Sequence record: NC_019408.1
Reading direction: 5' to 3' (one strand)
DNA length: 64,000 nt
Shown in pieces: positions 1-64,000 of the stretch (position 1 is its first letter; each line of letters opens with the position of its first letter). A program made the translations under genes and the position numbers. Under the pieces are notes generated by a model that saw only the letters and a list, made by a program, of their open reading frames with translations, was not told the origin of the DNA and searched no databases.

Positions 1-2
1 GC

Positions 3-779
3 GCTCTGGGCGAAGTTTTGTGGGACTACTATGACTTGCATTACTTCAAACGGAAGCGCTCCGAGTGGAAGTACCAAAGATTTGCTTTGGTTTATCAACA
101 ACTTGCGGACGCCGCCTCGGACACGTCGATCGCGTCCAAGTTCCAGACCTACCAGCACCTGCCGCACCTGGACCCGAAGGTCCTCAAGGCGCGCATGGAC
201 GCGGGGCATGTTGACGATCGCGGCCGGCCGATCCCGGACCGCAAGGAGCACTTCCGCCGCATCGTGACCTCGGTCGACGCGGCCCAGAAAAAGGGCGCGC
301 GCAACGACTACACGGTCGTCCAGGTGTGGGGCGAGACCCACGATCGCAAGCACTACCTGATCTACCAGGAGCGCAAGAAGGTCGAGATCAACGACCTGAT
401 CGAGATGGTCGAGCGCATCTCCAAGCGCTTCGACGTCGACTCTATCCTGGTCGAGGACAAGGGCAACGGCACCGCCTACATCCAGGCGCGGGGCCAGACC
501 GACAGCCAGCGCCGGCTCGCGCCGGCCCCGATCGAGGCGATCCAGGTCCCCAGCACCTACTCCAAGGAGTTCCGCTTCAACGAGGTCATCCCGATGATCG
601 AGGCGCAAGAGGTCTACCTGCCCGACAAGGCGCCGTGGCTGGACCTGTTCATCCGCGAAGTCGGGCAGTTCCCCGAAGGCGCCCACGATGACCAAGTCGA
701 CGCCATGACGCAGTACCTCCGCTGGGCCAAGTCCAAGCGCTCGCGGTTCGGCGCGCGCAAGGTCGGCTCGATGGGCTGA
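3..779 (+). CDS. terL: Terminase large subunit, C-terminal nuclease domain (5' partial)
   Basis: RNase H-fold terminase motifs SVDAA, LVEDKGNG and HDDQVDA; frame is open from the window start. Confidence 0.92.
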   Translation, partial: ALGEVLWDYYDLHYFKRKRSEWKYQRFALVYQQLADAASDTSIASKFQTYQHLPHLDPKVLKARMDAGHVDDRGRPIPDRKEHFRRIVTSVDAAQKKGARNDYTVVQVWGETHDRKHYLIYQERKKVEINDLIEMVERISKRFDVDSILVEDKGNGTAYIQARGQTDSQRRLAPAPIEAIQVPSTYSKEFRFNEVIPMIEAQEVYLPDKAPWLDLFIREVGQFPEGAHDDQVDAMTQYLRWAKSKRSRFGARKVGSMG

Positions 780-843
780 TTAACCATCTTCGTTCACCCT
801 GTCCGGGCCTGTTAACCTTAACACACCGATGGTTAACAGGCCA

Positions 844-983
844 GGGACCCATCGAAATTAACCCTTGGGGACCCAGGGGAATCGTCAGCCGGGGACCCTG
901 GGAAATTAACCCTTGGGGACCCACCAAAATCAACCTTCGGGGACCCTAGCGAATCGTGGCTCGGGGACCCTGGCAAATCAAGG
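844..983. repeat. Six GGGACCC units at exact 24-bp period
   Basis: GGGACCC starts at 844, 868, 892, 916, 940, 964; spacers carry AAATTAACC, AAATCAACC, AAATCAAGG or GAATCGT. Confidence 0.92.
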
Positions 984-991
984 AGCCGGCG

Positions 992-1225
992 ATGGCCGAA
1001 CTCATGAGCCTGCTGTTCAACATCGCCCCGTTCCTGCTGCTGGCGATCGTCGTCTACCACGTCCTGGAGGCCGTCTGGGCGATCAGCCTGTGGGTCTACG
1101 GCCTGCGCACCCTGTGGAAGCTCCACCGCGACGACGTCAGCGAGGCCCTGACCCTGGAGCGGGCCTTGAGCCCCTTCTCCAGCCCTGGCCGCGACCGCAA
1201 CGGCAATCCCGTCCCGCCGGCCTGA
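992..1225 (+). CDS. Small membrane protein
   Basis: AGGAG RBS at 981; hydrophobic N-terminal half. Confidence 0.7.
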   Translation: MAELMSLLFNIAPFLLLAIVVYHVLEAVWAISLWVYGLRTLWKLHRDDVSEALTLERALSPFSSPGRDRNGNPVPPA

Positions 1226-1233
1226 CGACCTAT

Positions 1234-1257
1234 GTCACGGACTGTAGGTTTCATGAC
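1234..1257. promoter_or_regulatory. GTCAC-N14-ATGAC operator-like palindrome
   Basis: GTCACGGACTGTAGGTTTCATGAC; same geometry as the sites at 32127 and 38047. Confidence 0.5.
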
Positions 1258-1297
1258 AAGGTGGATTATTCCACAACGAAATCAAAGGCTTATCGCC

Positions 1298-1546
1298 ATG
1301 TCGATCCGCACCTTCTTCCACGACCTCGCCGTCCGTTTCGTCGTTTTGGGGTGGATTTTTGCCCAAAAACCCCAGAAATGGGCTCCAAAAGGGCATAATT
1401 TTCAGCCCATCCCGCCGGCCCAGGTCGAGCGGCAGGACCTCCGGGGGCGCGTGCTTCTCCTGAGGAGCTTCGGCGTCCTCGCCGCCGCATGCACAACCAT
1501 GGGCCTGTGTCAATACCTGCTCTGGCGCCGCGCGCCCATGTCATAG
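1298..1546 (+). CDS. Small membrane protein
   Basis: Two hydrophobic segments. Confidence 0.55.
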   Translation: MSIRTFFHDLAVRFVVLGWIFAQKPQKWAPKGHNFQPIPPAQVERQDLRGRVLLLRSFGVLAAACTTMGLCQYLLWRRAPMS

Positions 1547-1593
1547 ACCATCGCTTTCGTGACAGCTTCACGATCCCGTTACCGGACAACCCC

Positions 1594-1692
1594 ATGCCCC
1601 ACCTCGGTTTCTGGCTCTCCGCCGCCTGCATCGCCCTGGCCTGGGCGATCTGGGCGCTACGGCGGCTGATCGCCCCACCACCGCCCGCCTGA
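1594..1692 (+). CDS. Short hydrophobic peptide
   Basis: MPHLGFWLSAACIALAWAIWALRRL: one transmembrane helix. Confidence 0.4.
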   Translation: MPHLGFWLSAACIALAWAIWALRRLIAPPPPA

Positions 1693-1737
1693 CCCCGGCC
1701 GCGCGCGCCCGCGCCGCCGGTATCGCCCGGCCAAAGC

Positions 1738-1955
1738 GTCATATATGAGCCCTTAACCCCTCTAAGGTCGCATATATGAGACCTTACGGCCCTCTTGACG
1801 CCCTCGTGTTCCTCTGAACGCGGGGGCGTTTTGACGTCGGCGCATTTCCAACTCAACGCGCGGCCGTTTTGACGTCCGAGCGTTTTGACGCGAGCGCATT
1901 TTCGATTCGACGGGCGAGCGTTTTGACGTCCGACCGTTTTTCAACTTGACGTCGT
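1738..1955. repeat. CATATATGAG x2 and CGTTTTGACG x4 repeat cluster
   Basis: Direct repeats read from the sequence in a stretch with no convincing ORF. Confidence 0.75.
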
Positions 1956-1974
1956 TTCATTTACCAAGAGCGCC

Positions 1975-2165
1975 TTAAGGTTAACCGCCGAGCCTGGGAA
2001 GGGTTAAGGCCCGTTAACCATGTTTGTTAACCCTCAGGCCGTTAACCTATCACTCGTTAAGGTTAACGCGCCCGCCTCATTAACCCTTAGCGTGTTAAGG
2101 TTAACGCCCCGGCCCAGGCCGTTAAGGTTAACAAACATGGTTAACGGGCCAGACCGGCGTTAACC
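1975..2165. repeat. TTAA/GTTAAC-dense array with a perfect 25-bp inverted repeat
   Basis: 15 TTAA in about 190 bp; GGCCCGTTAACCATGTTTGTTAACC (2008-2032) is the reverse complement of 2126-2150. Confidence 0.88.
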
Positions 2166-2607
2166 CTAACGGCCGGCGCCCAGCCGCGCCCAGGCGCTCG
2201 CCGGCGAGCCCAGGCCCTACCGGGTATGACCTGCCGGCCATACCCGCCAGAGTGCGCCTCACGCGTCCGCGTCGGGCGACGCCGCCGCCCCGTAGTCGTG
2301 ATCATTCCAGAGTATGCCCAGAATTTCGTCAGGCCCGAACGACGGGAGAAGGGTTTGCAGGGCGTCGTATGTCTCGCGGAAGGCGCTCGCGTCGTCGTCC
2401 TGCATCCAGACCGACTCCTTGCCGGTCTTGTCGCGGAACGTGTACGCCGCGCCGTTCCCGTAGCTGTCGAGGGCGAAGCGTTCGCCCTCCGATATCCGAA
2501 GCGGTCCTGAGTACATGGGGCGTTCTCCAAGGGCGCGGGATGCGCCCGACCCGTGCAATCTGACAGCCAATTCTTAACAAAAGGTTACCGTGAGATTTTT
2601 CTTGCCG

Positions 2608-2640
2608 TTTACTTTTTGTTAAGAATTGGGGTCTAGTGTC
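2608..2640 (+). promoter_or_regulatory. CtrA-box early promoter (TTTA-N7-TTAA)
   Basis: Near-consensus CtrA site followed by a CTAG -10-like element. Confidence 0.7.
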
Positions 2641-2689
2641 CCTCTTGTCGGGGCCACCCCCGGCGCTCTTTGACATTGTGAGGCAACCC

Positions 2690-2878
2690 ATGATTCCCCA
2701 AGAAATCCTGAATCCGCGCGAGCACTGGACTCCCGTCGCCTCGCGCGAGGAAGCCGACAAGATCGCCGCGCGCTGCACCGAAGGCGACCCCGTCGGCCGC
2801 TACTATGTCGAGTCCAAGGGCGCCGGCTACGCTGTCGCCTATGACGACGAGACGGGCCAATTCGTCGCCTACCTCTAA
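2690..2878 (+). CDS. Hypothetical LTR protein
   Basis: Directly downstream of a repeated promoter; GC3-rich codon usage. Confidence 0.7.
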   Translation: MIPQEILNPREHWTPVASREEADKIAARCTEGDPVGRYYVESKGAGYAVAYDDETGQFVAYL

Positions 2879-2933
2879 CCCCGCGCCCCGGCCTCGCGCC
2901 GGGGCGCTCCGCCCCTCTTTCGGAGCCTTCCCC

Positions 2934-3326
2934 ATGCCCAGAAATTCCGGCCTCTTGCGCCTTATGGCCACCCATGCCGCCCCCGTCATCAAGGCTTATC
3001 ACGACGATTTCGCCGTGCATGACGCCAAGGTCATTGACGGACTGGAGGCGGGCGACGTGATCTTGTGGGCGCCCGACCCGTGCGGCTCGACTCTCATCGT
3101 CATGGCCCGCGCCGGGCGCCCTAATCACCGCGCCGCCGAACACTTCGAAGCCGCCCAGAGCGCCCGCAAGCCGCCCGCGTGGTTCGTCGCTTCGGTCTAT
3201 GACAACGGGGAGGCGGGCGGCTGGAATTTCGCCCCCGCCCCGGACGCGCCGGCCATTGTCGCGCGCTTCGCCGAACAAGCCGCCCGCGACCCCGCGCCCG
3301 ACCCGGTGCGCGAGCTACACCTTTAA
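2934..3326 (+). CDS. Hypothetical LTR protein
   Basis: GGAG RBS; phage-like codon usage. Confidence 0.7.
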   Translation: MPRNSGLLRLMATHAAPVIKAYHDDFAVHDAKVIDGLEAGDVILWAPDPCGSTLIVMARAGRPNHRAAEHFEAAQSARKPPAWFVASVYDNGEAGGWNFAPAPDAPAIVARFAEQAARDPAPDPVRELHL

Positions 3327-3352
3327 CCTTTTGTTAAGACATGGCCTCTATA
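3323..3352 (+). promoter_or_regulatory. CtrA-box early promoter
   Basis: Perfect TTAA-CCTTTTG-TTAA followed by CTCTATA. Confidence 0.8.
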
Positions 3353-3387
3353 CCGGGGCCATGTCCAACCCCTGGAGGCCCTGCCCC

Positions 3388-3927
3388 ATGTCCGCTATCG
3401 AAACCGCCAACCTCTCGCGCGGCCGTGTTCTCACGGTCGAAATCGACGACTGCGCCCAAGAGCCCTACGCGGGCGACAAGGGCGTGCGAATCGTCGTCCT
3501 GCATCGCCATTGGACGAACCCCGCCGCCGGCCTGCTGGACTCGGTCGCGGACGTTCAAGCCTTCGAGGCGGAGAACGCCGCGCCCGACTCCGAATGGGCG
3601 ATCTTTGAGCTATGGGTGATGGACCATAGCGGCCGGACCTTCAAGGCCGGCGCGCTGGGCGCCGGAAACCCGTTCGGCGCCGGACCCTACGCCCAATGGG
3701 ATAGCGGCCGGGTCGGAGTCATCGCCCTGGCGCGCGCCGAGTGGCCCGCCGCCGACCTCAAGACCGCCCAAGGCGTCGCCGACACCTACGGCGCATGGGC
3801 CGAAGGCGAGGTTTACCAATTCGTCATTTCGAACCGCCGGGGCGACGTGCTCGACTCGTGCGGCGGGTTCTACAGCGTCGCCGAAGCCCTGGCCGCCGGC
3901 CGCGACGCCGCCAAGGTGAAAGCGTGA
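3388..3927 (+). CDS. Hypothetical LTR protein
   Basis: GGAGG RBS; 179 aa. Confidence 0.75.
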   Translation: MSAIETANLSRGRVLTVEIDDCAQEPYAGDKGVRIVVLHRHWTNPAAGLLDSVADVQAFEAENAAPDSEWAIFELWVMDHSGRTFKAGALGAGNPFGAGPYAQWDSGRVGVIALARAEWPAADLKTAQGVADTYGAWAEGEVYQFVISNRRGDVLDSCGGFYSVAEALAAGRDAAKVKA

Positions 3928-4118
3928 GAGTCGCCCGCGAAAGCTTCGCCGTGTTCTGGACCCGCCCCGGCTGGCGCGTCCAGTTTCACGCCGACATGAA
4001 ACGGGCGCTGTACCCGACCGCCAAGGCCGCCGCCGACGCCTTCGCCGCCATGTTCCCGGCTGATCAGGTCAAGAGCGTGCGCGACGGCTCCGGCCGCTTC
4101 CTGGCCTTCAAGCGCTAG
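3924..4118 (+). CDS. Hypothetical LTR protein
   Basis: GTGA start/stop overlap with the upstream gene. Confidence 0.6.
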   Translation: MRVARESFAVFWTRPGWRVQFHADMKRALYPTAKAAADAFAAMFPADQVKSVRDGSGRFLAFKR

Positions 4119-4124
4119 ACCAGA

Positions 4125-4152
4125 CGCCCCGGAAAACTTTTCCGGGGCGTTT
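4125..4152 (+). terminator. Intrinsic terminator-like hairpin
   Basis: ACGCCCCGGAAA/TTTCCGGGGCGT stem followed by T residues. Confidence 0.6.
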
Positions 4153-4180
4153 ACTTTTTGTTAAGGAATGGCGTCTAGTG
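4150..4180 (+). promoter_or_regulatory. CtrA-box early promoter (TTTA-N7-TTAA)
   Basis: Near-identical to the 2608 promoter, including GTCTAGTGTCCCTCTTG. Confidence 0.75.
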
Positions 4181-4226
4181 TCCCTCTTGCCGCCGGGCAA
4201 TCCCGCCCGGCCTTGGAGTTCTTCCC

Positions 4227-4745
4227 ATGCCGGAATTTGTCCTAGATACGTCGGGCCAAGTCGCCCCGCCCGCCGCCGCCAAGCTTTGGCCGCACCCCCT
4301 GGCCTGGAATCAGTTGAGCGATTTTGCTCAAGGCTACATCGAGGCCCTGTTTTTCACCGAGTCGTCGCCGGCCTATGACCGCGCCGAATGGTTCGGCGCC
4401 GAGTGTCAAGAGGCCCTGACCGAAGGCACGGCGGACGGCAACATTCCGGGCGATGTCGGGTTTTCCGACCTCGCGCCCGACACCCTCAACCGCATCTTGA
4501 ACGACTGCGCCAACTTCAAGCGCGAGCACGCCGACACCCTGGCCAAGGCCTATGACCACGGCGGCGCGGCGGGCGACTATGACGAAACCCAAGCCGGCCG
4601 CGATTACTGGTACACCCGCAACGGCCATGGCGTCGGGTTTTGGGATCGCGGACTCGGCGAGATCGGCGAGGCCCTGAGCAAGGCCGCCCGCTACAGCGAG
4701 CAAAACGCCTCTTTCGAAGAGGACGGAAAAGTCTACCTGTTTTAA
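4227..4745 (+). CDS. Hypothetical LTR protein
   Basis: 172 aa; GRDYWYTRNGHGVGFWDRG motif typical of a phage hypothetical family. Confidence 0.8.
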   Translation: MPEFVLDTSGQVAPPAAAKLWPHPLAWNQLSDFAQGYIEALFFTESSPAYDRAEWFGAECQEALTEGTADGNIPGDVGFSDLAPDTLNRILNDCANFKREHADTLAKAYDHGGAAGDYDETQAGRDYWYTRNGHGVGFWDRGLGEIGEALSKAARYSEQNASFEEDGKVYLF

Positions 4746-4771
4746 CCTTTTGTTAAGACTTGGCCTCTAGG
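4742..4771 (+). promoter_or_regulatory. CtrA-box early promoter
   Basis: Perfect TTAA-N7-TTAA followed by CTCTAG. Confidence 0.8.
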
Positions 4772-4837
4772 GTCGAGTTGTCCCGGCGCCGGGGCTGGAA
4801 ACCCCGGCGCGTCCATTCCGTGAAAGGAATCCATACC

Positions 4838-5584
4838 GTGTCTTTTGGTCAATTCTCCGCCGACGCCCGCGCCCCGCTGTCGAAAGCCGCCATGCTGGAC
4901 GCCCTGCCCGCCGCCCGCCGCGACACTCTGGTCAAGGCCAGCAAGCCGGCGCGAAACACCCTCGATTACACGACGTCGGACGGCGTGCGCCGCGTGCGCC
5001 TGCATGACACCGACGTTCTGACCTTCCATGTCAACGGCGCCGTCGAGATCAACACGGGCGGCTGGAATACCCTGACCACGCGCGACCGCATCAACGCCTT
5101 CGCCCCGCCTCACGTGCGCGTCTACAGCGACAAGGGCCGCGCCATGGTCCGCGCCATGCCGGCCGGTAGCGAGGCCGTCACGTGGTCCAGCCCCGCCGCG
5201 TCCAAGCCGTTCGCCAAGCGCGCCACCGTCCACCCGGACGGCCGAATCGAAGTGGACGCCACCGTCAAGGAACTGGAGGCGATTCCTGCCCTCATCCGCC
5301 GCTATCTGGAGGCCTTCAAGGCCGGATTCCCGTTCAACTCGTCGGGCGACCCCTGGATGACGCCCGGCGCCCTCGTCGCCCCTGAAACGGCCCTGGATTG
5401 GCTGGGCGCCGACAGCGGCAAGCCGTACCTGTTCGACTCGATCCTGTTTCACGCCCATGTTGCGGCCGGCCTGACCGAAGAGGGCGCGGCCTATTACATG
5501 CGCGACGCCGCCCGGCGCGGGATCGACAAATTCAACCTTGGCCGCATCCGGCGCTATCTCAAGCGTTGCCTTCGCGAAGCCTAG
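4838..5584 (+). CDS. Hypothetical LTR protein
   Basis: AAGGAA RBS, GTG start; INTGGWNTLTTRDRINAF motif. Confidence 0.75.
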   Translation: MSFGQFSADARAPLSKAAMLDALPAARRDTLVKASKPARNTLDYTTSDGVRRVRLHDTDVLTFHVNGAVEINTGGWNTLTTRDRINAFAPPHVRVYSDKGRAMVRAMPAGSEAVTWSSPAASKPFAKRATVHPDGRIEVDATVKELEAIPALIRRYLEAFKAGFPFNSSGDPWMTPGALVAPETALDWLGADSGKPYLFDSILFHAHVAAGLTEEGAAYYMRDAARRGIDKFNLGRIRRYLKRCLREA

Positions 5585-5593
5585 GACCCTCCG

Positions 5594-5625
5594 GCCGCGC
5601 CTCCCCTGGCGCGGCCTTTCTTTTT
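5594..5625 (+). terminator. Intrinsic terminator
   Basis: GGCCGCGC/GCGCGGCC stem followed by TTTCTTTTT. Confidence 0.75.
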
Positions 5626-5636
5626 CCGTGTACGCG

Positions 5637-5667
5637 TTAACCTGTTGTTAAGACTTTATCCGCTAGT
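5637..5667 (+). promoter_or_regulatory. CtrA-box early promoter
   Basis: Perfect TTAA-CCTGTTG-TTAA followed by GCTAGT. Confidence 0.8.
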
Positions 5668-5714
5668 GTCCCTTTGCCGGCGCACTTCCGCGCCCTCACC
5701 TGGAGATTTTCCCC

Positions 5715-6335
5715 ATGGCCCGCCTGATCAAAGCCAAGACCGCCGCCGAACAAGCCGAAGCCCTCGCCAGCCTGCGCAAGATGATCAAGCCGGGCGACAC
5801 GGTTTATCCCGTGCTCCGCCACGTCTCGACCTCCGGCATGTTGCGGGTCATTGACCTGATTATCCCGGTCACCGTCACCCAAACCGACACCTTGCCGGCC
5901 GATGCGCGCGGCTTCAAGATCGGCGTTCAAGCCTATGCGACCCCGCCGGAGCGCAACGCCCCCCGCGCCTTCTCGACCGGAACCGTAACGGGTTTCGACG
6001 CCGACACCGTGACCATTGCCTATCAGGCCACCGCCGACGGCCGGGGCGACGCGGAGTCGGTGACGTGGCCCCGTGGTCAGGTCAAGTTCTACCGCAAGAG
6101 CACGCGCCCCGGCGTCCGCTCGATCGGCTGGCTTGCCGCGAAGGCCATGGGCGACACCTTCGACGCCGACCGCCAAGGAATCAAGGTCGGCGGGTGCGGT
6201 ATGGATATGGGCTTTCACCTCGTTTACAGCCTGGGCCGCACCCTGTGGCCGAACGGGACGAAAAAGCCCCATGGCTCGCGCAATGGCGAGCCGGACCGTG
6301 ACGGCGGTTATGCGCTGAAACATTCCTGGCTTTAA
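5715..6335 (+). CDS. Hypothetical LTR protein
   Basis: GGAG RBS; RHVSTSGMLRVI and GCGMDMGFHLVY motifs typical of a phage hypothetical family. Confidence 0.8.
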   Translation: MARLIKAKTAAEQAEALASLRKMIKPGDTVYPVLRHVSTSGMLRVIDLIIPVTVTQTDTLPADARGFKIGVQAYATPPERNAPRAFSTGTVTGFDADTVTIAYQATADGRGDAESVTWPRGQVKFYRKSTRPGVRSIGWLAAKAMGDTFDADRQGIKVGGCGMDMGFHLVYSLGRTLWPNGTKKPHGSRNGEPDRDGGYALKHSWL

Positions 6336-6362
6336 CTTTTTGTTAAGAGTTTAGCCGCTAAT
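6332..6362 (+). promoter_or_regulatory. CtrA-box early promoter
   Basis: Perfect TTAA-N7-TTAA followed by GCTAAT. Confidence 0.8.
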
Positions 6363-6412
6363 GTCTCCTTGCGGCCGGGCAATCCCGCCCGGCCGCACTC
6401 GGAACCAAGCCC

Positions 6413-6685
6413 ATGACCCGCGCTCAAGCCCTCGCTGAAATGAACGCCCTCCCCGGTATCATCGCCTCTTTCGAGCGCGAGACGGGCGAATATCGCGTCA
6501 CCCTGCGCTTTGGCCCCCTGCCGGGCGGCCGGGGCGCTCAAGAGTGGATGCACAAGCGCCGCGAAGCCGTCGCCAGCTACAGCGACGACAAGGCCGACGC
6601 CCTGGCCACCGCCCGCGACATGTCGGCCCGCTGGGAAGCCATGACGCCCGCGCAACGTGATCACCTGTACCGCCACCCCGCGTAA
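6413..6685 (+). CDS. Hypothetical LTR protein
   Basis: ORF directly downstream of a promoter. Confidence 0.7.
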   Translation: MTRAQALAEMNALPGIIASFERETGEYRVTLRFGPLPGGRGAQEWMHKRREAVASYSDDKADALATARDMSARWEAMTPAQRDHLYRHPA

Positions 6686-6712
6686 CCCTTCGTTAAGACC
6701 TCGCCGCCTAGA
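6682..6712 (+). promoter_or_regulatory. CtrA-box early promoter (GTAA-N7-TTAA)
   Basis: Same architecture; CCTAGA -10-like element. Confidence 0.7.
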
Positions 6713-6749
6713 GTGGCGGGGTCATCAACCCCCGCAAGGATCGCCCGAC

Positions 6750-7028
6750 ATGCGCAAGCCCCTCACCCAAGAGCAAAAGGCCCGCCGCCGCGCCCAACGC
6801 CGCGCCGCCCGCCTCAACTGGAGCGACGAACGCCGCGCGGCCGAATACGCCCGCCAATCGCGCTTTTTCCTGATGATCGCCGAACGCGCCCAAGCGGCGG
6901 GCGACGCCAAGGAAGCCGCCCGCCTCGCCACCGTCGCCCAACGCAAGGTCACTAACTGGCGCATGGCGCAAGCCTGCGCTCGCATCAACGCCCTTTCCGT
7001 CCACGCCTGGGCCGCTGTCGCGGCCTAA
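6750..7028 (+). CDS. Basic Arg/Ala-rich LTR protein
   Basis: AAGGA RBS. Confidence 0.7.
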   Translation: MRKPLTQEQKARRRAQRRAARLNWSDERRAAEYARQSRFFLMIAERAQAAGDAKEAARLATVAQRKVTNWRMAQACARINALSVHAWAAVAA

Positions 7029-7061
7029 GCCGCCGCGCCCGAACCGAAGGAACCCCGCCCC

Positions 7062-7385
7062 ATGCCCCCGATGACTCACCCTCACGCCCTGGCCTTGATC
7101 GCGCTCGCGGAAAAGGTCCTGCCCCTGACCCGGCTGGACCCGCTGAATCAGCGCGCCGCCGCTGTCGACCTGATCGGCGATCTTTACAGCCTCGCCGACT
7201 CCATCGACGCCACCGCCGGCCATCTGGTCGCCGCTGTCAACGGCGCCTTGCGTGACGGCTGCGAGGGCTACGCGCCCAAGAGCCGCGCCGCCGCCGCTGT
7301 CGCCACCGTCCGCGCCGACGAACTGCGCTCCGCCCTGGAAGCGTACACCGAAGCCGCCGCCCTGGCCCTGCCGAAGGTCGCCTAA
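7062..7385 (+). CDS. Hypothetical LTR protein
   Basis: AAGGA RBS; codon usage. Confidence 0.7.
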   Translation: MPPMTHPHALALIALAEKVLPLTRLDPLNQRAAAVDLIGDLYSLADSIDATAGHLVAAVNGALRDGCEGYAPKSRAAAAVATVRADELRSALEAYTEAAALALPKVA

Positions 7386-7386
7386 C

Positions 7387-7959
7387 ATGACCGTCACCCG
7401 CTACCGCCTCCCCGACATGACCGCTTACGGTAAGGGGCTTTCCGAAACGCTTTATGCGGCGTTCGAAGCCCTGAAAAATCCGCAAGCGCCCTACAAGCCG
7501 GGCGAACGCGCCCGCCTCATCGAGTCGCTGATCACCTACAGCGCCGGCGCCCATACGCCCAAGGCCCCCGACTCGGTCCTCGCAACCCTGCTTTGGGTTG
7601 TCGAAATGGCGCAAGAGCGCGCCACCGACTCCGACTTCAACACGGCGCGCGAGGCGCTGGACGAACACGCCGCCTTAGGGTTCGTCACCGATTGGCTAGA
7701 AGCGCACGGCTTGGACGTGGCCCGCATCCGGGGCGCGGAACTCAGCGCCGAAGCCCGCGCCTCTCTGGTTGAGGAAGCCGACGCCGAACAAGCCAAGCTG
7801 GACGCCCTGGAAGCCGCCCAGACGGGCGAAACGCCCGCCGACGTGATCACCGAAGCCCTCGCCCCGTTCCTGGGCTCCACGGTCGCGGAAAACCACTCTG
7901 ACGACGTGCTGGCGGCGCTGGACGCGGCCGGCTTCACCATCACCCGAAAGGACGCCTGA
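7387..7959 (+). CDS. Hypothetical LTR protein
   Basis: Tightly coupled to its neighbours. Confidence 0.7.
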   Translation: MTVTRYRLPDMTAYGKGLSETLYAAFEALKNPQAPYKPGERARLIESLITYSAGAHTPKAPDSVLATLLWVVEMAQERATDSDFNTAREALDEHAALGFVTDWLEAHGLDVARIRGAELSAEARASLVEEADAEQAKLDALEAAQTGETPADVITEALAPFLGSTVAENHSDDVLAALDAAGFTITRKDA

Positions 7960-7961
7960 GC

Positions 7962-8681
7962 ATGACCGCCCCCGCCCTGACCCGCGCCGCCGCCCTGGAA
8001 GCCCTGGAAATCGCCCGCGCCAACCTCGCCGCCGGCCCCGCCCTGGCCAAGGCCGCCGACGGCGTGACGGATGTGTGTCACTTCGCCCTGACCCGCGCCG
8101 CCATGCTCAAGGCCGCCGACATGATCGCCGCCGCCGCCCCGGCGCTGGACCTGGGCGCCGTCTCGACGGCCGATCTAATCGCCGAACTCTACCGCCGCCC
8201 CGTCGCGCTTTGCGTGTTCGAAGCCGCCGACGTGCTCACCGAAGCGCCCGGCGCTTTCGACGACGCCGACGACGCGGGCCAATGGCTGGCGAGCAAGTCC
8301 AGCTATATCGGCGACGCGATGAGCGGCGCCGGCTGGGACTCGGTGCGCTATCACCTGACCGCCGACGGCCGGGCGACCGATGACGACGAGGAAGGCGAGG
8401 AAGCCGACGACGAGGGCGACGCCCTCCCCGTCGCCGTGACCTTGGAGCAAGGCGACGCCGTCCCCGTGGTCGGGCGCTTCGCCACCGTGTCGGAGGCTGA
8501 AACCTTCCTGGCGTCGCCGATCCGTGATCAAGCCGCCCTCACCGCCGGGCGCTACGGTATCGACGCGCCGCACGGCGTGGCCAGCGACGACGACGCCGTG
8601 ACCCTGGCGCGCCGCCTGGGCTGGGCTGGCGTGGCGAACGCGGCCGAAGCCTTGCGCTTCCTGGCCAAAATCGAGCCTTAA
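7962..8681 (+). CDS. Hypothetical LTR protein with an acidic linker
   Basis: 239 aa; AAGGA RBS. Confidence 0.75.
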   Translation: MTAPALTRAAALEALEIARANLAAGPALAKAADGVTDVCHFALTRAAMLKAADMIAAAAPALDLGAVSTADLIAELYRRPVALCVFEAADVLTEAPGAFDDADDAGQWLASKSSYIGDAMSGAGWDSVRYHLTADGRATDDDEEGEEADDEGDALPVAVTLEQGDAVPVVGRFATVSEAETFLASPIRDQAALTAGRYGIDAPHGVASDDDAVTLARRLGWAGVANAAEALRFLAKIEP

Positions 8682-8691
8682 GCCCGGCTAA

Positions 8692-8715
8692 GTCATCAAA
8701 CCTATCGTCTATGAC
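8692..8715. promoter_or_regulatory. GTCAT-N14-ATGAC operator-like palindrome
   Basis: Same geometry; more TCACG/CGTGAC half-sites lie at 8718-8782. Confidence 0.45.
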
Positions 8716-8872
8716 ATGTCACGGGCTGAATACTTGGCTCGTGACGACTTCCCCTAGTAAAGCTCACGCCTGTTTTCGTGACATAGCGCAAGGAATTGAA
8801 ATCGTTGGAAAAACTCCTAGAGGGTCACAAAGTTCTGGTTTGGCTGCTGCTTCTGGCTTGCCTCTGGCGCTT

Positions 8873-8903
8873 TTAACCCTTTGTTAAGACTTTACCCGCT
8901 AGG
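8873..8903 (+). promoter_or_regulatory. CtrA-box early promoter
   Basis: Perfect TTAA-CCCTTTG-TTAA followed by GCTAGG. Confidence 0.8.
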
Positions 8904-8961
8904 GTGACTTTGCGGCCGGGCAATCCCGCCCCGCCGCCCTTCCTTCTCTGGAGCCGCTACC

Positions 8962-9402
8962 ATGCAAACCGCTTCCGTGATCCTCCCCGCCCAAACCCTG
9001 GCCGGCGCCGACCTTGGCCCCGTGCTGATGGTCTTCGCCCTGGAACTGTCGCAGCACTTCGGCGACGTCACCCAAGCCCCGACCGTCGAGCGCTGGACCG
9101 ATGAGGCCACGGGCGCCGAGTTCGTCGCCGACTGTGTGGCGTTCACGGTGTCGGCGGACTGGACCGCCAAGGGCGGGCGCATGGCGCGCCGCCTGGAGAA
9201 CATGGCCGCCCGCTACGCCGCCCCGTGCGAGGCCCCGGCCCTGACCGTCCAGCACGCCGACGGCTCAACCGTCTACGTCGCCGCCCTGGAGGCGCTGGCG
9301 CGCCCTGCCCCGGTGCAAGGCCCCTCGCGCATCGCAGACCCGGCTTTCCTCCCTCGCCAGCGTGAGGACAAGGCCGCCCGCTTCGAACGCCTGACCGCCT
9401 AG
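8962..9402 (+). CDS. Hypothetical LTR protein
   Basis: GGAG RBS. Confidence 0.7.
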   Translation: MQTASVILPAQTLAGADLGPVLMVFALELSQHFGDVTQAPTVERWTDEATGAEFVADCVAFTVSADWTAKGGRMARRLENMAARYAAPCEAPALTVQHADGSTVYVAALEALARPAPVQGPSRIADPAFLPRQREDKAARFERLTA

Positions 9403-9425
9403 GCCTTGGCCTAGCCTCTCCCCTA

Positions 9426-9458
9426 GCGCACCGCCTCGCAAGCGGTGCGCTTTTCTTT
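9426..9458 (+). terminator. Intrinsic terminator
   Basis: AGCGCACCGC/GCGGTGCGCT stem followed by TTTCTTT. Confidence 0.75.
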
Positions 9459-9463
9459 GCGTA

Positions 9464-9494
9464 TTAACTTGTTGTTAAGAGTTTAGCTGATAGT
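9464..9494 (+). promoter_or_regulatory. CtrA-box early promoter
   Basis: Perfect TTAA-CTTGTTG-TTAA followed by GATAGT. Confidence 0.8.
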
Positions 9495-9546
9495 GTCCCC
9501 TTGTTGGCGACGCATCCCGCGCCGCTCCTCTCTTGGATCGCTCCAC

Positions 9547-9939
9547 ATGGCCCGCCCTTCTGACCTGCTCAACGTCAACGCCGCCCGCGTCCTGGCTTGC
9601 CTGGAAGCCCTGGCCGGCGTCGTTAAGACCGCCCCGGAAACCGATCGCGCCGCCTTCTCCTACCTGCTGGACGCGGCCGAATTCGTCGCTTCCTGGCGCC
9701 GCAACCATACGGAAACCGATCGCCGTCGCGCCTACGGTGCAGCGTGCGCGGCGCAAGCCCTGGCCCTGACCAATGCCTATCAGCCCGCGACCATGCAAGG
9801 CGGGGCGGTGCGCCGCGCTCTGGGCGCCTATGCCGCCGCCCTTAAGCTGCTGCTGGACGGTGAGCCGGTGCAAGCCGTGCGCGCGGCCGAAGGCGCCGCC
9901 CAGAGCGTGCGCGGGCGCTTCGCTAACACCCGCATCTAG
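9547..9939 (+). CDS. Hypothetical Ala-rich LTR protein
   Basis: ORF between two promoters. Confidence 0.7.
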   Translation: MARPSDLLNVNAARVLACLEALAGVVKTAPETDRAAFSYLLDAAEFVASWRRNHTETDRRRAYGAACAAQALALTNAYQPATMQGGAVRRALGAYAAALKLLLDGEPVQAVRAAEGAAQSVRGRFANTRI

Positions 9940-9970
9940 TAACCTTCTGTTAAGACCCCCTGGCCTATAG
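9939..9970 (+). promoter_or_regulatory. CtrA-box early promoter (GTAA-N7-TTAA)
   Basis: Followed by CCTATAGT. Confidence 0.7.
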
Positions 9971-9996
9971 TCGGGGGGTCGCAAGGAGACACCCAC

Positions 9997-10188
9997 ATGA
10001 CCCGCCCCGGCCCCGCCTCGCTCCTCTCGCCCGCCGCCACCTTCTCGGCGCATAACCTGACCCTTCCGGGCGCTCGCCCTATGCCCCTGCCCAAGGCGCA
10101 AGGCCTGACCCTTCGCCAGTGCGTCGCCCTGGGCGCTGGCCTTGGCGCTCTGGCCTATGTCGCGTTGCGCGCGCTGGGCGTGCTCTGA
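9997..10188 (+). CDS. Small membrane protein
   Basis: AAGGAG RBS; C-terminal transmembrane helix. Confidence 0.7.
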   Translation: MTRPGPASLLSPAATFSAHNLTLPGARPMPLPKAQGLTLRQCVALGAGLGALAYVALRALGVL

Positions 10189-10645
10189 CCTGACCCCCGG
10201 CGCCCCCGGTCGCCTCGCGGTAGGGCTGTCCCATATTGAGACGGCCCTACCGGGGTAGTGTTTCTTTTTGGGACGAGGGACCCAAAGGCCCCCTACGTTA
10301 ACCATTTTTGGCGGCGCCCCCCGGCGCCTCAGGATAGCGTTGAACTTTTCGGTTGACATAATCAGACCCTCAGGCGAAGAAGGGCGCGTTCAGGCCGAGC
10401 GGCGCCCCCGACTAACCGCCGGTCCAGGCCCCATCCCTTCTCCCCACGTCCCAGTCCACGGGATGTAGGGACCGGGGGTGGGGCCTTTTTATTTTCCGGT
10501 CGGGGACCCGCCGGGAAGGCGTTTTCAAAACCCAAACGCTAAATCGACCCTCAAAAAATTTCCAAAATCATAAACCCGGTTGACAGAACCAGACTGGCTG
10601 CTAAGTGTTGCTCCACGACACGCCAACGCAAGCCCAGGAGGCTCC

Positions 10646-11386
10646 ATGACCGACACCAACACCACCAACACCACCGCCCGCTTCGCCCCGTTCGACTGGC
10701 GCGGCTTCATCGCCTTCCCGGCGGATGTCGACGTCGCCAAGATCGTCCAGAGCGTCTACGCCCGCAGCCAGCCGCGCGGCCTGGGCATGCTCCACTTCCA
10801 GGCCGGCCCGCTGGAAGCCGACCGCGTCGCCGGCGCCATCGCCCAGGCGGACGAGAAGTTCACCGCCGATCAGGCCGGTCCGACCCTCGACTATTCGGGC
10901 GAGCCCCGCGAGAGCAAGGCCACCTTCTTCGACTTCGACTATGTCGACGGCCGCTGCGTCAAGTTCCGCCTCTACCGCGACCTCAACACCGGCGCCTACT
11001 ACACCGACGTCGAATGGTACGACCACGTCTTCATCGACGTCCTGGCCCTGGTCGCCGACACCTTCGGCGTCAATGATACGCAGGCCTCCCAGATCATCGC
11101 CGACACCGAACTTGCCAAGAAGGCCAAGGCCAAGGACGAGTTCGACGTCAAGGCCGCCAAGGCGATGCCGCTGCTGCGCCAAATCCGCAAGGACGGCCCG
11201 TTGCGTTTCCTGCGCGACAGCGACGAGTTCAAGGCCATCGCCGCCAAGCCGAGCATCGAGTTCGCCTACGACCTCGACGGCGATCCGCTGCTGGCCACCA
11301 AGTACAACTACGACGACAACACCGTCACCTTCAACCTCGACGCCGGCGGCCACAAGCTGCTGGCCGCCGACACCGTCACGGCCTGA
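10646..11386 (+). CDS. Hypothetical protein
   Basis: AGGAGG RBS; upstream TTGACA-N17-TAAGTG promoter at 10580. Confidence 0.8.
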   Translation: MTDTNTTNTTARFAPFDWRGFIAFPADVDVAKIVQSVYARSQPRGLGMLHFQAGPLEADRVAGAIAQADEKFTADQAGPTLDYSGEPRESKATFFDFDYVDGRCVKFRLYRDLNTGAYYTDVEWYDHVFIDVLALVADTFGVNDTQASQIIADTELAKKAKAKDEFDVKAAKAMPLLRQIRKDGPLRFLRDSDEFKAIAAKPSIEFAYDLDGDPLLATKYNYDDNTVTFNLDAGGHKLLAADTVTA

Positions 11387-11394
11387 TCGTCACC

Positions 11395-12141
11395 ATGACC
11401 ACCGCCCCCGCCAACGACATCCTGACGAGCGATCCGAGCGGCTATGCCCTGCTCGCCGCGCGCGAGACCCTGGCCATCGCCCTGTTCAGCCAAAAGCAGT
11501 TGGTCAGCGCGCCGTCGAAGGTCTTCGGCGGCGGGGGCTACGGCCTGTCGACCTGGGCGCAAATCTCGCCTGAGCAGCGCAACGGCTGGCGGGTGGAGGC
11601 CGACAAGTACGTCACCGAGCAGGCCGGCGACGTCACCGCCGTGACCAAGGACCAGAAGCGCAACCTGGAGGAATGGGAGCGCGAGATGATGGCCCTGGCC
11701 GACGGCCACGATCCGGACGGCTATTTCGACGCCAAGGACGACCGCGCTGGCAAGACCATCGCCCAGCACTACCGCCAGGAGGTGCCCTACGCCCACAAGC
11801 TGACCGGCGACGAACTCCTCAAGGCCTGGGAGACCGCCGACAAGCTGGGCCGCCACCTGCCCGCCTTCCCGACCGACTATTTCGACCCGGTCATGGCTGA
11901 GAAGGTCGCCCGCCGGCAGTTGACCGAGTGGGAGGCCGCCATCATGGCCCACAAGGTCGGAGCCTCCATCAGCGCCTGGGCCGACTATCGTTTCGGCGTG
12001 CCGTTCCACTTCCACTTCCCCCTGGACGACATCAAGGTCTTCGAGACCTACATCGTCACGCCGGGCGGCATGGTCGCCTCCGTGCCAGCCATGACCGACG
12101 CCGACAAGGTCCGCTATGCCGGCGCCTGGGGCAAGGTCTGA
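11395..12141 (+). CDS. Hypothetical protein
   Basis: 248 aa; strong codon bias. Confidence 0.8.
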   Translation: MTTAPANDILTSDPSGYALLAARETLAIALFSQKQLVSAPSKVFGGGGYGLSTWAQISPEQRNGWRVEADKYVTEQAGDVTAVTKDQKRNLEEWEREMMALADGHDPDGYFDAKDDRAGKTIAQHYRQEVPYAHKLTGDELLKAWETADKLGRHLPAFPTDYFDPVMAEKVARRQLTEWEAAIMAHKVGASISAWADYRFGVPFHFHFPLDDIKVFETYIVTPGGMVASVPAMTDADKVRYAGAWGKV

Positions 12142-12224
12142 TGGATCGTCTCGACCGCTTCGTCCTCGCCGCCTTCGTCATCACCCTCGGCTGTTTCGCC
12201 GTTCAAGCCTGGATTCTCATCTGA
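12141..12224 (+). CDS. 27-aa membrane peptide
   Basis: Start/stop overlaps on both sides; hydrophobic. Confidence 0.5.
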   Translation: MDRLDRFVLAAFVITLGCFAVQAWILI

Positions 12225-12799
12225 TGAACCGCCGCAATTTCCTGACCGCCATCCTCGCCACGCCCTTCATCAGCGCGATCGCGCCGGGCGCCCTGGCGGC
12301 GGGCCACAAGACCATCGACCTGGGCGGTCAGCCGCTCAGCGTCTCCTTCCTGAAGGAGATCAGCCGCGAGCAGGGCGCGCTCGTGATGAACAAGCGCATG
12401 CGCAACCTCTTGTCGGCGTCGTCGCGCAATCCCGCGACGGAAGGCCAGATGGTCTGGGACAAGAACGAGTTCGGCCAGCGGATCATGAAGCTGGGTGACG
12501 TTCCGATCATCCCCACCGACTACACGGGCGGCCCGGTCGTCCAGCAGGTCATCGACTTCGAAGGCCCCGAGGACGACCTGCGCACGGAAATCCTGGTCCT
12601 GTCGCCCGAAGCGGCCAAGCTGGCACTGTCCTGGGAGACCGATTGGTCCAACCGCGTCGACGCGGCGGGCATGACGGACACCAACGAGGGTCCCTACGAC
12701 TACCGGGGCATGCCGGACGTCGCGGGCATCAACCTGCTCAAGAGCCGCTCCGACGTCCTTGTCCTCAAGGGCGTTCCGAAGAAGGCTCTGGTCGCCTGA
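12224..12799 (+). CDS. Tat-signal protein carrying a segment paralogous to the major capsid protein
   Basis: MNRRNFL...ALAA signal; MNKRMRNLL...WDKNEFG...QQVIDF aligns with the capsid protein's MSKRMRNLL...WDKDEFG...QQVIDF. Confidence 0.8.
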   Translation: MNRRNFLTAILATPFISAIAPGALAAGHKTIDLGGQPLSVSFLKEISREQGALVMNKRMRNLLSASSRNPATEGQMVWDKNEFGQRIMKLGDVPIIPTDYTGGPVVQQVIDFEGPEDDLRTEILVLSPEAAKLALSWETDWSNRVDAAGMTDTNEGPYDYRGMPDVAGINLLKSRSDVLVLKGVPKKALVA

Positions 12800-13077
12800 T
12801 GCGCTTCTTCGGCTTCCTCCTCACCGTGGCCCTGGTCACCCTGCCGTTCGCCCTGGCGGCGTGCGGCGGCCCGATCGAGACCACCGACAACGTCATCGCC
12901 ACCACCAAGGAAGGCTGCGCGGTCCACAAGATCGTCCGCCGCCAGGGCATGCTCTCCGAAGAGGTCTTCACGACCATCTGCCCGAACGGCGCGGCCCGCA
13001 CCGAGTGGGAGACCACGCGCATGATCGGCAAGACGGTGACCACCGAAAAGCACGCTGTCGACACCCCGGCCCGCTGA
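12799..13077 (+). CDS. Lipoprotein
   Basis: Signal peptide with lipobox LAAC. Confidence 0.75.
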   Translation: MRFFGFLLTVALVTLPFALAACGGPIETTDNVIATTKEGCAVHKIVRRQGMLSEEVFTTICPNGAARTEWETTRMIGKTVTTEKHAVDTPAR

Positions 13078-13535
13078 TGCCCAACCTCCCCTCGCGCTAC
13101 GATCACGAGCAGGTCATCGCCCTCTACGAGAGCGGCATGACCTTCATGGAGATCGCCGAAAAGATCGGAGGCCAGCACAACTCGCTGCGCACGATCGTCG
13201 CCAAGAAGGCGCCGCACCTGCTGCGCCCGGCTGGCCCGCGCCCGAAGTTCGACCACGCCGAGGCCGTCAACCTCTACCTGAGCGGCGAGGAGAACTACGA
13301 GACCCTGGCTCAGCGCTACGGCGTGTCGCGCTCGGCGGTCCAGCAGATCGTCAGCGGCAAGGCCAAGGGCCGTCGCCCGTCCAAGCGCCGGCCCTCGCCG
13401 CGCGCCAAGATCAGGATCGACGAACTGCTCGCCCTCAAGGCCAAGGGTCTGCGCAACGCCGATCTGGCGCGTCACTTCGGCTGCTCACCGGCCGCCATCT
13501 CCAACACCTTCAGGAAGCTGGAAGCCAAGACATGA
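13077..13535 (+). CDS. Multi-HTH DNA-binding protein
   Basis: Three HTH-like units: TFMEIAEKIG, YETLAQRYGVSRSAV, NADLARHFGCSPAAI. Confidence 0.8.
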   Translation: MPNLPSRYDHEQVIALYESGMTFMEIAEKIGGQHNSLRTIVAKKAPHLLRPAGPRPKFDHAEAVNLYLSGEENYETLAQRYGVSRSAVQQIVSGKAKGRRPSKRRPSPRAKIRIDELLALKAKGLRNADLARHFGCSPAAISNTFRKLEAKT

Positions 13536-13726
13536 GCAGCGAGTTCGACCGCAGCGCGCAGATCGAGGTCATCGCCATCGGGCTCTACGAGAGCAAGGTG
13601 CGCGCCCTGGGTCCCGACAGCGCCAAATACTGGCCCTCCTGGGAAGGGCAAGTCCCCCTGGAGCGCGCCCGTTGGCGCCAGCAGGCCAAACGCATGATCC
13701 TCGAAAGCCGGGACCAGAAAATCTGA
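13532..13726 (+). CDS. Hypothetical protein
   Basis: ATGA overlap; resembles the next gene (IAIGLYES vs LALGLYES). Confidence 0.65.
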   Translation: MSSEFDRSAQIEVIAIGLYESKVRALGPDSAKYWPSWEGQVPLERARWRQQAKRMILESRDQKI

Positions 13727-13965
13727 TGACCGTCACCTGCCCCGCCTGCCTCGCCCAATGGGACGGCCTGGACGAAGCCGTCTCCGTCGCCGAGGTCGAA
13801 CTCTTGGCGCTCGGGCTCTACGAGAGCCAGCAGCGCATGTTCGGCCCCGGCGTTGACGAGCCCCGCAAGTCCTGGTCCGAAGCGCGCCTGTCCACCCGTC
13901 AGACCTTCCGCGCCATGGCCATGAAGCTGATCGACGAGCACCTGGAAAACCGCGAGCCCGCATGA
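13726..13965 (+). CDS. Hypothetical protein
   Basis: TGATG overlap; CPAC motif. Confidence 0.65.
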   Translation: MTVTCPACLAQWDGLDEAVSVAEVELLALGLYESQQRMFGPGVDEPRKSWSEARLSTRQTFRAMAMKLIDEHLENREPA

Positions 13966-14174
13966 CCGACCACGCCTACTACCTGCCGGCCCTGCGCCGG
14001 ATGCGCAACGCCATCTACGAGATCAGGGATCAGGGGCTGCGCTCCTGGGCCGCCATCCAGTACAAGTTCGTGGAGTCGCGCCTGCGTGATCGGCGCTCCA
14101 CCGAGGCCGACATCGCCGTGCTCGAACTGCACATGACCGATGAGGACCGCGCCCGGCGGCCGTTGGCGGCATGA
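13962..14174 (+). CDS. Hypothetical protein
   Basis: ATGA overlaps. Confidence 0.65.
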   Translation: MTDHAYYLPALRRMRNAIYEIRDQGLRSWAAIQYKFVESRLRDRRSTEADIAVLELHMTDEDRARRPLAA

Positions 14175-14590
14175 ACATTTTCAAGCGCCTCCTTTACCGG
14201 ATCGCCGGCGTCGCGCCGATCAGCGTCCCCAAGACCGCCGCCCTGGTCGCCGCCGTCTGGTGGGCCACGCGTATGGACGTCGACAAGGCCGTCGATCCGG
14301 GCACCAGCGACGAGGAGAAGCTGCTCATCGTCGACACCTTCCAGGACGAGCTTTGCCGGCTGATCGACGGGCGGCTGCGCCGCATCGGCAAGAAGGACTG
14401 GTTCTCGCTTGACTTCGACTATACGCCCGACCCGTTACTGGCCGAGGCCCTGCGCAGGGCCGGCGTCTCCCGCAGCGTCTGGAGCGACTTGTGGCTCAAC
14501 AAAACCCGCATGACCGTCCAGCGCCATCAACTCAGCGTCAAGCCGGGCTACGGCCTGGAGCGCTACACCATCCCGATCGGAGAATCCTGA
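14171..14590 (+). CDS. Hypothetical protein
   Basis: LDFDYTPDPLLAEAL motif typical of phage hypothetical proteins. Confidence 0.7.
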   Translation: MNIFKRLLYRIAGVAPISVPKTAALVAAVWWATRMDVDKAVDPGTSDEEKLLIVDTFQDELCRLIDGRLRRIGKKDWFSLDFDYTPDPLLAEALRRAGVSRSVWSDLWLNKTRMTVQRHQLSVKPGYGLERYTIPIGES

Positions 14591-14592
14591 CC

Positions 14593-14883
14593 ATGGCCCT
14601 CTTCCGCAAGAAGCCCGTCGTCATCGAGGCCATCACCTTCGACGAACTGGTCCAGCACGGCCTTTCCGTCCACGGTGCCCATCTCGTCAACGGCATGCCC
14701 TGGTCGTTCACCTACAAGGGCCAGCCGATCACCCACGAGAATGACGACACCTACCTGATCCCGACCATGGAGGGCACCATGGCCTTCCGTCGCGGCGACA
14801 TGCTGATCACCGGCGTCAAGGGTGAAATCTACCCCTGCGAGAAGACCATCTTCGAGGCGACCTATGAGCAAGTCCAAGCCTGA
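14593..14883 (+). CDS. Conserved phage protein (RKKPVVIEA family)
   Basis: FRKKPVVIEA...IPTMEG...GD.LITGVKGEIYPC...IFEATYE. Confidence 0.85.
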   Translation: MALFRKKPVVIEAITFDELVQHGLSVHGAHLVNGMPWSFTYKGQPITHENDDTYLIPTMEGTMAFRRGDMLITGVKGEIYPCEKTIFEATYEQVQA

Positions 14884-15148
14884 TCTGCTGGCGGTCGGCG
14901 AGCGCCGGCACGAGACCTGCCGCTTTGGTCGCCTGACCGAGCAGTGGGAAGTCGATCCGCGCACCGGCAAGGAGACGCCGGGCACGGCCCCGCTCTGCAC
15001 CTGGGAGCCCGAGGGCGATGTGCCGCCGGCCCACAAGCGGGTCTGGGGCGGGATCATCGAGCTTGACCGCGACTGCGCCGTCTGCTTCGCCTACCGCGAG
15101 TTGCCGGCCGCGCGCTTTGTCCTGCCGCCCAAGGATGCCGCCGCGTGA
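14864..15148 (+). CDS. Cys-containing hypothetical protein
   Basis: ORF in the operon. Confidence 0.6.
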   Translation: MSKSKPDLLAVGERRHETCRFGRLTEQWEVDPRTGKETPGTAPLCTWEPEGDVPPAHKRVWGGIIELDRDCAVCFAYRELPAARFVLPPKDAAA

Positions 15149-15555
15149 CCCACGAAGACGCCGACATGTTCGAGGAGTTCTTCCCGGAGAACCGCCCGCC
15201 GGTCAAGTCGTGGGGCTTCTCCAAGCACCCGCGCTACCGCGCCCAGCGCGTGGGCTCGTCCGGCAGTAGCGCCCCGCCCTTCTTCGACTGGCGCGTCAGC
15301 CGGCGCCTGCCGCTGCCGTGGGTCAACATCTACGTCCCGCTGCGCCTGTGGGTCGTCGACAAGCCGGGCGAGATGCCCGTCAAGCGCTGGGCGCGCTACA
15401 ACACCTCCGAGGGGGCCGAGAAGTTCATCGCCACCAAGCCGGCCTTCTTCCCGAAGAAACCCATCGGCGTCCTCAACGACGTTCTCTACTTCAACGAGCA
15501 GGGCGCGGGCGTGATCCTCGGCGCCGCGAAGGTCCGCAAGGAGCGCCTCTATTGA
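15145..15555 (+). CDS. Hypothetical protein
   Basis: GTGA overlap. Confidence 0.65.
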   Translation: MTHEDADMFEEFFPENRPPVKSWGFSKHPRYRAQRVGSSGSSAPPFFDWRVSRRLPLPWVNIYVPLRLWVVDKPGEMPVKRWARYNTSEGAEKFIATKPAFFPKKPIGVLNDVLYFNEQGAGVILGAAKVRKERLY

Positions 15556-16229
15556 CCCATCTTCGCCTCGGCCAGTTCGACCGCGACTACGCCACTCAGA
15601 AGACCCAGTGGGTCCCGCGCGGCTTCTCCAAGCAGTCCGACCGCTACGTCTATCCCAACACCGGGTGGTCGTGGACCGACTGGGGCGGCGAGGTCAAGGA
15701 CACCTACGACACCCTGGAGCAGGCCAAGTCCGCGATCACCTCCGGCTACCTGAAGGACATGATCAAGGCCCAGGACATCGTCGACATCGTCTTCCTGGAG
15801 GTCAAGGTCGACCGCCAGATCGTCGAGAAGAAGTCGGTCAAGGCCTACACCGGCGCCGGCAAGCTCAAGGCCTTGACCGAGCCGGTCTTCCACGTGGGTC
15901 CTGGCAAGACGGCGCTCACCATGGGCGACTACGTCTTCCTCAACCTGAACGGCCGCAGCGAGCCCGACATCTTTGGCCGCGTGATGGCGATCCACAAGGA
16001 CATCGCCACCGTCTGGATATTGAACGGCGCCTGGACGCTGCTGATGCGCCTGGACGGCCTGGACCTCTTCATCGCGGCGGACGATCGCTCGGGCATGGGT
16101 GGCAAGCCCATCCATCTCCATTACGTCGGCCCGCTGCCCGATCCCACCATCGCCCCCCGCGACTACGAAGGCCAGCTTGAGGCCCTGCGCGGCATGCAGT
16201 CCAACGGCTGTCACTACAACAAGGCCTGA
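15552..16229 (+). CDS. Hypothetical protein
   Basis: TTGA overlap start; codon bias. Confidence 0.65.
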   Translation: MTHLRLGQFDRDYATQKTQWVPRGFSKQSDRYVYPNTGWSWTDWGGEVKDTYDTLEQAKSAITSGYLKDMIKAQDIVDIVFLEVKVDRQIVEKKSVKAYTGAGKLKALTEPVFHVGPGKTALTMGDYVFLNLNGRSEPDIFGRVMAIHKDIATVWILNGAWTLLMRLDGLDLFIAADDRSGMGGKPIHLHYVGPLPDPTIAPRDYEGQLEALRGMQSNGCHYNKA

Positions 16230-16233
16230 TCCC

Positions 16234-17088
16234 ATGACCGACCAACCCCTCGACCCGCTCGACCGCACCATCCTCGACCTCCTCCAGGAGGAAGGCGCCG
16301 AGGTCCTGATCGAGTTCGCCCCGCTCGTCGGCCGGCTGATCAAGGTCGCCTCCAAGGTCAAGCGCTTCGGCAACGGCCGCAATCCGTTCGAGCCCGACGC
16401 CAAGCCCAACTTCGAGCTTCTCCAGGACGAGGTCGGCGACTTCGAGGCCCTGGTCGACATCCTGATCGAGCGTGGCGTCCTGACCCGCGAGGGCATCGAC
16501 GCGCGCAAGGTCTGGAAGCGCGGCATGCTGCGCGAGCACAAGACCCTGCCGGACGCGGCTTTCCTGCCCCCGGTCAGCGTGCCGTCGCCGCTTGACGACT
16601 TCCCGCCCGGCAACCCGGTCGTCCAAGCGGCCAAGGCCGCGCGCAACGGCGGCTATGTCGCCCTGTTTGGCGGGCACGCGCCGTCGGCCTTCCCGGATTA
16701 CGACCTGCCGCCGTTGGAGATACGCCGGGCGGTCCCCGATGAGCCGGGCTTCCACTCGACCACCGACGGGGTCACCGTCGAGCGCTTCGACGTGCGCCCG
16801 CCGAGCCCTGCGGTGACCGGCAAGGACCTCTACGAGGCCTATTACACCAAGGCGCGTGTCGCCGACCATCTGCCCTCCTGGGATGATCTGCCGCCGGACA
16901 ACCAGCGCCTGTGGGATGAAGCGGCCAAGAAGGGGCTGACCAAGCCTGAGTCGCGCGGCAAGGCCCTCTACACCCGCTACTGCGACACCCAGGGCATCCA
17001 CTCCAACCGCTTCCCCGGCTGGAGCGAACTGTCGGCCGAGAACCAGCGCCTGTGGGACGAAGCCGCGAAAGCCGGGGTTAACCTGTGA
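16234..17088 (+). CDS. MazG-like NTP pyrophosphohydrolase domain plus repeated C-terminal module
   Basis: LQEEGAEV...LQDEVGDFEALVDIL (EEXXE/EXXD); two copies of GKxLY...PxWxxL...NQRLWDEAAK. Confidence 0.6.
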   Translation: MTDQPLDPLDRTILDLLQEEGAEVLIEFAPLVGRLIKVASKVKRFGNGRNPFEPDAKPNFELLQDEVGDFEALVDILIERGVLTREGIDARKVWKRGMLREHKTLPDAAFLPPVSVPSPLDDFPPGNPVVQAAKAARNGGYVALFGGHAPSAFPDYDLPPLEIRRAVPDEPGFHSTTDGVTVERFDVRPPSPAVTGKDLYEAYYTKARVADHLPSWDDLPPDNQRLWDEAAKKGLTKPESRGKALYTRYCDTQGIHSNRFPGWSELSAENQRLWDEAAKAGVNL

Positions 17089-17321
17089 TCGAAGAGACCC
17101 TCGTCACCGCGCCGATCGACCCCGTGGATCGCAAGGAGCGCTTCCGCAAGTACGCCAAGGCCCGTCACCTGCACGAGACCGACTTCGGCTGCTCGGCCTG
17201 GAGCCCTGAGGAGCAGGAGCAGTTTCGCGACGGCGTCAAGGCGCGCATCGCCCGGATCGAGGCGTCCGATCCGGACTTCCCGGCCCTGTTCGAGGAGACC
17301 CGGATGCGGAGGGCGTCGTGA
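17085..17321 (+). CDS. Hypothetical protein
   Basis: GTGA overlap. Confidence 0.6.
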   Translation: MIEETLVTAPIDPVDRKERFRKYAKARHLHETDFGCSAWSPEEQEQFRDGVKARIARIEASDPDFPALFEETRMRRAS

Positions 17322-17536
17322 AGCGCGCCCAGTGCAAGGCCGGGCGGCTCCTGCTGGGCTGGACCCAGGCTGAACTTGCCGACGCCGCCGGCTGCGCGGT
17401 CTCCACCGTCGCCGACTACGAGCGCGGCGCCCGGCGCACCGATGAGAGCATCATCCGCCGCTTCGTCGACTCCTTCTCCCGCCGGGGCGTGCGCTTCACC
17501 CGCACCTCCGTCATCCACCCTGAGTTCAAGGCCTGA
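17318..17536 (+). CDS. XRE-family HTH regulator
   Basis: AGRLLLGWTQAELADAAGCAVSTVADYERG. Confidence 0.85.
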   Translation: MKRAQCKAGRLLLGWTQAELADAAGCAVSTVADYERGARRTDESIIRRFVDSFSRRGVRFTRTSVIHPEFKA

Positions 17537-17538
17537 TC

Positions 17539-17697
17539 ATGAGCTATGCTGAGCCCGACCTGGAGAACGACGTCGATCTCCTCCGCCACGTCGCCGAGCG
17601 CCTGATGCACCTCCCACCGGCGGTCATGGGCATGAACGGCTACCACATCGACCGGCTGAACGAGATCGCCAGCAAGCTGGAGAAGGGTGAGGCGTGA
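17539..17697 (+). CDS. Hypothetical protein
   Basis: 52 aa; fills the gap with start/stop overlaps. Confidence 0.55.
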   Translation: MSYAEPDLENDVDLLRHVAERLMHLPPAVMGMNGYHIDRLNEIASKLEKGEA

Positions 17698-17897
17698 CCG
17701 ACATCTACGCCCGCATCATGGCGAGCCCGCCGACCGGGTCCTGCGACATGTGCAAGACCGCGCCGGCGATCCGCTGGTTCGGGCAGTCCTCTGTTGCCCA
17801 CTGCGGCGCCCAGGCCTGCATCGACGCCTGCAACGCCCAGGCGCGGGAGACCCTGGCGCGGATCGAGCGCGAGCAGCAGCCGCAGGAAGAGTCATGA
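17694..17897 (+). CDS. Zn-finger-like protein
   Basis: CxxC...C...C. Confidence 0.6.
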   Translation: MTDIYARIMASPPTGSCDMCKTAPAIRWFGQSSVAHCGAQACIDACNAQARETLARIEREQQPQEES

Positions 17898-18112
17898 TCC
17901 CCTACGAGGTCCGCCAGCAGCACGATGAGTGGGGCAACGCCGGGCATCTACTGTCGGTGATGGACGCGGGCAAGCTGCGCGACAACGACTGGCGGCGGGT
18001 CTCGGGCGATTGCACTTGCGAGACCTGCGGCAAGCTCTACTATGACCATCCGCCCGTCCTGGGCGCCCTTTGGCTCAACCGCATCTGCAACGGCGATCTG
18101 GTGAAATTGTGA
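17894..18112 (+). CDS. Zn-finger-like protein
   Basis: CTCETCGK...C. Confidence 0.65.
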   Translation: MIPYEVRQQHDEWGNAGHLLSVMDAGKLRDNDWRRVSGDCTCETCGKLYYDHPPVLGALWLNRICNGDLVKL

Positions 18113-18393
18113 CTCAAGTCCCTGAACCCGCCCTGCGCGATCTCTTCGTCGCGGTCGAGCGCCAGAAGCTGCGGCTGGCCTTCCTGCCGGACGCCTTCTA
18201 CGACGTGCGCATCAGGGGCCAGGACACCTTCGCGCGCGACGACATCGAGGCGATGTACCAGCGCTTTGCTCGCGATGCCCGCCACTTCCTGAGCGGCTGG
18301 GACGCGGGCGTCCATCACGCCCTCGACTACAACGATGGCGGGTCCGAGACCCAGCGCCTGACCGCGCTGCGCAACGCCCTGGGGGTTCTGTGA
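18109..18393 (+). CDS. Hypothetical protein
   Basis: GTGA overlaps. Confidence 0.6.
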   Translation: MTQVPEPALRDLFVAVERQKLRLAFLPDAFYDVRIRGQDTFARDDIEAMYQRFARDARHFLSGWDAGVHHALDYNDGGSETQRLTALRNALGVL

Positions 18394-18602
18394 CCGATCT
18401 GCGCGAGCGCTACGAATCCTGGGTGATCACCAACACCCTCAAGTCGTGCGAGAAGAAGGGCATGTCCTGGGTCACCGAGGACAGCATCCGCACGTCGATC
18501 CTCATGCGCGCGGCCGAGCGCCCGGAGGAGTACGAGATCAACGACATCCAGGCCGGCTACGTCGGCTTCCTGGCGGGCTATCGCTTGAGGGACGCCGAGT
18601 GA
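18390..18602 (+). CDS. Hypothetical protein
   Basis: GTGA overlaps. Confidence 0.6.
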   Translation: MTDLRERYESWVITNTLKSCEKKGMSWVTEDSIRTSILMRAAERPEEYEINDIQAGYVGFLAGYRLRDAE

Positions 18603-18796
18603 ACCGTGACGGCATCTTGATCAAGACCTGGGAGGTCCACTGCCGGGCCTGCCAGCAGCCCAACCTCGGCATCCGGGGCGACAACACGGCCGCGCAGGTG
18701 CAACTCCGCAAGGAGGGCTGGCGCATCCGGGGCGAGCGCTGGGTCTGTGGGGATTGCGTTGACCACGTGCCAATCGGCCACCGGTGGCCAATTTGA
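18599..18796 (+). CDS. Zn-ribbon protein
   Basis: Two CxxC motifs. Confidence 0.6.
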   Translation: MNRDGILIKTWEVHCRACQQPNLGIRGDNTAAQVQLRKEGWRIRGERWVCGDCVDHVPIGHRWPI

Positions 18797-18845
18797 GGCC
18801 GAATGGCTTACCTATCGTCCATATAGGGCCGATATGCCTTACGTA

Positions 18846-19052
18846 TCAGGCGCCGGCCATGAACCGGCGGACCTGGAGGTAGCGGCCGAGCAGGTCGTGC
18901 AACACCTCGGCCTCCTTGAGCGTGATGATCTGCTCGCCGAGCGACGTGGGGCCTTCCAGGGCGACCAGCACCTGCTCGTCGACCGCGTCCTCGACCGTGA
19001 CCAGGATCGGGTTGCCGAGTTCGTTGATGAAGGCCTTCTGGATCGTGCGCAT
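18846..19052 (-). CDS. Hypothetical protein
   Basis: MRTIQKAFINELGNP; GGAG RBS; co-oriented with the BTLCP gene. Confidence 0.65.
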   Translation of the reverse strand: MRTIQKAFINELGNPILVTVEDAVDEQVLVALEGPTSLGEQIITLKEAEVLHDLLGRYLQVRRFMAGA

Positions 19053-19054
19053 GG

Positions 19055-19795
19055 CTACTCCTTGAGATACCCGGCCTTGATCGCCTCGGCCCGCGTGTCG
19101 GCCTTGCTGAGAATAGTGTCGCCGCCCCGGCGGATTAACTTGACGCCCTCGTAAAGCTGGACCTCCAGCTTGCCGTCCATCTGGATGCGCCCCAGGCGCA
19201 CCGGGCCGCCGGCGTAGGGCTCGGGCGGATCGCCCACGCCGATCTCGATCATGCCCTTGTCGGCCGTCTGCACCAGGAGCGTGGCGTGCCCGCCGATCCA
19301 CACCGGGTTCCAGATTACGAGCCACATCGAGCCTCCGTCAGCGCCCGCGTCGCTCAGCCGGCGCGCCAGGGTCAGCGCGTAGTCCTCGCAGTCGCCGCAG
19401 AAGCCGTTTTCGGCGTAGAAATCGCTCCTCTGGTAGAGGATGTCGTCCGAAACGTAGGTGTAATGGCTCCGAAGGGCCGAATCCTGCGCCGAAACCTCCG
19501 AAAACGTCAATTTTCGGCCGGCTTTTGCCTTGCAGAGCGGATTTTCGGTGAATTTTTGACAGAATTCAGTGATTCCGTCGATCGAGACCTCGACTTTGCC
19601 CCCGTAGTCGCGTTTTTCCTCGCCGCTCGCGGCGATCAGCTTGACTTGAGGACAATGACCGGCGTCGCGGGCCGGCGCGGTGATGATCGGGACATCCTGG
19701 CCGCCGGCGACGACCTGATGGGTGCTCCAGGCGAACCAGCCGAGCGGCAGGAGCAGGCCGAGCGAGAAAAAGACGATCGCGATCCAGCGCCACAT
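19055..19795 (-). CDS. Secreted or membrane-anchored transglutaminase-like cysteine protease (BTLCP, peptidase C93)
   Basis: N-terminal signal or transmembrane helix; GDCEDYALT...GHATLLVQT catalytic Cys/His motifs. Confidence 0.8.
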   Translation of the reverse strand: MWRWIAIVFFSLGLLLPLGWFAWSTHQVVAGGQDVPIITAPARDAGHCPQVKLIAASGEEKRDYGGKVEVSIDGITEFCQKFTENPLCKAKAGRKLTFSEVSAQDSALRSHYTYVSDDILYQRSDFYAENGFCGDCEDYALTLARRLSDAGADGGSMWLVIWNPVWIGGHATLLVQTADKGMIEIGVGDPPEPYAGGPVRLGRIQMDGKLEVQLYEGVKLIRRGGDTILSKADTRAEAIKAGYLKE

Positions 19796-20106
19796 GACGA
19801 CACCCCCGAAATGTCATTAACCATGACACAGGATGTCGTGACGCGCAACATTCTCGCATAAGAAGAGCCCCGCCAGTAAGCCTAGCGGGGCTTGTTGCTG
19901 CTACAGGAGTTCAGGGAAGAAGAGCGGCCTCCTGGGTGTTCGGCCGCCCCACTTCTCGTCAAGGCTACTTCATACCGGTCTCCTTCCATGGTCTGTCGTT
20001 TTCAAGGGCCTACCCTGGCCCTGCTTGAGAGATTTCACGCTAGAGCTAGGCGAAACGGCCGTCAAGGGCAAAGTGTGTTGCCAGACCACTTTTCTACCCG
20101 CCAAAT

Positions 20107-20145
20107 GTCGTGAATCTTGACAACCGCACGTTAACCATGCCATTT
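20107..20145 (+). promoter_or_regulatory. GTCGTGAATC-TTGACA promoter upstream of the portal gene
   Basis: Conserved 16-mer; TTAACCAT in the spacer; -10 element weak. Confidence 0.65.
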
Positions 20146-20230
20146 TCCGGCTCACCTGCCTCATCCGGCGGGCTTCCCACGTCAAACTTCGGGGAGGATT
20201 CGTCCTCCCCGCCTCTTTCTCGGGCGCCGA

Positions 20231-22138
20231 ATGGCCGGTCAGACTCCGAACTCCACGAACATCTCGCGGGTCGCCCGCGCGACCTCGCAGGCGATCTATC
20301 TGGTCACCCATCCCGAGTACCAATACTGGCGCCCGGAGTGGACGAAGCTGCGCGACGTGATGGCGGGGCAGCGCGAGATCAAGCGCAAGGCCGAAGCCTA
20401 CCTGCCGGCCATGAAGGGCGCGGACGGCGACGACTACGCCATCTACCTCCAGCGCGCGACCTTCTTCAACATGCTGGCCCAGACCCGCGACGGCATGACC
20501 GGGATGGTCTTCCGCCGCGACCCGATCGTCAAGAACCTGCCGCCCAAGTTCAAGGACGCCGTGCGGCGCTTCGCCAAGGACGGCTCCTCGCACGCGACGT
20601 TCGCCAAGGCCGTGCTGTCCGAGCAGGCCGGCGTCGGCCGCTTCGGCGTCCTGGTCGACGTGGTCGACAACCCGCGCAAGGGCGCGGTCGCAACCAGCTT
20701 CGCCGTCGGCTACTCGGCCGAGAACATCCTCGACTGGGACGAAGTCGTCGACATGGGCGGCTTCTACGTCCCCAGCCGCGTGCTGCTGCGCGAATTCGTC
20801 CGCGACCTGCGCTGGAAGTCCGACATCGAGCCTCTGACCACCGCCCAGGCCCGCAAGGCGCGCGCGGCGGCCCTGGCCTCGGGTAGCGCCAGCAGCCCGA
20901 TGGTCCGTCAGACCGCCCGCACCCTGGGCGGCTACAGCTACATCACCGTCTACCGCGAACTCAAGCTCGAAGAGATCGAGTGGCCGTCCGGCGAGGTCAA
21001 GCTCGCCTACGTCCAGTACCTCTACGAAGAGGACCCCGAGAGCCGGCCGATCGCCCGCATCGTCCCGACCGTCCGGGGCGAGCCGCTCGACTTCATCCCC
21101 TTCAAGTTCTTCGGCGCCTCGGGCAACACCGCCGACGTCGAAAAGCCGCCGCTGCTCGACATCTGCGATCTGAACCTGTCGCACTACCGCACCTACGCCG
21201 AACTCGAATACGGCCGCCTGTTCACCGCCCTGCCGGTCTACTACGCGCCGGGCACCGACAGCGAGGGCACGGGCGAATACCACATCGGCCCGAACATGGT
21301 CTGGGAAGTCCCGCAGGGCTCCGAGCCGGGCATCCTCGAATACACGGGCCAGGGCCTGAAGGCGCTCGAAACCGCCCTCAACGACAAGGAGCGGCAGATC
21401 GCCGCGATCGGCGGCCGGATGATGCCGGGCGCCTCCAAGTCGGTCTCCGAGAGCAACAACCAGACCGTCCTTCGCGAGGCCAACGAGCAGTCGCTGCTCC
21501 TCAACATCATCCAGGCCTGCGAGTCCGGCATGACCGACGTCGTGCGCTGGTGGCTGATGTGGCGCGACGTGCCGCTGGCCGACACCGAGAACCTGCGCTA
21601 CGAGGTCAACACTGACTTCCTGTCGACGCCGATCGGCGCGCGCGAGATGCGCGCCATCCAGCTTATGGCCAACGACGGTCTGCTGCCCGACCCGGTCTTC
21701 TACGAGTACATGCGCAAGGCCGAGGTCATCTCGTCCGACATGACCTTCGAGGAATTCCAGGCCCTGCGCGCCGACGAGAACTCGTTCATCAACAACCCCG
21801 ACGCCCAGGCCCGCCAGCGCGGTTACACCAACCGTGGCCAGGAACTGGAGCAGTCGCGCATGGCGCGCGAAGCCGACTTCACCCAGCAGAAGATCGACAT
21901 CCAGGAGCGCAGCGTCGCGGTCCAGGAAGGTCACGCCGAGGTGGCGCACGCCGCCGGCTCGACCTCGATCTCCGGCTCGCGCAAGCTGGGCGACCCCGAG
22001 CAGGCCAAGCCCGCCGTGGCCGATCAGGCAACCATCGACAACGCCAAGAAGCAGACGGCGAACGCGGCGAAGGTCGCCGCCCAGCCGCCGGCTCCGGCCG
22101 CGCCGGGCGCTCCGCCCACCAATCGTCGCCCGACCTGA
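20231..22138 (+). CDS. Portal protein
   Basis: HPEY..WRPEW.K.RD, YLP, YL.RA.FFN and PPLLDI..LN.SHYR motifs of DUF4055-type portals; position in the head module. Confidence 0.88.
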   Translation: MAGQTPNSTNISRVARATSQAIYLVTHPEYQYWRPEWTKLRDVMAGQREIKRKAEAYLPAMKGADGDDYAIYLQRATFFNMLAQTRDGMTGMVFRRDPIVKNLPPKFKDAVRRFAKDGSSHATFAKAVLSEQAGVGRFGVLVDVVDNPRKGAVATSFAVGYSAENILDWDEVVDMGGFYVPSRVLLREFVRDLRWKSDIEPLTTAQARKARAAALASGSASSPMVRQTARTLGGYSYITVYRELKLEEIEWPSGEVKLAYVQYLYEEDPESRPIARIVPTVRGEPLDFIPFKFFGASGNTADVEKPPLLDICDLNLSHYRTYAELEYGRLFTALPVYYAPGTDSEGTGEYHIGPNMVWEVPQGSEPGILEYTGQGLKALETALNDKERQIAAIGGRMMPGASKSVSESNNQTVLREANEQSLLLNIIQACESGMTDVVRWWLMWRDVPLADTENLRYEVNTDFLSTPIGAREMRAIQLMANDGLLPDPVFYEYMRKAEVISSDMTFEEFQALRADENSFINNPDAQARQRGYTNRGQELEQSRMAREADFTQQKIDIQERSVAVQEGHAEVAHAAGSTSISGSRKLGDPEQAKPAVADQATIDNAKKQTANAAKVAAQPPAPAAPGAPPTNRRPT

Positions 22139-22164
22139 TGACCATCCAGCAAGCCTGAGTTCAG

Positions 22165-22347
22165 ATGCCGCGTTCCTACGATTCCTTCGAAGACCTGATC
22201 CATGACCTCGACCACGAGGGGATCGTCGACGCTGACGGCATCGCCGAACTGGACGACGAGGACCTGTCCTTGCTCGCCCCGCCGGTGATCCGCAAGGCCC
22301 CCGCCGCCCCGGCCAAGAAGCGCGGGCGCCCGAAGAAAGCGGCCTGA
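22165..22347 (+). CDS. Acidic protein with an AT-hook-like tail
   Basis: C-terminal KKRGRPKK. Confidence 0.65.
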   Translation: MPRSYDSFEDLIHDLDHEGIVDADGIAELDDEDLSLLAPPVIRKAPAAPAKKRGRPKKAA

Positions 22348-22772
22348 TGCGCCACGCCACCGCCTGCTGGAACGTCCTGACCGTCCGCCTGGACGGCATC
22401 GCCCACTGGGTCGACGAGGTCGACGTCTCCATCATCGACCTGGAGACGGGCGAGCACCCGCGCGGCGACGACGGCGTGTTCCTGCCGATCCTGTCGGCCA
22501 CCGAGACGACCATCAACCTCTACGGCGGTCAGACCATCGACGGCCGCTACGAGATCACCTCCAGCCTGCCCGAGGCTTCCATGACCGACCCCGTCCTGAT
22601 CGGCGACCCCGCCGCCGAGCGCACCATCGAAGTCCTGGCCCTGCACCCCGACGAGGCCGCCGAGTTCGTGCCCTCGCCCGAGCAGGCCGCCAAGATCGCG
22701 GCCGGCGACATGATCATCGGCATCATCCGCTACGCCATGCCCGAGGACCTGGAGCAAATCCTCACGTCGTGA
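22347..22772 (+). CDS. Hypothetical protein
   Basis: TGATG overlap. Confidence 0.7.
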   Translation: MRHATACWNVLTVRLDGIAHWVDEVDVSIIDLETGEHPRGDDGVFLPILSATETTINLYGGQTIDGRYEITSSLPEASMTDPVLIGDPAAERTIEVLALHPDEAAEFVPSPEQAAKIAAGDMIIGIIRYAMPEDLEQILTS

Positions 22773-22804
22773 ATCTTGACACCCAGAGTCAGGTGTGATG
22801 ACAT
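22766..22804 (+). promoter_or_regulatory. GTCGTGAATC-TTGACA promoter
   Basis: 16-mer; N17; TGACAT -10; CGTTAACCA downstream. Confidence 0.7.
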
Positions 22805-22832
22805 CGCCCTCGTTAACCACGAGGGCTTTTTC

Positions 22833-23093
22833 ATGACCACCGCCGTCTCCATCACCGCTGCCGGTCACAACCTCATCGTCTACCTGAACGATGCCTACGA
22901 GCCCTCGAACGGCGGCGAACTGGTCGAGACCGAGACCATCGAGTTCGTGACCAAGAGCACCCAGCGCACCTTCCACGTCCACCAGACGCGCGACCTCTAC
23001 GTCACCGAGGTCCGCGATGGCGAGACCGATCTCAACGGCCTGATCGACGCCGGCGACTTCGACGCCGCGCGCGCGTACATCCAGGCCGGCTAA
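22833..23093 (+). CDS. Hypothetical protein
   Basis: Downstream of a promoter. Confidence 0.7.
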   Translation: MTTAVSITAAGHNLIVYLNDAYEPSNGGELVETETIEFVTKSTQRTFHVHQTRDLYVTEVRDGETDLNGLIDAGDFDAARAYIQAG

Positions 23094-23279
23094 AGTTCTA
23101 CGGCGCCCTAATTGCCAGCCGGCGCATACGGACACGGGCTGGATAAATCGGCAGCGATGCGAAGCGCTTGGGGCGAGGGGCCACGGGCGTGAGTCACAGG
23201 AGGGGGCGCCGCTGGGTCACCGGCCCGGTCCTTTCACCTCCCAATCGCCGCAAGTCCGCACCCTTCCAAGAGGCCCTCG

Positions 23280-23918
23280 ATGAGCGACGATTTCGACAAG
23301 CAGTTCGACGACAAGGTCCGCGCGCGTGACGCCGCCGCCGTCGACGAGCAGCTTCGCCTTGCCCTGCCCGAGCCGGGCGTCTCCAGCAAGACGGTGGCGG
23401 AGTTGATTCAGCGCATCGCCCTGGGGCAGAGCGGGGAAGTCATCTTCGAGGTGAACGATCCGCCCTACGAGGCCGAGGTCGAACAGGCCGTGGAGATCGA
23501 GACCGCCCAGCGCCGCGACGGCAAGCCGGACGCGGTCTTCACCGAGCAGGACTACCTCGACCAGTCGGTCGACAAGTGCGCGGCCAAGTTCCTCGACACG
23601 CCGCTGGGCGGCCTGCCGTTCAAGCCGACGCCGGACGGCAAGGGCTACGTCTACGCGCGCGAGTTGGCCGGGCAAGCGGCGCCCAAGATCACGATCTCGG
23701 TCTACCTCAACAACGGCACGGTCCGCGAGTACGACGTCGCCGACGCGGCGACCGCGCGCGAGCATGCCTTCGAGATCATCCAGACCGGCTACCGCAGCGT
23801 CGACCAGGATGCGCCCAACGTGCTCGTCCACTGGCCGCCGCACGAGATCAAGAAGGTCAAGCTGACCGCCAGCGAGCCGCTCAAAACCACCTACTTCGAC
23901 CGCGTCCGGGGGACCTGA
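23280..23918 (+). CDS. Hypothetical protein
   Basis: GAGG RBS; 212 aa. Confidence 0.75.
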   Translation: MSDDFDKQFDDKVRARDAAAVDEQLRLALPEPGVSSKTVAELIQRIALGQSGEVIFEVNDPPYEAEVEQAVEIETAQRRDGKPDAVFTEQDYLDQSVDKCAAKFLDTPLGGLPFKPTPDGKGYVYARELAGQAAPKITISVYLNNGTVREYDVADAATAREHAFEIIQTGYRSVDQDAPNVLVHWPPHEIKKVKLTASEPLKTTYFDRVRGT

Positions 23919-23921
23919 CCC

Positions 23922-24314
23922 ATGCCCACCATCCAATTTGATTCGATCGGCCTCGTGCCGGAAGGCCTTCGTGCATATGCCAAGGTCGCCGGCGACTACG
24001 AAGGTGAAGCCGTCTCGGTCGACGTCGTGCCGGCCGTCAGGATCGACGAATTCCGCGAAGCCAACATCCGCCTGGGCAAGGAGCGCGACGAGCTTGCCGA
24101 GCGCCTCGTCCAGGCTGACCGCCACGCCCAGGCCCTGGCCCAGGAACTCGTCGAGGCCGACGAGCGCATCCAGGTCCTTACCGACGATCTGGCTGCGAGC
24201 ACCCGGCAGACGACGGTCCTGGCGGAATACATCGACGCCAACATCGATCTCGAAGCCGTGCGCAGCCATGTCAACGAGGTGATCATGATCGTCGACACCT
24301 GCGTCGAGGCCTGA
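23922..24314 (+). CDS. Paralog of the scaffold protein N-terminus plus coiled coil
   Basis: VPEGLR...VVPA..IDEFR..NI...KERD.L.ERL is shared with 31200-31991. Confidence 0.8.
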   Translation: MPTIQFDSIGLVPEGLRAYAKVAGDYEGEAVSVDVVPAVRIDEFREANIRLGKERDELAERLVQADRHAQALAQELVEADERIQVLTDDLAASTRQTTVLAEYIDANIDLEAVRSHVNEVIMIVDTCVEA

Positions 24315-24316
24315 TC

Positions 24317-24682
24317 ATGTGCGTCGTCTCCGCCGTTATGGATCACGGCCGCCAGCAGTGGCCTGATCTGATGGAGCCCAAGTTCTGGCCGCTCCCCACC
24401 CCGGTCGTCCCGGCGCATCCGGGCATGAAGCTCTGGCCGCCGCAGGAGCCCAAGCTCCCGACCAAGGCGGAGATCGAAGCGTTCCTGGCGCTCTACAAGG
24501 CCGCCCAGGAATACGACGCCAAGACCGGCCAGCCGCACTGCGAGGACCCCGAGAAGATCAAGCTCCTCGACGCCATCAACCGGCTCGCCGATCGCCTGGA
24601 GGCGATTGAAAAGCGCCTCGGCGCCCAGGACGCGGCAGAGGCCGAGGACGCGGCGGCGATCGCCGCCTCCGTCAAGACGTGA
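24317..24682 (+). CDS. Hypothetical protein
   Basis: MCVVSAVMDH...YDAKTGQPHCEDPEK motifs. Confidence 0.75.
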   Translation: MCVVSAVMDHGRQQWPDLMEPKFWPLPTPVVPAHPGMKLWPPQEPKLPTKAEIEAFLALYKAAQEYDAKTGQPHCEDPEKIKLLDAINRLADRLEAIEKRLGAQDAAEAEDAAAIAASVKT

Positions 24683-24927
24683 GCGTCTTCGACCTGCCGG
24701 CCGACGGCTTTGACCGCCGCAAGCCGCTCTTCCGCGTCTTCGACATCGACGGCGAGACCCAGTGGTGGACGGTGATCGCCGCGCTCAACGCGCCCGGCCG
24801 CCGCTGCACCCCCGAGGAGGAAGCGCGGATCGTCGAGCGCCTCCAGGCCAAGTCCTGGGCCGACAAGTTCTGGACCTGCTACCACCTGAGCGGCAAGGCC
24901 ACCATCTACGAAAGCACCCCGGAATGA
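24679..24927 (+). CDS. Hypothetical protein
   Basis: Start/stop overlaps. Confidence 0.6.
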   Translation: MSVFDLPADGFDRRKPLFRVFDIDGETQWWTVIAALNAPGRRCTPEEEARIVERLQAKSWADKFWTCYHLSGKATIYESTPE

Positions 24928-25208
24928 AGCTGACCATCAGCGGCCAGGACATGAGTGGCGAGGCCACCGTCTATTTGATGCTGGTCCCGCGCGCGGGCGT
25001 GCGCATGCAGAATGACGTGCCCGTCGCCCTCACCTTCGAGGCTCTGCCGGGCGCGGCCGGCGATGTGCGCCTGGACGCCATGACCGAGGTCTCCCTGTCG
25101 GACGCGCCGCCGCCGGGCACGCTCGTCTTCCTGCCGGGGGAGGCCGAGAAGGTCTTCTTCATCAACACCGCCGGCCCGTGGAAGCTCACGTTCCGGGAGA
25201 CGCCGTGA
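24924..25208 (+). CDS. Hypothetical protein
   Basis: Start/stop overlaps. Confidence 0.6.
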   Translation: MKLTISGQDMSGEATVYLMLVPRAGVRMQNDVPVALTFEALPGAAGDVRLDAMTEVSLSDAPPPGTLVFLPGEAEKVFFINTAGPWKLTFRETP

Positions 25209-25444
25209 ACGCCAACCAGCACATGCCCGACAACATGCCGTTCGGCCTCAAGGGGTTCCCCAAGGTCGAGCGGATCGACGGCGTGCGCAACATCGTCTAC
25301 CTGACCTGCGGCGACAGCGTGCCGATCGTCCACTACATGGCGGGCGGCGAGGAGTGCGGCAATCCGCTGCGGGCCGACACCCTGGTCGCCGGCCCCTATC
25401 AGGACAAGTGGCTGGTCCTGCCGATCCCGGACGGCGCCCTGTGA
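25205..25444 (+). CDS. Hypothetical protein
   Basis: Start/stop overlaps. Confidence 0.6.
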   Translation: MNANQHMPDNMPFGLKGFPKVERIDGVRNIVYLTCGDSVPIVHYMAGGEECGNPLRADTLVAGPYQDKWLVLPIPDGAL

Positions 25445-25683
25445 CCCGGCCGCTCAACGCCACCGAGGTCCTCTGCGACGCCTTCCGCGACCTTTTGACC
25501 AAGGGCTTCTACGTCACCGACGAGCACGGCGAGGTTCACGGACCGGGCACCCCGCTGGGCGATGCGGCCCTGGCGGCGACCAAGGCGTGGCGCGGCGACC
25601 TGTGGAAGGCCTTCCGCCCGATCGACGACAGCATGTGCCCGGTGCGGGTTCACGAGCGCGAAGCGGCCAAGCGCGCGGGCTGA
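25441..25683 (+). CDS. Hypothetical protein
   Basis: Start/stop overlaps. Confidence 0.6.
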   Translation: MTRPLNATEVLCDAFRDLLTKGFYVTDEHGEVHGPGTPLGDAALAATKAWRGDLWKAFRPIDDSMCPVRVHEREAAKRAG

Positions 25684-25684
25684 A

Positions 25685-25835
25685 CATGTCCGGATATGTC
25701 CGGATTTGGCCGGCAAATGTCCGGCAAGCACCACCGCTCATTGATTTCATTGAACTTTTAGTCTCGACCGGTGTCCAGCAAATGTCCGGCAATGGCCGGA
25801 TTAAGGTTTGGCCGGATGACCGGATCGCCGGCCGG
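25685..25835. repeat. ATGTCCGG / TGGCCGG short-repeat patch
   Basis: ATGTCCGG x4 and TGGCCGG x3 in an intergenic stretch. Confidence 0.7.
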
Positions 25836-25848
25836 TTTCGAAAGTGGT

Positions 25849-25887
25849 GTCGTGATTCTTGACACCCCATGTCGTCTGTGGTGACAT
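25849..25887 (+). promoter_or_regulatory. GTCGTGATTC-TTGACA promoter
   Basis: Variant that keeps GANTC; TGACAT -10; CGTTAACCA downstream. Confidence 0.7.
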
Positions 25888-25915
25888 CCCCTCGTTAACC
25901 ACGACGGGCTCTCCG

Positions 25916-26257
25916 ATGATCCGCCTGACCCAGACCAAGCACATGAGCAACGAGGCCTCCAGCGACCAGCGTTGGTTCCTCGACCACACCCTGCGGTTCG
26001 AGGTGCATCCGATCCGCAACGAGGCCCAGGTCAAGGCTTGGCCGGGTGCCAGGGCGGCGGTCGTGGTCCACGGCGAAGCCCACTACGTCGACGAGACGCC
26101 CGAGCAGGTCATGTCTCTGCTGAAGGTCGTGCGCCATCCGCACGCCTACCGGCTTCAGGACGAAGCAGGTCACCTGATCGCGCCGGACGATCTGATCTGG
26201 ATCGGCATGGACGGCGAGGGCGTCCTGGAATTCGGTCTGACCGAGATCAAGGGGTAG
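25916..26257 (+). CDS. Hypothetical protein
   Basis: VDETPEQV motif. Confidence 0.65.
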   Translation: MIRLTQTKHMSNEASSDQRWFLDHTLRFEVHPIRNEAQVKAWPGARAAVVVHGEAHYVDETPEQVMSLLKVVRHPHAYRLQDEAGHLIAPDDLIWIGMDGEGVLEFGLTEIKG

Positions 26258-26260
26258 GCC

Positions 26261-26941
26261 ATGACCTTCAATCTCGTCAACCAGCGCGAGTACGAGGCGC
26301 TGACCTACGCCAAGATCGTGGCCGACGGCGGCGTGCTGGCGGAGAGCGAGGTCAGGGTCCTGGCCAACGCCCTGCTGCGCGAGGAAGCGCGCTACGAGGA
26401 CCGGCGCCTTGCCTTCATGCACCCGTCGATCCTCTGCGCGAACGGCGAGTATTACGACTTCACCAACCCGGACGCCTTCTCCTGGGACATCCAGGTGATC
26501 GCCGCCGGCCTGCGCGCGCCGCGCTTCACGGCCCAGACCCGCAGCAAGGGCACCTACTCGATCGCCCAGCACTCGCTTCTGGCCAGCTACATCGTGCCCA
26601 AGGGCTTCGAACTGGAGGCCCTGCTGCATGACGCTCAGGAGAGCGTGCTGGGCGACAAGGCCACGCCGTTCAAAATCCTGCTGCCCGACTACAAGCACTA
26701 CGAGGACATCGCCGAGGCCTCCGTGCGGCGCCGGTACGGCCTGCCGCCGACGATGAGCCCGGAGGTCAAGCACGCCGACCTCGTCATGCTCGCCACCGAG
26801 AAGCGCGACATCATGCCCAACCCCGAGGACGAGTGGGCGATGCTCAAGGGCGTCGAGACCCTGCCCTTCGAGATCGAGGTCTGGGACGTCGAGCGCGCCC
26901 GCGACGCCTTCATCGCCCGCTTCGCCGACCTGACGGCCTGA
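26261..26941 (+). CDS. HD-domain phosphohydrolase (YfbR-like 5'-deoxynucleotidase)
   Basis: RF.AQ...YSIAQHS...ALLHDAQE..LGD...P.K...VKHADLVMLATE.RD. Confidence 0.85.
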   Translation: MTFNLVNQREYEALTYAKIVADGGVLAESEVRVLANALLREEARYEDRRLAFMHPSILCANGEYYDFTNPDAFSWDIQVIAAGLRAPRFTAQTRSKGTYSIAQHSLLASYIVPKGFELEALLHDAQESVLGDKATPFKILLPDYKHYEDIAEASVRRRYGLPPTMSPEVKHADLVMLATEKRDIMPNPEDEWAMLKGVETLPFEIEVWDVERARDAFIARFADLTA

Positions 26942-26973
26942 CGTCCGCTCCTGACGTAGAACGATACGAGAAC

Positions 26974-27315
26974 ATGCCCATGATCCCCGCCCTGACCGAC
27001 CAGCCTGCGATCCTTTCCGCCGAGCAGGCCCGCGAATTGACGGCCGGCATTTCGACCGACCGCCTGATCGAGGCGATCAAGAACGCGGTGATCGCCGCCG
27101 CGACCGCCGGCCTGAGCCGTGCGGTGATCGGCAAGGACGTTGTGCGCGGCGTGCCTGACTGGAACGGCGACGCCGACGACACCGTGATCGGCCGGGCCGC
27201 CAAGCAGGCGCGCGCCGCCGGCTACACGGTCAAGAAAGGCATGGACGGCGACCTCGTCATCGAGTGGAAGGCCGCTTCTCGCCCGACGGGCGGGCTGGGC
27301 TATCTCGACCGCTGA
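26974..27315 (+). CDS. Hypothetical protein
   Basis: Codon bias. Confidence 0.65.
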   Translation: MPMIPALTDQPAILSAEQARELTAGISTDRLIEAIKNAVIAAATAGLSRAVIGKDVVRGVPDWNGDADDTVIGRAAKQARAAGYTVKKGMDGDLVIEWKAASRPTGGLGYLDR

Positions 27316-27319
27316 TCCG

Positions 27320-27523
27320 ATGTCCACCCGCGTCCAGCCCCATGACCTGCGCCTGGAGTCGGCCTTCGCCGACTTCCACGAGCGCAACCTGATGTGTCCG
27401 GAGCCGGATTGCGACTGGGGCGTGATCGACACCGGCGAGACCGACCCCGACACCTGCATCCCCATCACCAAGTCCTGCCCGGTCTGCGACGGCAAGGGCT
27501 TCATGCCTAGGAAGGCCGCCTGA
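27320..27523 (+). CDS. Zn-finger protein (DnaJ-like CxxCxGxG)
   Basis: CPEPDC...CPVCDGKG. Confidence 0.65.
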   Translation: MSTRVQPHDLRLESAFADFHERNLMCPEPDCDWGVIDTGETDPDTCIPITKSCPVCDGKGFMPRKAA

Positions 27524-27963
27524 TGGTGGAGGTGGATCGGGCCTACCTCGCCGGCCTTATTGATGGCGAGGGGTGTATTTCCGTCAGTCGGACGCACTCG
27601 AACGCCTCGGCTAAGGGGTGCCGTCGGGGTTACGCGTACAGGTCGAGTGTCTCGGTAGCGATGACCAACAAGGAGGTTCTGCTCTGGGCGTCTGAGACTA
27701 CGGGCTTTGGTAAGATTTGCCCCAAGAAAACTAAACCGCACCACCGTCCAGCATGGACTTGGACGGTTTGGAGCAAGCAGGCGGCAGAGCTTTTGAAGGC
27801 TCTTCAACCCTACCTCAGGATCAAGGCTGAACAGGCCAAGGCCCTGATCGAGTTCCAGCAAGCTATGCGTCAGCCGGGAAGCAAGGGCCTCTCGGATGAA
27901 GAATGGGAAAATCGGGAGCGCTCTTATGAGGCCTTCCGTCAAATGAACAAGAGAGGCCTATAA
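27523..27963 (+). mobile_element. Free-standing single-motif LAGLIDADG homing endonuclease
   Basis: AYLAGLIDGEGC motif; lower GC and atypical codons. Confidence 0.88.
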
Positions 27964-29012
27964 TGACCGATGCTTACGCCCCCGATCTTTGCCTCTATCA
28001 CGGGTCGTGCGCCGACGGCTTCACCGCCGCCTGGGCGGTTTACCAGCGCTTCGGCGGCCTGACCCAGTACCTGCCGGCGACCTACGGCCGGCCGATCAGC
28101 GACGACGTCGTCCTGGGCCGCCACATCCTGCTGGTCGACTTCTCCTTCAAGAAGGAGGAGTTGAAGCGCATCGCCCGGATCGCCGCCTCGGTGACCATCA
28201 TCGACCACCACAAGTCGGCGGCCGAGGACCTGCGCGAGTTCATCGTCAGCGACGCGCTGATGGACCTGACCCCGAACGAGTACGCCGAACTGAGCCACTT
28301 CGCCGGCAAGCTGCCGATCCGCGCCATGTTCGACATGGACCGCTCGGGCGCGGGCATGGCCTGGGACTTCTTCATGCGCTCCAGCCCGCGCATGAAGATC
28401 ATCAACTACGTCGAGGACCGCGACCTCTGGCGCTTCGACCAGGAAGGCTCGCGCGAGGTCTCGGCCTACATCTTCGCCCACGACTACACGTTCGACAACT
28501 GGAACGCCCTGGCCGGCGAGATCGAGATCGACCTGCCCACGGTGATCTCCGCCGGCGCGGCGATCGAGAAGAAGCACCACAAGGACATCGGCGAGCTTCT
28601 GCGCCAGACCAAGCGCGAGATGATCATCGGCGGCTACCGCGTGCCGGTCGCCAACATGCCCTACACCCTGGCCAGCGACGCGGCCAATAAGATGGCCTCG
28701 ACCCCGAACGAGGACGGCACCATGCCGGCCTTCGCCGCCTGCTACTTCGACAACAACGCCGGCAAGCGGGCCTTCTCGCTGCGGGCGATCGACGGCGGCG
28801 CCGACGTGTCCCAGGTGGCGTCCAGCTACGGCGGCGGCGGCCATGCCAAGGCTGCTGGCTTCTCGGCCCCGCAGGGCTGGGAAGGCGAGGACGGTGACGA
28901 CCACATCACCGCCCAGATCAAGCGCGCCCTGGCCGACCCGCGTCCGGGCATCCCCGCCGCCCAGGTCGAAGCCGAGTTCGCCGCCCGTCGCGCGGGCAAG
29001 ACCAATGCCTGA
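27963..29012 (+). CDS. DHH/DHHA1 phosphoesterase
   Basis: YHGSCADG, LVDFS, IIDHHKS, FDMDRSGA, GGGGHAKAAGF. Confidence 0.9.
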   Translation: MTDAYAPDLCLYHGSCADGFTAAWAVYQRFGGLTQYLPATYGRPISDDVVLGRHILLVDFSFKKEELKRIARIAASVTIIDHHKSAAEDLREFIVSDALMDLTPNEYAELSHFAGKLPIRAMFDMDRSGAGMAWDFFMRSSPRMKIINYVEDRDLWRFDQEGSREVSAYIFAHDYTFDNWNALAGEIEIDLPTVISAGAAIEKKHHKDIGELLRQTKREMIIGGYRVPVANMPYTLASDAANKMASTPNEDGTMPAFAACYFDNNAGKRAFSLRAIDGGADVSQVASSYGGGGHAKAAGFSAPQGWEGEDGDDHITAQIKRALADPRPGIPAAQVEAEFAARRAGKTNA

Positions 29013-29175
29013 CGCCGTCCCCGCGCTCTCGGACGCCTCCAAGGCGGTGCTGGTCCTGGAGGACCGCTATGCCTGCTCCGAGGCCAAGAAGGTGGCGCTG
29101 CGGCAGTTCCGCAGCGCGATCGGCGAACTCGGCCGGGTCGCCAACCAGTTTGAGCAGGAGGTCGGCGGTGGCTGA
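29005..29175 (+). CDS. Hypothetical protein
   Basis: Overlap-coupled. Confidence 0.5.
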   Translation: MPDAVPALSDASKAVLVLEDRYACSEAKKVALRQFRSAIGELGRVANQFEQEVGGG

Positions 29176-29632
29176 CGAAAGCACCCTGCCGGCGCCGCCC
29201 GAGCCGCCGGCCTACGATTTCCGCAAGGACGTCCTCCTGGTCGACCGCGCCCGGATGATCGCCAACGGCCTGCTCTCGGGCCAGCGCATCCTCCACGGGG
29301 ACGAGCACACCCTGGCGCGCGCCTTGATCGTCCTGCTGGAAGATCGCGAAGCGCGCGCCAACCCGCCTTGCACCTTGCTGGTGGTCGAGGGCGTCGTAGA
29401 ACGCGATCGGCTCCAGTGGATGCTCGATCCGACCGCCAGGGCCGTCCACGTCATCACGCCGATGCAGCGCGGACACGCCACGGTCGGCCGGCGCTACGCC
29501 GCGATCTTCGTTCGCTATCCCACCGCCGCGTGGTTCGAGGCCAAGAAGGTCGAGACCCACGAGTTCCAGCAATGGGAACGCGAACACCTCTATCCCCGCC
29601 TGACCAAGGGCGGCCACTTCCAGCACATCTGA
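29168..29632 (+). CDS. Hypothetical protein
   Basis: AGGAGG RBS; GTG start. Confidence 0.65.
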   Translation: MADESTLPAPPEPPAYDFRKDVLLVDRARMIANGLLSGQRILHGDEHTLARALIVLLEDREARANPPCTLLVVEGVVERDRLQWMLDPTARAVHVITPMQRGHATVGRRYAAIFVRYPTAAWFEAKKVETHEFQQWEREHLYPRLTKGGHFQHI

Positions 29633-29638
29633 GGTCCC

Positions 29639-29800
29639 ATGGAACCCGAAGTCTTCACCGTCGACGCCGCCCCGGCTGACATCCCCGCCCCGAAGCCCAA
29701 GCCGCGCGCCCGGCCCTACGAGCCCCAGCGCTTCAACAGCTTCAAGGCTGCGCTGTTCGGCACCTCGTCGCTGGTCCAGATCACCTTCTACGCCGGATGA
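29639..29800 (+). CDS. Hypothetical protein
   Basis: GAGG RBS; 53 aa. Confidence 0.55.
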   Translation: MEPEVFTVDAAPADIPAPKPKPRARPYEPQRFNSFKAALFGTSSLVQITFYAG

Positions 29801-30066
29801 CCCCGTCCCGCCGCAAGGCGCTCCAAGCCCAGATCGAGACGTGCAAGGAGTCGAGCTTGGTGGTCGAGGAGTCCACCAAGCACTGGCGGCGCGACTACGA
29901 GGCCTACCATCACATCATGGTCTCGGGCGAGGTGGGGCGCTATTCCGACGAGGCCCTGAAGGCGATCAGCCTGAGGGCCTCGGCCACCTACGAGGCGCTC
30001 TTGGACGCGCTCCGTGTACACGCCAACAACCTGGACCGCCTGAGGTCCATCAAGGGCTCCTTCTGA
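29797..30066 (+). CDS. Hypothetical protein
   Basis: Start/stop overlaps. Confidence 0.6.
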   Translation: MTPSRRKALQAQIETCKESSLVVEESTKHWRRDYEAYHHIMVSGEVGRYSDEALKAISLRASATYEALLDALRVHANNLDRLRSIKGSF

Positions 30067-30509
30067 TGCGCTACTTCCTGGACACCGAGTTCAACGCGTT
30101 CGGCGGCGACCTGATCTCGCTGGCCCTGGTCCGCGAGGACGGGGCCTACATCTACCTCATCTACCCCAAGCTCGACGAGTACGATCCCTGGGTCGCCGAG
30201 AACGTCCTGCCCAAGCTGCGCCCGACCGGCATCGCCTGCACCGAGGTCGACCAGCAGCAGGGGGCCGTCCACATCGCCGAGTTCCTGAAGGGCGATCCCT
30301 CGCCGATGATCGTCACCGACTGGCCCGACGACATCCGCTACTTCTGCGCCGCGATCATCACCGGCCCTGGGCAGATGGCGCCGATCCCCGGTCTGGCCTT
30401 CCAGATGATCCGCATCGACGCCTACCCGACCAAGCTGGCGGGCGCGACCGAGATGCAGCACAACGCCCTGTGGGATGCGCGCGCCCTGCGCTATCTGCTG
30501 CTGTCGTGA
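30066..30509 (+). CDS. DEDD 3'-5' exonuclease (RNase AS-like)
   Basis: MRYFLDTEF...HNALWDAR. Confidence 0.82.
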   Translation: MRYFLDTEFNAFGGDLISLALVREDGAYIYLIYPKLDEYDPWVAENVLPKLRPTGIACTEVDQQQGAVHIAEFLKGDPSPMIVTDWPDDIRYFCAAIITGPGQMAPIPGLAFQMIRIDAYPTKLAGATEMQHNALWDARALRYLLLS

Positions 30510-30556
30510 GGCCGACCAGCCGGCGGGGGCGCAAGAAGCCCCCGCGCAACTACCGG

Positions 30557-31039
30557 ATGATGGCGGCGACCTCGACGGTCGGGGCGTCCGCCACCCACCG
30601 TACCTATCCGGGCAAGCTGGTCGCGCCCGCGCCGGGCCACTGCCGCTGGTGCAACGCCGGCATCTTCAAGCCGGACGGCACGATCAATCGCCGCAAGACC
30701 TTCTGCTCGCAGGTCTGCGTCTCCCACTACCTCCTGCGGGCCGATCCCTCCGAGATGCGCCGCCACGTCTTCTTCCGCGACCAGGGGGTCTGCGGCATGT
30801 GCGGACAGCGCTGGCTCTACCTGGACGATAAGTGGCAAGCCGACCACATCGAGCCGTTGTTTATGGCCTTCGGGGACATCTCCTACTGGGAGCCCGAGAA
30901 CGTCCAGGTCCTCTGCACCGACCCCTGCCACAAGGAAAAGTCGGCCTCCGACATGCGGAAATACGGCTTCGTCCTGAAGATGACCAAGCCTGCCAAGCAG
31001 GCCCAGCCCCACCGGCACCTAGCCGAAAGGTTGGGGTGA
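30557..31039 (+). CDS. HNH endonuclease
   Basis: CRWC...FCSQVC; RDQGVCGMC...ADHIEP...NVQVLC..CHKEKS. Confidence 0.85.
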   Translation: MMAATSTVGASATHRTYPGKLVAPAPGHCRWCNAGIFKPDGTINRRKTFCSQVCVSHYLLRADPSEMRRHVFFRDQGVCGMCGQRWLYLDDKWQADHIEPLFMAFGDISYWEPENVQVLCTDPCHKEKSASDMRKYGFVLKMTKPAKQAQPHRHLAERLG

Positions 31040-31053
31040 GTCAAGCGCGAAAA

Positions 31054-31092
31054 GTCGTGAATCTTGACATTCCACGAATTTTTTGCTAGAAC
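31054..31092 (+). promoter_or_regulatory. GTCGTGAATC-TTGACA promoter for the scaffold/capsid genes
   Basis: TTGACA-N17-TAGAAC; GCTAGAAC matches the Caulobacter sigma70 -10 consensus GCTANAWC. Confidence 0.8.
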
Positions 31093-31199
31093 TCCCAGCA
31101 TCCCGATTGAGGCTGGCGCCCATCCCCGACAAAGCCAGTCGTCTCGCAACGCGACGGGTCGTCGCCCACTCCACGGGGTCCGTGGAAAGAGAGAAACCT

Positions 31200-31991
31200 A
31201 TGCCTGTTCTTACGTATGATACCCTCGACATGGTCCCCGAGGGCCTGCGCGAGGTGGCGAAGCAAGTCGATGGCAGCGACAAGTTCAGCGTGAACGTCGT
31301 TCCGGCCAAGACGATCGACGAGTTCCGCGACAACAACATCAAGATTTCGAAGGAGCGTGACTCGCTCCTGGAACGGCTGGGCGTTCTGGAGCCCATCGTC
31401 GGGGAAGACCCCGCCGGCTTCCAGGCCAAGCTCGCCGAACTTCAGTCGATCGCCCAACGGGTGGCCGACGGTGACCTGAAGGAAGGCCGCACCCTCGAAG
31501 AAGCGCTTCAGAAGCGCACCGAGGAAATGCGGAAGCAGTACGACGAGCAGCTTCAGAAGACGGGCAAGGACCGCGCCGCGTGGCAGTCCAAGCACGACGA
31601 CCTGGAGCGCCGCTTCAAGCAGTCGCTGGTGTCGAACGCGATCACCGCCGCTGCGATGGCGCAGGGCTCGGGCGTCGATCCGACGGCCATCGGCGACGTG
31701 GTCCGCTCGGGCCTCGACGTCTTCAAGGTCGACGATCAGGGCCGCCTGACCCCCTATGCGGGCGATGCTCCGATCTACGGCGCCGACGGCGTCACGCCGA
31801 TGACCGCCAAGGAGTGGCTGGCCAAGCTGAAGGAGGAGAAGCCCTACTTCTTCCTCAACAGCAGCGGCGGCGGCGCCGGTGGCGACAAGACCAAGACGGT
31901 CCATGGCGTCTCGGCCGAGAAGCTGAAGGGCATGTCGGCGGCCGAACGGCTGGCGATCGCCAACAACGAGAAGTCGGCGCGTCTGCGCTAA
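31200..31991 (+). CDS. Capsid scaffold protein
   Basis: Coiled coil immediately upstream of the capsid gene; KEEKPYFF..SSGGGAGG and MSAAERL C-terminus. Confidence 0.75.
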   Translation: MPVLTYDTLDMVPEGLREVAKQVDGSDKFSVNVVPAKTIDEFRDNNIKISKERDSLLERLGVLEPIVGEDPAGFQAKLAELQSIAQRVADGDLKEGRTLEEALQKRTEEMRKQYDEQLQKTGKDRAAWQSKHDDLERRFKQSLVSNAITAAAMAQGSGVDPTAIGDVVRSGLDVFKVDDQGRLTPYAGDAPIYGADGVTPMTAKEWLAKLKEEKPYFFLNSSGGGAGGDKTKTVHGVSAEKLKGMSAAERLAIANNEKSARLR

Positions 31992-32015
31992 GTCACGAAA
32001 CCCTGGTTTTGTGAG
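31992..32015. promoter_or_regulatory. GTCAC-N14-GTGAG operator-like palindrome
   Basis: GTCACGAAACCCTGGTTTTGTGAG. Confidence 0.7.
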
Positions 32016-32126
32016 ATGCGCCCTTCGGGGCAGGAGTTGCCGGGCTCTCCTAAAAGCCCGGAGCCAATTCGCCTGAACGGGCATCGGAGCTTGAGCGCCT
32101 AGCTGGCGATCGCTCGCACAAGTCAA

Positions 32127-32150
32127 GTCACGAAACCCTGGTTTCGTGAC
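32127..32150. promoter_or_regulatory. GTCAC-N14-GTGAC operator-like palindrome
   Basis: GTCACGAAACC-CT-GGTTTCGTGAC, perfect 11-bp arms. Confidence 0.8.
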
Positions 32151-32249
32151 AAGAGAATTCCCTCGGTGACTGCCGGTCGACCGAGGGACAGACCGAGACG
32201 GGGTCCGTCTCTCAACACGGCCGGCGCGAACACCAAAAGGAGCAAGCCA

Positions 32250-33185
32250 ATGGCTGCTGTGACCCTGCTGCAAGCGTCCGAAATGGCGCTCGGCAACGAC
32301 GAAGTCAAGCGCGCCGCGATCATCGAGCTTTTCGCGACGCCCGACATCCTGCGCGTGATCCCGTTCCTGGACATCCAGGGCGGCGCGTACACCTACCTGC
32401 AAGAAGGCCAGCTCTCGGGCGTCGCCTTCCGGGGCATCAACGAGTCCTACGACACGTCGACCGGCGTGATCAACCCGCAAGTCGAGCGCCTGCGCATCGT
32501 CGGCGGTGACCTGGACGTCGACAAGGCCCTGCTGAAGACCCACGGCGCCAACGTCCGCTCGCAGCAGGAGCGCATGAAGGTCAAGGCTCTGAGCCTGTAC
32601 CTCGCCGGCAAGATCGTCAACGGCGACTCGGAAAACGACCCGCGTGAGTTCGACGGTCTGCGCAAGCGCATCACCGGCTCGCAACTCTTCCCGGCCGGCA
32701 ACACCTCGGGCGGCGACGCCCTGTCGCTGGCCGTCCTGGACGAAGCCATCGACGCGGTCGACGGTGCGACGCACCTGATCATGTCGAAGCGCATGCGTAA
32801 CCTGCTCGCGCAGTCGGCCAACAACCCCAACGTCACCGGCTACGTGACCTGGGACAAGGACGAGTTCGGCATGCGCGTCATGCGCTACGCCGACCTGCCG
32901 ATCCTGGTGACCGACTACGACGACAAGAACCAGCAGGTCATCGACTTCAACGAAGCCAACCCCGGCGGTGGCGCCGCTGTCGGCACCTCGATCTACGTCG
33001 TCAACATCGGCGACGAAGGCGTGGTCGGCCTCCAGAACGGCATCATGGAGATCGAAGACCTCGGCGAGATCGACGCCAAGCCGGTTCTGCGTACCCGCGT
33101 GGAATGGCTGGTTTCGCTGGCCGTCCTGAGCGGCCGTGCTGCCGCTCGCGTCTGGGGCATCAAGAAGGCCGCTGTCACCCGCTAA
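32250..33185 (+). CDS. Major capsid protein (HK97 fold)
   Basis: AAGGAG RBS; FRGINE..., GGDLDVDK, PREFDGL and final R.RVEW motifs; position. Confidence 0.92.
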   Translation: MAAVTLLQASEMALGNDEVKRAAIIELFATPDILRVIPFLDIQGGAYTYLQEGQLSGVAFRGINESYDTSTGVINPQVERLRIVGGDLDVDKALLKTHGANVRSQQERMKVKALSLYLAGKIVNGDSENDPREFDGLRKRITGSQLFPAGNTSGGDALSLAVLDEAIDAVDGATHLIMSKRMRNLLAQSANNPNVTGYVTWDKDEFGMRVMRYADLPILVTDYDDKNQQVIDFNEANPGGGAAVGTSIYVVNIGDEGVVGLQNGIMEIEDLGEIDAKPVLRTRVEWLVSLAVLSGRAAARVWGIKKAAVTR

Positions 33186-33261
33186 GGGTGATGGCTCAGG
33201 GGGCTTCGGCCCCCTGACCTTCCTGGACCTCGTCAACCCCATCTAAGCAGGAACTCCCCAG

Positions 33262-33708
33262 ATGGAATCCAAGATTCGTCACCAGTACGACGCGCTCCTG
33301 GCGCTTCAGCCGGTCGGCACCGCTGCGGTCACCGCTGACGGTTCGTCCGTGAATTCGGTCGACCTGTACCGCATCGCCAACGGTCGCGGCGACATCGCCG
33401 GCCGCTACGGCATCGGTTCGTTCGACATCGTCTTCAACTTCAAGGCGATCACCACCGGCGGCACCGTCGCTGAGACCTACTCGGTCTCGGTCGTGACCAC
33501 CGACGCGGCCGGCGCCAACCCGGTTGTCCAGCACACCTTCACGGTGGACGCTGGTCTGATCGGCGACCCCTACGTCCTGGCCTTCCACCCGGCTTCGCTG
33601 AAGCTGAAGGATGCCGACGCGGCCAAGGTGAAGCTGACCATCGACGTCGCGGGCACCGCCCCGTCGCTCGACTTCTTCGCCTTCGTGGCTCCGCACTCGC
33701 ACCAGTAA
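33262..33708 (+). CDS. Minor capsid / decoration protein
   Basis: Beta-rich 148 aa directly after the capsid gene. Confidence 0.6.
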   Translation: MESKIRHQYDALLALQPVGTAAVTADGSSVNSVDLYRIANGRGDIAGRYGIGSFDIVFNFKAITTGGTVAETYSVSVVTTDAAGANPVVQHTFTVDAGLIGDPYVLAFHPASLKLKDADAAKVKLTIDVAGTAPSLDFFAFVAPHSHQ

Positions 33709-33743
33709 TGGGCGAGCCGGACCACCGGCAAGTCGACCAAGTC

Positions 33744-33777
33744 AAACCCCGGACCTCGCGGTCCGGGGTTTTTCTTT
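33744..33777 (+). terminator. Intrinsic terminator
   Basis: AAACCCCGGACC-TCGC-GGTCCGGGGTTT followed by TTCTTT. Confidence 0.85.
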
Positions 33778-33804
33778 GGACCCAGCCCGGAAGCTCTCCG
33801 GACT

Positions 33805-33843
33805 GTCGTGAATCTTGACACAAGGCCCGTTTCATGCCAGAAG
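33805..33843 (+). promoter_or_regulatory. GTCGTGAATC-TTGACA promoter
   Basis: 16-mer immediately after the terminator. Confidence 0.7.
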
Positions 33844-33907
33844 TCAAGGTCTCTTTTGCGCGCGTCTTTTTAGGCGCGCCGGCCTTCCCCGAAACGGATA
33901 TTTCCCC

Positions 33908-34267
33908 ATGAGCAACAAGAACCTCGTCGAAGTCTTCTCGCCCGAAGGCAAGCGCGAACTGCACTCCCGCCTGAACGCCAACGATCTGGTCAACGGCGCC
34001 GGCTGGACCTGGAAGAAGAACGCCAGCCCGGACGTCACGCCGGCCGCGCACGCGCCCTACCGCTCGACCGCCAAGAACGGTCCCGAGCCGGCCCAGGCCG
34101 TCCTCGACATGGCGGGTCACCGCAACGATCGCACGATCGAAGAAGTCACCGGCGCCGCCGACGCTGACGACACCGAAGTCGAGGACGAAGTCGTCGAGCC
34201 GGCCGCCGAGGAAGAAGCCCCGGCCGCTGCTCCGGCGCGCGGTCGCGGTCGCAAGGCGGGCGCCTAA
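33908..34267 (+). CDS. Hypothetical protein, acidic with a basic RGRGRK tail
   Basis: Codon bias. Confidence 0.7.
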   Translation: MSNKNLVEVFSPEGKRELHSRLNANDLVNGAGWTWKKNASPDVTPAAHAPYRSTAKNGPEPAQAVLDMAGHRNDRTIEEVTGAADADDTEVEDEVVEPAAEEEAPAAAPARGRGRKAGA

Positions 34268-34270
34268 GCC

Positions 34271-34552
34271 ATGCTGGAACTCGGCTACTTCGCAAAGACC
34301 TGGGTGCTCGACGTGACGTCGGCCTCGGACGCGTTCGACAATCCGGGCAACGGCCAGACGTTCGTCGTCCGCGCCGACCGCAAGGTGCATCTGGCGCGCT
34401 CGAACGATGCGGGGGCCGAGGCGACCACGGACGATTGTCCGCTGCTGGAAAACGAAGCCGCGCGCTTTGCGATGGAGGCTGGCGGCTCGCTGGCCTTCAT
34501 CCTGGCGGACGGCGAGACCGACGGCAAAATCTACATCACCCAGGTGAACTAA
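34271..34552 (+). CDS. Putative virion protein
   Basis: Beta-rich; in the structural operon. Confidence 0.6.
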   Translation: MLELGYFAKTWVLDVTSASDAFDNPGNGQTFVVRADRKVHLARSNDAGAEATTDDCPLLENEAARFAMEAGGSLAFILADGETDGKIYITQVN

Positions 34553-34555
34553 CCC

Positions 34556-34948
34556 GTGGCCAACCAGTCCTACAAGCTCCACGACGTCATCATCGCCTAC
34601 GTCAAGGCCGGCAACCCGGAACTCGGGTTGCTGACCGCTGCCCCTAACCCGGACGGCACTGGCGTGGTCGAGCCCAACAGCGTCTTCGGCTATGGACGCC
34701 AAGCCATCTCCTTCGGCTCGACCGTCCGCATGACGGGCGTCGACGCCGGCAAGTCCTCGATCTCCAACACCGTGCCGATCGTCTTCGGCCCGACCGTCAC
34801 CGATGGCTGGCCCACCGTCACCCACTGGGGCGTGTTCAACGAAGACGGCGACCTGCTCGATTACGGCCCGCTGCCGGCCACCCGCACCCTGCCGGTCGGG
34901 GACTCGATCTCGTTCGGCGTGGGCGCGGTGCAACTGCGCTACGCCTAA
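34556..34948 (+). CDS. Putative fibre-associated structural protein
   Basis: GYGRQAI...IVFGPT...WPTVTHWGVF...GDLL..GPL family motif. Confidence 0.65.
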   Translation: MANQSYKLHDVIIAYVKAGNPELGLLTAAPNPDGTGVVEPNSVFGYGRQAISFGSTVRMTGVDAGKSSISNTVPIVFGPTVTDGWPTVTHWGVFNEDGDLLDYGPLPATRTLPVGDSISFGVGAVQLRYA

Positions 34949-34951
34949 CCC

Positions 34952-36895
34952 ATGGCTCGCGTCTGGACTGCACGCGCCGGCGCCGTTGTCCGCTCCGAAG
35001 CGGTCATGGTGTCGAACATCGAGCAGGCGACTTCGTTCGTCGGCGAGATCGCGTTCGAGTCCACGCTCAAGCCGCTGGCGGGCCAGACCGCCGCTTTCGT
35101 CGCCGAGTTCGGCATCGACGGCGACTCGGTCTGGTGGCCCGGCTACCCGGTCGCCTTTGATCCGCCGTTCCGGATCATCGGCGAGTTCGGGCTTAGCCTG
35201 TCCAAGAGCGGCGGCTCGATCTTCCCGTTCGAGTTCGACCGGGGCATCGACGACAAGGACGCCCTGGTCCAGGCCCTCAACGACGCGGGCTATGAGGGCG
35301 GAGGCGGCGGCACCCCGTTCGACGACAGCTTCGACATCGTCCTGAGCGACGGCGACGAGGATGTCTCGCAAGGGGCCATTGATCTGACGGGGCTGTCGGT
35401 CGGCGAGTCGATCGTCAACCTCGACGTCCTCCTGGGCAAGCTGATCCCGCCGCAGCCGCCGGCCTTCCCGAACGGCACGCTCTCGATCAGCAACGTCTCG
35501 GGCAACGACCCGCGACTGGCGATCGGGTTCACCGACAACACCGCCTCGGGCCTGACGGCGGGGACTTCGGTCTCCCGGATCACGGCCTCGGGGGTTTCGA
35601 CCTTCACGTTCAACGACATCGGTCCGGGCAAGGAAGGCACGCTCGCCGCGCTCCTCAACGGCGCCGAGGCCGCCAGCCGGGTCCTGACGGGCACGGACGA
35701 GGGCACCTACTCGGGTCTGGTCATCGCCGACCAGAAGGACTACCCGGCCGATCGCCCCGGCTTCTGGAAGTCGATGGACGTCAGCCTGAACCTCCTGGCG
35801 GTCCCGGTCGGCGTCAACAAGATCAAGCTGACCCATTCGGCGGCGGGGCAGACCAACGAAGCGGTGTTCATCCGCGACACCCTGACGGCGGTCCCGACGG
35901 TCTCGGCCGGCAGCGTCGTCCAGGAAGTCGCCGGTGCCCTGGCCTACTCGTCGAGCGTCCCACACTACGGCACGGGCGCCTCGCTGACGGTGGGGATGTC
36001 CTACAACAACCTCGCGGGCGAGACCTACTATGGCGGGTCGGACCCGGTGACGATCTCGGGCTCCAACTCGATCATCGCCGCCAAGTCCCTGAGCTACGGC
36101 TCGATCGGCTTCGTCACGCCGTTCGCGCGTAACACCACCGCCGCCCAGGCGATCAGCGCTCAGTCGATCGCCATCGACGGGACCAACGTCCACACCTCGG
36201 GCGTCATCCAGGGCGTGGCGCGTAACGTCAACGGCGCATCCGCCACGGTCACCCTGTCGTCGACCATCATCCTGGTCAAGCGCGGGACCGCGACGGGCAA
36301 GATCGACGAGCTTTCGGTGCCGGTCACCGGCATGGGCTCGACCCCCAACGGCCTCAACGCCCTGCGCGTGGGCCTGGGGGCGGGCGACACGCCGGCGGGC
36401 ACGCCCCAGTCCTGGGATCAGACGGCGGCTCTGGCGACCCATGAAGCGGCCTGCGTCGCCGGCATCATGGGGCACAACCAGAACAACTACGCCACCGGCT
36501 ATCTGCCCCAGGGGCCGAACCTGTCGGTGGGGCGCTCGGGCGCCCAGTACGTCACCCTGTCGTTCAAGCGCGCGGCGCGCTCGACCTTCAGGATCGCCAT
36601 CACCGGCTCCTACGCCGGCTGCTGGGTCAAGCTGCCGGGCGTCTCCACCGCCCAGCCCAACGCCCCGAACGGCTGGTGGAACGGTTTCCAGGCCTACGAC
36701 GGCGCCGGTATTCCGGGCGAGGCCGGGGACCCCAACGCCGGCTGCGCCCTGGGCGCGGTCATGAACGGGACCTCCGGGACCTTCCAGATCACCTTCGGCA
36801 CGGAGTCGTCGACCAACGCGACCAACAACGAAATCCTGGTCCGCCTGAAGTTCGTCGCCGGGCAGACGCTCACGGCGCTGAGCTTCACGAACTAA
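34952..36895 (+). CDS. Large putative virion structural protein
   Basis: 647 aa; Ser/Thr/Gly-rich beta composition. Confidence 0.75.
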   Translation: MARVWTARAGAVVRSEAVMVSNIEQATSFVGEIAFESTLKPLAGQTAAFVAEFGIDGDSVWWPGYPVAFDPPFRIIGEFGLSLSKSGGSIFPFEFDRGIDDKDALVQALNDAGYEGGGGGTPFDDSFDIVLSDGDEDVSQGAIDLTGLSVGESIVNLDVLLGKLIPPQPPAFPNGTLSISNVSGNDPRLAIGFTDNTASGLTAGTSVSRITASGVSTFTFNDIGPGKEGTLAALLNGAEAASRVLTGTDEGTYSGLVIADQKDYPADRPGFWKSMDVSLNLLAVPVGVNKIKLTHSAAGQTNEAVFIRDTLTAVPTVSAGSVVQEVAGALAYSSSVPHYGTGASLTVGMSYNNLAGETYYGGSDPVTISGSNSIIAAKSLSYGSIGFVTPFARNTTAAQAISAQSIAIDGTNVHTSGVIQGVARNVNGASATVTLSSTIILVKRGTATGKIDELSVPVTGMGSTPNGLNALRVGLGAGDTPAGTPQSWDQTAALATHEAACVAGIMGHNQNNYATGYLPQGPNLSVGRSGAQYVTLSFKRAARSTFRIAITGSYAGCWVKLPGVSTAQPNAPNGWWNGFQAYDGAGIPGEAGDPNAGCALGAVMNGTSGTFQITFGTESSTNATNNEILVRLKFVAGQTLTALSFTN

Positions 36896-36905
36896 GGGGG
36901 CGGCC

Positions 36906-37604
36906 ATGGCGATCAATAGCACTGAACTCGTCGACCGCCTGATCAAGCTGGTCGCCTTCGGGGTCACCAAGACCGGCAAGGCGTCCGACAAGAGCGGCTC
37001 GAACGAATCGATCCCCTCTCCGTCCGTGGTGTTCCCCGAGAACATCTGGAACGAGAAGGGCCTCCTGCCGGCGCTGCCGCCGACCAGCGACAGCGCCCAG
37101 GTCAAGGTCTACTCGGGCGCCACGCGCATCCGGGCGACCGCCGATCCCACGGCCCAGCCCAACGAGACGTGGCTGGCCACCTCGACCTTCGGAACGCCGT
37201 CGACGCGGCTGACCAATTTCATCGCCCCCTCGGTGGGTGGCTCGGGCTACGCCGCCCGCGTCTTCATCGGGGACCCCAACACCGGCCCGGCCGCCCGCAT
37301 CTTTCCCGACACCACCGGGGAAGAGTGGACCTTCGACTACATGGCCGGCGTCCTCAACTTCCCGACCGCCGTGCCGGGAGCCAAGACCGCAACCATCGGC
37401 TCCGGCTCCGTCAGCATCGCGGCCAACGGCATCTATCTCGAACTCTACCGCTACATCGGCGCGACCGGCGGCGGCGGAGGCGGGGTCGACCCCGACAGCC
37501 TGGGCACCATGGCGTACCAGGATGCCGATGACGTCGACATCACCGGCGGAGCGATCCGCAACGTCGTCTTCACCAACGTCACCATCGACGGCGGTACGTT
37601 CTAA
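36906..37604 (+). CDS. Putative virion protein
   Basis: WTFDYMAGVLNF; LGTMAYQDADDVDITGG fibre-type motif. Confidence 0.7.
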   Translation: MAINSTELVDRLIKLVAFGVTKTGKASDKSGSNESIPSPSVVFPENIWNEKGLLPALPPTSDSAQVKVYSGATRIRATADPTAQPNETWLATSTFGTPSTRLTNFIAPSVGGSGYAARVFIGDPNTGPAARIFPDTTGEEWTFDYMAGVLNFPTAVPGAKTATIGSGSVSIAANGIYLELYRYIGATGGGGGGVDPDSLGTMAYQDADDVDITGGAIRNVVFTNVTIDGGTF

Positions 37605-37622
37605 CCCTCAGGAGCCCCAACC

Positions 37623-38039
37623 ATGGCCTCGCTCGTCTACAACTCCATGCTGCACGATCTGGTCAATGGCGACATCGCCTTTGACACCGACACCTTCAAG
37701 GTCATGCTGGTGACCTCGGCCTACACGCCGAACAAGGACACCCACACCCGCAAGAACCAAGTCACCAACGAAGTGACCGGCGCGGGCTACACCGCCGGCG
37801 GTCAGGCCTCGGCCGTGACCATCACGCCCGACACCGCCAACGACCGCGAGGACCTGTCGTTCGCGACCGTGACCTGGACCAGCGCCACCATCACCGCCCG
37901 CGCGGCCGTGATCTACAAGGACACCGGCACGGCCTCGACCTCGCCGCTGGTCGCCTACGTCGACTTCGGCACGGACGTGTCGTCGACCAACGCGAACTTC
38001 GCCGTGTCGTTCTCGTCGCCGCTGCGCTTCCAGAACTAA
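37623..38039 (+). CDS. Putative fibre-associated structural protein
   Basis: DTDTFKVMLVTSAYTP...EVTGAGYTAGG...PLVAYVDFG family motif. Confidence 0.7.
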   Translation: MASLVYNSMLHDLVNGDIAFDTDTFKVMLVTSAYTPNKDTHTRKNQVTNEVTGAGYTAGGQASAVTITPDTANDREDLSFATVTWTSATITARAAVIYKDTGTASTSPLVAYVDFGTDVSSTNANFAVSFSSPLRFQN

Positions 38040-38046
38040 TCCCTAG

Positions 38047-38070
38047 GTCACGAAACCAGGGTTTTGTGAC
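38047..38070. promoter_or_regulatory. GTCAC-N14-GTGAC operator-like palindrome
   Basis: CTAG-GTCACGAAACCAGGGTTTTGTGAC-CTAG. Confidence 0.8.
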
Positions 38071-38110
38071 CTAGCCCTCCCGTCCATCCTCCCGTCAAAG
38101 GTCTCCCGCG

Positions 38111-41100
38111 TTGGTCGATCTCGTCGCCGGCACGCCCGCTTCCGTTGCCTATTCCGGCAGCGCGGTGGAGTATGTCGTCAAGGCTGCGGGTCAGGTCGAC
38201 ATCTACCTGTGGGGTGGCGCGGGCTCGGGCGGCTACTATGCCAACGGTTCGGGCAACGCCAACAAGTTCGGCGGCGCGGGCGGCTACACCAATGCCCGCT
38301 TCATGGTCGATGTCGGCGACATCATCACCGTCGAGGTGGGCCAGGGCGGGCGCGTCCCGACCGGCTCGGGCACCACCGCGTCTGCCGGTGGCCTGGGCGG
38401 CTGGCCTGATGGCGGCTTCGGGGCGATCAACTCTGGCGCGGCTTGGGTTGCTCCTGGCGGCGGCGGCGGTTCGACCCGCATCTATAAGAACGGCGATCTG
38501 GTCGCCGTCGCGGGCGGCGGCGGCGGCGCCACGGGCTTCTACAGCGGCGGCAACGGCGGCGGCGCGCTCGGCATGGCGTCGACCGACGCCTCGTCCGGCG
38601 CGGGCGGCACGCAGCTTGCCGGCGGCGTGGCCGGCTCGGGCACGCTGGCTGTCCAGTCCGGCGGCTACTTCCGGGGCGGTCAAGCCAGCACCGCCGCGAA
38701 CGTCTCCAACGCCTACACGGGCGGCGGCGGCGGCGGCGGCTTCTATGGCGGCGCGTCCAACGGCGGCGGCTCGGGCGCGCACGGCTCGGGCGGCGGCGGC
38801 TCGGGCTGGCTGTCCCAGGCCACCGACGTCGCGGGCGCGTGCCGTGTTGCGCCGCAGGACGGCACGGGCGCTCCGATCAACCCGGCGGGCATCACCATTC
38901 CGGCCGGCACCGCGCAAGGCGGGGTCGGCCCCACGGTCGCAAGCACGGGCTGGGCCTCGATCACGCCGGGCGGCAACGGCTTTGCCTACCTCGCCCTGAC
39001 CGACATCGGGGCCACGGCCTCGGCCCTGCCGTCGGGCAGTAGCACGCTCAGCTATACCGGAACCCGGCAGGTCTACGAGGTCACCGACATCTGCTCGGTC
39101 GACTTCGAGATGTGGGGCGGCGGCGGCGGCGGCGGCTTCTATACCTCTGGCGGCAACGCCGCGCGCTTCGGCGGCGCGGCCGGCTACACCAAGCTCACCC
39201 GCATCCTCTATCCGGGCGACATCGTCGAGGTCGAGGTCGCCCAGGGCGGTCAGGCCCCGAGCGGCGTCAGCCAGACCGGCGGCGCGGGCGGCTGGCCCAA
39301 TGGGGGCTCCGGCGGACGCCCGGCGGCGGCGGCGCCCAACTTTGGTGGCGGCGGCGGCTCGACCAACGTCTGGGTCAACGGACGTCTGCTGGCGATCGCG
39401 GCCGGCGGCGGCGGCTCGACCGGCTTCTACTACGGCGGTGTGGGCGGCGGGCGCTTTGGCCTCCAGTCGACCGACCAGACGACCAACAACGGCACCGGCG
39501 GCACCTGGGGCGGCGTCAACGCGGTCAGCAGCCAGGGTCGCGGCTATTTCCTGCAAGGCGGCCACGGCTCGCCGATCGAATCCCCGACCGTCGCGATCGC
39601 CACGGCTGGCGCGGGCGGCGGCGGCGGCTATTACGGCGGCGGGGGCGCCAAGGGCGGCTCGGGCACGCACGGCTCGGGCGGCGGCGGCTGCGGCTACACC
39701 TCGGGCGATAACACCTACAACCGCGTTATGCAGGCGGGGACGCCTGCCACCGGCGCGCCCTACGATCCGGGCACCAAGCCGGCTGGCGTGGGCGTGGGCG
39801 GAACGGGCGGCTCGTCGGCTGGCACCACCGGCCCTGGCGGCGACGGTGCGATCAACCTGACCGTCACCCCCCTGACGAGTCTGCCGACCCTGCCGACTGG
39901 CAAGACGGTCTTCAGCTTCACCAACGCGGCTGAGCATTACGTCGCCGGAACCACGGGCCTGATGGCCCTGAAGGTCTGGGGCGCGGGCGGTGGCGGCTGC
40001 ACGCGCTCGTCTGGCACGCTGCGGCGCGGCGGCGGCGGCGGCTTCTTCAAGGTCGACATCGTCAAGATCAACCAGGGTGACATCGTCACCTTCGTGGTCG
40101 GCGAGGGCGGCAAGGGCATGCCCGGCCCGAACCTGGGCGGACGCGGTGGCTTCCCGAACGGCGAATACGGCAACGCCGGCGACGCCACGGGTGGCAACGC
40201 CGGCGGCGGCGGCTCCTCCCACGTCTACATCAACGGCAAGCTTGTTGGGGTCGCGGGTGGCGGTGGCGGTGGCGCGATCTCGTTCGACGGCGGCACGGCG
40301 GGTCTGGCGTCCTATCCGCCCAGCGGCGACGGCTTTGGCCCCTCCGGCTCGTCCCTCTTCTATGGCGGCTTCTCGCCCCAGCGCGGCGCGGAAGGCAACA
40401 ACCGTGGCGTCTTTATGCTGGCCGGCATCGGTCAGATTGACGGCGGCACGATCGACACGCCCAACAACCTCGCGGGCGGCGGCGGTGGCGGCGGCTACTG
40501 GGGCGGCGCCGGCTCGGCGCCCAACAACTCCCGCTTCCAGCCCGGCGGCCCTGGCTCCACCTACATCACCGCCAACTATGTGGGCACCCAGCAGGCGGGC
40601 ACCACCAGCGGCACCAACCTGTCCGATCCCGATTGGGGGTCCTCGGCCAGCGTGGGTGGCCAGGGCTCTAACACGCCCGGCAACTCCGTCACCAATGGTG
40701 GGCACGGGCGCATCGTCTGCTCGTTCGACATCCCGACTCTGCTGAACGAAAGCGTCAGCGCCAACGTCCCCGTGGCCTCGGCGGTCCAGACCTTCATGGT
40801 CGGCAACGACGGCACCATCACGCTCAAGGCCTGGGGCGCGGGCGGCGGCGGCTCGATGATGACCGCCAACAGCGGCTCGGAACTGGCCGGCGGCGGCGGC
40901 TATGCGGCGGCGACGCTCGACCTCAAGAAGGGCCAAATCCTGCGCGTCTATAACGGCGCGGGCGGCAATGGCGCGGTCTATACCAGCGGCGTCTCTGGGG
41001 CCTTCGTTGGCACCGGCGGTCCCGGCGGCTGGCCCGATGGTGGTCAGGGCGGCATGCACGTCTCGGGCATCTTCGGCGGCGGCGGCGGCTCCTCGCGCGT

Positions 41101-44100
41101 CTATGTCGACGACATCCTGCTTCTGGTCGCGGGCGGCGGCGGCGGCGGCGGCATCCATACGGCCACGACCACCGCCGGCGGCGGCGGTGGCACGACGGGC
41201 GGCAACTCCGACACCGTCACGGTCTTCAACACCGGCGGCCAGACCTATCGCGGCGGCTGGAACACCGGCCGCACGACCGACGCGACCACCTCGGGCAGCG
41301 GTTTCAAGGGCGGCGCGGGCTATCTGGCAGGCAGCACGGCCTCGACCAGCAACATCGCCCATGGTGGCGGTGGCGGCGGCGGCCTCTATGGCGGTTCGGG
41401 CTCCGGTTCCACCAACGCCTCCTCGACCGGCTGGCTGGGCGGCGCCGGCGGCTCGGGCTTCGTCGCGGACGGCTGGGACGTCACCGAGTACGACTACCTG
41501 CGCGACTACGTGGTCTTGCAGTATAGCTTCGACACGCCCAGCGGCGTGGCCGACGATGCGCGCAAGCTGAACACCCTGCTGCTCGATACGGCCCCGACGA
41601 CGACGACCTCCGGCCCGAAGTTCGGCACCACCTGCCTGACCATGTCTGCCGGCCACTTGACGACGGACATCCCGGCGATCGGCCAGCAGGACTTCACCCT
41701 GGAAGGTTGGTTCAACCCCGCGTCCTTGACGACCGGGGTCATGATGATCATCGGGGACCAGAGCATCAACGGCCTGTCCCTGCACTACTACCCCTCGGCC
41801 ACGGTCCTGGGCCTGCGGTACAACAACGCCGATCCCTCGGGCGCCACGCTCGACACCAAGTACACCGACTCTGCGCGCGCCGCCAACGTCTGGGCGCACT
41901 ATGCGATCTCGCGCGACATCAACGGCACGCGCGTCTACAAGGACGGCATCCTCGTCTCGACGACGACCGGCTCGCCGTTCTCGATCACCGCCACCACCCT
42001 GACCCTGGGCAACTACCGGTCGATCGCGGGGGCCAGCACGCGCTTCGTCGGCAAGATCGACGAGGTGCGCCTGACGGTGGGTGTCGCCCGCTACCGCCAG
42101 AACTTCAAGCCCCAGCAGTTCCGCAACAAGCGCACCCTGGGCCTGACGGGTGCGAGCACGGTCCAGGCCGGCAGCAGCGGCAACGGCCTGCCGGCCTCCA
42201 CGGGCGTCTCGGGCTATGCCGCCGGTCGCGGTGTCGGCGCGGCCGTCAAGACCACGCCCGCCAATGGCAACCCTGGCGGCGACGGGCAGATCAACTATTT
42301 CCTGGCGACCTCGACGGTCGCGGCGACGGGTCCGATCGGCACCGTCCAGGTCGGTGGACTGATCACGGCCGCCGCCGGCGCCTTCTATCCGCTGCCGGCG
42401 GCCGGCACCACCGTCGTCCATCCCTATACCGGCTCGCGCTACAACTACTCGGTCGACGATCCGGGTGGGGCGCGCATCAAGGTCGAGATGTGGGGCGCGG
42501 GCGGCGGCGGCTGCTCGGCGACCAACTCCAGCACCTCGACGGGTGGCGGCGGCGGCGGCTATACCGTCTACGAGATGGACCTTGTCCAGGGTGACAAGAT
42601 CACGCTCCAGACGCCGTCCGGGGGCTTCGGCTCCAACACCGCCGGCGGCAGCGACGCCTCGGGCATCAATGCCGGCGGCTATCCCGACGGTGGCAACGGC
42701 TATCGCCCCGCCTTCACCGCGTTCAACGGCGGCGGCGGCGGCTCTGCGCGCATGTGGGCGGGCGGCGATCTGGCGGCCGTGGCGGGCGGCGGCGGCGGCG
42801 GCGCCTATGGCTCGGTCGCCTATGACTTCGCGGGCGGCCCCGGTGGCGGTTCGTCGGGCGGCTCGGGTGGCTACGACGGCGTCAACGCGACCTTCCCCAA
42901 CACCGGCGGCACCCAAAGCGTCGGTGGCACGGGCACGCCCAACGGTGTCTCGGGCTCGTTCATGCAAGGCGGCGTGGGCGGCACCACGATCAGCGTCGCC
43001 AACAACGGCCCCGGCGGCGGCGGTGGCTATTACGGCGGCGGCGGCGGCGGCGCCTACAAGGCGGCCGGCGGCGGCTCGGGCTACATCAACACCACCCTGA
43101 GCGGCTATCGCACCGGCTCGACCTCGGGCGGCTCGGGCAACCTGCCGGGCGGCATGGGCTCGCCCAACTACGCCTCGGGCATCGGGGTCGGTTCGAACGG
43201 CAAGGCGGGCGTTCGCGACGGCGGCAACGGCCGGATCGTCCTGACGGTCATCACGCCCACGCCCGGCAACGCCGCCGGTCTGATCGGCACCGTCAACGTC
43301 TCGGGCCTGAACACCTTCGGCACCCTGGTCGGCACCCCGACCGGCGCGATCGGCACGGTCAATGTCGTCGTCCCGGTCGGCACGTCCGGTCAGCCGGCCT
43401 TTGCGTCGGGCGTCCTGCCGGTCATCGGGCTGGGTCCGCCCGAGACGATCCCGCAGGCCCAGGCGATCGTCATCGTTCCGATCAACGACCAGACCTCGCT
43501 CCTGGTCAGCCCGCCCGATCACGCGCCGTTCGCCATCGACGCCGAGGGCACGGGTGATCTGGGCACGATCACCGTCACGTCGTTCAACTCGACCCAGACG
43601 GCCGCCGCCAACGCCACCCCCGCCCTGCCGACGGTCACGCTCACCGCGCCCGAGGCTGACGCGGTCGAAATCCCGCCGGTCCTGGCGTCGGGCGCGCTCG
43701 TCACCATCCCGGTCACCGCGCCCGAGGCGTCCACCCAGGTCATCCCCCCGGTCGAGACCAGCGGCGACATCGGCACGATCACGCTCGTCACGCTCAACGG
43801 CGACGCCTCGACCAACAACAACGTCGCCACCTCGGGCGACATCGGCACGATCACGCTCACCGCGCTGGATGGCAGCGCCCAGGGTGATGATCTGGCCGAG
43901 GGCCTGATCGGTACGATCACGGTCACCGTCCCCACGGCGGTCGTTCAGCAGAGCGCCGAGGCGACCGGCGACATTGGCACCATCTCGGTCTACGCGATCG
44001 AAGGGGGTCAACCGGCTGACGCCAGCGGCGACATCGGCACGATCCAGATCGTCCCGCTGGGCGTCTCGGTCAACGCCAGCAGCGGCGACGACGTCAACCT

Positions 44101-46528
44101 CTACGTCGATCCGGGCCTGATCTATGTCGTGGCCCCGTTCGGCCAGGGCTTCTGGATTTCCGAGGACAACTTCGTCCACGCCCTGCCCGATCCGCTGGTC
44201 GTGTCGGTCACCACGCCGACCGGCAGCGCGCGCGGCGACGTGCGCATGGTCGGCTCGTTCGCGCCGATCATCCTGTCCAAGCTGGATGGATCGGCTGGCG
44301 GCGACGGCCTCGCCGAGCCCTATACGGGCGACTGGATCATCCTGGTCTCGCCGCCGGTTCCGCAAACGGAACTGAACGCCAACGTCAACGTGGCGATGCC
44401 GCCGCCGATCGTCATCAACGGCAACGACGCGGAAGCCTCGCTCGACATCACCGTGCCGTTCAGCGACACGGCGGTGTTCATCACCGGCCCCGAGGCGTTG
44501 GGTCTGGGCTTCCACGGCGGGCAACTGGGTCCGCCGATCCTGGTCACGCCCCCGGCGGGCGGCCCGGAGATCAGCGCCAACGGCATCGGCCAGATCGGCA
44601 CGATCGGCGTTGAGCCGCCGCGCTTCCACTACATCCCGCCGATCACCGTCATCCCGCCCGAAGGCGTGGCGCTGGACGCCAAGTCGGCCCAGGCCTCCGG
44701 CTCGCTGGGCACGATCACCATCGGCGTGCCGACGGGCGGCTATCAGGCCGCTGTCGCCATCAACCTGCCGCTGCCGACGATCTTCGTCACCACGCCGCAG
44801 GCCATGGTCTTCGCCTCGGTCGCCATCAGCGGCGCCCTGAGCACGATCACGCTCACCCCGCCCGTCGCCAGCCTGACGGCCGGCGCGAACGCGTCCTTCA
44901 CTCTGCCCGGTCCCATCGTCCTGACCTCGCCCGAGGCGACGGCGACGGCCGGCACGGCGGCCTCGACCTCCGGCGCACTGACCACCATCACCCTGACGGC
45001 GCCGACTGGTTCGGTCGCGACCGGCAGCGCCGCCTCGGCCACCGGCTCGATCGGCACGATCACGGTCACGCCGTTCGACGGCAGCGTCTTCATCTCCTAC
45101 CCCGGTTTTGCCACGGGCGCGATCGGCACGATCACCCTGACGCCGCCGGCCGCGACCGTCAGCAACGGCCGTAACCTCTCGCTCGCTTTCCCCGGCCCGA
45201 TCGTCGTCACCTCGCCGGTCGCCGTACCGCGCGGCTCGGTCGCCATCACCGGCACCATCGGCACGATCACGCTCACCGCGCCCATCGGCACGGCGACCGG
45301 CGACACCATCTTCGGCACCGGCGACATCGGCACGATCACCGTCACGGGGATCAATGGCGCGGCGACCGGGCGCGGCCTGGGCACGGGCGCGATCGGCACG
45401 ATCGTCGTCACCCCGCCGGCCGCGACGCTCACCACCGGCGCCAACAAGTCCGTCGCCCTGCCCGGCCCGATCGTCGTCACCGCCCCGACGGGCGTGGGCC
45501 GCGTGCCCAGCGCTACCTCGGGCGCGCTCGGCACGATCACGATCACCAGCACGCCCGAGGCTACGGTCTCGGCCGGGCAGGGTCTGTCGGGTCAGATCGG
45601 CACGATCACGATCACCCCGCCCGAGGCGCAAGGCCAGGGCGCGGTCTTCATCCAGGCGACCGACGAACTCGTCGTTCAGACCCTGCCGCCGCAGGCGATC
45701 CTCTTCCAGGAAGCCACGGTCATCGTCGGCTTCCCGACGATCTACCTTGTCGCGCCCGAGGCGATCACCTACTCGCTGGCCGAGTTCGCCTCGATCACCC
45801 TGCTGCCGCCGGACGCCTATGTGACCGTGCCGCTGCCGCTGGGCAAGAACCGCATCCGCTATCGCCGCAACAACACGGCGGGACATGCGCCCGCGAGCCT
45901 GCTGCCCCACGAGATCGCGCTGAACGAGACCGACGGCCTGCTGTTCACCCGCGACGGCGCGGGCGCGGTCAAGTCCACGCCGCTGGGCTTCATGCACGGC
46001 GAAGGCCTTCCGCCGCCGGCCACCGACGATGGCAAGGTGCTGTCGGGCGGGATGTCCTGGGAGACGCCGTTCACCCAGTACCTGCTCCCGGTCCGCAACG
46101 CCCCGCCGGCCGGCGCGCGCATCGCCCTGGCCGAGGGCGTGGTCGGCACCACGACCTTCACGCCGACGCTCGACGTCACCTACACCCGTCCGTTCTTCGT
46201 GGCCAAGACCATCGACATCCAGGCGCTGTCGATCGAGGTCGTGGGCACCGCCGTCTCGACGGCCGAACTGGGCCTGATCGGCTGGTCGCTCACCGGCACG
46301 CCGGGCGCGGCGATCGTCACCGGCACGGTCAGCACCAGCACGGCGGGCGTCAAGTCCGCCGCCGGCACGGCCACGGTCTTGACGCCGGGCTGGTACGCCG
46401 CCACCTTCAAGGTCACCGGCGCGGCGGGGGCTTCGTTCCGGGCTCCCACCACCCCGACGGCGATCGCGCCGGACTTCACCACCGCGCCGGGCGCGCCCGC
46501 GCCGGTCATGGCGACCCTGGAGACCTAA
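38111..46528 (+). CDS. Giant glycine-rich fibre protein with a LamG/ConA-like domain and Thr-rich repeats
   Basis: Repeated WGAGGGG / GGWPDGG / VAGGGGG modules; FTLEGWF...WAHYAI.R...GKIDEVR LamG; (I)GTIT(L/V)T repeats. Confidence 0.85.
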   Translation: MVDLVAGTPASVAYSGSAVEYVVKAAGQVDIYLWGGAGSGGYYANGSGNANKFGGAGGYTNARFMVDVGDIITVEVGQGGRVPTGSGTTASAGGLGGWPDGGFGAINSGAAWVAPGGGGGSTRIYKNGDLVAVAGGGGGATGFYSGGNGGGALGMASTDASSGAGGTQLAGGVAGSGTLAVQSGGYFRGGQASTAANVSNAYTGGGGGGGFYGGASNGGGSGAHGSGGGGSGWLSQATDVAGACRVAPQDGTGAPINPAGITIPAGTAQGGVGPTVASTGWASITPGGNGFAYLALTDIGATASALPSGSSTLSYTGTRQVYEVTDICSVDFEMWGGGGGGGFYTSGGNAARFGGAAGYTKLTRILYPGDIVEVEVAQGGQAPSGVSQTGGAGGWPNGGSGGRPAAAAPNFGGGGGSTNVWVNGRLLAIAAGGGGSTGFYYGGVGGGRFGLQSTDQTTNNGTGGTWGGVNAVSSQGRGYFLQGGHGSPIESPTVAIATAGAGGGGGYYGGGGAKGGSGTHGSGGGGCGYTSGDNTYNRVMQAGTPATGAPYDPGTKPAGVGVGGTGGSSAGTTGPGGDGAINLTVTPLTSLPTLPTGKTVFSFTNAAEHYVAGTTGLMALKVWGAGGGGCTRSSGTLRRGGGGGFFKVDIVKINQGDIVTFVVGEGGKGMPGPNLGGRGGFPNGEYGNAGDATGGNAGGGGSSHVYINGKLVGVAGGGGGGAISFDGGTAGLASYPPSGDGFGPSGSSLFYGGFSPQRGAEGNNRGVFMLAGIGQIDGGTIDTPNNLAGGGGGGGYWGGAGSAPNNSRFQPGGPGSTYITANYVGTQQAGTTSGTNLSDPDWGSSASVGGQGSNTPGNSVTNGGHGRIVCSFDIPTLLNESVSANVPVASAVQTFMVGNDGTITLKAWGAGGGGSMMTANSGSELAGGGGYAAATLDLKKGQILRVYNGAGGNGAVYTSGVSGAFVGTGGPGGWPDGGQGGMHVSGIFGGGGGSSRVYVDDILLLVAGGGGGGGIHTATTTAGGGGGTTGGNSDTVTVFNTGGQTYRGGWNTGRTTDATTSGSGFKGGAGYLAGSTASTSNIAHGGGGGGGLYGGSGSGSTNASSTGWLGGAGGSGFVADGWDVTEYDYLRDYVVLQYSFDTPSGVADDARKLNTLLLDTAPTTTTSGPKFGTTCLTMSAGHLTTDIPAIGQQDFTLEGWFNPASLTTGVMMIIGDQSINGLSLHYYPSATVLGLRYNNADPSGATLDTKYTDSARAANVWAHYAISRDINGTRVYKDGILVSTTTGSPFSITATTLTLGNYRSIAGASTRFVGKIDEVRLTVGVARYRQNFKPQQFRNKRTLGLTGASTVQAGSSGNGLPASTGVSGYAAGRGVGAAVKTTPANGNPGGDGQINYFLATSTVAATGPIGTVQVGGLITAAAGAFYPLPAAGTTVVHPYTGSRYNYSVDDPGGARIKVEMWGAGGGGCSATNSSTSTGGGGGGYTVYEMDLVQGDKITLQTPSGGFGSNTAGGSDASGINAGGYPDGGNGYRPAFTAFNGGGGGSARMWAGGDLAAVAGGGGGGAYGSVAYDFAGGPGGGSSGGSGGYDGVNATFPNTGGTQSVGGTGTPNGVSGSFMQGGVGGTTISVANNGPGGGGGYYGGGGGGAYKAAGGGSGYINTTLSGYRTGSTSGGSGNLPGGMGSPNYASGIGVGSNGKAGVRDGGNGRIVLTVITPTPGNAAGLIGTVNVSGLNTFGTLVGTPTGAIGTVNVVVPVGTSGQPAFASGVLPVIGLGPPETIPQAQAIVIVPINDQTSLLVSPPDHAPFAIDAEGTGDLGTITVTSFNSTQTAAANATPALPTVTLTAPEADAVEIPPVLASGALVTIPVTAPEASTQVIPPVETSGDIGTITLVTLNGDASTNNNVATSGDIGTITLTALDGSAQGDDLAEGLIGTITVTVPTAVVQQSAEATGDIGTISVYAIEGGQPADASGDIGTIQIVPLGVSVNASSGDDVNLYVDPGLIYVVAPFGQGFWISEDNFVHALPDPLVVSVTTPTGSARGDVRMVGSFAPIILSKLDGSAGGDGLAEPYTGDWIILVSPPVPQTELNANVNVAMPPPIVINGNDAEASLDITVPFSDTAVFITGPEALGLGFHGGQLGPPILVTPPAGGPEISANGIGQIGTIGVEPPRFHYIPPITVIPPEGVALDAKSAQASGSLGTITIGVPTGGYQAAVAINLPLPTIFVTTPQAMVFASVAISGALSTITLTPPVASLTAGANASFTLPGPIVLTSPEATATAGTAASTSGALTTITLTAPTGSVATGSAASATGSIGTITVTPFDGSVFISYPGFATGAIGTITLTPPAATVSNGRNLSLAFPGPIVVTSPVAVPRGSVAITGTIGTITLTAPIGTATGDTIFGTGDIGTITVTGINGAATGRGLGTGAIGTIVVTPPAATLTTGANKSVALPGPIVVTAPTGVGRVPSATSGALGTITITSTPEATVSAGQGLSGQIGTITITPPEAQGQGAVFIQATDELVVQTLPPQAILFQEATVIVGFPTIYLVAPEAITYSLAEFASITLLPPDAYVTVPLPLGKNRIRYRRNNTAGHAPASLLPHEIALNETDGLLFTRDGAGAVKSTPLGFMHGEGLPPPATDDGKVLSGGMSWETPFTQYLLPVRNAPPAGARIALAEGVVGTTTFTPTLDVTYTRPFFVAKTIDIQALSIEVVGTAVSTAELGLIGWSLTGTPGAAIVTGTVSTSTAGVKSAAGTATVLTPGWYAATFKVTGAAGASFRAPTTPTAIAPDFTTAPGAPAPVMATLET

Positions 46529-46531
46529 GGC

Positions 46532-47200
46532 ATGTCGACCGACATCACCATGCCGCCTGACACGACGATCTTCGCGGACGTCAAGCTCAATGGCGGCGCC
46601 GGCGCGCCCGTCGATCTGGCCGATGGCGAACTCTACATCGACGAGGCTGGACGCAAGCTCTATGTCGAGACCGTGGTCGGCGTCCAGCCGATCCCGCTCG
46701 ACGTCGGCTACATCCCGCGCCGGCCCAGCGGCACGCCGCTCGACCACGTGGTCACCAAGACCGCCACCGGCTCCGAGTGGGGGCCGCTCCAGGGCGGCGC
46801 GGGCGGCTCTCCGTTCGACGCGGCTGAGTTCCGCGTGCCGGGCATCGCGCCCACGGGCCTGGACACGGTCGTTCTGCCGGGCGCGTCCGGTGGCATGGCT
46901 CTCTTCGAGATGCCGCTCCAGGACGTCCTCCTGAGCGTGCGTGTACACGCCTCCGCCGGCGTCGGCGCGGTAACCCTGGGACTCTACCCGTTCAACGGCT
47001 CCCTGGGCTCGGAAATCTTCGCCCAGACCCTGACGTTCACCGCGCCCGAGACCCAACTGGTGCCCGTCTCCCTGGCCTTGACGCCGGGGGTGTACGCCTG
47101 GGTGTGGACGGGGGCGTCCTCCGTGACTCTGGACGCGGTCAAGGGCTCCCTGCCCTGGGCGACGAGCGAGCAGGTCCACCCCGTGGCGATGAAGTTCTAA
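46532..47200 (+). CDS. Fibre-associated protein
   Basis: LADGELYIDEAGRKLYV resembles the C-terminal module of the giant protein. Confidence 0.7.
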   Translation: MSTDITMPPDTTIFADVKLNGGAGAPVDLADGELYIDEAGRKLYVETVVGVQPIPLDVGYIPRRPSGTPLDHVVTKTATGSEWGPLQGGAGGSPFDAAEFRVPGIAPTGLDTVVLPGASGGMALFEMPLQDVLLSVRVHASAGVGAVTLGLYPFNGSLGSEIFAQTLTFTAPETQLVPVSLALTPGVYAWVWTGASSVTLDAVKGSLPWATSEQVHPVAMKF

Positions 47201-47976
47201 TGGCTATCCAGAACCCCCACTCCACCACGCCGGGCGTCATGCCCCACCTGACGCCGGGCGAGATCGGCGTCAACAAGGCCGATGACATCCTCTGGTTCCG
47301 GTCCGAGGGCCGCCGCGTGCCGATCATCCTGAGCGATCTGGATCGGGCGCCGCCGCTCGACGGCCTGACCGGCGCGCCGCTGACCCTGGAAGGTGGCCAG
47401 CCGATCTGGAACGCGCATCTGGCCCCGTCCTCCGTGGTCAATGGGCAGGTCAAGGTCGATCTGCCGCCGGCGACGGGCCTGCACGCCATGCCCAGCGTCC
47501 TGCTGCAAGGCCTGGGAGCCGATCGCGCCCTGGCGGCCAACGATCTGGACCTCTCGCCCTTCTACGTCCGGTCCGACTCCATCACCCTGACCCAGTTGGC
47601 GTTCAGCGTCCGCTCGGCGGGCGCGCCGGCCATGCGGGTGGGGATCGTCGACAGCTTCGGCGTGGTCCAGGCCGACATTCTGGTCGCCGCGCCCGTGGTG
47701 GGCGCCAACGTGGTCAACCTCTCGCCGGTGCTGACGCTCCAGCGCGGCGTCTACCGCACGATCCTGGCAACCACCGGCGCGGTGACGATCGGGGTGGTCA
47801 CGGGCGCGCGCATGGAGCAGGGCTGGGACATCATCGGGGACACGCCCTCCTTCATCCACGGCTACAGCGGCTCGAAGAACACCGGCGGGGGGATCGGCAG
47901 TTTGCCGGGCCTGACCGCGCGGCGCTCGGGCGTGCCGGGTCAGGATCATTCGGTCCTGATGCGCTGGACGGCGTAG
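47200..47976 (+). CDS. Fibre-associated protein
   Basis: TTPGVMPHLTPGEIGVNKADDILWF, same module. Confidence 0.7.
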   Translation: MAIQNPHSTTPGVMPHLTPGEIGVNKADDILWFRSEGRRVPIILSDLDRAPPLDGLTGAPLTLEGGQPIWNAHLAPSSVVNGQVKVDLPPATGLHAMPSVLLQGLGADRALAANDLDLSPFYVRSDSITLTQLAFSVRSAGAPAMRVGIVDSFGVVQADILVAAPVVGANVVNLSPVLTLQRGVYRTILATTGAVTIGVVTGARMEQGWDIIGDTPSFIHGYSGSKNTGGGIGSLPGLTARRSGVPGQDHSVLMRWTA

Positions 47977-48081
47977 TGGGGAGAGCCGGGTGGGGCTTTG
48001 TATCGCTGGGGGAGCGAGGGACGGGCCGCTCCCCGGCGGCCCACCCGCTCTTTATAGACGGCCCTTTCCCGGCCCGCAAGA

Positions 48082-48118
48082 CGTGAATCTTGACATGGTG
48101 GAAGATCGGGGTTAACCT
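48082..48118 (+). promoter_or_regulatory. CGTGAATC-TTGACA promoter
   Basis: TTGACA-N17-TAACCT. Confidence 0.75.
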
Positions 48119-48148
48119 GCGCGCTCATCTGGAGTTTCGAGCGCCACC

Positions 48149-48412
48149 ATGGCTGAGCTTGTCCGCATCTATCACCCTGAGACGAACGAGCCGTTCGACG
48201 TGATCCCGTCGACCGCCGAACGTCTGCGCCTGGGTGATGGTCCCGACGGGCTGGTCTGGCTCTCGCAGCCCTTCGAGCGCGTCGCTGTCGAAGCCGCGCC
48301 GGAAGCCCCCAAGGGGCGAGGTCGTAAGCGCGTCAGCGCGCCCGTCTCGGAAGAAGCCGAAGACGACGGGTGGCGTGACGTGCCGACCGAGGAAGATCGC
48401 GAAGCCGCGTAA
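48149..48412 (+). CDS. Hypothetical protein
   Basis: 87 aa; codon bias. Confidence 0.65.
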   Translation: MAELVRIYHPETNEPFDVIPSTAERLRLGDGPDGLVWLSQPFERVAVEAAPEAPKGRGRKRVSAPVSEEAEDDGWRDVPTEEDREAA

Positions 48413-48465
48413 GCCGCGTAAGGCGCTTCGTCTTCCACTCTGCTGAAATTCGGTCTCAGTCCCAT

Positions 48466-48541
48466 GTCGGTCTAGCTCATGGGGTAGAGCGGCGGTCTCC
48501 AAAACCGCGCGTGGCAGGTTCGAGTCCTGCGTCCGGCGCCA
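48466..48541 (+). tRNA. tRNA-Trp(CCA)
   Basis: GCGGT-CTCCAAA-ACCGC arm; TTCGA T-loop; encoded CCA. Confidence 0.9.
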
Positions 48542-48546
48542 TTTCG

Positions 48547-48620
48547 CATCCGTAGTATATAGGTGATTACAGCGCGTTGCCAACGCGTAGAGTCGGGTTC
48601 GAGTCCCGACGGATGCTCCA
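48547..48620 (+). tRNA. tRNA-Gly(GCC)
   Basis: GCGCG-TTGCCAA-CGCGT. Confidence 0.9.
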
Positions 48621-48624
48621 TTTC

Positions 48625-48698
48625 GCGGGTATAGCTCAAAGGGAGAGTTGCTGCCTTCCAAGCAGAAGATGCGAGTTCGAGCCTCGCTATCCGCTCCA
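48625..48698 (+). tRNA. tRNA-Gly(TCC)
   Basis: CTGC-CTTCCAA-GCAG. Confidence 0.9.
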
Positions 48699-49006
48699 AC
48701 CTCGTGGTGAGGTGAGAACGCCCTCCTCATGCACCGCTTCGGCGGTAAAGTAGGCTCCAGCCGAAGAGATGCGGGACCAGGGGACCCCGCCACCACGAAC
48801 GAAGTGCGCCCCAGGTACGCCTCTGACCGAGAAAGCCCGCTGGCCGTGGGTGAAGTGTATGGTCAAGCGTCTGGGTCCCCGTCCGCCAGGACCGGCGAAG
48901 GCCATATGCGCCGAATTCCTGGACCGGATCGTAGGAGGGGAGCGTTGGCGCCGGCCCAGCAGGGAAGGGTGAAGAGCCCAGCCGGCAATTTTCTTCAACA
49001 ACAAGC

Positions 49007-49035
49007 TTGACAGCCGTCGAGTTTCGTGAGAGCCT
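49007..49035 (+). promoter_or_regulatory. Sigma70-type promoter P1
   Basis: TTGACA..CGTCG....GTGAGAGC, nearly the same as P2. Confidence 0.7.
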
Positions 49036-49045
49036 CCTCAACATT

Positions 49046-49108
49046 ATGACGCACCTCCTCACCCGTTACGAACGCGAGGCCACCGGCCTCGATACCACCA
49101 CCGCCTAA
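49046..49108 (+). CDS. Candidate leader peptide MTHLLTRYEREATGLDTTTA
   Basis: Near-leaderless ATG after P1; stop codon lies in a hairpin loop; upstream of tRNA-Glu and tRNA-Asp. Confidence 0.5.
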   Translation: MTHLLTRYEREATGLDTTTA

Positions 49109-49140
49109 AAGCGGTTTTGGTCCGAGGCCTCTTGTGATGT

Positions 49141-49218
49141 GGCCCGGTCGTCTAGCGGTTTGCAGGATTCCTGACTTTCAATCAGGAGAGCGGAGTTCGA
49201 GTCTCCGTCGGGCTTCCA
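49141..49218 (+). tRNA. tRNA-Glu(TTC)
   Basis: CCTGA-CTTTCAA-TCAGG. Confidence 0.9.
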
Positions 49219-49243
49219 CACCCCCAACTCATCTCTGAGCTTT

Positions 49244-49318
49244 GGTGCCGTCGTATATGGGTTATTATCACCGGCTGTCTCCCGGTGGAAACGGGTTCGA
49301 GTCCCGTCGGCATCGCCA
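49244..49318 (+). tRNA. tRNA-Asp(GTC)
   Basis: ACCGG-CTGTCTC-CCGGT. Confidence 0.9.
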
Positions 49319-49381
49319 GCCCTCGCAGCAAATCCAGGTTCCAGCGCGGCTGTTCCGCGCGCCTGCATGCACGAGGCTACC

Positions 49382-49603
49382 ATGTTTTTCGATCCCTCCT
49401 CGCAGTCGAGCGACGCGCTCCTGCGCCACGTCTCCACCCAATCTCCGTATGCGGAAGCGGCTCGCACCGAGTTGCTGTCCCGAGGCCTCGTTCCGCTCCT
49501 GACGCGGTTCAACGGCTGGCGCCTCGCCCCGAGCGCGCCGTTTCCGCAGCACCTCATCCCGCGCCCCGATCCGCTCGCGAAGTACACGTGGCGGGCGGGA
49601 TGA
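49382..49603 (+). CDS. Hypothetical protein
   Basis: GAGG RBS; 73 aa. Confidence 0.5.
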   Translation: MFFDPSSQSSDALLRHVSTQSPYAEAARTELLSRGLVPLLTRFNGWRLAPSAPFPQHLIPRPDPLAKYTWRAG

Positions 49604-49622
49604 AAAATATTCACCACGACGC

Positions 49623-49651
49623 TTGACATCCGTCGGGAGTTGTGAGAGCTT
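49623..49651 (+). promoter_or_regulatory. Sigma70-type promoter P2
   Basis: TTGACATCCGTCGGGAGTTGTGAGAGCTT. Confidence 0.7.
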
Positions 49652-49744
49652 ATGGACTGTCACGGATCACGACACTCCTCGGAGTGCAAAAGCGTGATCC
49701 TTCGTTTTTCACGGCCGCCAGCGGGTGGCCAGTCGAGAGTTGTC

Positions 49745-49882
49745 ATGTTCGCCTTGTCGCATCTCAGCCTGAGCACGAAAGCCGCCTCCCCGGCGACGCT
49801 TTCGCTTGCCCTGCTGGCGACGGCCGCGAAGCCCTCGACCAAGCCGACCACCTCGGCCTCGCACTCGACGGAGACCCACTAG
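49745..49882 (+). CDS. Leader peptide of tRNA array A (45 aa)
   Basis: 42 of 44 codons after Met encode P/T/K/L/H/A/S, the amino acids of the 14 downstream tRNAs. Confidence 0.8.
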   Translation: MFALSHLSLSTKAASPATLSLALLATAAKPSTKPTTSASHSTETH

Positions 49883-49946
49883 GGCTCTCGTCTCGGGTGC
49901 AGGCCTTGGAGCCGCACCCGCTACCTACATCCTGTAGACCTAGCGC

Positions 49947-49985
49947 AAGGCGGCTCCTCACCAGGGAGACCGCCTTTTCTTTTTC
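49947..49985 (+). terminator. Attenuator terminator before array A
   Basis: AAGGCGGCTCC/GGAGACCGCCTT stem followed by TTCTTTTT. Confidence 0.85.
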
Positions 49986-49996
49986 GCGTTGATCAT

Positions 49997-50072
49997 CGGG
50001 GTGTAGCTCAGTCGGTAGAGCGCTCGGTTCGGGACCGAGAGGCCGTGGGTTCGAGTCCCGCCACCCAGACCA
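49997..50072 (+). tRNA. tRNA-Pro(CGG)
   Basis: CTCGG-TTCGGGA-CCGAG. Confidence 0.9.
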
Positions 50073-50079
50073 ACGCCAT

Positions 50080-50156
50080 CGGGATGTAGCTCAGTTTGGG
50101 AGAGCGCGCGGCTGGGGGCCGCGAGGCCGCAGGTTCAAGTCCTGCCACCCCGACCA
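50080..50156 (+). tRNA. tRNA-Pro(GGG)
   Basis: CGCGG-CTGGGGG-CCGCG. Confidence 0.9.
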
Positions 50157-50161
50157 ACAAC

Positions 50162-50234
50162 GCTGTTGCGCGTGGCTTCGCGCCCACCCCTTGGTATGGG
50201 GCGGTAGAAGGTTCAATTCCTTCCAGCAGCACCA
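50162..50234 (+). tRNA. tRNA-Thr(GGT), reduced D-arm
   Basis: CCCC-TTGGTAT-GGGG; GCTGTTG/CAGCAGC acceptor. Confidence 0.75.
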
Positions 50235-50239
50235 ACAAC

Positions 50240-50309
50240 GCCGATGCCTCTGGGAGGACGCGCCTTTCGTAAGGGTGCGAGGTGGGTTCAATCCCCACTT
50301 TCGGCTCCA
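50240..50309 (+). tRNA. tRNA-Thr(CGT), compact
   Basis: CGCGCCT-TTCGTAA-GGGTGCG; 3-nt D-loop. Confidence 0.72.
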
Positions 50310-50364
50310 TCAAACAGCCTGCGGGCTATATCGGAGATCAAGTTTCATAGCCTCCAGGCTATAT

Positions 50365-50451
50365 GGATGTGTCACCTCAGTGGCGAGAGGAACGGGCTCT
50401 TAATCCGTCAGCGCAAGCTCACCGTGGGTTCGAGTCCCACCACATCCTCCA
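50365..50451 (+). tRNA. tRNA-Lys(CTT), long variable arm
   Basis: ACGGG-CTCTTAA-TCCGT. Confidence 0.85.
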
Positions 50452-50456
50452 ACAAT

Positions 50457-50546
50457 GCACAAGTGACCCGAGCGGCGAAGGGCGTCGACTTTTAATCGAC
50501 TAGGCGTCCAGCCTCACCGAGGGTTCGAGTCCCTCCTTGTGCTCCA
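50457..50546 (+). tRNA. tRNA-Lys(TTT), long variable arm
   Basis: GTCGA-CTTTTAA-TCGAC. Confidence 0.85.
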
Positions 50547-50549
50547 TGT

Positions 50550-50636
50550 GCGAATGTGGCGGAACTGGTAGACGCGCCGGCCTCAGGTGCCGGTGCCCTT
50601 CGGGGCGTGTGGGTTCGAGTCCCACCTTTCGTACCA
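50550..50636 (+). tRNA. tRNA-Leu(CAG)
   Basis: CCGGC-CTCAGGT-GCCGG. Confidence 0.9.
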
Positions 50637-50643
50637 ACGACAT

Positions 50644-50731
50644 GCCTTGCTGGCGGAAGTGGTAGACGCACTGTTCTCAAAAAGCAGGCCGGGCGACCGG
50701 GCTCTGGGTTCGATCCCCAGGTGAGGCACCA
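50644..50731 (+). tRNA. tRNA-Leu(CAA)
   Basis: CTGTT-CTCAAAA-AGCAG. Confidence 0.9.
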
Positions 50732-50738
50732 AGACTGA

Positions 50739-50826
50739 TGCGAAGTGGCGGAAACTGGTAGACGCACCGGCATGAGAGGCCGGCGCCCTTCGGGGCGTGA
50801 GGGTTCGAGTCCCTTCTTCGCGACCA
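50739..50826 (+). tRNA. tRNA-Leu(GAG)
   Basis: CCGGC-ATGAGAG-GCCGG. Confidence 0.88.
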
Positions 50827-50906
50827 ATGTCCCGATCGGGAAGATTCCAGGCGGCGCGGCGCTCGCGACACCCGGATTTTCCCGATCGGGAAGACGACGA
50901 GATTAT

Positions 50907-50977
50907 GCTGATCGCCGCTGGGCGGGGAGCGGGTTGTGTCCCCGCTAGGCACGGTTCGATCCCGTGGGTCAGTACCA
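50907..50977 (+). tRNA. tRNA-His(GTG), compact, no G-1, A73
   Basis: AGCGGG-TTGTGTC-CCCGCT; absence of G-1 matches the Caulobacter-type tRNA-His. Confidence 0.75.
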
Positions 50978-50982
50978 GATAC

Positions 50983-51053
50983 GGGGTATGCGCAGGGCGC
51001 AGGCATCCTTTGCAAGGAAGTCGGGGTGGGTTCGAGTCCCACATACTCCACCA
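50983..51053 (+). tRNA. tRNA-Ala(TGC), compact D-arm
   Basis: CATCC-TTTGCAA-GGAAG; GGGGTAT/ATACTCC acceptor includes G3-U70. Confidence 0.75.
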
Positions 51054-51057
51054 ACAT

Positions 51058-51147
51058 GGAAGGTCAACCGGACAGGCGCGCCGGGACTGCCTCGAAAGCA
51101 GATCGCACTCTCCGGGGTGTGGGGATCGAGACCTCGGCCTTCCTCCA
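51058..51147 (+). tRNA. tRNA-Ser(CGA)
   Basis: CTGC-CTCGAAA-GCAG; long variable arm. Confidence 0.88.
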
Positions 51148-51151
51148 ATAT

Positions 51152-51241
51152 GGTGAGCGAACGGGACAGGCGTGCCCGGTCCGCCTGGAAAGCGCGACGC
51201 ACTCTCCGGGGTGTGGGATTCGAGTTCTCCGCTCACCGCCA
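51152..51241 (+). tRNA. tRNA-Ser(GGA)
   Basis: CGC-CTGGAAA-GCG; long variable arm. Confidence 0.88.
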
Positions 51242-51245
51242 ACAG

Positions 51246-51336
51246 GGTAGGCGAACCGGACAGGCGCGCCGGCGCCGTTTGCTAAACGAGCGGCACTCTC
51301 CGGGGGTGTGGGATTCAAGCTCTCCGCCTACCGCCA
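51246..51336 (+). tRNA. tRNA-Ser(GCT)
   Basis: CGT-TTGCTAA-ACG; long variable arm. Confidence 0.88.
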
Positions 51337-51612
51337 TTTTGATGTTGACGCCGGCCAGCACCGATGTCATACGTCACGACAGAGCCAACGCCCTCGGCCG
51401 GGTTGGTGGATGTGCCGGTTGCATCGCGCCCCGTCGAGCCCTAGTAGCTCTTGCCGTGGAGTTTTCCGCCTCCCTCCCAGACAAGGAGGCGGACCCCTAC
51501 ATCGCGATCCAGTGATCGTCGGCGACGGGCGCCGTCAGAGCCCCTTGCGCGCGGGAACGCTGCGGAGGGGATCGTCCCGACCACATTTTTCGACCCACGT
51601 TAACTTTTCTTC

Positions 51613-51641
51613 TTGACCTTCCCGAAAACGTAGTGTAGCTT
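51613..51641 (+). promoter_or_regulatory. Sigma70-type promoter P3
   Basis: TTGACC-N17-TAGCTT; predicted start site about 51648, so the ATG is leaderless. Confidence 0.75.
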
Positions 51642-51648
51642 TCCCGTC

Positions 51649-51744
51649 ATGAGCAAGTCGTACCGTCAATTCGTGCAGATTCAGGTCGTCCGGAATTTCC
51701 GGGCGGGCCGTTCGCGCATGGATGATGGCGGGACCTTTATCTAG
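51649..51744 (+). CDS. Leader peptide of tRNA array B (31 aa)
   Basis: Codons 5-18 (YRQFVQIQVVRNFR) are all read by tRNAs of the downstream array. Confidence 0.8.
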   Translation: MSKSYRQFVQIQVVRNFRAGRSRMDDGGTFI

Positions 51745-51770
51745 GTCCAGACACCTCAACCCAATTCGCG

Positions 51771-51810
51771 AAAGGCCCGCCTGGACACCCAGGCGGGCCT
51801 TTTTCTTTTT
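51771..51810 (+). terminator. Attenuator terminator before array B
   Basis: AAAGGCCCGCCTGG-ACAC-CCAGGCGGGCCTTT followed by TTCTTTTT. Confidence 0.9.
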
Positions 51811-51867
51811 CCGTTTCGCTGATCCGCAGGAGATCGCAGATGAACAACGGGGGCTAGTCCTCCACAT

Positions 51868-51952
51868 GGATGCTTAAAGCTGGAGGGCTCCAGCCGGGGG
51901 CTGTAAACCCCCTCTCTTCGGAGGAGTGGTTCGATCCCACAAGCATCCACCA
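51868..51952 (+). tRNA. tRNA-Tyr(GTA)
   Basis: GGGGG-CTGTAAA-CCCCC; long variable arm. Confidence 0.88.
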
Positions 51953-51957
51953 ATCAT

Positions 51958-52033
51958 GGACTCGTAGCTCAGCAGGTAGAGCGCCGGCTTGAAACCCCGG
52001 AGGTCGGAGGTTCGATTCCTCCCGTTTCCACCA
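51958..52033 (+). tRNA. tRNA-Phe(GAA)
   Basis: Canonical spacing gives loop TTGAAAC; C31-C39 mismatch. Confidence 0.85.
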
Positions 52034-52038
52034 ACAAC

Positions 52039-52114
52039 GCCCGATGAGCCAGATGGGAAGGCACCGCTTTGACATGGCGGCATTGAGAAGGTTCGATTCC
52101 TTCATCAGGCACCA
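52039..52114 (+). tRNA. tRNA-Val(GAC)
   Basis: CCGCT-TTGACAT-GGCGG. Confidence 0.88.
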
Positions 52115-52119
52115 ACCAC

Positions 52120-52195
52120 GCAAGTGTAGCTCAGTTGGTAGAGCAGCGGACCGATAATCCGCCCGTCCCTGGTTCGAGTCCAGGCATTTGCACCA
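52120..52195 (+). tRNA. tRNA-Ile(GAT)
   Basis: GCGGA-CCGATAA-TCCGC (C33). Confidence 0.88.
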
Positions 52196-52202
52196 TTTCT
52201 GA

Positions 52203-52278
52203 TGTGGCATAGCTCAGGGGTCAGAGCGCGCGCTTGATAAGCGTGAGGTCGGTGGTTCGAGACCACCTGTCACTACCA
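52203..52278 (+). tRNA. tRNA-Ile(GAT)
   Basis: CGCGC-TTGATAA-GCGTG. Confidence 0.88.
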
Positions 52279-52312
52279 ATTCCCAGGCCCGGTGGAGATG
52301 CGCCGGTTCTGT

Positions 52313-52386
52313 AGGCGATTAGCTCAATGGTAGAGCAGGGGTGCCACATACCTCGGTCGTAGGTTCGATTCCTACATCGCCCACCA
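52313..52386 (+). tRNA. tRNA-Val(CAC), atypical G32/C33
   Basis: GGGGT-GCCACAT-ACCTC. Confidence 0.78.
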
Positions 52387-52392
52387 ACATGT

Positions 52393-52466
52393 TGAGGGTT
52401 CGTCTAACGGTAGGACGCCTGGGTCTGGTCCAGGTAATCTAGGTTCGAGTCCTAGCCCCTCATCCA
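52393..52466 (+). tRNA. tRNA-Gln(CTG)
   Basis: CCTGG-GTCTGGT-CCAGG. Confidence 0.88.
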
Positions 52467-52472
52467 AGTTGT

Positions 52473-52547
52473 TCTCGGGTCGTCTAATGGTAAGACATCT
52501 GGTTTTGGTCCAGAGGATTGGGGTTCGATTCCTTGGCCGAGAGCCAA
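52473..52547 (+). tRNA. tRNA-Gln(TTG)
   Basis: TCTGG-TTTTGGT-CCAGA. Confidence 0.88.
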
Positions 52548-52563
52548 CTGCTTTAGAGTTCAT

Positions 52564-52637
52564 TCCAGTCAATGCACAAGGTGTGCAGCGGCACTGTTAA
52601 TGCCTGTGAGCCCGGTTCGATTCCGGGGTCTGGAGCC
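52564..52637 (+). tRNA. tRNA-Asn(GTT)
   Basis: GGCA-CTGTTAA-TGCC. Confidence 0.88.
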
Positions 52638-52663
52638 AACACGCCGGCCAAGGCCGGTCATGC

Positions 52664-52746
52664 GCCCTGGTAACCGAGGGGGATTACGAATCCCTTAGTC
52701 GTAGCAGGAGTTGAAAAGGGTGGTTCGAATCCACTCCAGGGTGCCA
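52664..52746 (+). tRNA. tRNA-Arg(ACG)-like, no D-arm, long variable region
   Basis: GCCCTGG/CCAGGGT acceptor; GGGA-TTACGAA-TCCC; intact T-arm and CCA. Confidence 0.6.
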
Positions 52747-52753
52747 AATCTAT

Positions 52754-52836
52754 AGCGCGCAGGCCGATCAGGATCATCGTCAGGCGTCGCCCTCCGAAGG
52801 CGAAGAGGCCCGGTTCGAGTCCGGGGCGCGCTGCCA
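52754..52836 (+). tRNA. tRNA-Arg(CCG), enlarged D-loop
   Basis: TCGCC-CTCCGAA-GGCGA. Confidence 0.8.
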
Positions 52837-52839
52837 ACT

Positions 52840-52917
52840 GCGCGGGTAGCTCAACGGAACCAGAGCAGCCGTCTTCTACACGGTGGGTTGGGGGTTCGAG
52901 TCCCTCCCCGTGCGCCA
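52840..52917 (+). tRNA. tRNA-Arg(TCT)
   Basis: GCCGT-CTTCTAC-ACGGT. Confidence 0.88.
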
Positions 52918-53254
52918 AAACTTGACGGGCAATGCCGAATCGCCCAACTTCGACCCTGGCTCTCGGTGGGCCACGATTGCACGCCGTCGGTGCCCTGGCC
53001 GTACACCCAGGGAGCAGCCCGGCGGCGTTCCAACACGGTTTCTGGACGATCTTCGAACGCGGCTTGCCGTGGAGGGGTGCTGGATAGGGCCGAGGTAGGA
53101 GGAACCATCGAGCATCTCCTAATCCCGGCCTGGGCCTCCTGGGGGCTCCGCTGGGTCGATCAGGGCCTGACCCGACCCCGGAGATGCGCCGACCTAGATC
53201 ACCCAGGATCGCTGGGTCGGTTGAAAGGGTCTGAAATTTTCTGGCTCCTATGTG

Positions 53255-53285
53255 TTGACACGCATTTCGGAGCCGGCTACAACCC
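53255..53285 (+). promoter_or_regulatory. Sigma70 promoter with no downstream ORF
   Basis: TTGACA-N17-TACAAC (GCTACAAC). Confidence 0.7.
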
Positions 53286-53424
53286 TCCTCGTAGAGCGGC
53301 GCTGGGGCCTGAAGGCCCCAATCGTTGAGCCTCTGCGTTGTCGTCAGAAACGGCCCGCCGGCATCCCGCCGCGCGGGCCGTTTCGTCATGGGCGTCATGC
53401 GACCTTGAGTCCACCGTGGGTAGT

Positions 53425-53463
53425 GTCGTGAATCTTGACTTTCGACCACCTTTCCGGTAGCTT
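53425..53463 (+). promoter_or_regulatory. GTCGTGAATC-TTGACT promoter
   Basis: N17 then TAGCTT. Confidence 0.75.
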
Positions 53464-53508
53464 CCCCTTCATCACCAACGCTCATAAGTCGGGGACTAGA
53501 GAGCCGAT

Positions 53509-53907
53509 ATGTCGCAAGACCACACCGGCTCCGCAACGCAGAGCCAAGAACACATCTTTCGTAAGCTGGATGAGCTTGGCGCAATGCACATGCGTACCCG
53601 CGAGGACATGGCCGAAGTCAAGGAGAAGGTGAAGACCATCGCCTCCTCTCAGGAGCGCTTTGAGCGCGACGTTTGGCGCGAGATGGACATTCGCCACGCC
53701 GAGACCAAGGAGCAACTGGCCGCCATCAAGAATCAAACCGCCGATCGGATCGACGAGATCGAGGCCAAGGTGAACACCATTCGCGAGGAGCGGATCGCCG
53801 AAAAAGCCCAGTGGCGTGGCCCCGAGAAGGTCATTGCCGGCATCGTCGCCCTGGCGGGCGGCGTCACCGCGATCGGCGTTCTCTGGAGCATCTTCAAACC
53901 CCACTAA
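53509..53907 (+). CDS. Coiled-coil protein with a C-terminal transmembrane helix
   Basis: Helical body; IAGIVALAGGVTAIGVLWSIF. Confidence 0.7.
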   Translation: MSQDHTGSATQSQEHIFRKLDELGAMHMRTREDMAEVKEKVKTIASSQERFERDVWREMDIRHAETKEQLAAIKNQTADRIDEIEAKVNTIREERIAEKAQWRGPEKVIAGIVALAGGVTAIGVLWSIFKPH

Positions 53908-53941
53908 GCCTACAGTCAAGCTTGTTCGCCTGCGGCCAGAA

Positions 53942-53982
53942 GTCGCGGTTCTTGACACCCCCCAGCGGCCCGAGCTAACCAT
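53942..53982 (+). promoter_or_regulatory. Variant promoter GTCGCGGTTC-TTGACA
   Basis: GCTAACCAT -10; GANTC absent. Confidence 0.55.
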
Positions 53983-54012
53983 AGGGTCATCTGTTCCTGG
54001 GGAGTTTCCTAG

Positions 54013-54234
54013 ATGGCTGCTGCGCTTACCCTCGTCTCCTGCGAGACGAACTTTTCGACCACCACGGACACCGATCCGGACGCGGCGCACGAGCGCCTCA
54101 TTCTGGTCCTCAACACCGCCTCAGAAGCGGGCCTTGGTGAAATGACGTTGGAAGTCAAAGAAGAGATCGAGGCCCTGCTCAAGCAGGCGTCTATCGAACT
54201 CTCGAACTGCCGGATCGTGGGGGGAGTTCCTTAA
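54013..54234 (+). CDS. Hypothetical protein
   Basis: GGAG RBS. Confidence 0.6.
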   Translation: MAAALTLVSCETNFSTTTDTDPDAAHERLILVLNTASEAGLGEMTLEVKEEIEALLKQASIELSNCRIVGGVP

Positions 54235-54256
54235 TCGCCATCCCAGAGGGAGCGAC

Positions 54257-55123
54257 GTGTCCGAGTCTTCCGAATTCAACCCGCTCGACCAATCCCAGTT
54301 CCCTCCTCGCCTCACCAAGGCTGCTGCGCGTCAGGCGCGGCGCCAGGAGCGCAGCCAGAAAAAGGACCCCACGGCGAACAAGCCCAACTACAAGGCGCTC
54401 GAAGCCAAGACTGAACGCCAGAAGCGCTACATCCAGGCGCTGAAGGCCGGCGAGAGCGCCATCGCCATCGGCGGGGCCGGCACGGGGAAGACCTACATCC
54501 CGTCCCGGCTCTTCGCCAAGAAGCTGATCGAAGGCAAGACCGAACGCCTGATCATCGCCCGCGTCACCGCCTCGCGGGCCAAGCACGCCCTGGGCTTCCT
54601 GCCCGGCAAGCTCGAAGCCAAGCTGGCCCCGTGGCTGGTGCCGGTGATCGAGGGCGTCAAGGCGGAAATGAACGCCCAGACCTATACGCAGTTGCAGGAG
54701 GCCGGCAAGATCGAGTTCGCCTCCTTCGAGCACATGCGCGGCCGGACCTTCGGCGAGTGCTGCGTCCTGCTGGACGAGGCCCAGAACGCCGACTACAAGG
54801 ACCTGAAGATGGTCCTGACCCGTTGGGGTGAGAACGCCCAGTACGCGGTCACCGGCGACGTCGACCAGATCGACGTGGACGACTCCGGGCTGGACACGGT
54901 CATCGACATCGTCGAGGCCAACGACATCCCCATCCACGTCATCGAGTTCACCGACGAAGACGTCGTGCGCTCGCCCATGGCCAAGGCCTGGGTCAAGGCC
55001 TTCTCCGCCCACGAGGGCAAGGACGGCCGGCCCCGGCGCTTCCACCGCCCGGCTGTCAGGAATCTTGACGCTTTGCCGGCGTTCATCGATAATGGCCATG
55101 TCACGAAACCCGTGGCATCGTGA
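54257..55123 (+). CDS. phoH: PhoH-family ATPase
   Basis: GGAGTGKT Walker A; LGFLPG.L..KL.PW; MRGRTF; LLDEAQN; LTRWGE; GDVDQID. Confidence 0.93.
   Translation: MSESSEFNPLDQSQFPPRLTKAAARQARRQERSQKKDPTANKPNYKALEAKTERQKRYIQALKAGESAIAIGGAGTGKTYIPSRLFAKKLIEGKTERLIIARVTASRAKHALGFLPGKLEAKLAPWLVPVIEGVKAEMNAQTYTQLQEAGKIEFASFEHMRGRTFGECCVLLDEAQNADYKDLKMVLTRWGENAQYAVTGDVDQIDVDDSGLDTVIDIVEANDIPIHVIEFTDEDVVRSPMAKAWVKAFSAHEGKDGRPRRFHRPAVRNLDALPAFIDNGHVTKPVAS
55055..55093 (+). promoter_or_regulatory. GTCAGGAATC-TTGACG promoter inside the phoH 3' end
   Basis: N17 then GATAAT. Confidence 0.6.
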
Positions 55124-55124
55124 C
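55100..55124. promoter_or_regulatory. GTCAC-N15-GTGAC operator-like palindrome
   Basis: GTCACGAAACCCGTGGCATCGTGAC. Confidence 0.55.
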
Positions 55125-55140
55125 AAAGACGTAGAGCACC

Positions 55141-55662
55141 ATGGCCTTCACCTTCGTTGTTGAGACCGGCGCCGGCGACCCGGCCGCGAACTCGTACTGC
55201 GACGTGCAGTTCGCGGACGACTACATCTACGCCAACGTCTACTCGAACACCGCCTGGGCCGCCTTGGAGGACGAGGACAAGGAACGCTTCCTGGTCCGCG
55301 CCTCCAAGTACCTGGACCGGACGGTGCAATGGGCGGGGGAGAAGATCGAGGAGGACTCCGGCCTGCGCTGGCCGCGCGCCGGGGTCTATGACGTCGACGG
55401 CTTCCTGATCCCCAGCGACGCCATCCCGCAGCAGTTGATGGAGGCCACCGCCGAAATGGCGGCGGCGCTCCTCAACAACGACTGGACCTCGCCGCAGACC
55501 ACGCGCGGCATGAAGGAAATCCAGGTCGACGTCATCGAACTGAAGTTCGACACCGAGGTCCAGCGCGGCTCGATGCCGGACATCGTCATGCAAATCCTGG
55601 AGGGCCTGGGCGTGGTCAAGACCGGCCAGCGCCCGGCCTTCAAGAAGATCATCCGGCACTAA
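55141..55662 (+). CDS. Head-tail connector/adaptor protein
   Basis: VETGAG..AANSY..V..AD.Y...A..YLD...W.G.......L.WPR.G family motif. Confidence 0.75.
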   Translation: MAFTFVVETGAGDPAANSYCDVQFADDYIYANVYSNTAWAALEDEDKERFLVRASKYLDRTVQWAGEKIEEDSGLRWPRAGVYDVDGFLIPSDAIPQQLMEATAEMAAALLNNDWTSPQTTRGMKEIQVDVIELKFDTEVQRGSMPDIVMQILEGLGVVKTGQRPAFKKIIRH

Positions 55663-56054
55663 TGGCGCTCGAAGCGTTCATCCAGTCGCAGGTCCTGGTT
55701 GCCTTCAACCAGCTTGACGACCTCTGCAAGCGCTGGACCTATGTCCAGCGTTCGGGGACTGGCGTGCGCGACGTCGAGAGCGGCAAGACCGTCTACCCCA
55801 CGACCGAGATCGACATCCCCAAGGCCGTGCGGGTGCGCTTCAAGAAGGACGAGAAGGACAAGACCGGGCAGGTCCTGGTCGGCGAGAAGCTCCTCTTCCC
55901 GCGCGTCTACCTGCCCAAGGGCTTCGAGACCAAGACGTCCGACTACCTCATCGACGAGGCGGACGTGATCTGGGAGATCATGAGCGACCTGTCGGACCCG
56001 GCCAAGGCCGTGGCGATCCTCCAGGTGCGCACCTCCCGGATCGTGACGCCGTGA
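55662..56054 (+). CDS. Putative head closure protein
   Basis: Position and size. Confidence 0.55.
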   Translation: MALEAFIQSQVLVAFNQLDDLCKRWTYVQRSGTGVRDVESGKTVYPTTEIDIPKAVRVRFKKDEKDKTGQVLVGEKLLFPRVYLPKGFETKTSDYLIDEADVIWEIMSDLSDPAKAVAILQVRTSRIVTP

Positions 56055-56524
56055 AGGTAGGCGGCGCCAAGCTCAACTTCTACACCGACGGGAACCTGGA
56101 GGCGGCGTTCAAGCGCTTCTTCGCCACCGCCGAGAAGCGTTACGACGAGCGCGCCGACCGGTTGCTGATCCGGCTGAACGAACTGATCCTCTCGCGCACC
56201 CCGGTGTGGGAGGGCGACACGATCCACAACTGGCGCTGGTCGACCCGCGCGCCGGACATGCGTCACGAAGACCCGATCGGCGGCGTCGACCCTGGCCGCA
56301 CCAACGACATGCCCCTGGGCGTGGAGCCCCGGCGCCGCGCCAACGAGGCCCGCCCCCGCCAGTCGCTGGCCGGCGCGCTGCGGGCCAAGGAGCCGATCGA
56401 CATCTACCTGACCAACACCGCCGAGAGCGCGGTCGATCTCGAATACGGGCTGCTGCCGACCAAGGCCCAGAGCCGTAACAGCATGGGGATGGTCCGAATC
56501 TCGGTTAAAGAGGTGTTCGGGTGA
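56051..56524 (+). CDS. Putative neck/tail completion protein
   Basis: RTPVWEG....NW; IYLTN...AVDLEYG (HK97 gp10-like). Confidence 0.65.
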   Translation: MKVGGAKLNFYTDGNLEAAFKRFFATAEKRYDERADRLLIRLNELILSRTPVWEGDTIHNWRWSTRAPDMRHEDPIGGVDPGRTNDMPLGVEPRRRANEARPRQSLAGALRAKEPIDIYLTNTAESAVDLEYGLLPTKAQSRNSMGMVRISVKEVFG

Positions 56525-56595
56525 TCCCCGCGTTCATCATTCTGCCGCGCGTCTATCTCGCGGCGTGGGTTTCGTTCTGGCTCGGGGAGGACTAG

Positions 56596-57051
56596 ATGCT
56601 CGAACACGACATGCTCCGTCAAGTCCTGGAACAGCAGGCGCTCGCCGCCGCCGTCCTGGCCAACCTCGACCTGAAGTTCGACAACTCCCAGTTCGTCCAG
56701 CCGACCGACGGACGCCACTGGGCGGAGTTCTGGCACAAGACCGGCGCGACCAAGGCCTGCGAGGTCGCTGGGCCGAAGGGCTATGAGAAGACCGCTGGGC
56801 TGCTGCAATTCACCCTCAAGGCCCCCGAGGAGGAAGGCAACGGCGCGATCATCCGCGCCGGCGGTCTCGTCAAGCGGGCGCTGAACCGCAAGCAGTTGGT
56901 GATCCCGCCCGACGGCTGGGTCACGCTCGATCCGATCTCGGTCGACATGCACGGCAAGCCGATCGACGGCTTCTTCAACGTCATCGTCTGGGCGACGTTC
57001 GACTTCTACCACCGCGATCCCGACGCGCCCGATCACTGGCTCCGGGGTTGA
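56596..57051 (+). CDS. Putative tail terminator
   Basis: Precedes the tail tube gene; GLLQFTLKAP..EG motif. Confidence 0.65.
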   Translation: MLEHDMLRQVLEQQALAAAVLANLDLKFDNSQFVQPTDGRHWAEFWHKTGATKACEVAGPKGYEKTAGLLQFTLKAPEEEGNGAIIRAGGLVKRALNRKQLVIPPDGWVTLDPISVDMHGKPIDGFFNVIVWATFDFYHRDPDAPDHWLRG

Positions 57052-57075
57052 CGGCGGAGCTTCACGGCTGCTATA

Positions 57076-57114
57076 GTCGTGAATCTTGACATTCCGCGAA
57101 GTCTAGGGTAGGTT
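57076..57114 (+). promoter_or_regulatory. GTCGTGAATC-TTGACA promoter for the tail tube gene
   Basis: N17 then TAGGTT. Confidence 0.78.
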
Positions 57115-57166
57115 CACCACACTTGCGATGCAGGGCCGGGTCGGCGCGCTCGCTACCCTTCCTTTT

Positions 57167-57190
57167 GTCACAAAACCCTGGATTGGTGAC
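57167..57190. promoter_or_regulatory. GTCAC-N14-GTGAC operator-like palindrome
   Basis: GTCACAAAACCCTGGATTGGTGAC, just before the ATG. Confidence 0.7.
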
Positions 57191-57196
57191 CTGCAC

Positions 57197-59029
57197 ATGG
57201 CTGCATCGTTCTTCGCCGACTCCAACCGCGCGCGGATGCGCTACATCAAGGAAAACAACGTCATCTGGGGTGTCACCCCGGCGACGGGCGTTTCCCGCGA
57301 ACTGCGGTACACCGGCTCCACCGTCAACGCCCAGAAGGACACGACCCTCTCGGAAGAAATCCGTGCTGACCGCATGGTGTCCGAGATCGTCGAGGTCGCT
57401 GCGCGCACCACTGGCGAAATCAACGTCGAATTCTCGGCTGGCTCGCACGACGACCTGCTCGAAGCCTTCATGTACGGCGCGTGGACGCGCCCGATGACCT
57501 TCGACTCGGTCCAGGGCGTCTCGCTCGAATGGTCCGACACCGACACCCTGTACGTCAAGGGCAAGGACGTCACCCCCTACTTCTTCGCGGGCCGCCGCGT
57601 CCGCACGCAGGGCTTCATCAACGTCGCGAACAACGGCTACTGGCAGATCGCCACGATCACGTTCAACGCCGGCGCCAACCGCACCGAGATCAACATGTCC
57701 GCGTCGACGGCTGTCGCCGAGCGCGGCACCGCCTACTCGGCGATGTATGACGCCAACGACGTCATCGTCCTGAACAACGTCGCGATCCGCGCGGGCACCT
57801 CGGGCGAAGCTGCGTTCGACTCCAACGGCACCAACGCCTTCGCCGCCGCGATCGCTGCCGGCCAACTGCTGGTCGGTCAGAAGATTTTCGTCGAGGGCCT
57901 GGGCTTCGAGACGGGCACCGTCACCCTGGCTGATCTGCCGGCGGCTGGCGCGCGCGTCAAGATCGCCGACGGCGCCAAGGACGTCACCTTCCAATTCGGC
58001 GGCAGCGCCTCCCAGCCGATCGTCGTCGTGCCCCTGGGCACCGACGAAATCGACACCGCCCAGAACCTCGCTGACGCCATCAACAAGCTGCGCGTCCGCA
58101 AGCAACTGGAAGTGGGGGCCTCGGCCGCTGCCGGCGTCGTGACGCTGCGCAACCTGCTGGTGACGGGCGGCTCGGTCACCGAGACCGTCGCCGACGCCAA
58201 CGTGACCGTCGCCAACTTCTCGGGCGGCAACGCCACGGTGCGCGGCATCTTCACCATCGAGTCGCTGACCGATGACAAGATCGGCGTCAACCCGGCTCCG
58301 ACCACGCTGAACAACTCGACGGCCAAGGTCAACATCAAGGCCTCGACCCTGCGCAACCCGTCCGACCCGGACGTCATCACCGCGCAGTCGTTCACCTTCG
58401 AGACCGGCTTCGAAGACGTCGACCAATACTACCTCGCCGACGGCATGCGGATCGGTACGATCGGCCTGAACATCGCGGCCAACTCGATCCTGACGGGCTC
58501 CTACGGCCTGCAAGGTCGCGCCTCGACCCGCCAGAACGAGACCAAGCTGGGCGCTTCGCCCTACGTTGCGCTCCAGACGACCGCGACCCCGGTGGCCAAC
58601 GCCACGGTCAACGTCGGCAAGATCGCGATGAACGGCGAGGAACTCTCGACGGCCGTCCAGTCGATCGCCATCAACGGCACGAACAACCTGCGCGACCAGA
58701 TGGCCGTGGGCTACAAGTTCCCCGCCGGCATCGGCGCGGGCCGGATGGAAATCTCGGGCTCGCTGGTCGCCTACTTCGCTGATGGCAACCTGTGGGACAA
58801 GTTCATCAACCACGAGACCGTCTCGGTGAGCTTCCCGCTGACCGACGTGCTGGGCAACCACTACGAGTTCACGATCCCGGCGGCGAACTTCTCGACCGAC
58901 ACCGTGAACCCGGCCGGCGGCAACCAGGACATCATGGAGAACCTGGAGTACACCGCCAAGCGCGACCCGGTCACCGACTGCCAGTTCCAGATCGACCGCT
59001 ACTCCTCGATCTTCGCGAACACGAACTAA
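57197..59029 (+). CDS. Major tail tube protein with an inserted domain
   Basis: SEEIRADRMVS...GEINVEFS; GRMEISGSLVAYFAD..LWDKFIN; GN.YEFTIPA. Confidence 0.88.
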   Translation: MAASFFADSNRARMRYIKENNVIWGVTPATGVSRELRYTGSTVNAQKDTTLSEEIRADRMVSEIVEVAARTTGEINVEFSAGSHDDLLEAFMYGAWTRPMTFDSVQGVSLEWSDTDTLYVKGKDVTPYFFAGRRVRTQGFINVANNGYWQIATITFNAGANRTEINMSASTAVAERGTAYSAMYDANDVIVLNNVAIRAGTSGEAAFDSNGTNAFAAAIAAGQLLVGQKIFVEGLGFETGTVTLADLPAAGARVKIADGAKDVTFQFGGSASQPIVVVPLGTDEIDTAQNLADAINKLRVRKQLEVGASAAAGVVTLRNLLVTGGSVTETVADANVTVANFSGGNATVRGIFTIESLTDDKIGVNPAPTTLNNSTAKVNIKASTLRNPSDPDVITAQSFTFETGFEDVDQYYLADGMRIGTIGLNIAANSILTGSYGLQGRASTRQNETKLGASPYVALQTTATPVANATVNVGKIAMNGEELSTAVQSIAINGTNNLRDQMAVGYKFPAGIGAGRMEISGSLVAYFADGNLWDKFINHETVSVSFPLTDVLGNHYEFTIPAANFSTDTVNPAGGNQDIMENLEYTAKRDPVTDCQFQIDRYSSIFANTN

Positions 59030-59036
59030 GGGCTAT

Positions 59037-59060
59037 GTCACGATTCCCCCGGATCGTGAC
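59037..59060. promoter_or_regulatory. GTCAC-N14-GTGAC operator-like palindrome
   Basis: GTCACGATTCCCCCGGATCGTGAC. Confidence 0.7.
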
Positions 59061-59183
59061 AGCCCCCTCCAGCTTCCCCCGATAGACGAACGTCCACAGG
59101 ACAGTTGTCTCAGCGCTGAGCACGGGCCGCCCGGAAATCGGGGCCGGGCGGCCCACCCTCCCCGATACATGGACTCCCCGAAA

Positions 59184-59612
59184 ATGACCGACAAGATCAA
59201 GATCGACATGCTGGACCTCTTCTCGACCGACCGCGAGTCGGAAGAAGCCGGCACCTGGATTTTCCTGGACGAGGCCGAGGAAGTCGGCTTCAAGATTCGC
59301 GCTCTGGGCGCCAAGGCCGTCCTGGACCTGCGCGACGACCTGACCAAGAAGTACCAGTCCCTGCTCCGGGCCGGCGGCAAGCTGCCCGACGAGAAGGTCG
59401 AAGAAATCAACCTGAAGGTCATCGCCGGCGGCGTGCTGGCGGACTGGAAGGGCATCGTGGTCGGTGGGGAGGAAGTTCCCTACAGCCCCGACAACGCCTA
59501 TGCGGTCCTGAGCAACCCGAAGCTGGGCAAGATGGCCGGCTTCATCGCCCAGCACTCGACGGACGCCCAGAACTATCGTGACGGCACCCGCGAGGACGCC
59601 GCAAAAAACTAA
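59184..59612 (+). CDS. Tail assembly chaperone (G)
   Basis: Between tail tube and tape measure; VLADWKGI...VPYSPDNA. Confidence 0.82.
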   Translation: MTDKIKIDMLDLFSTDRESEEAGTWIFLDEAEEVGFKIRALGAKAVLDLRDDLTKKYQSLLRAGGKLPDEKVEEINLKVIAGGVLADWKGIVVGGEEVPYSPDNAYAVLSNPKLGKMAGFIAQHSTDAQNYRDGTREDAAKN

Positions 59613-60064
59613 CGGCGGCTCTTGAGTTCGCGCTGAACCAGAAGCAGGGCGGGAGCGGCCGAGTCAAATCGGCCGCCAAGTCCAACGAGTCCACCGACGA
59701 TTGGCTCGCCCGCTTCAAGCAGCAGAAGGCTTCGGTCCCTGACCCCGAGGATGAAGCCGAGGACTCCGAGCCGCAGGGGGTCCAGCCCTATCCCGACCTG
59801 ATGTGGGTCTGGGACGGCTTCTGGCGCCTCTCCAACAAACGCCCTCAAGGCATGGCCGGCCCGGCGCGGATTCCCACCTCGGAGATCGAGGCTTTCACCC
59901 GCATCCGCCGCTGGGGCTACGCCAAAAGCAACGAGTTCCTCTACTTCGTTGACCTGATGGATGAGGTCTACATGGCCTACGTCGCAAAGGTCCTCGAAGA
60001 GCAGGAGCGGCAACGAGAAACCGCCAGCCAGAAGCCCCAGACCCATAGACGGGGCCGCCGATAG
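59603..60064 (+). CDS. -1 frameshift extension of the chaperone (G-T)
   Basis: Slippery A AAA AAC at 59603-59609; -1 frame open to 60064; WVWDGFWRLS..R...IP.SEI motif. Confidence 0.82.
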   Translation, partial: KKLTAALEFALNQKQGGSGRVKSAAKSNESTDDWLARFKQQKASVPDPEDEAEDSEPQGVQPYPDLMWVWDGFWRLSNKRPQGMAGPARIPTSEIEAFTRIRRWGYAKSNEFLYFVDLMDEVYMAYVAKVLEEQERQRETASQKPQTHRRGRR

Positions 60065-60069
60065 GATCA

Positions 60070-63000
60070 ATGGACAGCGAAGCCCTCAAGCTTAAGATCG
60101 ACTCTTCGCAGGCGCGCCAGGACCTGGATGCGCTTGCGCGGAGCCTCGACCGTGCTTCCAAGGCCGCCGGCTCCATGCAGTCGAACCTCGCCAAGGGGGT
60201 CGACAAGTCCAACGACGCGCTGGTGCGCGGCGCCAAGAACATCGAGAAGTTCGCCCGCGTCACCGCCGAACTCTCGAAGGTCAAGCTCTCGGGCGATCCC
60301 GCCAAGCAGTTGACCGAATTCGCCAACGCCGTCTCGGCCGTGGCGCGCGCGCGGGAAATCTCCGCCGCCAAGCTGACCGGCCTGTCGAAGTTTGTCCAGG
60401 TCGGCGCCCAAATCTCCAAGCTCAAGTTCAGCGCCGAGTCGTTCTCGGGGCTGCGCGCCTTCACCCAGGCGATGGACGAGGCCGGCCGCGCGCGCGCCGT
60501 CTCGGGCGCCAAGCTGAAGGCCTGGGTCGATTTCATCGACGTCTCGGCGCGCGCCTCGCGCCTGCGCTTCCCCTCTCAGACCACCTCGTCGATCAAGGCG
60601 CTGGCCGAGGCCATGGACGCCATCGCCAAGGTGCGCACGCTCAGCCCCTCGCGGCTGGCCTCGATCAAGGAAATGTTCACCGTCCTGGCTTCGGCCAAGG
60701 GCATCAACGGCGCCAACGGCATCGCTCGGGACCTCGACGCCATCGCCGGCGCGGCGACGCGCGCGGCCAAGGCGATGAACGAACTGAAGGGCGCGCGCTC
60801 GGGCATGGGCGGCGCGCGCGGCTCGGGTGGTGGAAGTGGCGGGATCAGCGCCGGCTCGGCCGCGACCGTCAAGCGCTTCAACGAAGAGGTCGCCAAGACC
60901 TCCCAGCACACCGCCACCGCCAAGAAGGGCCTCACGGGTCTGGGCGAGGGCCTGACGGGTCTGTCGGGCCGGTTCAACCTCGCCTATCAGGCCGGGACGC
61001 TGTTCAGCGCCATGTTCTCCTCGTTCACCTTCGGCGGGCTGATCAAGGGCATCTACGACACCTCGGTCTCGTTCCAGAAGCTGAACAAGGCCATGCTGTT
61101 CGTCACCGGCACCTATGACGGCGCCAAGAAGGCGTCGCAGGACTTCATCGACATCTCGGTGCAACTGGGCGCATCCGTCGAGGACAACGCCGACGCCTAC
61201 TCGCGCTTCGCCATCTCGTCGGCCGCCGCCGGCCTGAAGCTGAACGACGTCAACAAGATTTACAAGTCGACCCAACTCGCCCTGACCGCCGTCGGCGCGA
61301 ATAGCGAACAGGTCGGCTACGCCTTCTACGGCCTGTCGCAAGCCATGGCCAAGGGCAAGATTTCGTCCGAAGAGTTCAACCGCCAGATCGGCGAGCAAAT
61401 CCCCGGCAACGCCCAGGCGGGTGCGCGCGCCCTGTCGAAGCTGACGGGCCAGCAGAAGTCGGTCGCCGACCTCTTCGACGAGATGCGCAAGGGCACGCTC
61501 CAGTCCGCGCCGTTCCTGAAGGCCTGGGCCGATGAAGTCAGCCGCATGTTCGCGCCGCTGCTGCCGGAAGCTGAGAAGCGCCCCGACTTCCAACTGAACA
61601 AGGTCAAGACCGCCTTCTCCCTGTGGAAGAAGGAAGTGGGCCAGTCGCAGTTCATCGGCGCCCTCACCACGCAGTTCAAGCGCCTGTCGGACATGCTCAT
61701 CGTGGTCAAGGGCGACCACTACGTCCTGACCGATCGCGGCAAGAAGCTGGCTGACTCGTTCGGCAAGGGTCTGGCCCAGGCCGTCAACATCCTGGGCAAC
61801 GCCCTGGCGTGGCTGGCGGACAACATGGACAAGGTCGTGTCGGTGATCAAGGTCATCGGCGCCCTGGCGATCGGCAATGAGTTCGCCAAGTGGGGCTCCC
61901 AGGTCGCCAAGTTCGCCGACAACATGCTGGGCGTGAAGAAGGCGATCGAGGAAGTCTCGGCCGCTGAGTCGACCGCCCAGGCCAAGCGCGCCGTCGTCAA
62001 CAAGTCCGGCGCGGTCAACACCGCCGCGTCGCTGGCGACCGATCGCATGGCGATGGCGACCAACCGCAGCCGTGACGCCGTCATGGGCGGCACCTTCGTG
62101 GGCTCGGCCGCCGCGCCGGCCGTGCGTCAGGCTCCGGCCTTCTCGCAACTGTCCTACCTGACCGGCGCTCCGACGGAGGCTGCGCGCGGACGCGCGACCT
62201 TCGGCCAGCGCCAGCCCTTCACCGGCAACTCCACCTTCGACGCGCGCCCGGCCGCGCGCGGTAACATGCTGGGCGGCCTGATGGGCGCGGCAAGCGCCGG
62301 CGCTGCCACGGCGGCGACCACCGCGTTCAGCGGCCTGCGTAAGGTCATCAACCTCCTGCCCGGCGTTGCGCTGACGGCGGCCGTTGCCCTGGCGATCTTC
62401 GGCAACAGCATGACCAAGCTGAACGACAAGGCCGTCTCCTACAACAACATCGCCGCCGGCGCCCTGGGCACGGCAGGCGATCAGGTTGGCATGGGCCTGA
62501 CCGGGCTGTTCAACGGCATCCGGGGCCTGCTGGGCGCCCAGCAGAAGGCCGCCGGCACCGGCGACTGGCTGGTCGACATCTCCGCCTCGCTGATCGTCTT
62601 CGGCAAGACCATCTTCACCCTGGCCTCGACCCTGGGCAAAATCCTCGGCACGATGATGTCCAACATCATCATCCCCTGGATCGACCTGGGTCAGAAGCTG
62701 TCCTCGGGCGACCTGAAGGGCGCTGCGGCGGCCTCGGGTGAAATCCTGCTGGGTCAGTTCGGCAAGGAGAGCCGCAAGCGCTGGGGTGACCTGGGCAAGG
62801 AACTGGGTCAGGACTGGGGCAAGGCCCTGGACTACGCGGGCACGCGCAAGTCGATCGTCGACGGCGCCCTGAAGTCGGCCGCCGGCGACACGGCCGCCAC
62901 GCAAGGCGCCAACGCCGCCCAGAAGATGACGGAAGCGGCCCTCGCCCAGATGAAGGCCGCCGACGATCAGGCCCTGGCTGCGGCTGACCTGAAGGACGCC

Positions 63001-64000
63001 ACGGCGAACTTCAAGAAGGACCTCGCGCCGCTCAACTTCAACGACCTCTTCAAGCGCGCCCAGGCCCTGGCCGACGGCACCTTCCAGCGCACGGCCGCCG
63101 CCTCCAAGCCGGGCAGCGCGCTGATGGCTCCGTCGCCGGCGCAGACCCAGGCCAATGCCGCTGCCGTCAAGGCGACCATCGCCTCGATGGGCGATCGCGT
63201 GTACGCGACGGCTGGCCAGCACATGGGGCAGACCGCCGCCAAGGACGGCGCCTCGCTGCAAGCCTACTTCAAGGCCAACGGCGTCACCATCGACCCCAAG
63301 AAGTTGTCCTGGTGCGCGGCCTTCGTCAACGCGGTCCTGGCTCAAAACGGTCTCTCGGGCACGGGCTCGCTCGCGGCGTCGTCGTTCAAGGACTACGGCT
63401 CGGAAGTCAGCCGCGCCGACGCCAAGAAGGGCGACATCGTCGTCCTCAAGCCGCAGGACAAGCTCAAGCGCACGACGGGTCACGTTGGCTTCCTGGACGG
63501 CTTCAACAGCGACGGCAGCGTCCGCCTGCTGGGCGGTAACCAGGGCGGCGGCGTCAAGGTCTCGAACTTCAAGGCCGATCAGGTCGTCTCCTTCCGCCGC
63601 ACCGGCACGGGCGGTGCTTCGGGCGCTGATCCCAGCTTCCTGGGCGGCGCGATCAAGGACGGCCAGGGCGAAGAGGGAGGCTCGCGCTACGAGCGCCGCA
63701 TGAACGCCTTCAAGGCCCTGGGCACCATCACCGGCCAATCCTCGCCGGCCGCCGACGCCCTGTCCGACTACCAGGGCAACCTCGAAAAGCTGCGCGACAT
63801 CATCGTCTCGGAAGAGAAGCTGATGACCGACGTCGGCTCCGACGGGCAGTCGTTCTTCAACAAGACCAACCTCGAAGCCCTGGCGGCCACCCAGAAGAAG
63901 TGGAACCGCTCGATCGTCGAGGCGCTGAACCCGATCGCCAAGGAAGCGCGTCTGCTGTCGGAAGGCAACGACGTGCTGGAACTGCGCGCCAAGGGTCTGT
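60070..64000 (+). CDS. Tape measure protein (3' partial) with an embedded CHAP/NlpC-P60-like domain
   Basis: MDSEALKLKIDSSQAR start; GKISSEEFNRQIGEQIPG tape-measure motif; SWCAAFVN...GHVGF at 63307-63495; missing from the ORF track because there is no stop in the window. Confidence 0.9.
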   Translation, partial: MDSEALKLKIDSSQARQDLDALARSLDRASKAAGSMQSNLAKGVDKSNDALVRGAKNIEKFARVTAELSKVKLSGDPAKQLTEFANAVSAVARAREISAAKLTGLSKFVQVGAQISKLKFSAESFSGLRAFTQAMDEAGRARAVSGAKLKAWVDFIDVSARASRLRFPSQTTSSIKALAEAMDAIAKVRTLSPSRLASIKEMFTVLASAKGINGANGIARDLDAIAGAATRAAKAMNELKGARSGMGGARGSGGGSGGISAGSAATVKRFNEEVAKTSQHTATAKKGLTGLGEGLTGLSGRFNLAYQAGTLFSAMFSSFTFGGLIKGIYDTSVSFQKLNKAMLFVTGTYDGAKKASQDFIDISVQLGASVEDNADAYSRFAISSAAAGLKLNDVNKIYKSTQLALTAVGANSEQVGYAFYGLSQAMAKGKISSEEFNRQIGEQIPGNAQAGARALSKLTGQQKSVADLFDEMRKGTLQSAPFLKAWADEVSRMFAPLLPEAEKRPDFQLNKVKTAFSLWKKEVGQSQFIGALTTQFKRLSDMLIVVKGDHYVLTDRGKKLADSFGKGLAQAVNILGNALAWLADNMDKVVSVIKVIGALAIGNEFAKWGSQVAKFADNMLGVKKAIEEVSAAESTAQAKRAVVNKSGAVNTAASLATDRMAMATNRSRDAVMGGTFVGSAAAPAVRQAPAFSQLSYLTGAPTEAARGRATFGQRQPFTGNSTFDARPAARGNMLGGLMGAASAGAATAATTAFSGLRKVINLLPGVALTAAVALAIFGNSMTKLNDKAVSYNNIAAGALGTAGDQVGMGLTGLFNGIRGLLGAQQKAAGTGDWLVDISASLIVFGKTIFTLASTLGKILGTMMSNIIIPWIDLGQKLSSGDLKGAAAASGEILLGQFGKESRKRWGDLGKELGQDWGKALDYAGTRKSIVDGALKSAAGDTAATQGANAAQKMTEAALAQMKAADDQALAAADLKDATANFKKDLAPLNFNDLFKRAQALADGTFQRTAAASKPGSALMAPSPAQTQANAAAVKATIASMGDRVYATAGQHMGQTAAKDGASLQAYFKANGVTIDPKKLSWCAAFVNAVLAQNGLSGTGSLAASSFKDYGSEVSRADAKKGDIVVLKPQDKLKRTTGHVGFLDGFNSDGSVRLLGGNQGGGVKVSNFKADQVVSFRRTGTGGASGADPSFLGGAIKDGQGEEGGSRYERRMNAFKALGTITGQSSPAADALSDYQGNLEKLRDIIVSEEKLMTDVGSDGQSFFNKTNLEALAATQKKWNRSIVEALNPIAKEARLLSEGNDVLELRAKGL

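Follow-up and report, generated by a model that had tools for sequence, protein, structure and literature searches.

The leader of tRNA gene array B in Caulobacter phage CcrRogue probably acts as a ribosome-mediated (leader-peptide) transcription attenuator, one that would gate phage tRNA genes by the speed at which their own codons are decoded. Judging from sequence comparison and folding models, we put the probability of this reading at about 70%. The anatomy of the element, its conservation, the rule that ties leader composition to the downstream tRNAs, and the alternative folds are all observed features of the locus and its relatives.

tRNA gene groups of CcrRogue

The window, by which we mean the whole 64,000-nt stretch of DNA that was analysed, matches nucleotides 1–64000 of Caulobacter phage CcrRogue (JX100814/NC_019408) at 100% and with identical coordinates. 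CcrRogue belongs to the subfamily Dolichocephalovirinae and is a phiCbK-like jumbo siphophage. On the plus strand of its genome, tRNA genes form three groups between 48.4 and 52.9 kb:

48.4–52.9 kb region, plus strand: first tRNA group (array 0), Trp-Gly-Gly and Glu-Asp
49997–51336, plus strand: array A, Pro x2, Thr x2, Lys x2, Leu x3, His, Ala, Ser x3
51868–52917, plus strand: array B, Tyr, Phe, Val, Ile, Ile, Val, Gln, Gln, Asn, Arg-like, Arg CCG, Arg TCT

The leader element under study comprises the 255 nt ahead of array B.

With default settings, ARAGORN reports Phe GAA, Val GAC, Ile GAT (twice), Val CAC, Gln CTG, Gln TTG and Arg TCT in array B. Seven of the ten tRNAs that the original prediction had named as cognate to the leader codons are standard ARAGORN calls. 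The gene for Tyr GTA (51868–51952) folds as a type-II cloverleaf whose anticodon stem differs by a compensatory change between Rogue and phiCbK, and the Brevundimonas relatives have it annotated; the phiCbK genome paper describes Tyr and Thr tRNAs as missing from these phages. The gene labelled “Ile aat” by ARAGORN has the loop CTGTTAA and reads as Asn GTT, and the Arg CCG gene is approximately 90% identical to an annotated gene of CcrPW. An Arg(ACG) tRNA is doubtful in Rogue, where the corresponding element (52650–52746) has a TTACGAA loop and lacks a cloverleaf minimum free energy (MFE) fold. The claim that cognate tRNAs lie downstream of the leader thus stands for all seven amino acids and is weakened for Arg(ACG). 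Array B carries the same seven amino acids in all of the lineages compared below.

The leader ORF and its proposed sensing run

The leader begins with a promoter-like sequence and a short ORF:

51613–51618, plus strand: −35-like hexamer TTGACC of promoter P3, invariant as TTGAC[ACG] in 16 phages
51636–51641, plus strand: −10-like hexamer TAGCTT, 17 nt after the −35 hexamer and 7 nt before the ATG
51649–51744, plus strand: leader ORF of 31 codons and a TAG stop, with no Shine-Dalgarno sequence and predicted to be leaderless; peptide MSKSYRQFVQIQVVRNFRAGRSRMDDGGTFI
51661–51702, plus strand: sensing run, codons 5–18, Y R Q F V Q I Q V V R N F R

Codons 5–18 of this ORF read TAC CGT CAA TTC GTG CAG ATT CAG GTC GTC CGG AAT TTC CGG, exactly as had been listed before. 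This uninterrupted run takes up 14 of the 31 codons and uses only Y, R, Q, F, V, I and N, precisely the set that array B serves. No longer run drawn from {Y,F,V,I,Q,N,R} exists in any of the six frames of the 64-kb window, where the second longest has 10 codons, is mostly Arg and lies in off-frame GC-rich sequence. In the window, 0.004 runs of at least 14 codons are expected. Given the phage's own amino-acid usage (set frequency 0.315), the probability of such a run is 1e-7 per position. The match between the run and the array is therefore far beyond chance. It is complete at the amino-acid level and, because Arg ACG is doubtful, incomplete at the anticodon level.

Several codons of the run are rare among their synonyms, namely ATT (4% of Ile codons), AAT (7%), CGT (8%), and CAA and CGG (17% each). 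The rare Ile codon ATT is invariant in 16 of 16 leaders. In the footprint model described below, antiterminator probability peaks with the ribosome stalled at this codon in Rogue and Kikimora, and comes close to its maximum there in Bajun and Bambus. Both the rare codons and the invariant position of ATT would fit a tuned sensor.

The ORF may well be translated, and its mRNA is predicted to be leaderless. As originally predicted, promoter-like elements (TTGACC-N17-TAGCTT) lie ahead of the ATG at 51649, which follows 7 nt after the second hexamer. The 17-nt spacer and the 7-nt distance to the ATG are constant in 16 of 16 phages while the intervening sequences vary, a geometry that places the likely P3 transcript start at or next to the AUG. 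The hexamer TAGCTT is weak relative to the E. coli consensus and falls below the threshold of an E. coli-type promoter scan. The pattern TTGAC-N18-TANNNT occurs five times in the window against 0.21 expected, and its four plus-strand matches, P3 among them, are intergenic and ahead of genes. Leaderless translation is plausible in the C. crescentus host, in which the translation of 375 leaderless mRNAs matches that of leadered ones (PMC4117421). No promoter motif was detected from the T-tract of the terminator to tRNA-Tyr (a gap of 55 nt in Rogue and approximately 35 nt in phiCbK), so that array B would, on sequence evidence, be expressible only by read-through.

Alternative RNA structures

The remainder of the leader contains the elements of an RNA switch:

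51684–51694, plus strand: region 1, GGUCGUCCGGA, within codons 12–16; 5′ strand of the anti-antiterminator hairpin, with its partner at 51698–51709
51698–51716, plus strand: region 2, UCCGGGCGGGCCGUUCGCG, with region 1 or region 3 as alternative partners
51731–51748, plus strand: stop-codon hairpin GGGACC/GGUCCA, its last pair a C.A mismatch, with the stop codon across the loop and 3′ strand; −10.2 kcal/mol
51767–51784, plus strand: region 3, CGCGAAAGGCCCGCCUGG, 3′ strand of the antiterminator and 5′ arm of the terminator
51770–51812, plus strand: intrinsic terminator (hairpin 51770–51803 plus T-tract) of 15 pairs, 10 of them G-C

In Rogue, the computed energies are −16.8 kcal/mol for hairpin 1:2, −30.2 kcal/mol for the antiterminator duplex and −31.1 kcal/mol for the terminator. 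The proposed complementarity of GGGCGGGCC (51701–09) to the terminator 5′ arm GGCCCGCCT (51774–82) was confirmed, and it forms part of a longer antiterminator (51701–16/51767–82), a helix of approximately 15 bp that uses the terminator 5′ arm. The hairpin GTCCGGA/TCCGGGC, which had been thought to sequester GGGCGGGCC in part, is real and larger than proposed: it extends over 51684–51709, and all of GGGCGGGCC is therefore sequestered. A further proposed pairing, of GTCCAG just after the stop (51745–50) with CTGGAC, is not conserved and was rejected; in its place, GUCC pairs with GGGACC in the conserved stop-codon hairpin.

Comparison with related phages also bore out the expected covariation, with compensatory changes in both hairpin 1:2 and the antiterminator. 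In an alignment of 12 sequences, hairpin 1:2 is paired in 91.7% of the alignment cells, with three pairs changed on both sides; none of 500 shuffles reaches this level, and slid controls give 24–58%. The changes include A-U to U-A at the loop-closing pair and, in the Colossus lineage, the helix CGCCAG/UUGGCG. The antiterminator is paired in 85.6% of cells. Seven positions of its 9-bp core are paired in 12 of 12 sequences and the other two in 10–11 of 12, and in Bajun a G>A change in region 2 comes with a compensating C>U in region 3. The terminator is paired in 98.8% of cells. The stop-codon hairpin differs in sequence between phages (GAGGG/CCCUC, GUGGGC/GCCCAC, CAGAU/AUCUG).

Ten sequences representing all eight lineages were folded. 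The full-length MFE structure contains hairpin 1:2 together with the terminator in 10 of 10, and when the RNA is ended before the 3′ arm of the terminator, 10 of 10 adopt the antiterminator fold. In nine of the ten, the full-length MFE structure also has the stop codon within a hairpin; Bajun forms one only in the truncated fold. RNAalifold places a small conserved hairpin so that it sequesters the distal part of region 2.

A stalled ribosome was modelled by masking the RNA from −15 to +12 relative to the first nucleotide of the A-site codon, followed by equilibrium folding. A masked stall at approximately codons 10–14 converts the terminator to the antiterminator in five of seven lineages (Rogue, Kikimora, Bajun, Bambus and BL47). 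With the stall at codons 5–9, hairpin 1:2 remains intact, and at codons 15–18 region 2 itself is covered. The original prediction that a stall anywhere within the sensing codons would expose the antiterminator thus holds in this model for approximately codons 10–14 and not for all 14. In phiCbK and Colossus the terminator is favoured at equilibrium throughout, so that the decision would have to be kinetic, as in classical attenuators.

Proposed mechanism

According to the proposed mechanism, host RNA polymerase would initiate at P3, giving a transcript whose 5′ end lies at or beside the AUG, and a 70S ribosome would read the 31-codon ORF, in which codons 5–18, many of them rare synonyms, are limited to the seven array B amino acids. 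With fast decoding, or with no translation of the ORF, region 1 would pair with region 2, a small second hairpin would hold the rest of region 2, and region 3 would be free to form the terminator with region 4, ending transcription ahead of the tRNAs. If decoding is slow, with the tRNAs scarce or uncharged, the ribosome would still be positioned over region 1 (A site at approximately codons 10–14) as region 3 emerges. Region 2 would then pair with region 3 in the antiterminator of approximately 15 bp, the terminator would be blocked and the array would be transcribed. The net effect would be a demand-driven negative feedback on the supply of exactly the array B tRNAs.

Both the direction of this regulation and its specificity are what we infer from the structures and the codon run. 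Since part of the run alone is positioned to induce read-through, we assume that the remainder acts by cumulative delay; the whole run may serve as a delay line, in which slow decoding at any point keeps region 1 covered by the ribosome as region 3 comes out of the polymerase. Were the ribosome to arrest completely in the early codons, super-attenuation would be expected.

Conservation in related phages

A single regular expression describes the leader in 16 phages of eight lineages, the Brevundimonas phages included. It consists of TTGAC[ACG], 17 nt, a hexamer, exactly 7 nt, ATG, an ORF of 31–32 codons, a gap of 29–33 nt, GGCCCG[CT]C...G[GA]CGGGCC and a T tail. The lineages are the Rogue/BL10 group, the phiCbK group, BL57, BL47 (Bertelyvirus), Colossus, CcrPW, Kikimora and Bajun (Brevundimonas), and Bambus/Kabachok. 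Because the lineages are relatives of one another, their shared structures do not count as fully independent evidence; with that proviso the attenuator anatomy is supported, in that every prediction open to comparison was borne out.

The leader peptides, with the run in brackets, begin as follows:

MSKS[YRQFVQIQVVRNFR]AGRS...
MSKT[YRQFVRQIQVVRNIR]AGRS...
MSKS[YRQFVRQIQFVRVNR]AGRS...
MMT[YRNNVRQIRVRQFN]LAGRS...
MMT[YRNNVQQIRVRQFN]WTGRS...
MMT[YRQNVQNIRVVRFYR]AGRS...
MTS[YRQNVQNIRVVRFNR]TGRS...
MFT[YRNNVQQIQVVRFNR]AGHS...

The order of residues within the run is shuffled between lineages, as in YRQFVQIQVVRNFR, YRNNVRQIRVRQFN and YRQNVQNIRVVRFYR. The exchanges (F/N, V/R, N/V/F, F/I/N/Y) are non-conservative, interchanging hydrophobic and polar residues, and 13 of the 15 alternative residues belong to the array B set, against 23% expected for random non-synonymous neighbours (P ~4e-7). 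The two residues outside the set are both found in the last column, in the Colossus and CcrPW lineages. What is kept is thus the composition of the run and not its sequence. Between Rogue and the phiCbK group, the sole amino-acid change within the run is Phe>Ile, at the loop of hairpin 1:2.

Several features of the ORF are signs of coding constraint. The sole indel within the ORF among close relatives is one in-frame codon, CGC (Arg); synonymous changes are frequent (TAC/TAT, CGT/CGC, TTC/TTT, CAG/CAA); and the position of the stop is fixed while the stop codon alternates among TAG, TAA and TGA. Outside the ORF, spacers differ by 1, 2 and 4 nt between lineages.

A scan of IMG/VR with the antiterminator-terminator pattern returned only known isolates and chance matches. 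A stricter pattern gave at least 120 matches in a metagenome scan, and among the matches listed none had an upstream run of set-B codons longer than three, which serves as a negative control. The small ORFs that precede the tRNAs of Roseobacter phage DSS3P8 contain no leader-like codon run. By eye, these ORFs resemble small DUF1127-like proteins.

A second leader upstream of array A

Array A is preceded by a leader of its own:

49623–51, plus strand: promoter TTGACA-N17-GAGCTT, upstream of array A
49745–49882, plus strand: leader ORF of 45 codons, annotated as gp083; peptide MFALSHLSLSTKAASPATLSLALLATAAKPSTKPTTSASHSTETH
49947–49985, plus strand: terminator, directly ahead of tRNA-Pro

In this leader 42 of the 45 residues are P, T, K, L, H, A or S, the amino acids of array A, and codons for all 14 tRNA species of the array are present. 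Of the windows in six frames, it scores highest for the array A set (mean 20.9, sd 5.4; binomial P = 1.6e-12). The rule extends to 11 phages, with 87–93% of residues in the set, and in Colossus (MTFSTHKPSTLKPATGAASLAHASLLTPATSKPSLSRSL) and Kikimora the order is shuffled and the composition kept. The compositions of leaders A and B are essentially disjoint, each fitting its own array, and the array A leader is an independent replicate of the composition rule. For the first tRNA group (Trp-Gly-Gly, Glu-Asp), no clear W/G/E/D leader was found.

At a little better than even odds, we would extend the attenuator reading to the subfamily as a whole: the Dolichocephalovirinae may operate a closed-loop tRNA homeostat in which a leader-peptide attenuator for each of the two large arrays, composed of codons that the tRNAs of that array decode, allows transcription on demand. 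The phage would in this way gauge decoding capacity separately for each set of codons during infection. If so, a shortage of host tRNAs during infection would be real, would be sensed by the phage and would be the selective reason for carrying the arrays. Each leader of such a system covers seven amino acids, 14 of the 20 in total, and nearly every isoacceptor.

Alternative explanations

In the model, whatever slows the ribosome over region 1 would lead to the same structure, and the ideally placed codons number only about five. The leader could therefore be an attenuator that senses global translation capacity (ribosome availability or coupling) or general amino-acid starvation rather than the supply of array tRNAs. 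A global sensor, however, would have no need for codons limited to the seven amino acids of the array over eight lineages, nor for a second leader limited to the seven of the other array, and the rare codons read by array tRNAs suggest codon-specific sensing; we regard global sensing as unlikely. It is also conceivable that the ORF encodes a functional basic peptide of 31 amino acids with its own promoter and terminator, with the tRNAs expressed through constitutive leakage past the terminator and the run matching the array by coincidence. The ORF is conserved, its N-terminal two thirds well so, and a few genome records annotate a hypothetical protein. Yet the exchanges of hydrophobic for polar residues in the run (F/N, V/R, N/V/F), all the while within the tRNA set, are not what a peptide function would lead one to expect. 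The C-terminal third varies in sequence but retains its RNA hairpin, the conserved AGRS motif corresponds to the antiterminator strand, and a coincidental match would have to accommodate a second, unrelated leader and array that obey the same composition rule, at chance probabilities of 1e-7 (leader B) and 1.6e-12 (leader A). A functional peptide is accordingly a decidedly unlikely account.

The strength of the RNA structures, and the fact that a terminator alone would lower transcription flux, are compatible with an untranslated element such as a constitutive partial terminator, a processing signal or a T-box-like direct binder of tRNA. We consider this highly improbable. An Rfam scan of 47500–54500 at E<=1 yielded no match to the T-box (RF00230) or to any other family. 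Start codon, frame, ORF length and stop position are all conserved, the indel is in frame and synonymous changes occur, whereas spacers outside the ORF vary by numbers that are not multiples of three; the distance from the −10 hexamer to the ATG is constant at 7 nt. A protein-coding gene on the opposite strand (minus-strand ORF 51867–51535, 110 aa) is scarcely credible. The frame is open in Rogue and the relatives also have long antisense open stretches, but their lengths range from 74 to 167 aa, the regions from 16 phages carry no annotation of such a gene, and it would read the terminator as poly-Lys. Because the spacer between stop and terminator differs by 1, 2 and 4 nt, no antisense frame is preserved between lineages, and the candidate was rejected for this broken frame.

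Relation to known systems

Transcription attenuation by leader peptides is known from the trp, his, leu, thr, ilv, pheA and pheST leaders; thrL and ilvL respond to more than one amino acid, and leuL uses the rare regulatory codon CUA. The leader of array B resembles the attenuators of amino-acid operons in E. coli and Salmonella (trpL, hisL, leuL, thrL, ilvL) in its short ORF rich in regulatory codons, its four regions with mutually exclusive 1:2, 2:3 and 3:4 pairings, and its terminator ahead of the genes. Those attenuators target biosynthetic enzymes, whereas the target of the phage leader would be tRNA genes. The phage leader further differs in its seven amino acids, its coverage of nearly every isoacceptor of the array, its predicted leaderless start and its being encoded by a phage, and its stop codon lies in a hairpin of its own that does not overlap region 2. 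In the pheST attenuator of E. coli, the pheM leader peptide senses the decoding of Phe codons. As proposed for the phage, a leader peptide there controls a component of the translation apparatus, but that component is the aminoacyl-tRNA synthetase for one amino acid rather than tRNAs for sets of seven.

T-box riboswitches bind uncharged tRNA directly and without translation. Like the proposed phage switch, they sense tRNA status and have competing terminator and antiterminator helices; unlike them, the phage element has a conserved ORF. Ribosome-mediated attenuation has been described in an alphaproteobacterium, in the case of trpL of Sinorhizobium meliloti (PMC6614838). A precedent for leaderless sensory short ORFs exists in mycobacteria, in which stalling on the codon tract of leaderless polycysteine ORFs remodels the downstream RNA (bioRxiv 10.1101/834739). 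The mycobacterial ORFs unmask a ribosome-binding site and serve Cys metabolism genes, while the phage switch would act on a transcription terminator ahead of tRNA genes.

No description of leader-peptide control of tRNA genes was found in the full-text literature searched, nor is such control described in the phiCbK genome paper or in the paper on a Cbk-like Erythrobacter phage. If the attenuator reading is correct, this would be, to our knowledge and in the literature searched, the first case of leader-peptide attenuation of tRNA genes themselves. Compared with known attenuation, the differences lie in the proposed target (tRNA genes), the breadth (two leaders that together span 14 amino acids) and the fact that a phage encodes it.

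It has long been asked why phages carry tRNA genes; the candidate answers are compensation for codon usage, substitution for a host pool that has been degraded, and evasion of defences that cleave tRNA. A sensor that opens the arrays when matching codons are read slowly would, if confirmed, be direct genetic evidence that tRNA supply is limiting during infection, and would make the question accessible to simple reporters in C. crescentus NA1000. A compact leaderless sensor of many codons could also find use as a reporter of decoding capacity. The composition rule, by which leader codons match the downstream tRNAs, gives a simple test by which other phages could be screened for elements of this kind and unannotated non-canonical tRNAs could be recognised.

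Candidate leader units and promoters

Array A (the tRNA genes at 49997-51336) is also preceded by an attenuator-like unit, the second in the window, at 49623-49985. Its predicted components are as follows.

Components of the candidate unit preceding array A
Promoter, TTGACA-N17-GAGCTT
49745-49882, ORF gp083, 45 codons
49947-49985, terminator

Pro, Thr, Lys, Leu, His, Ala and Ser make up 42 of the 45 residues of gp083, in agreement with the set of 14 tRNAs that array A encodes. A composition of this type is kept in 11 phages.

Directly 5′ of tRNA-Glu, the region 49007-49140 holds a promoter-like TTGACA, a short ORF and a hairpin. The ORF (49046-49108, 20 codons; product MTHLLTRYEREATGLDTTTA) did not match the downstream Glu/Asp tRNAs in composition. 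Its end is overlapped by the hairpin GGCCTCG...CGAGGCC, and the phiCbK annotation places a terminator at the corresponding position.

The motif TTGAC-N18-TANNNT occurs five times in the window, against 0.21 matches expected.

Matches to TTGAC-N18-TANNNT
48090, plus strand
51613, plus strand (P3)
53435, plus strand
57086, plus strand
20037, minus strand

All four plus-strand matches are intergenic and lie ahead of genes; the sites are probably phage promoters for host sigma.

Between the array B terminator and tRNA-Tyr, at 51829-51857, a strong SD (GGAGAT) accompanies a mini-ORF of five codons, which reads ATG AAC AAC GGG GGC TAG. The equivalent in Colossus encodes MNNGG*, that in the Brevundimonas phages MTGGD* and that in BL47 MTGN*. 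The phiCbK group has lost the mini-ORF to a deletion but retains GGAGATC and a small GATC hairpin.

In Roseobacter phage DSS3P8, two small ORFs of 48 and 49 aa lie directly 5′ of tRNA-Arg, Thr and Pro (1121-1418 of L162, the stretch of that phage compared here). Inspection of both revealed no leader-like codon run and, judged by eye alone, their predicted products resemble DUF1127 small proteins.

tRNA genes and other RNA elements

Non-canonical or unannotated tRNA genes were found at five places.

Non-canonical or unannotated tRNA genes
50239-50308, tRNA-Thr (CGT)
51058-51336, tRNA-Ser (CGA/GGA/GCT)
51868-51952, tRNA-Tyr (GTA)
52564-52638, tRNA-Asn (GTT), labeled Ile (aat) by ARAGORN
52750-52836, tRNA-Arg (CCG)

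The deposited CcrRogue record contains 23 tRNAs; the genome paper states that these phages have no tRNA for Tyr or Thr and describes Rogue as being without a Ser tRNA.

The element at 52650-52746 resembles a tRNA in its acceptor stem, T arm and TTACGAA loop but has neither a D arm nor a cloverleaf MFE structure. With relaxed settings, ARAGORN assigns the Rogue element to Arg(cct) and its BL57 counterpart to Arg(acg). Adjoining the 3′ side of tRNA-Gly(TCC), an Rfam scan identified a skipping-rope RNA (RF02924) at 48702-48798, with a score of 45.8 bits, above the gathering threshold of 36.7.
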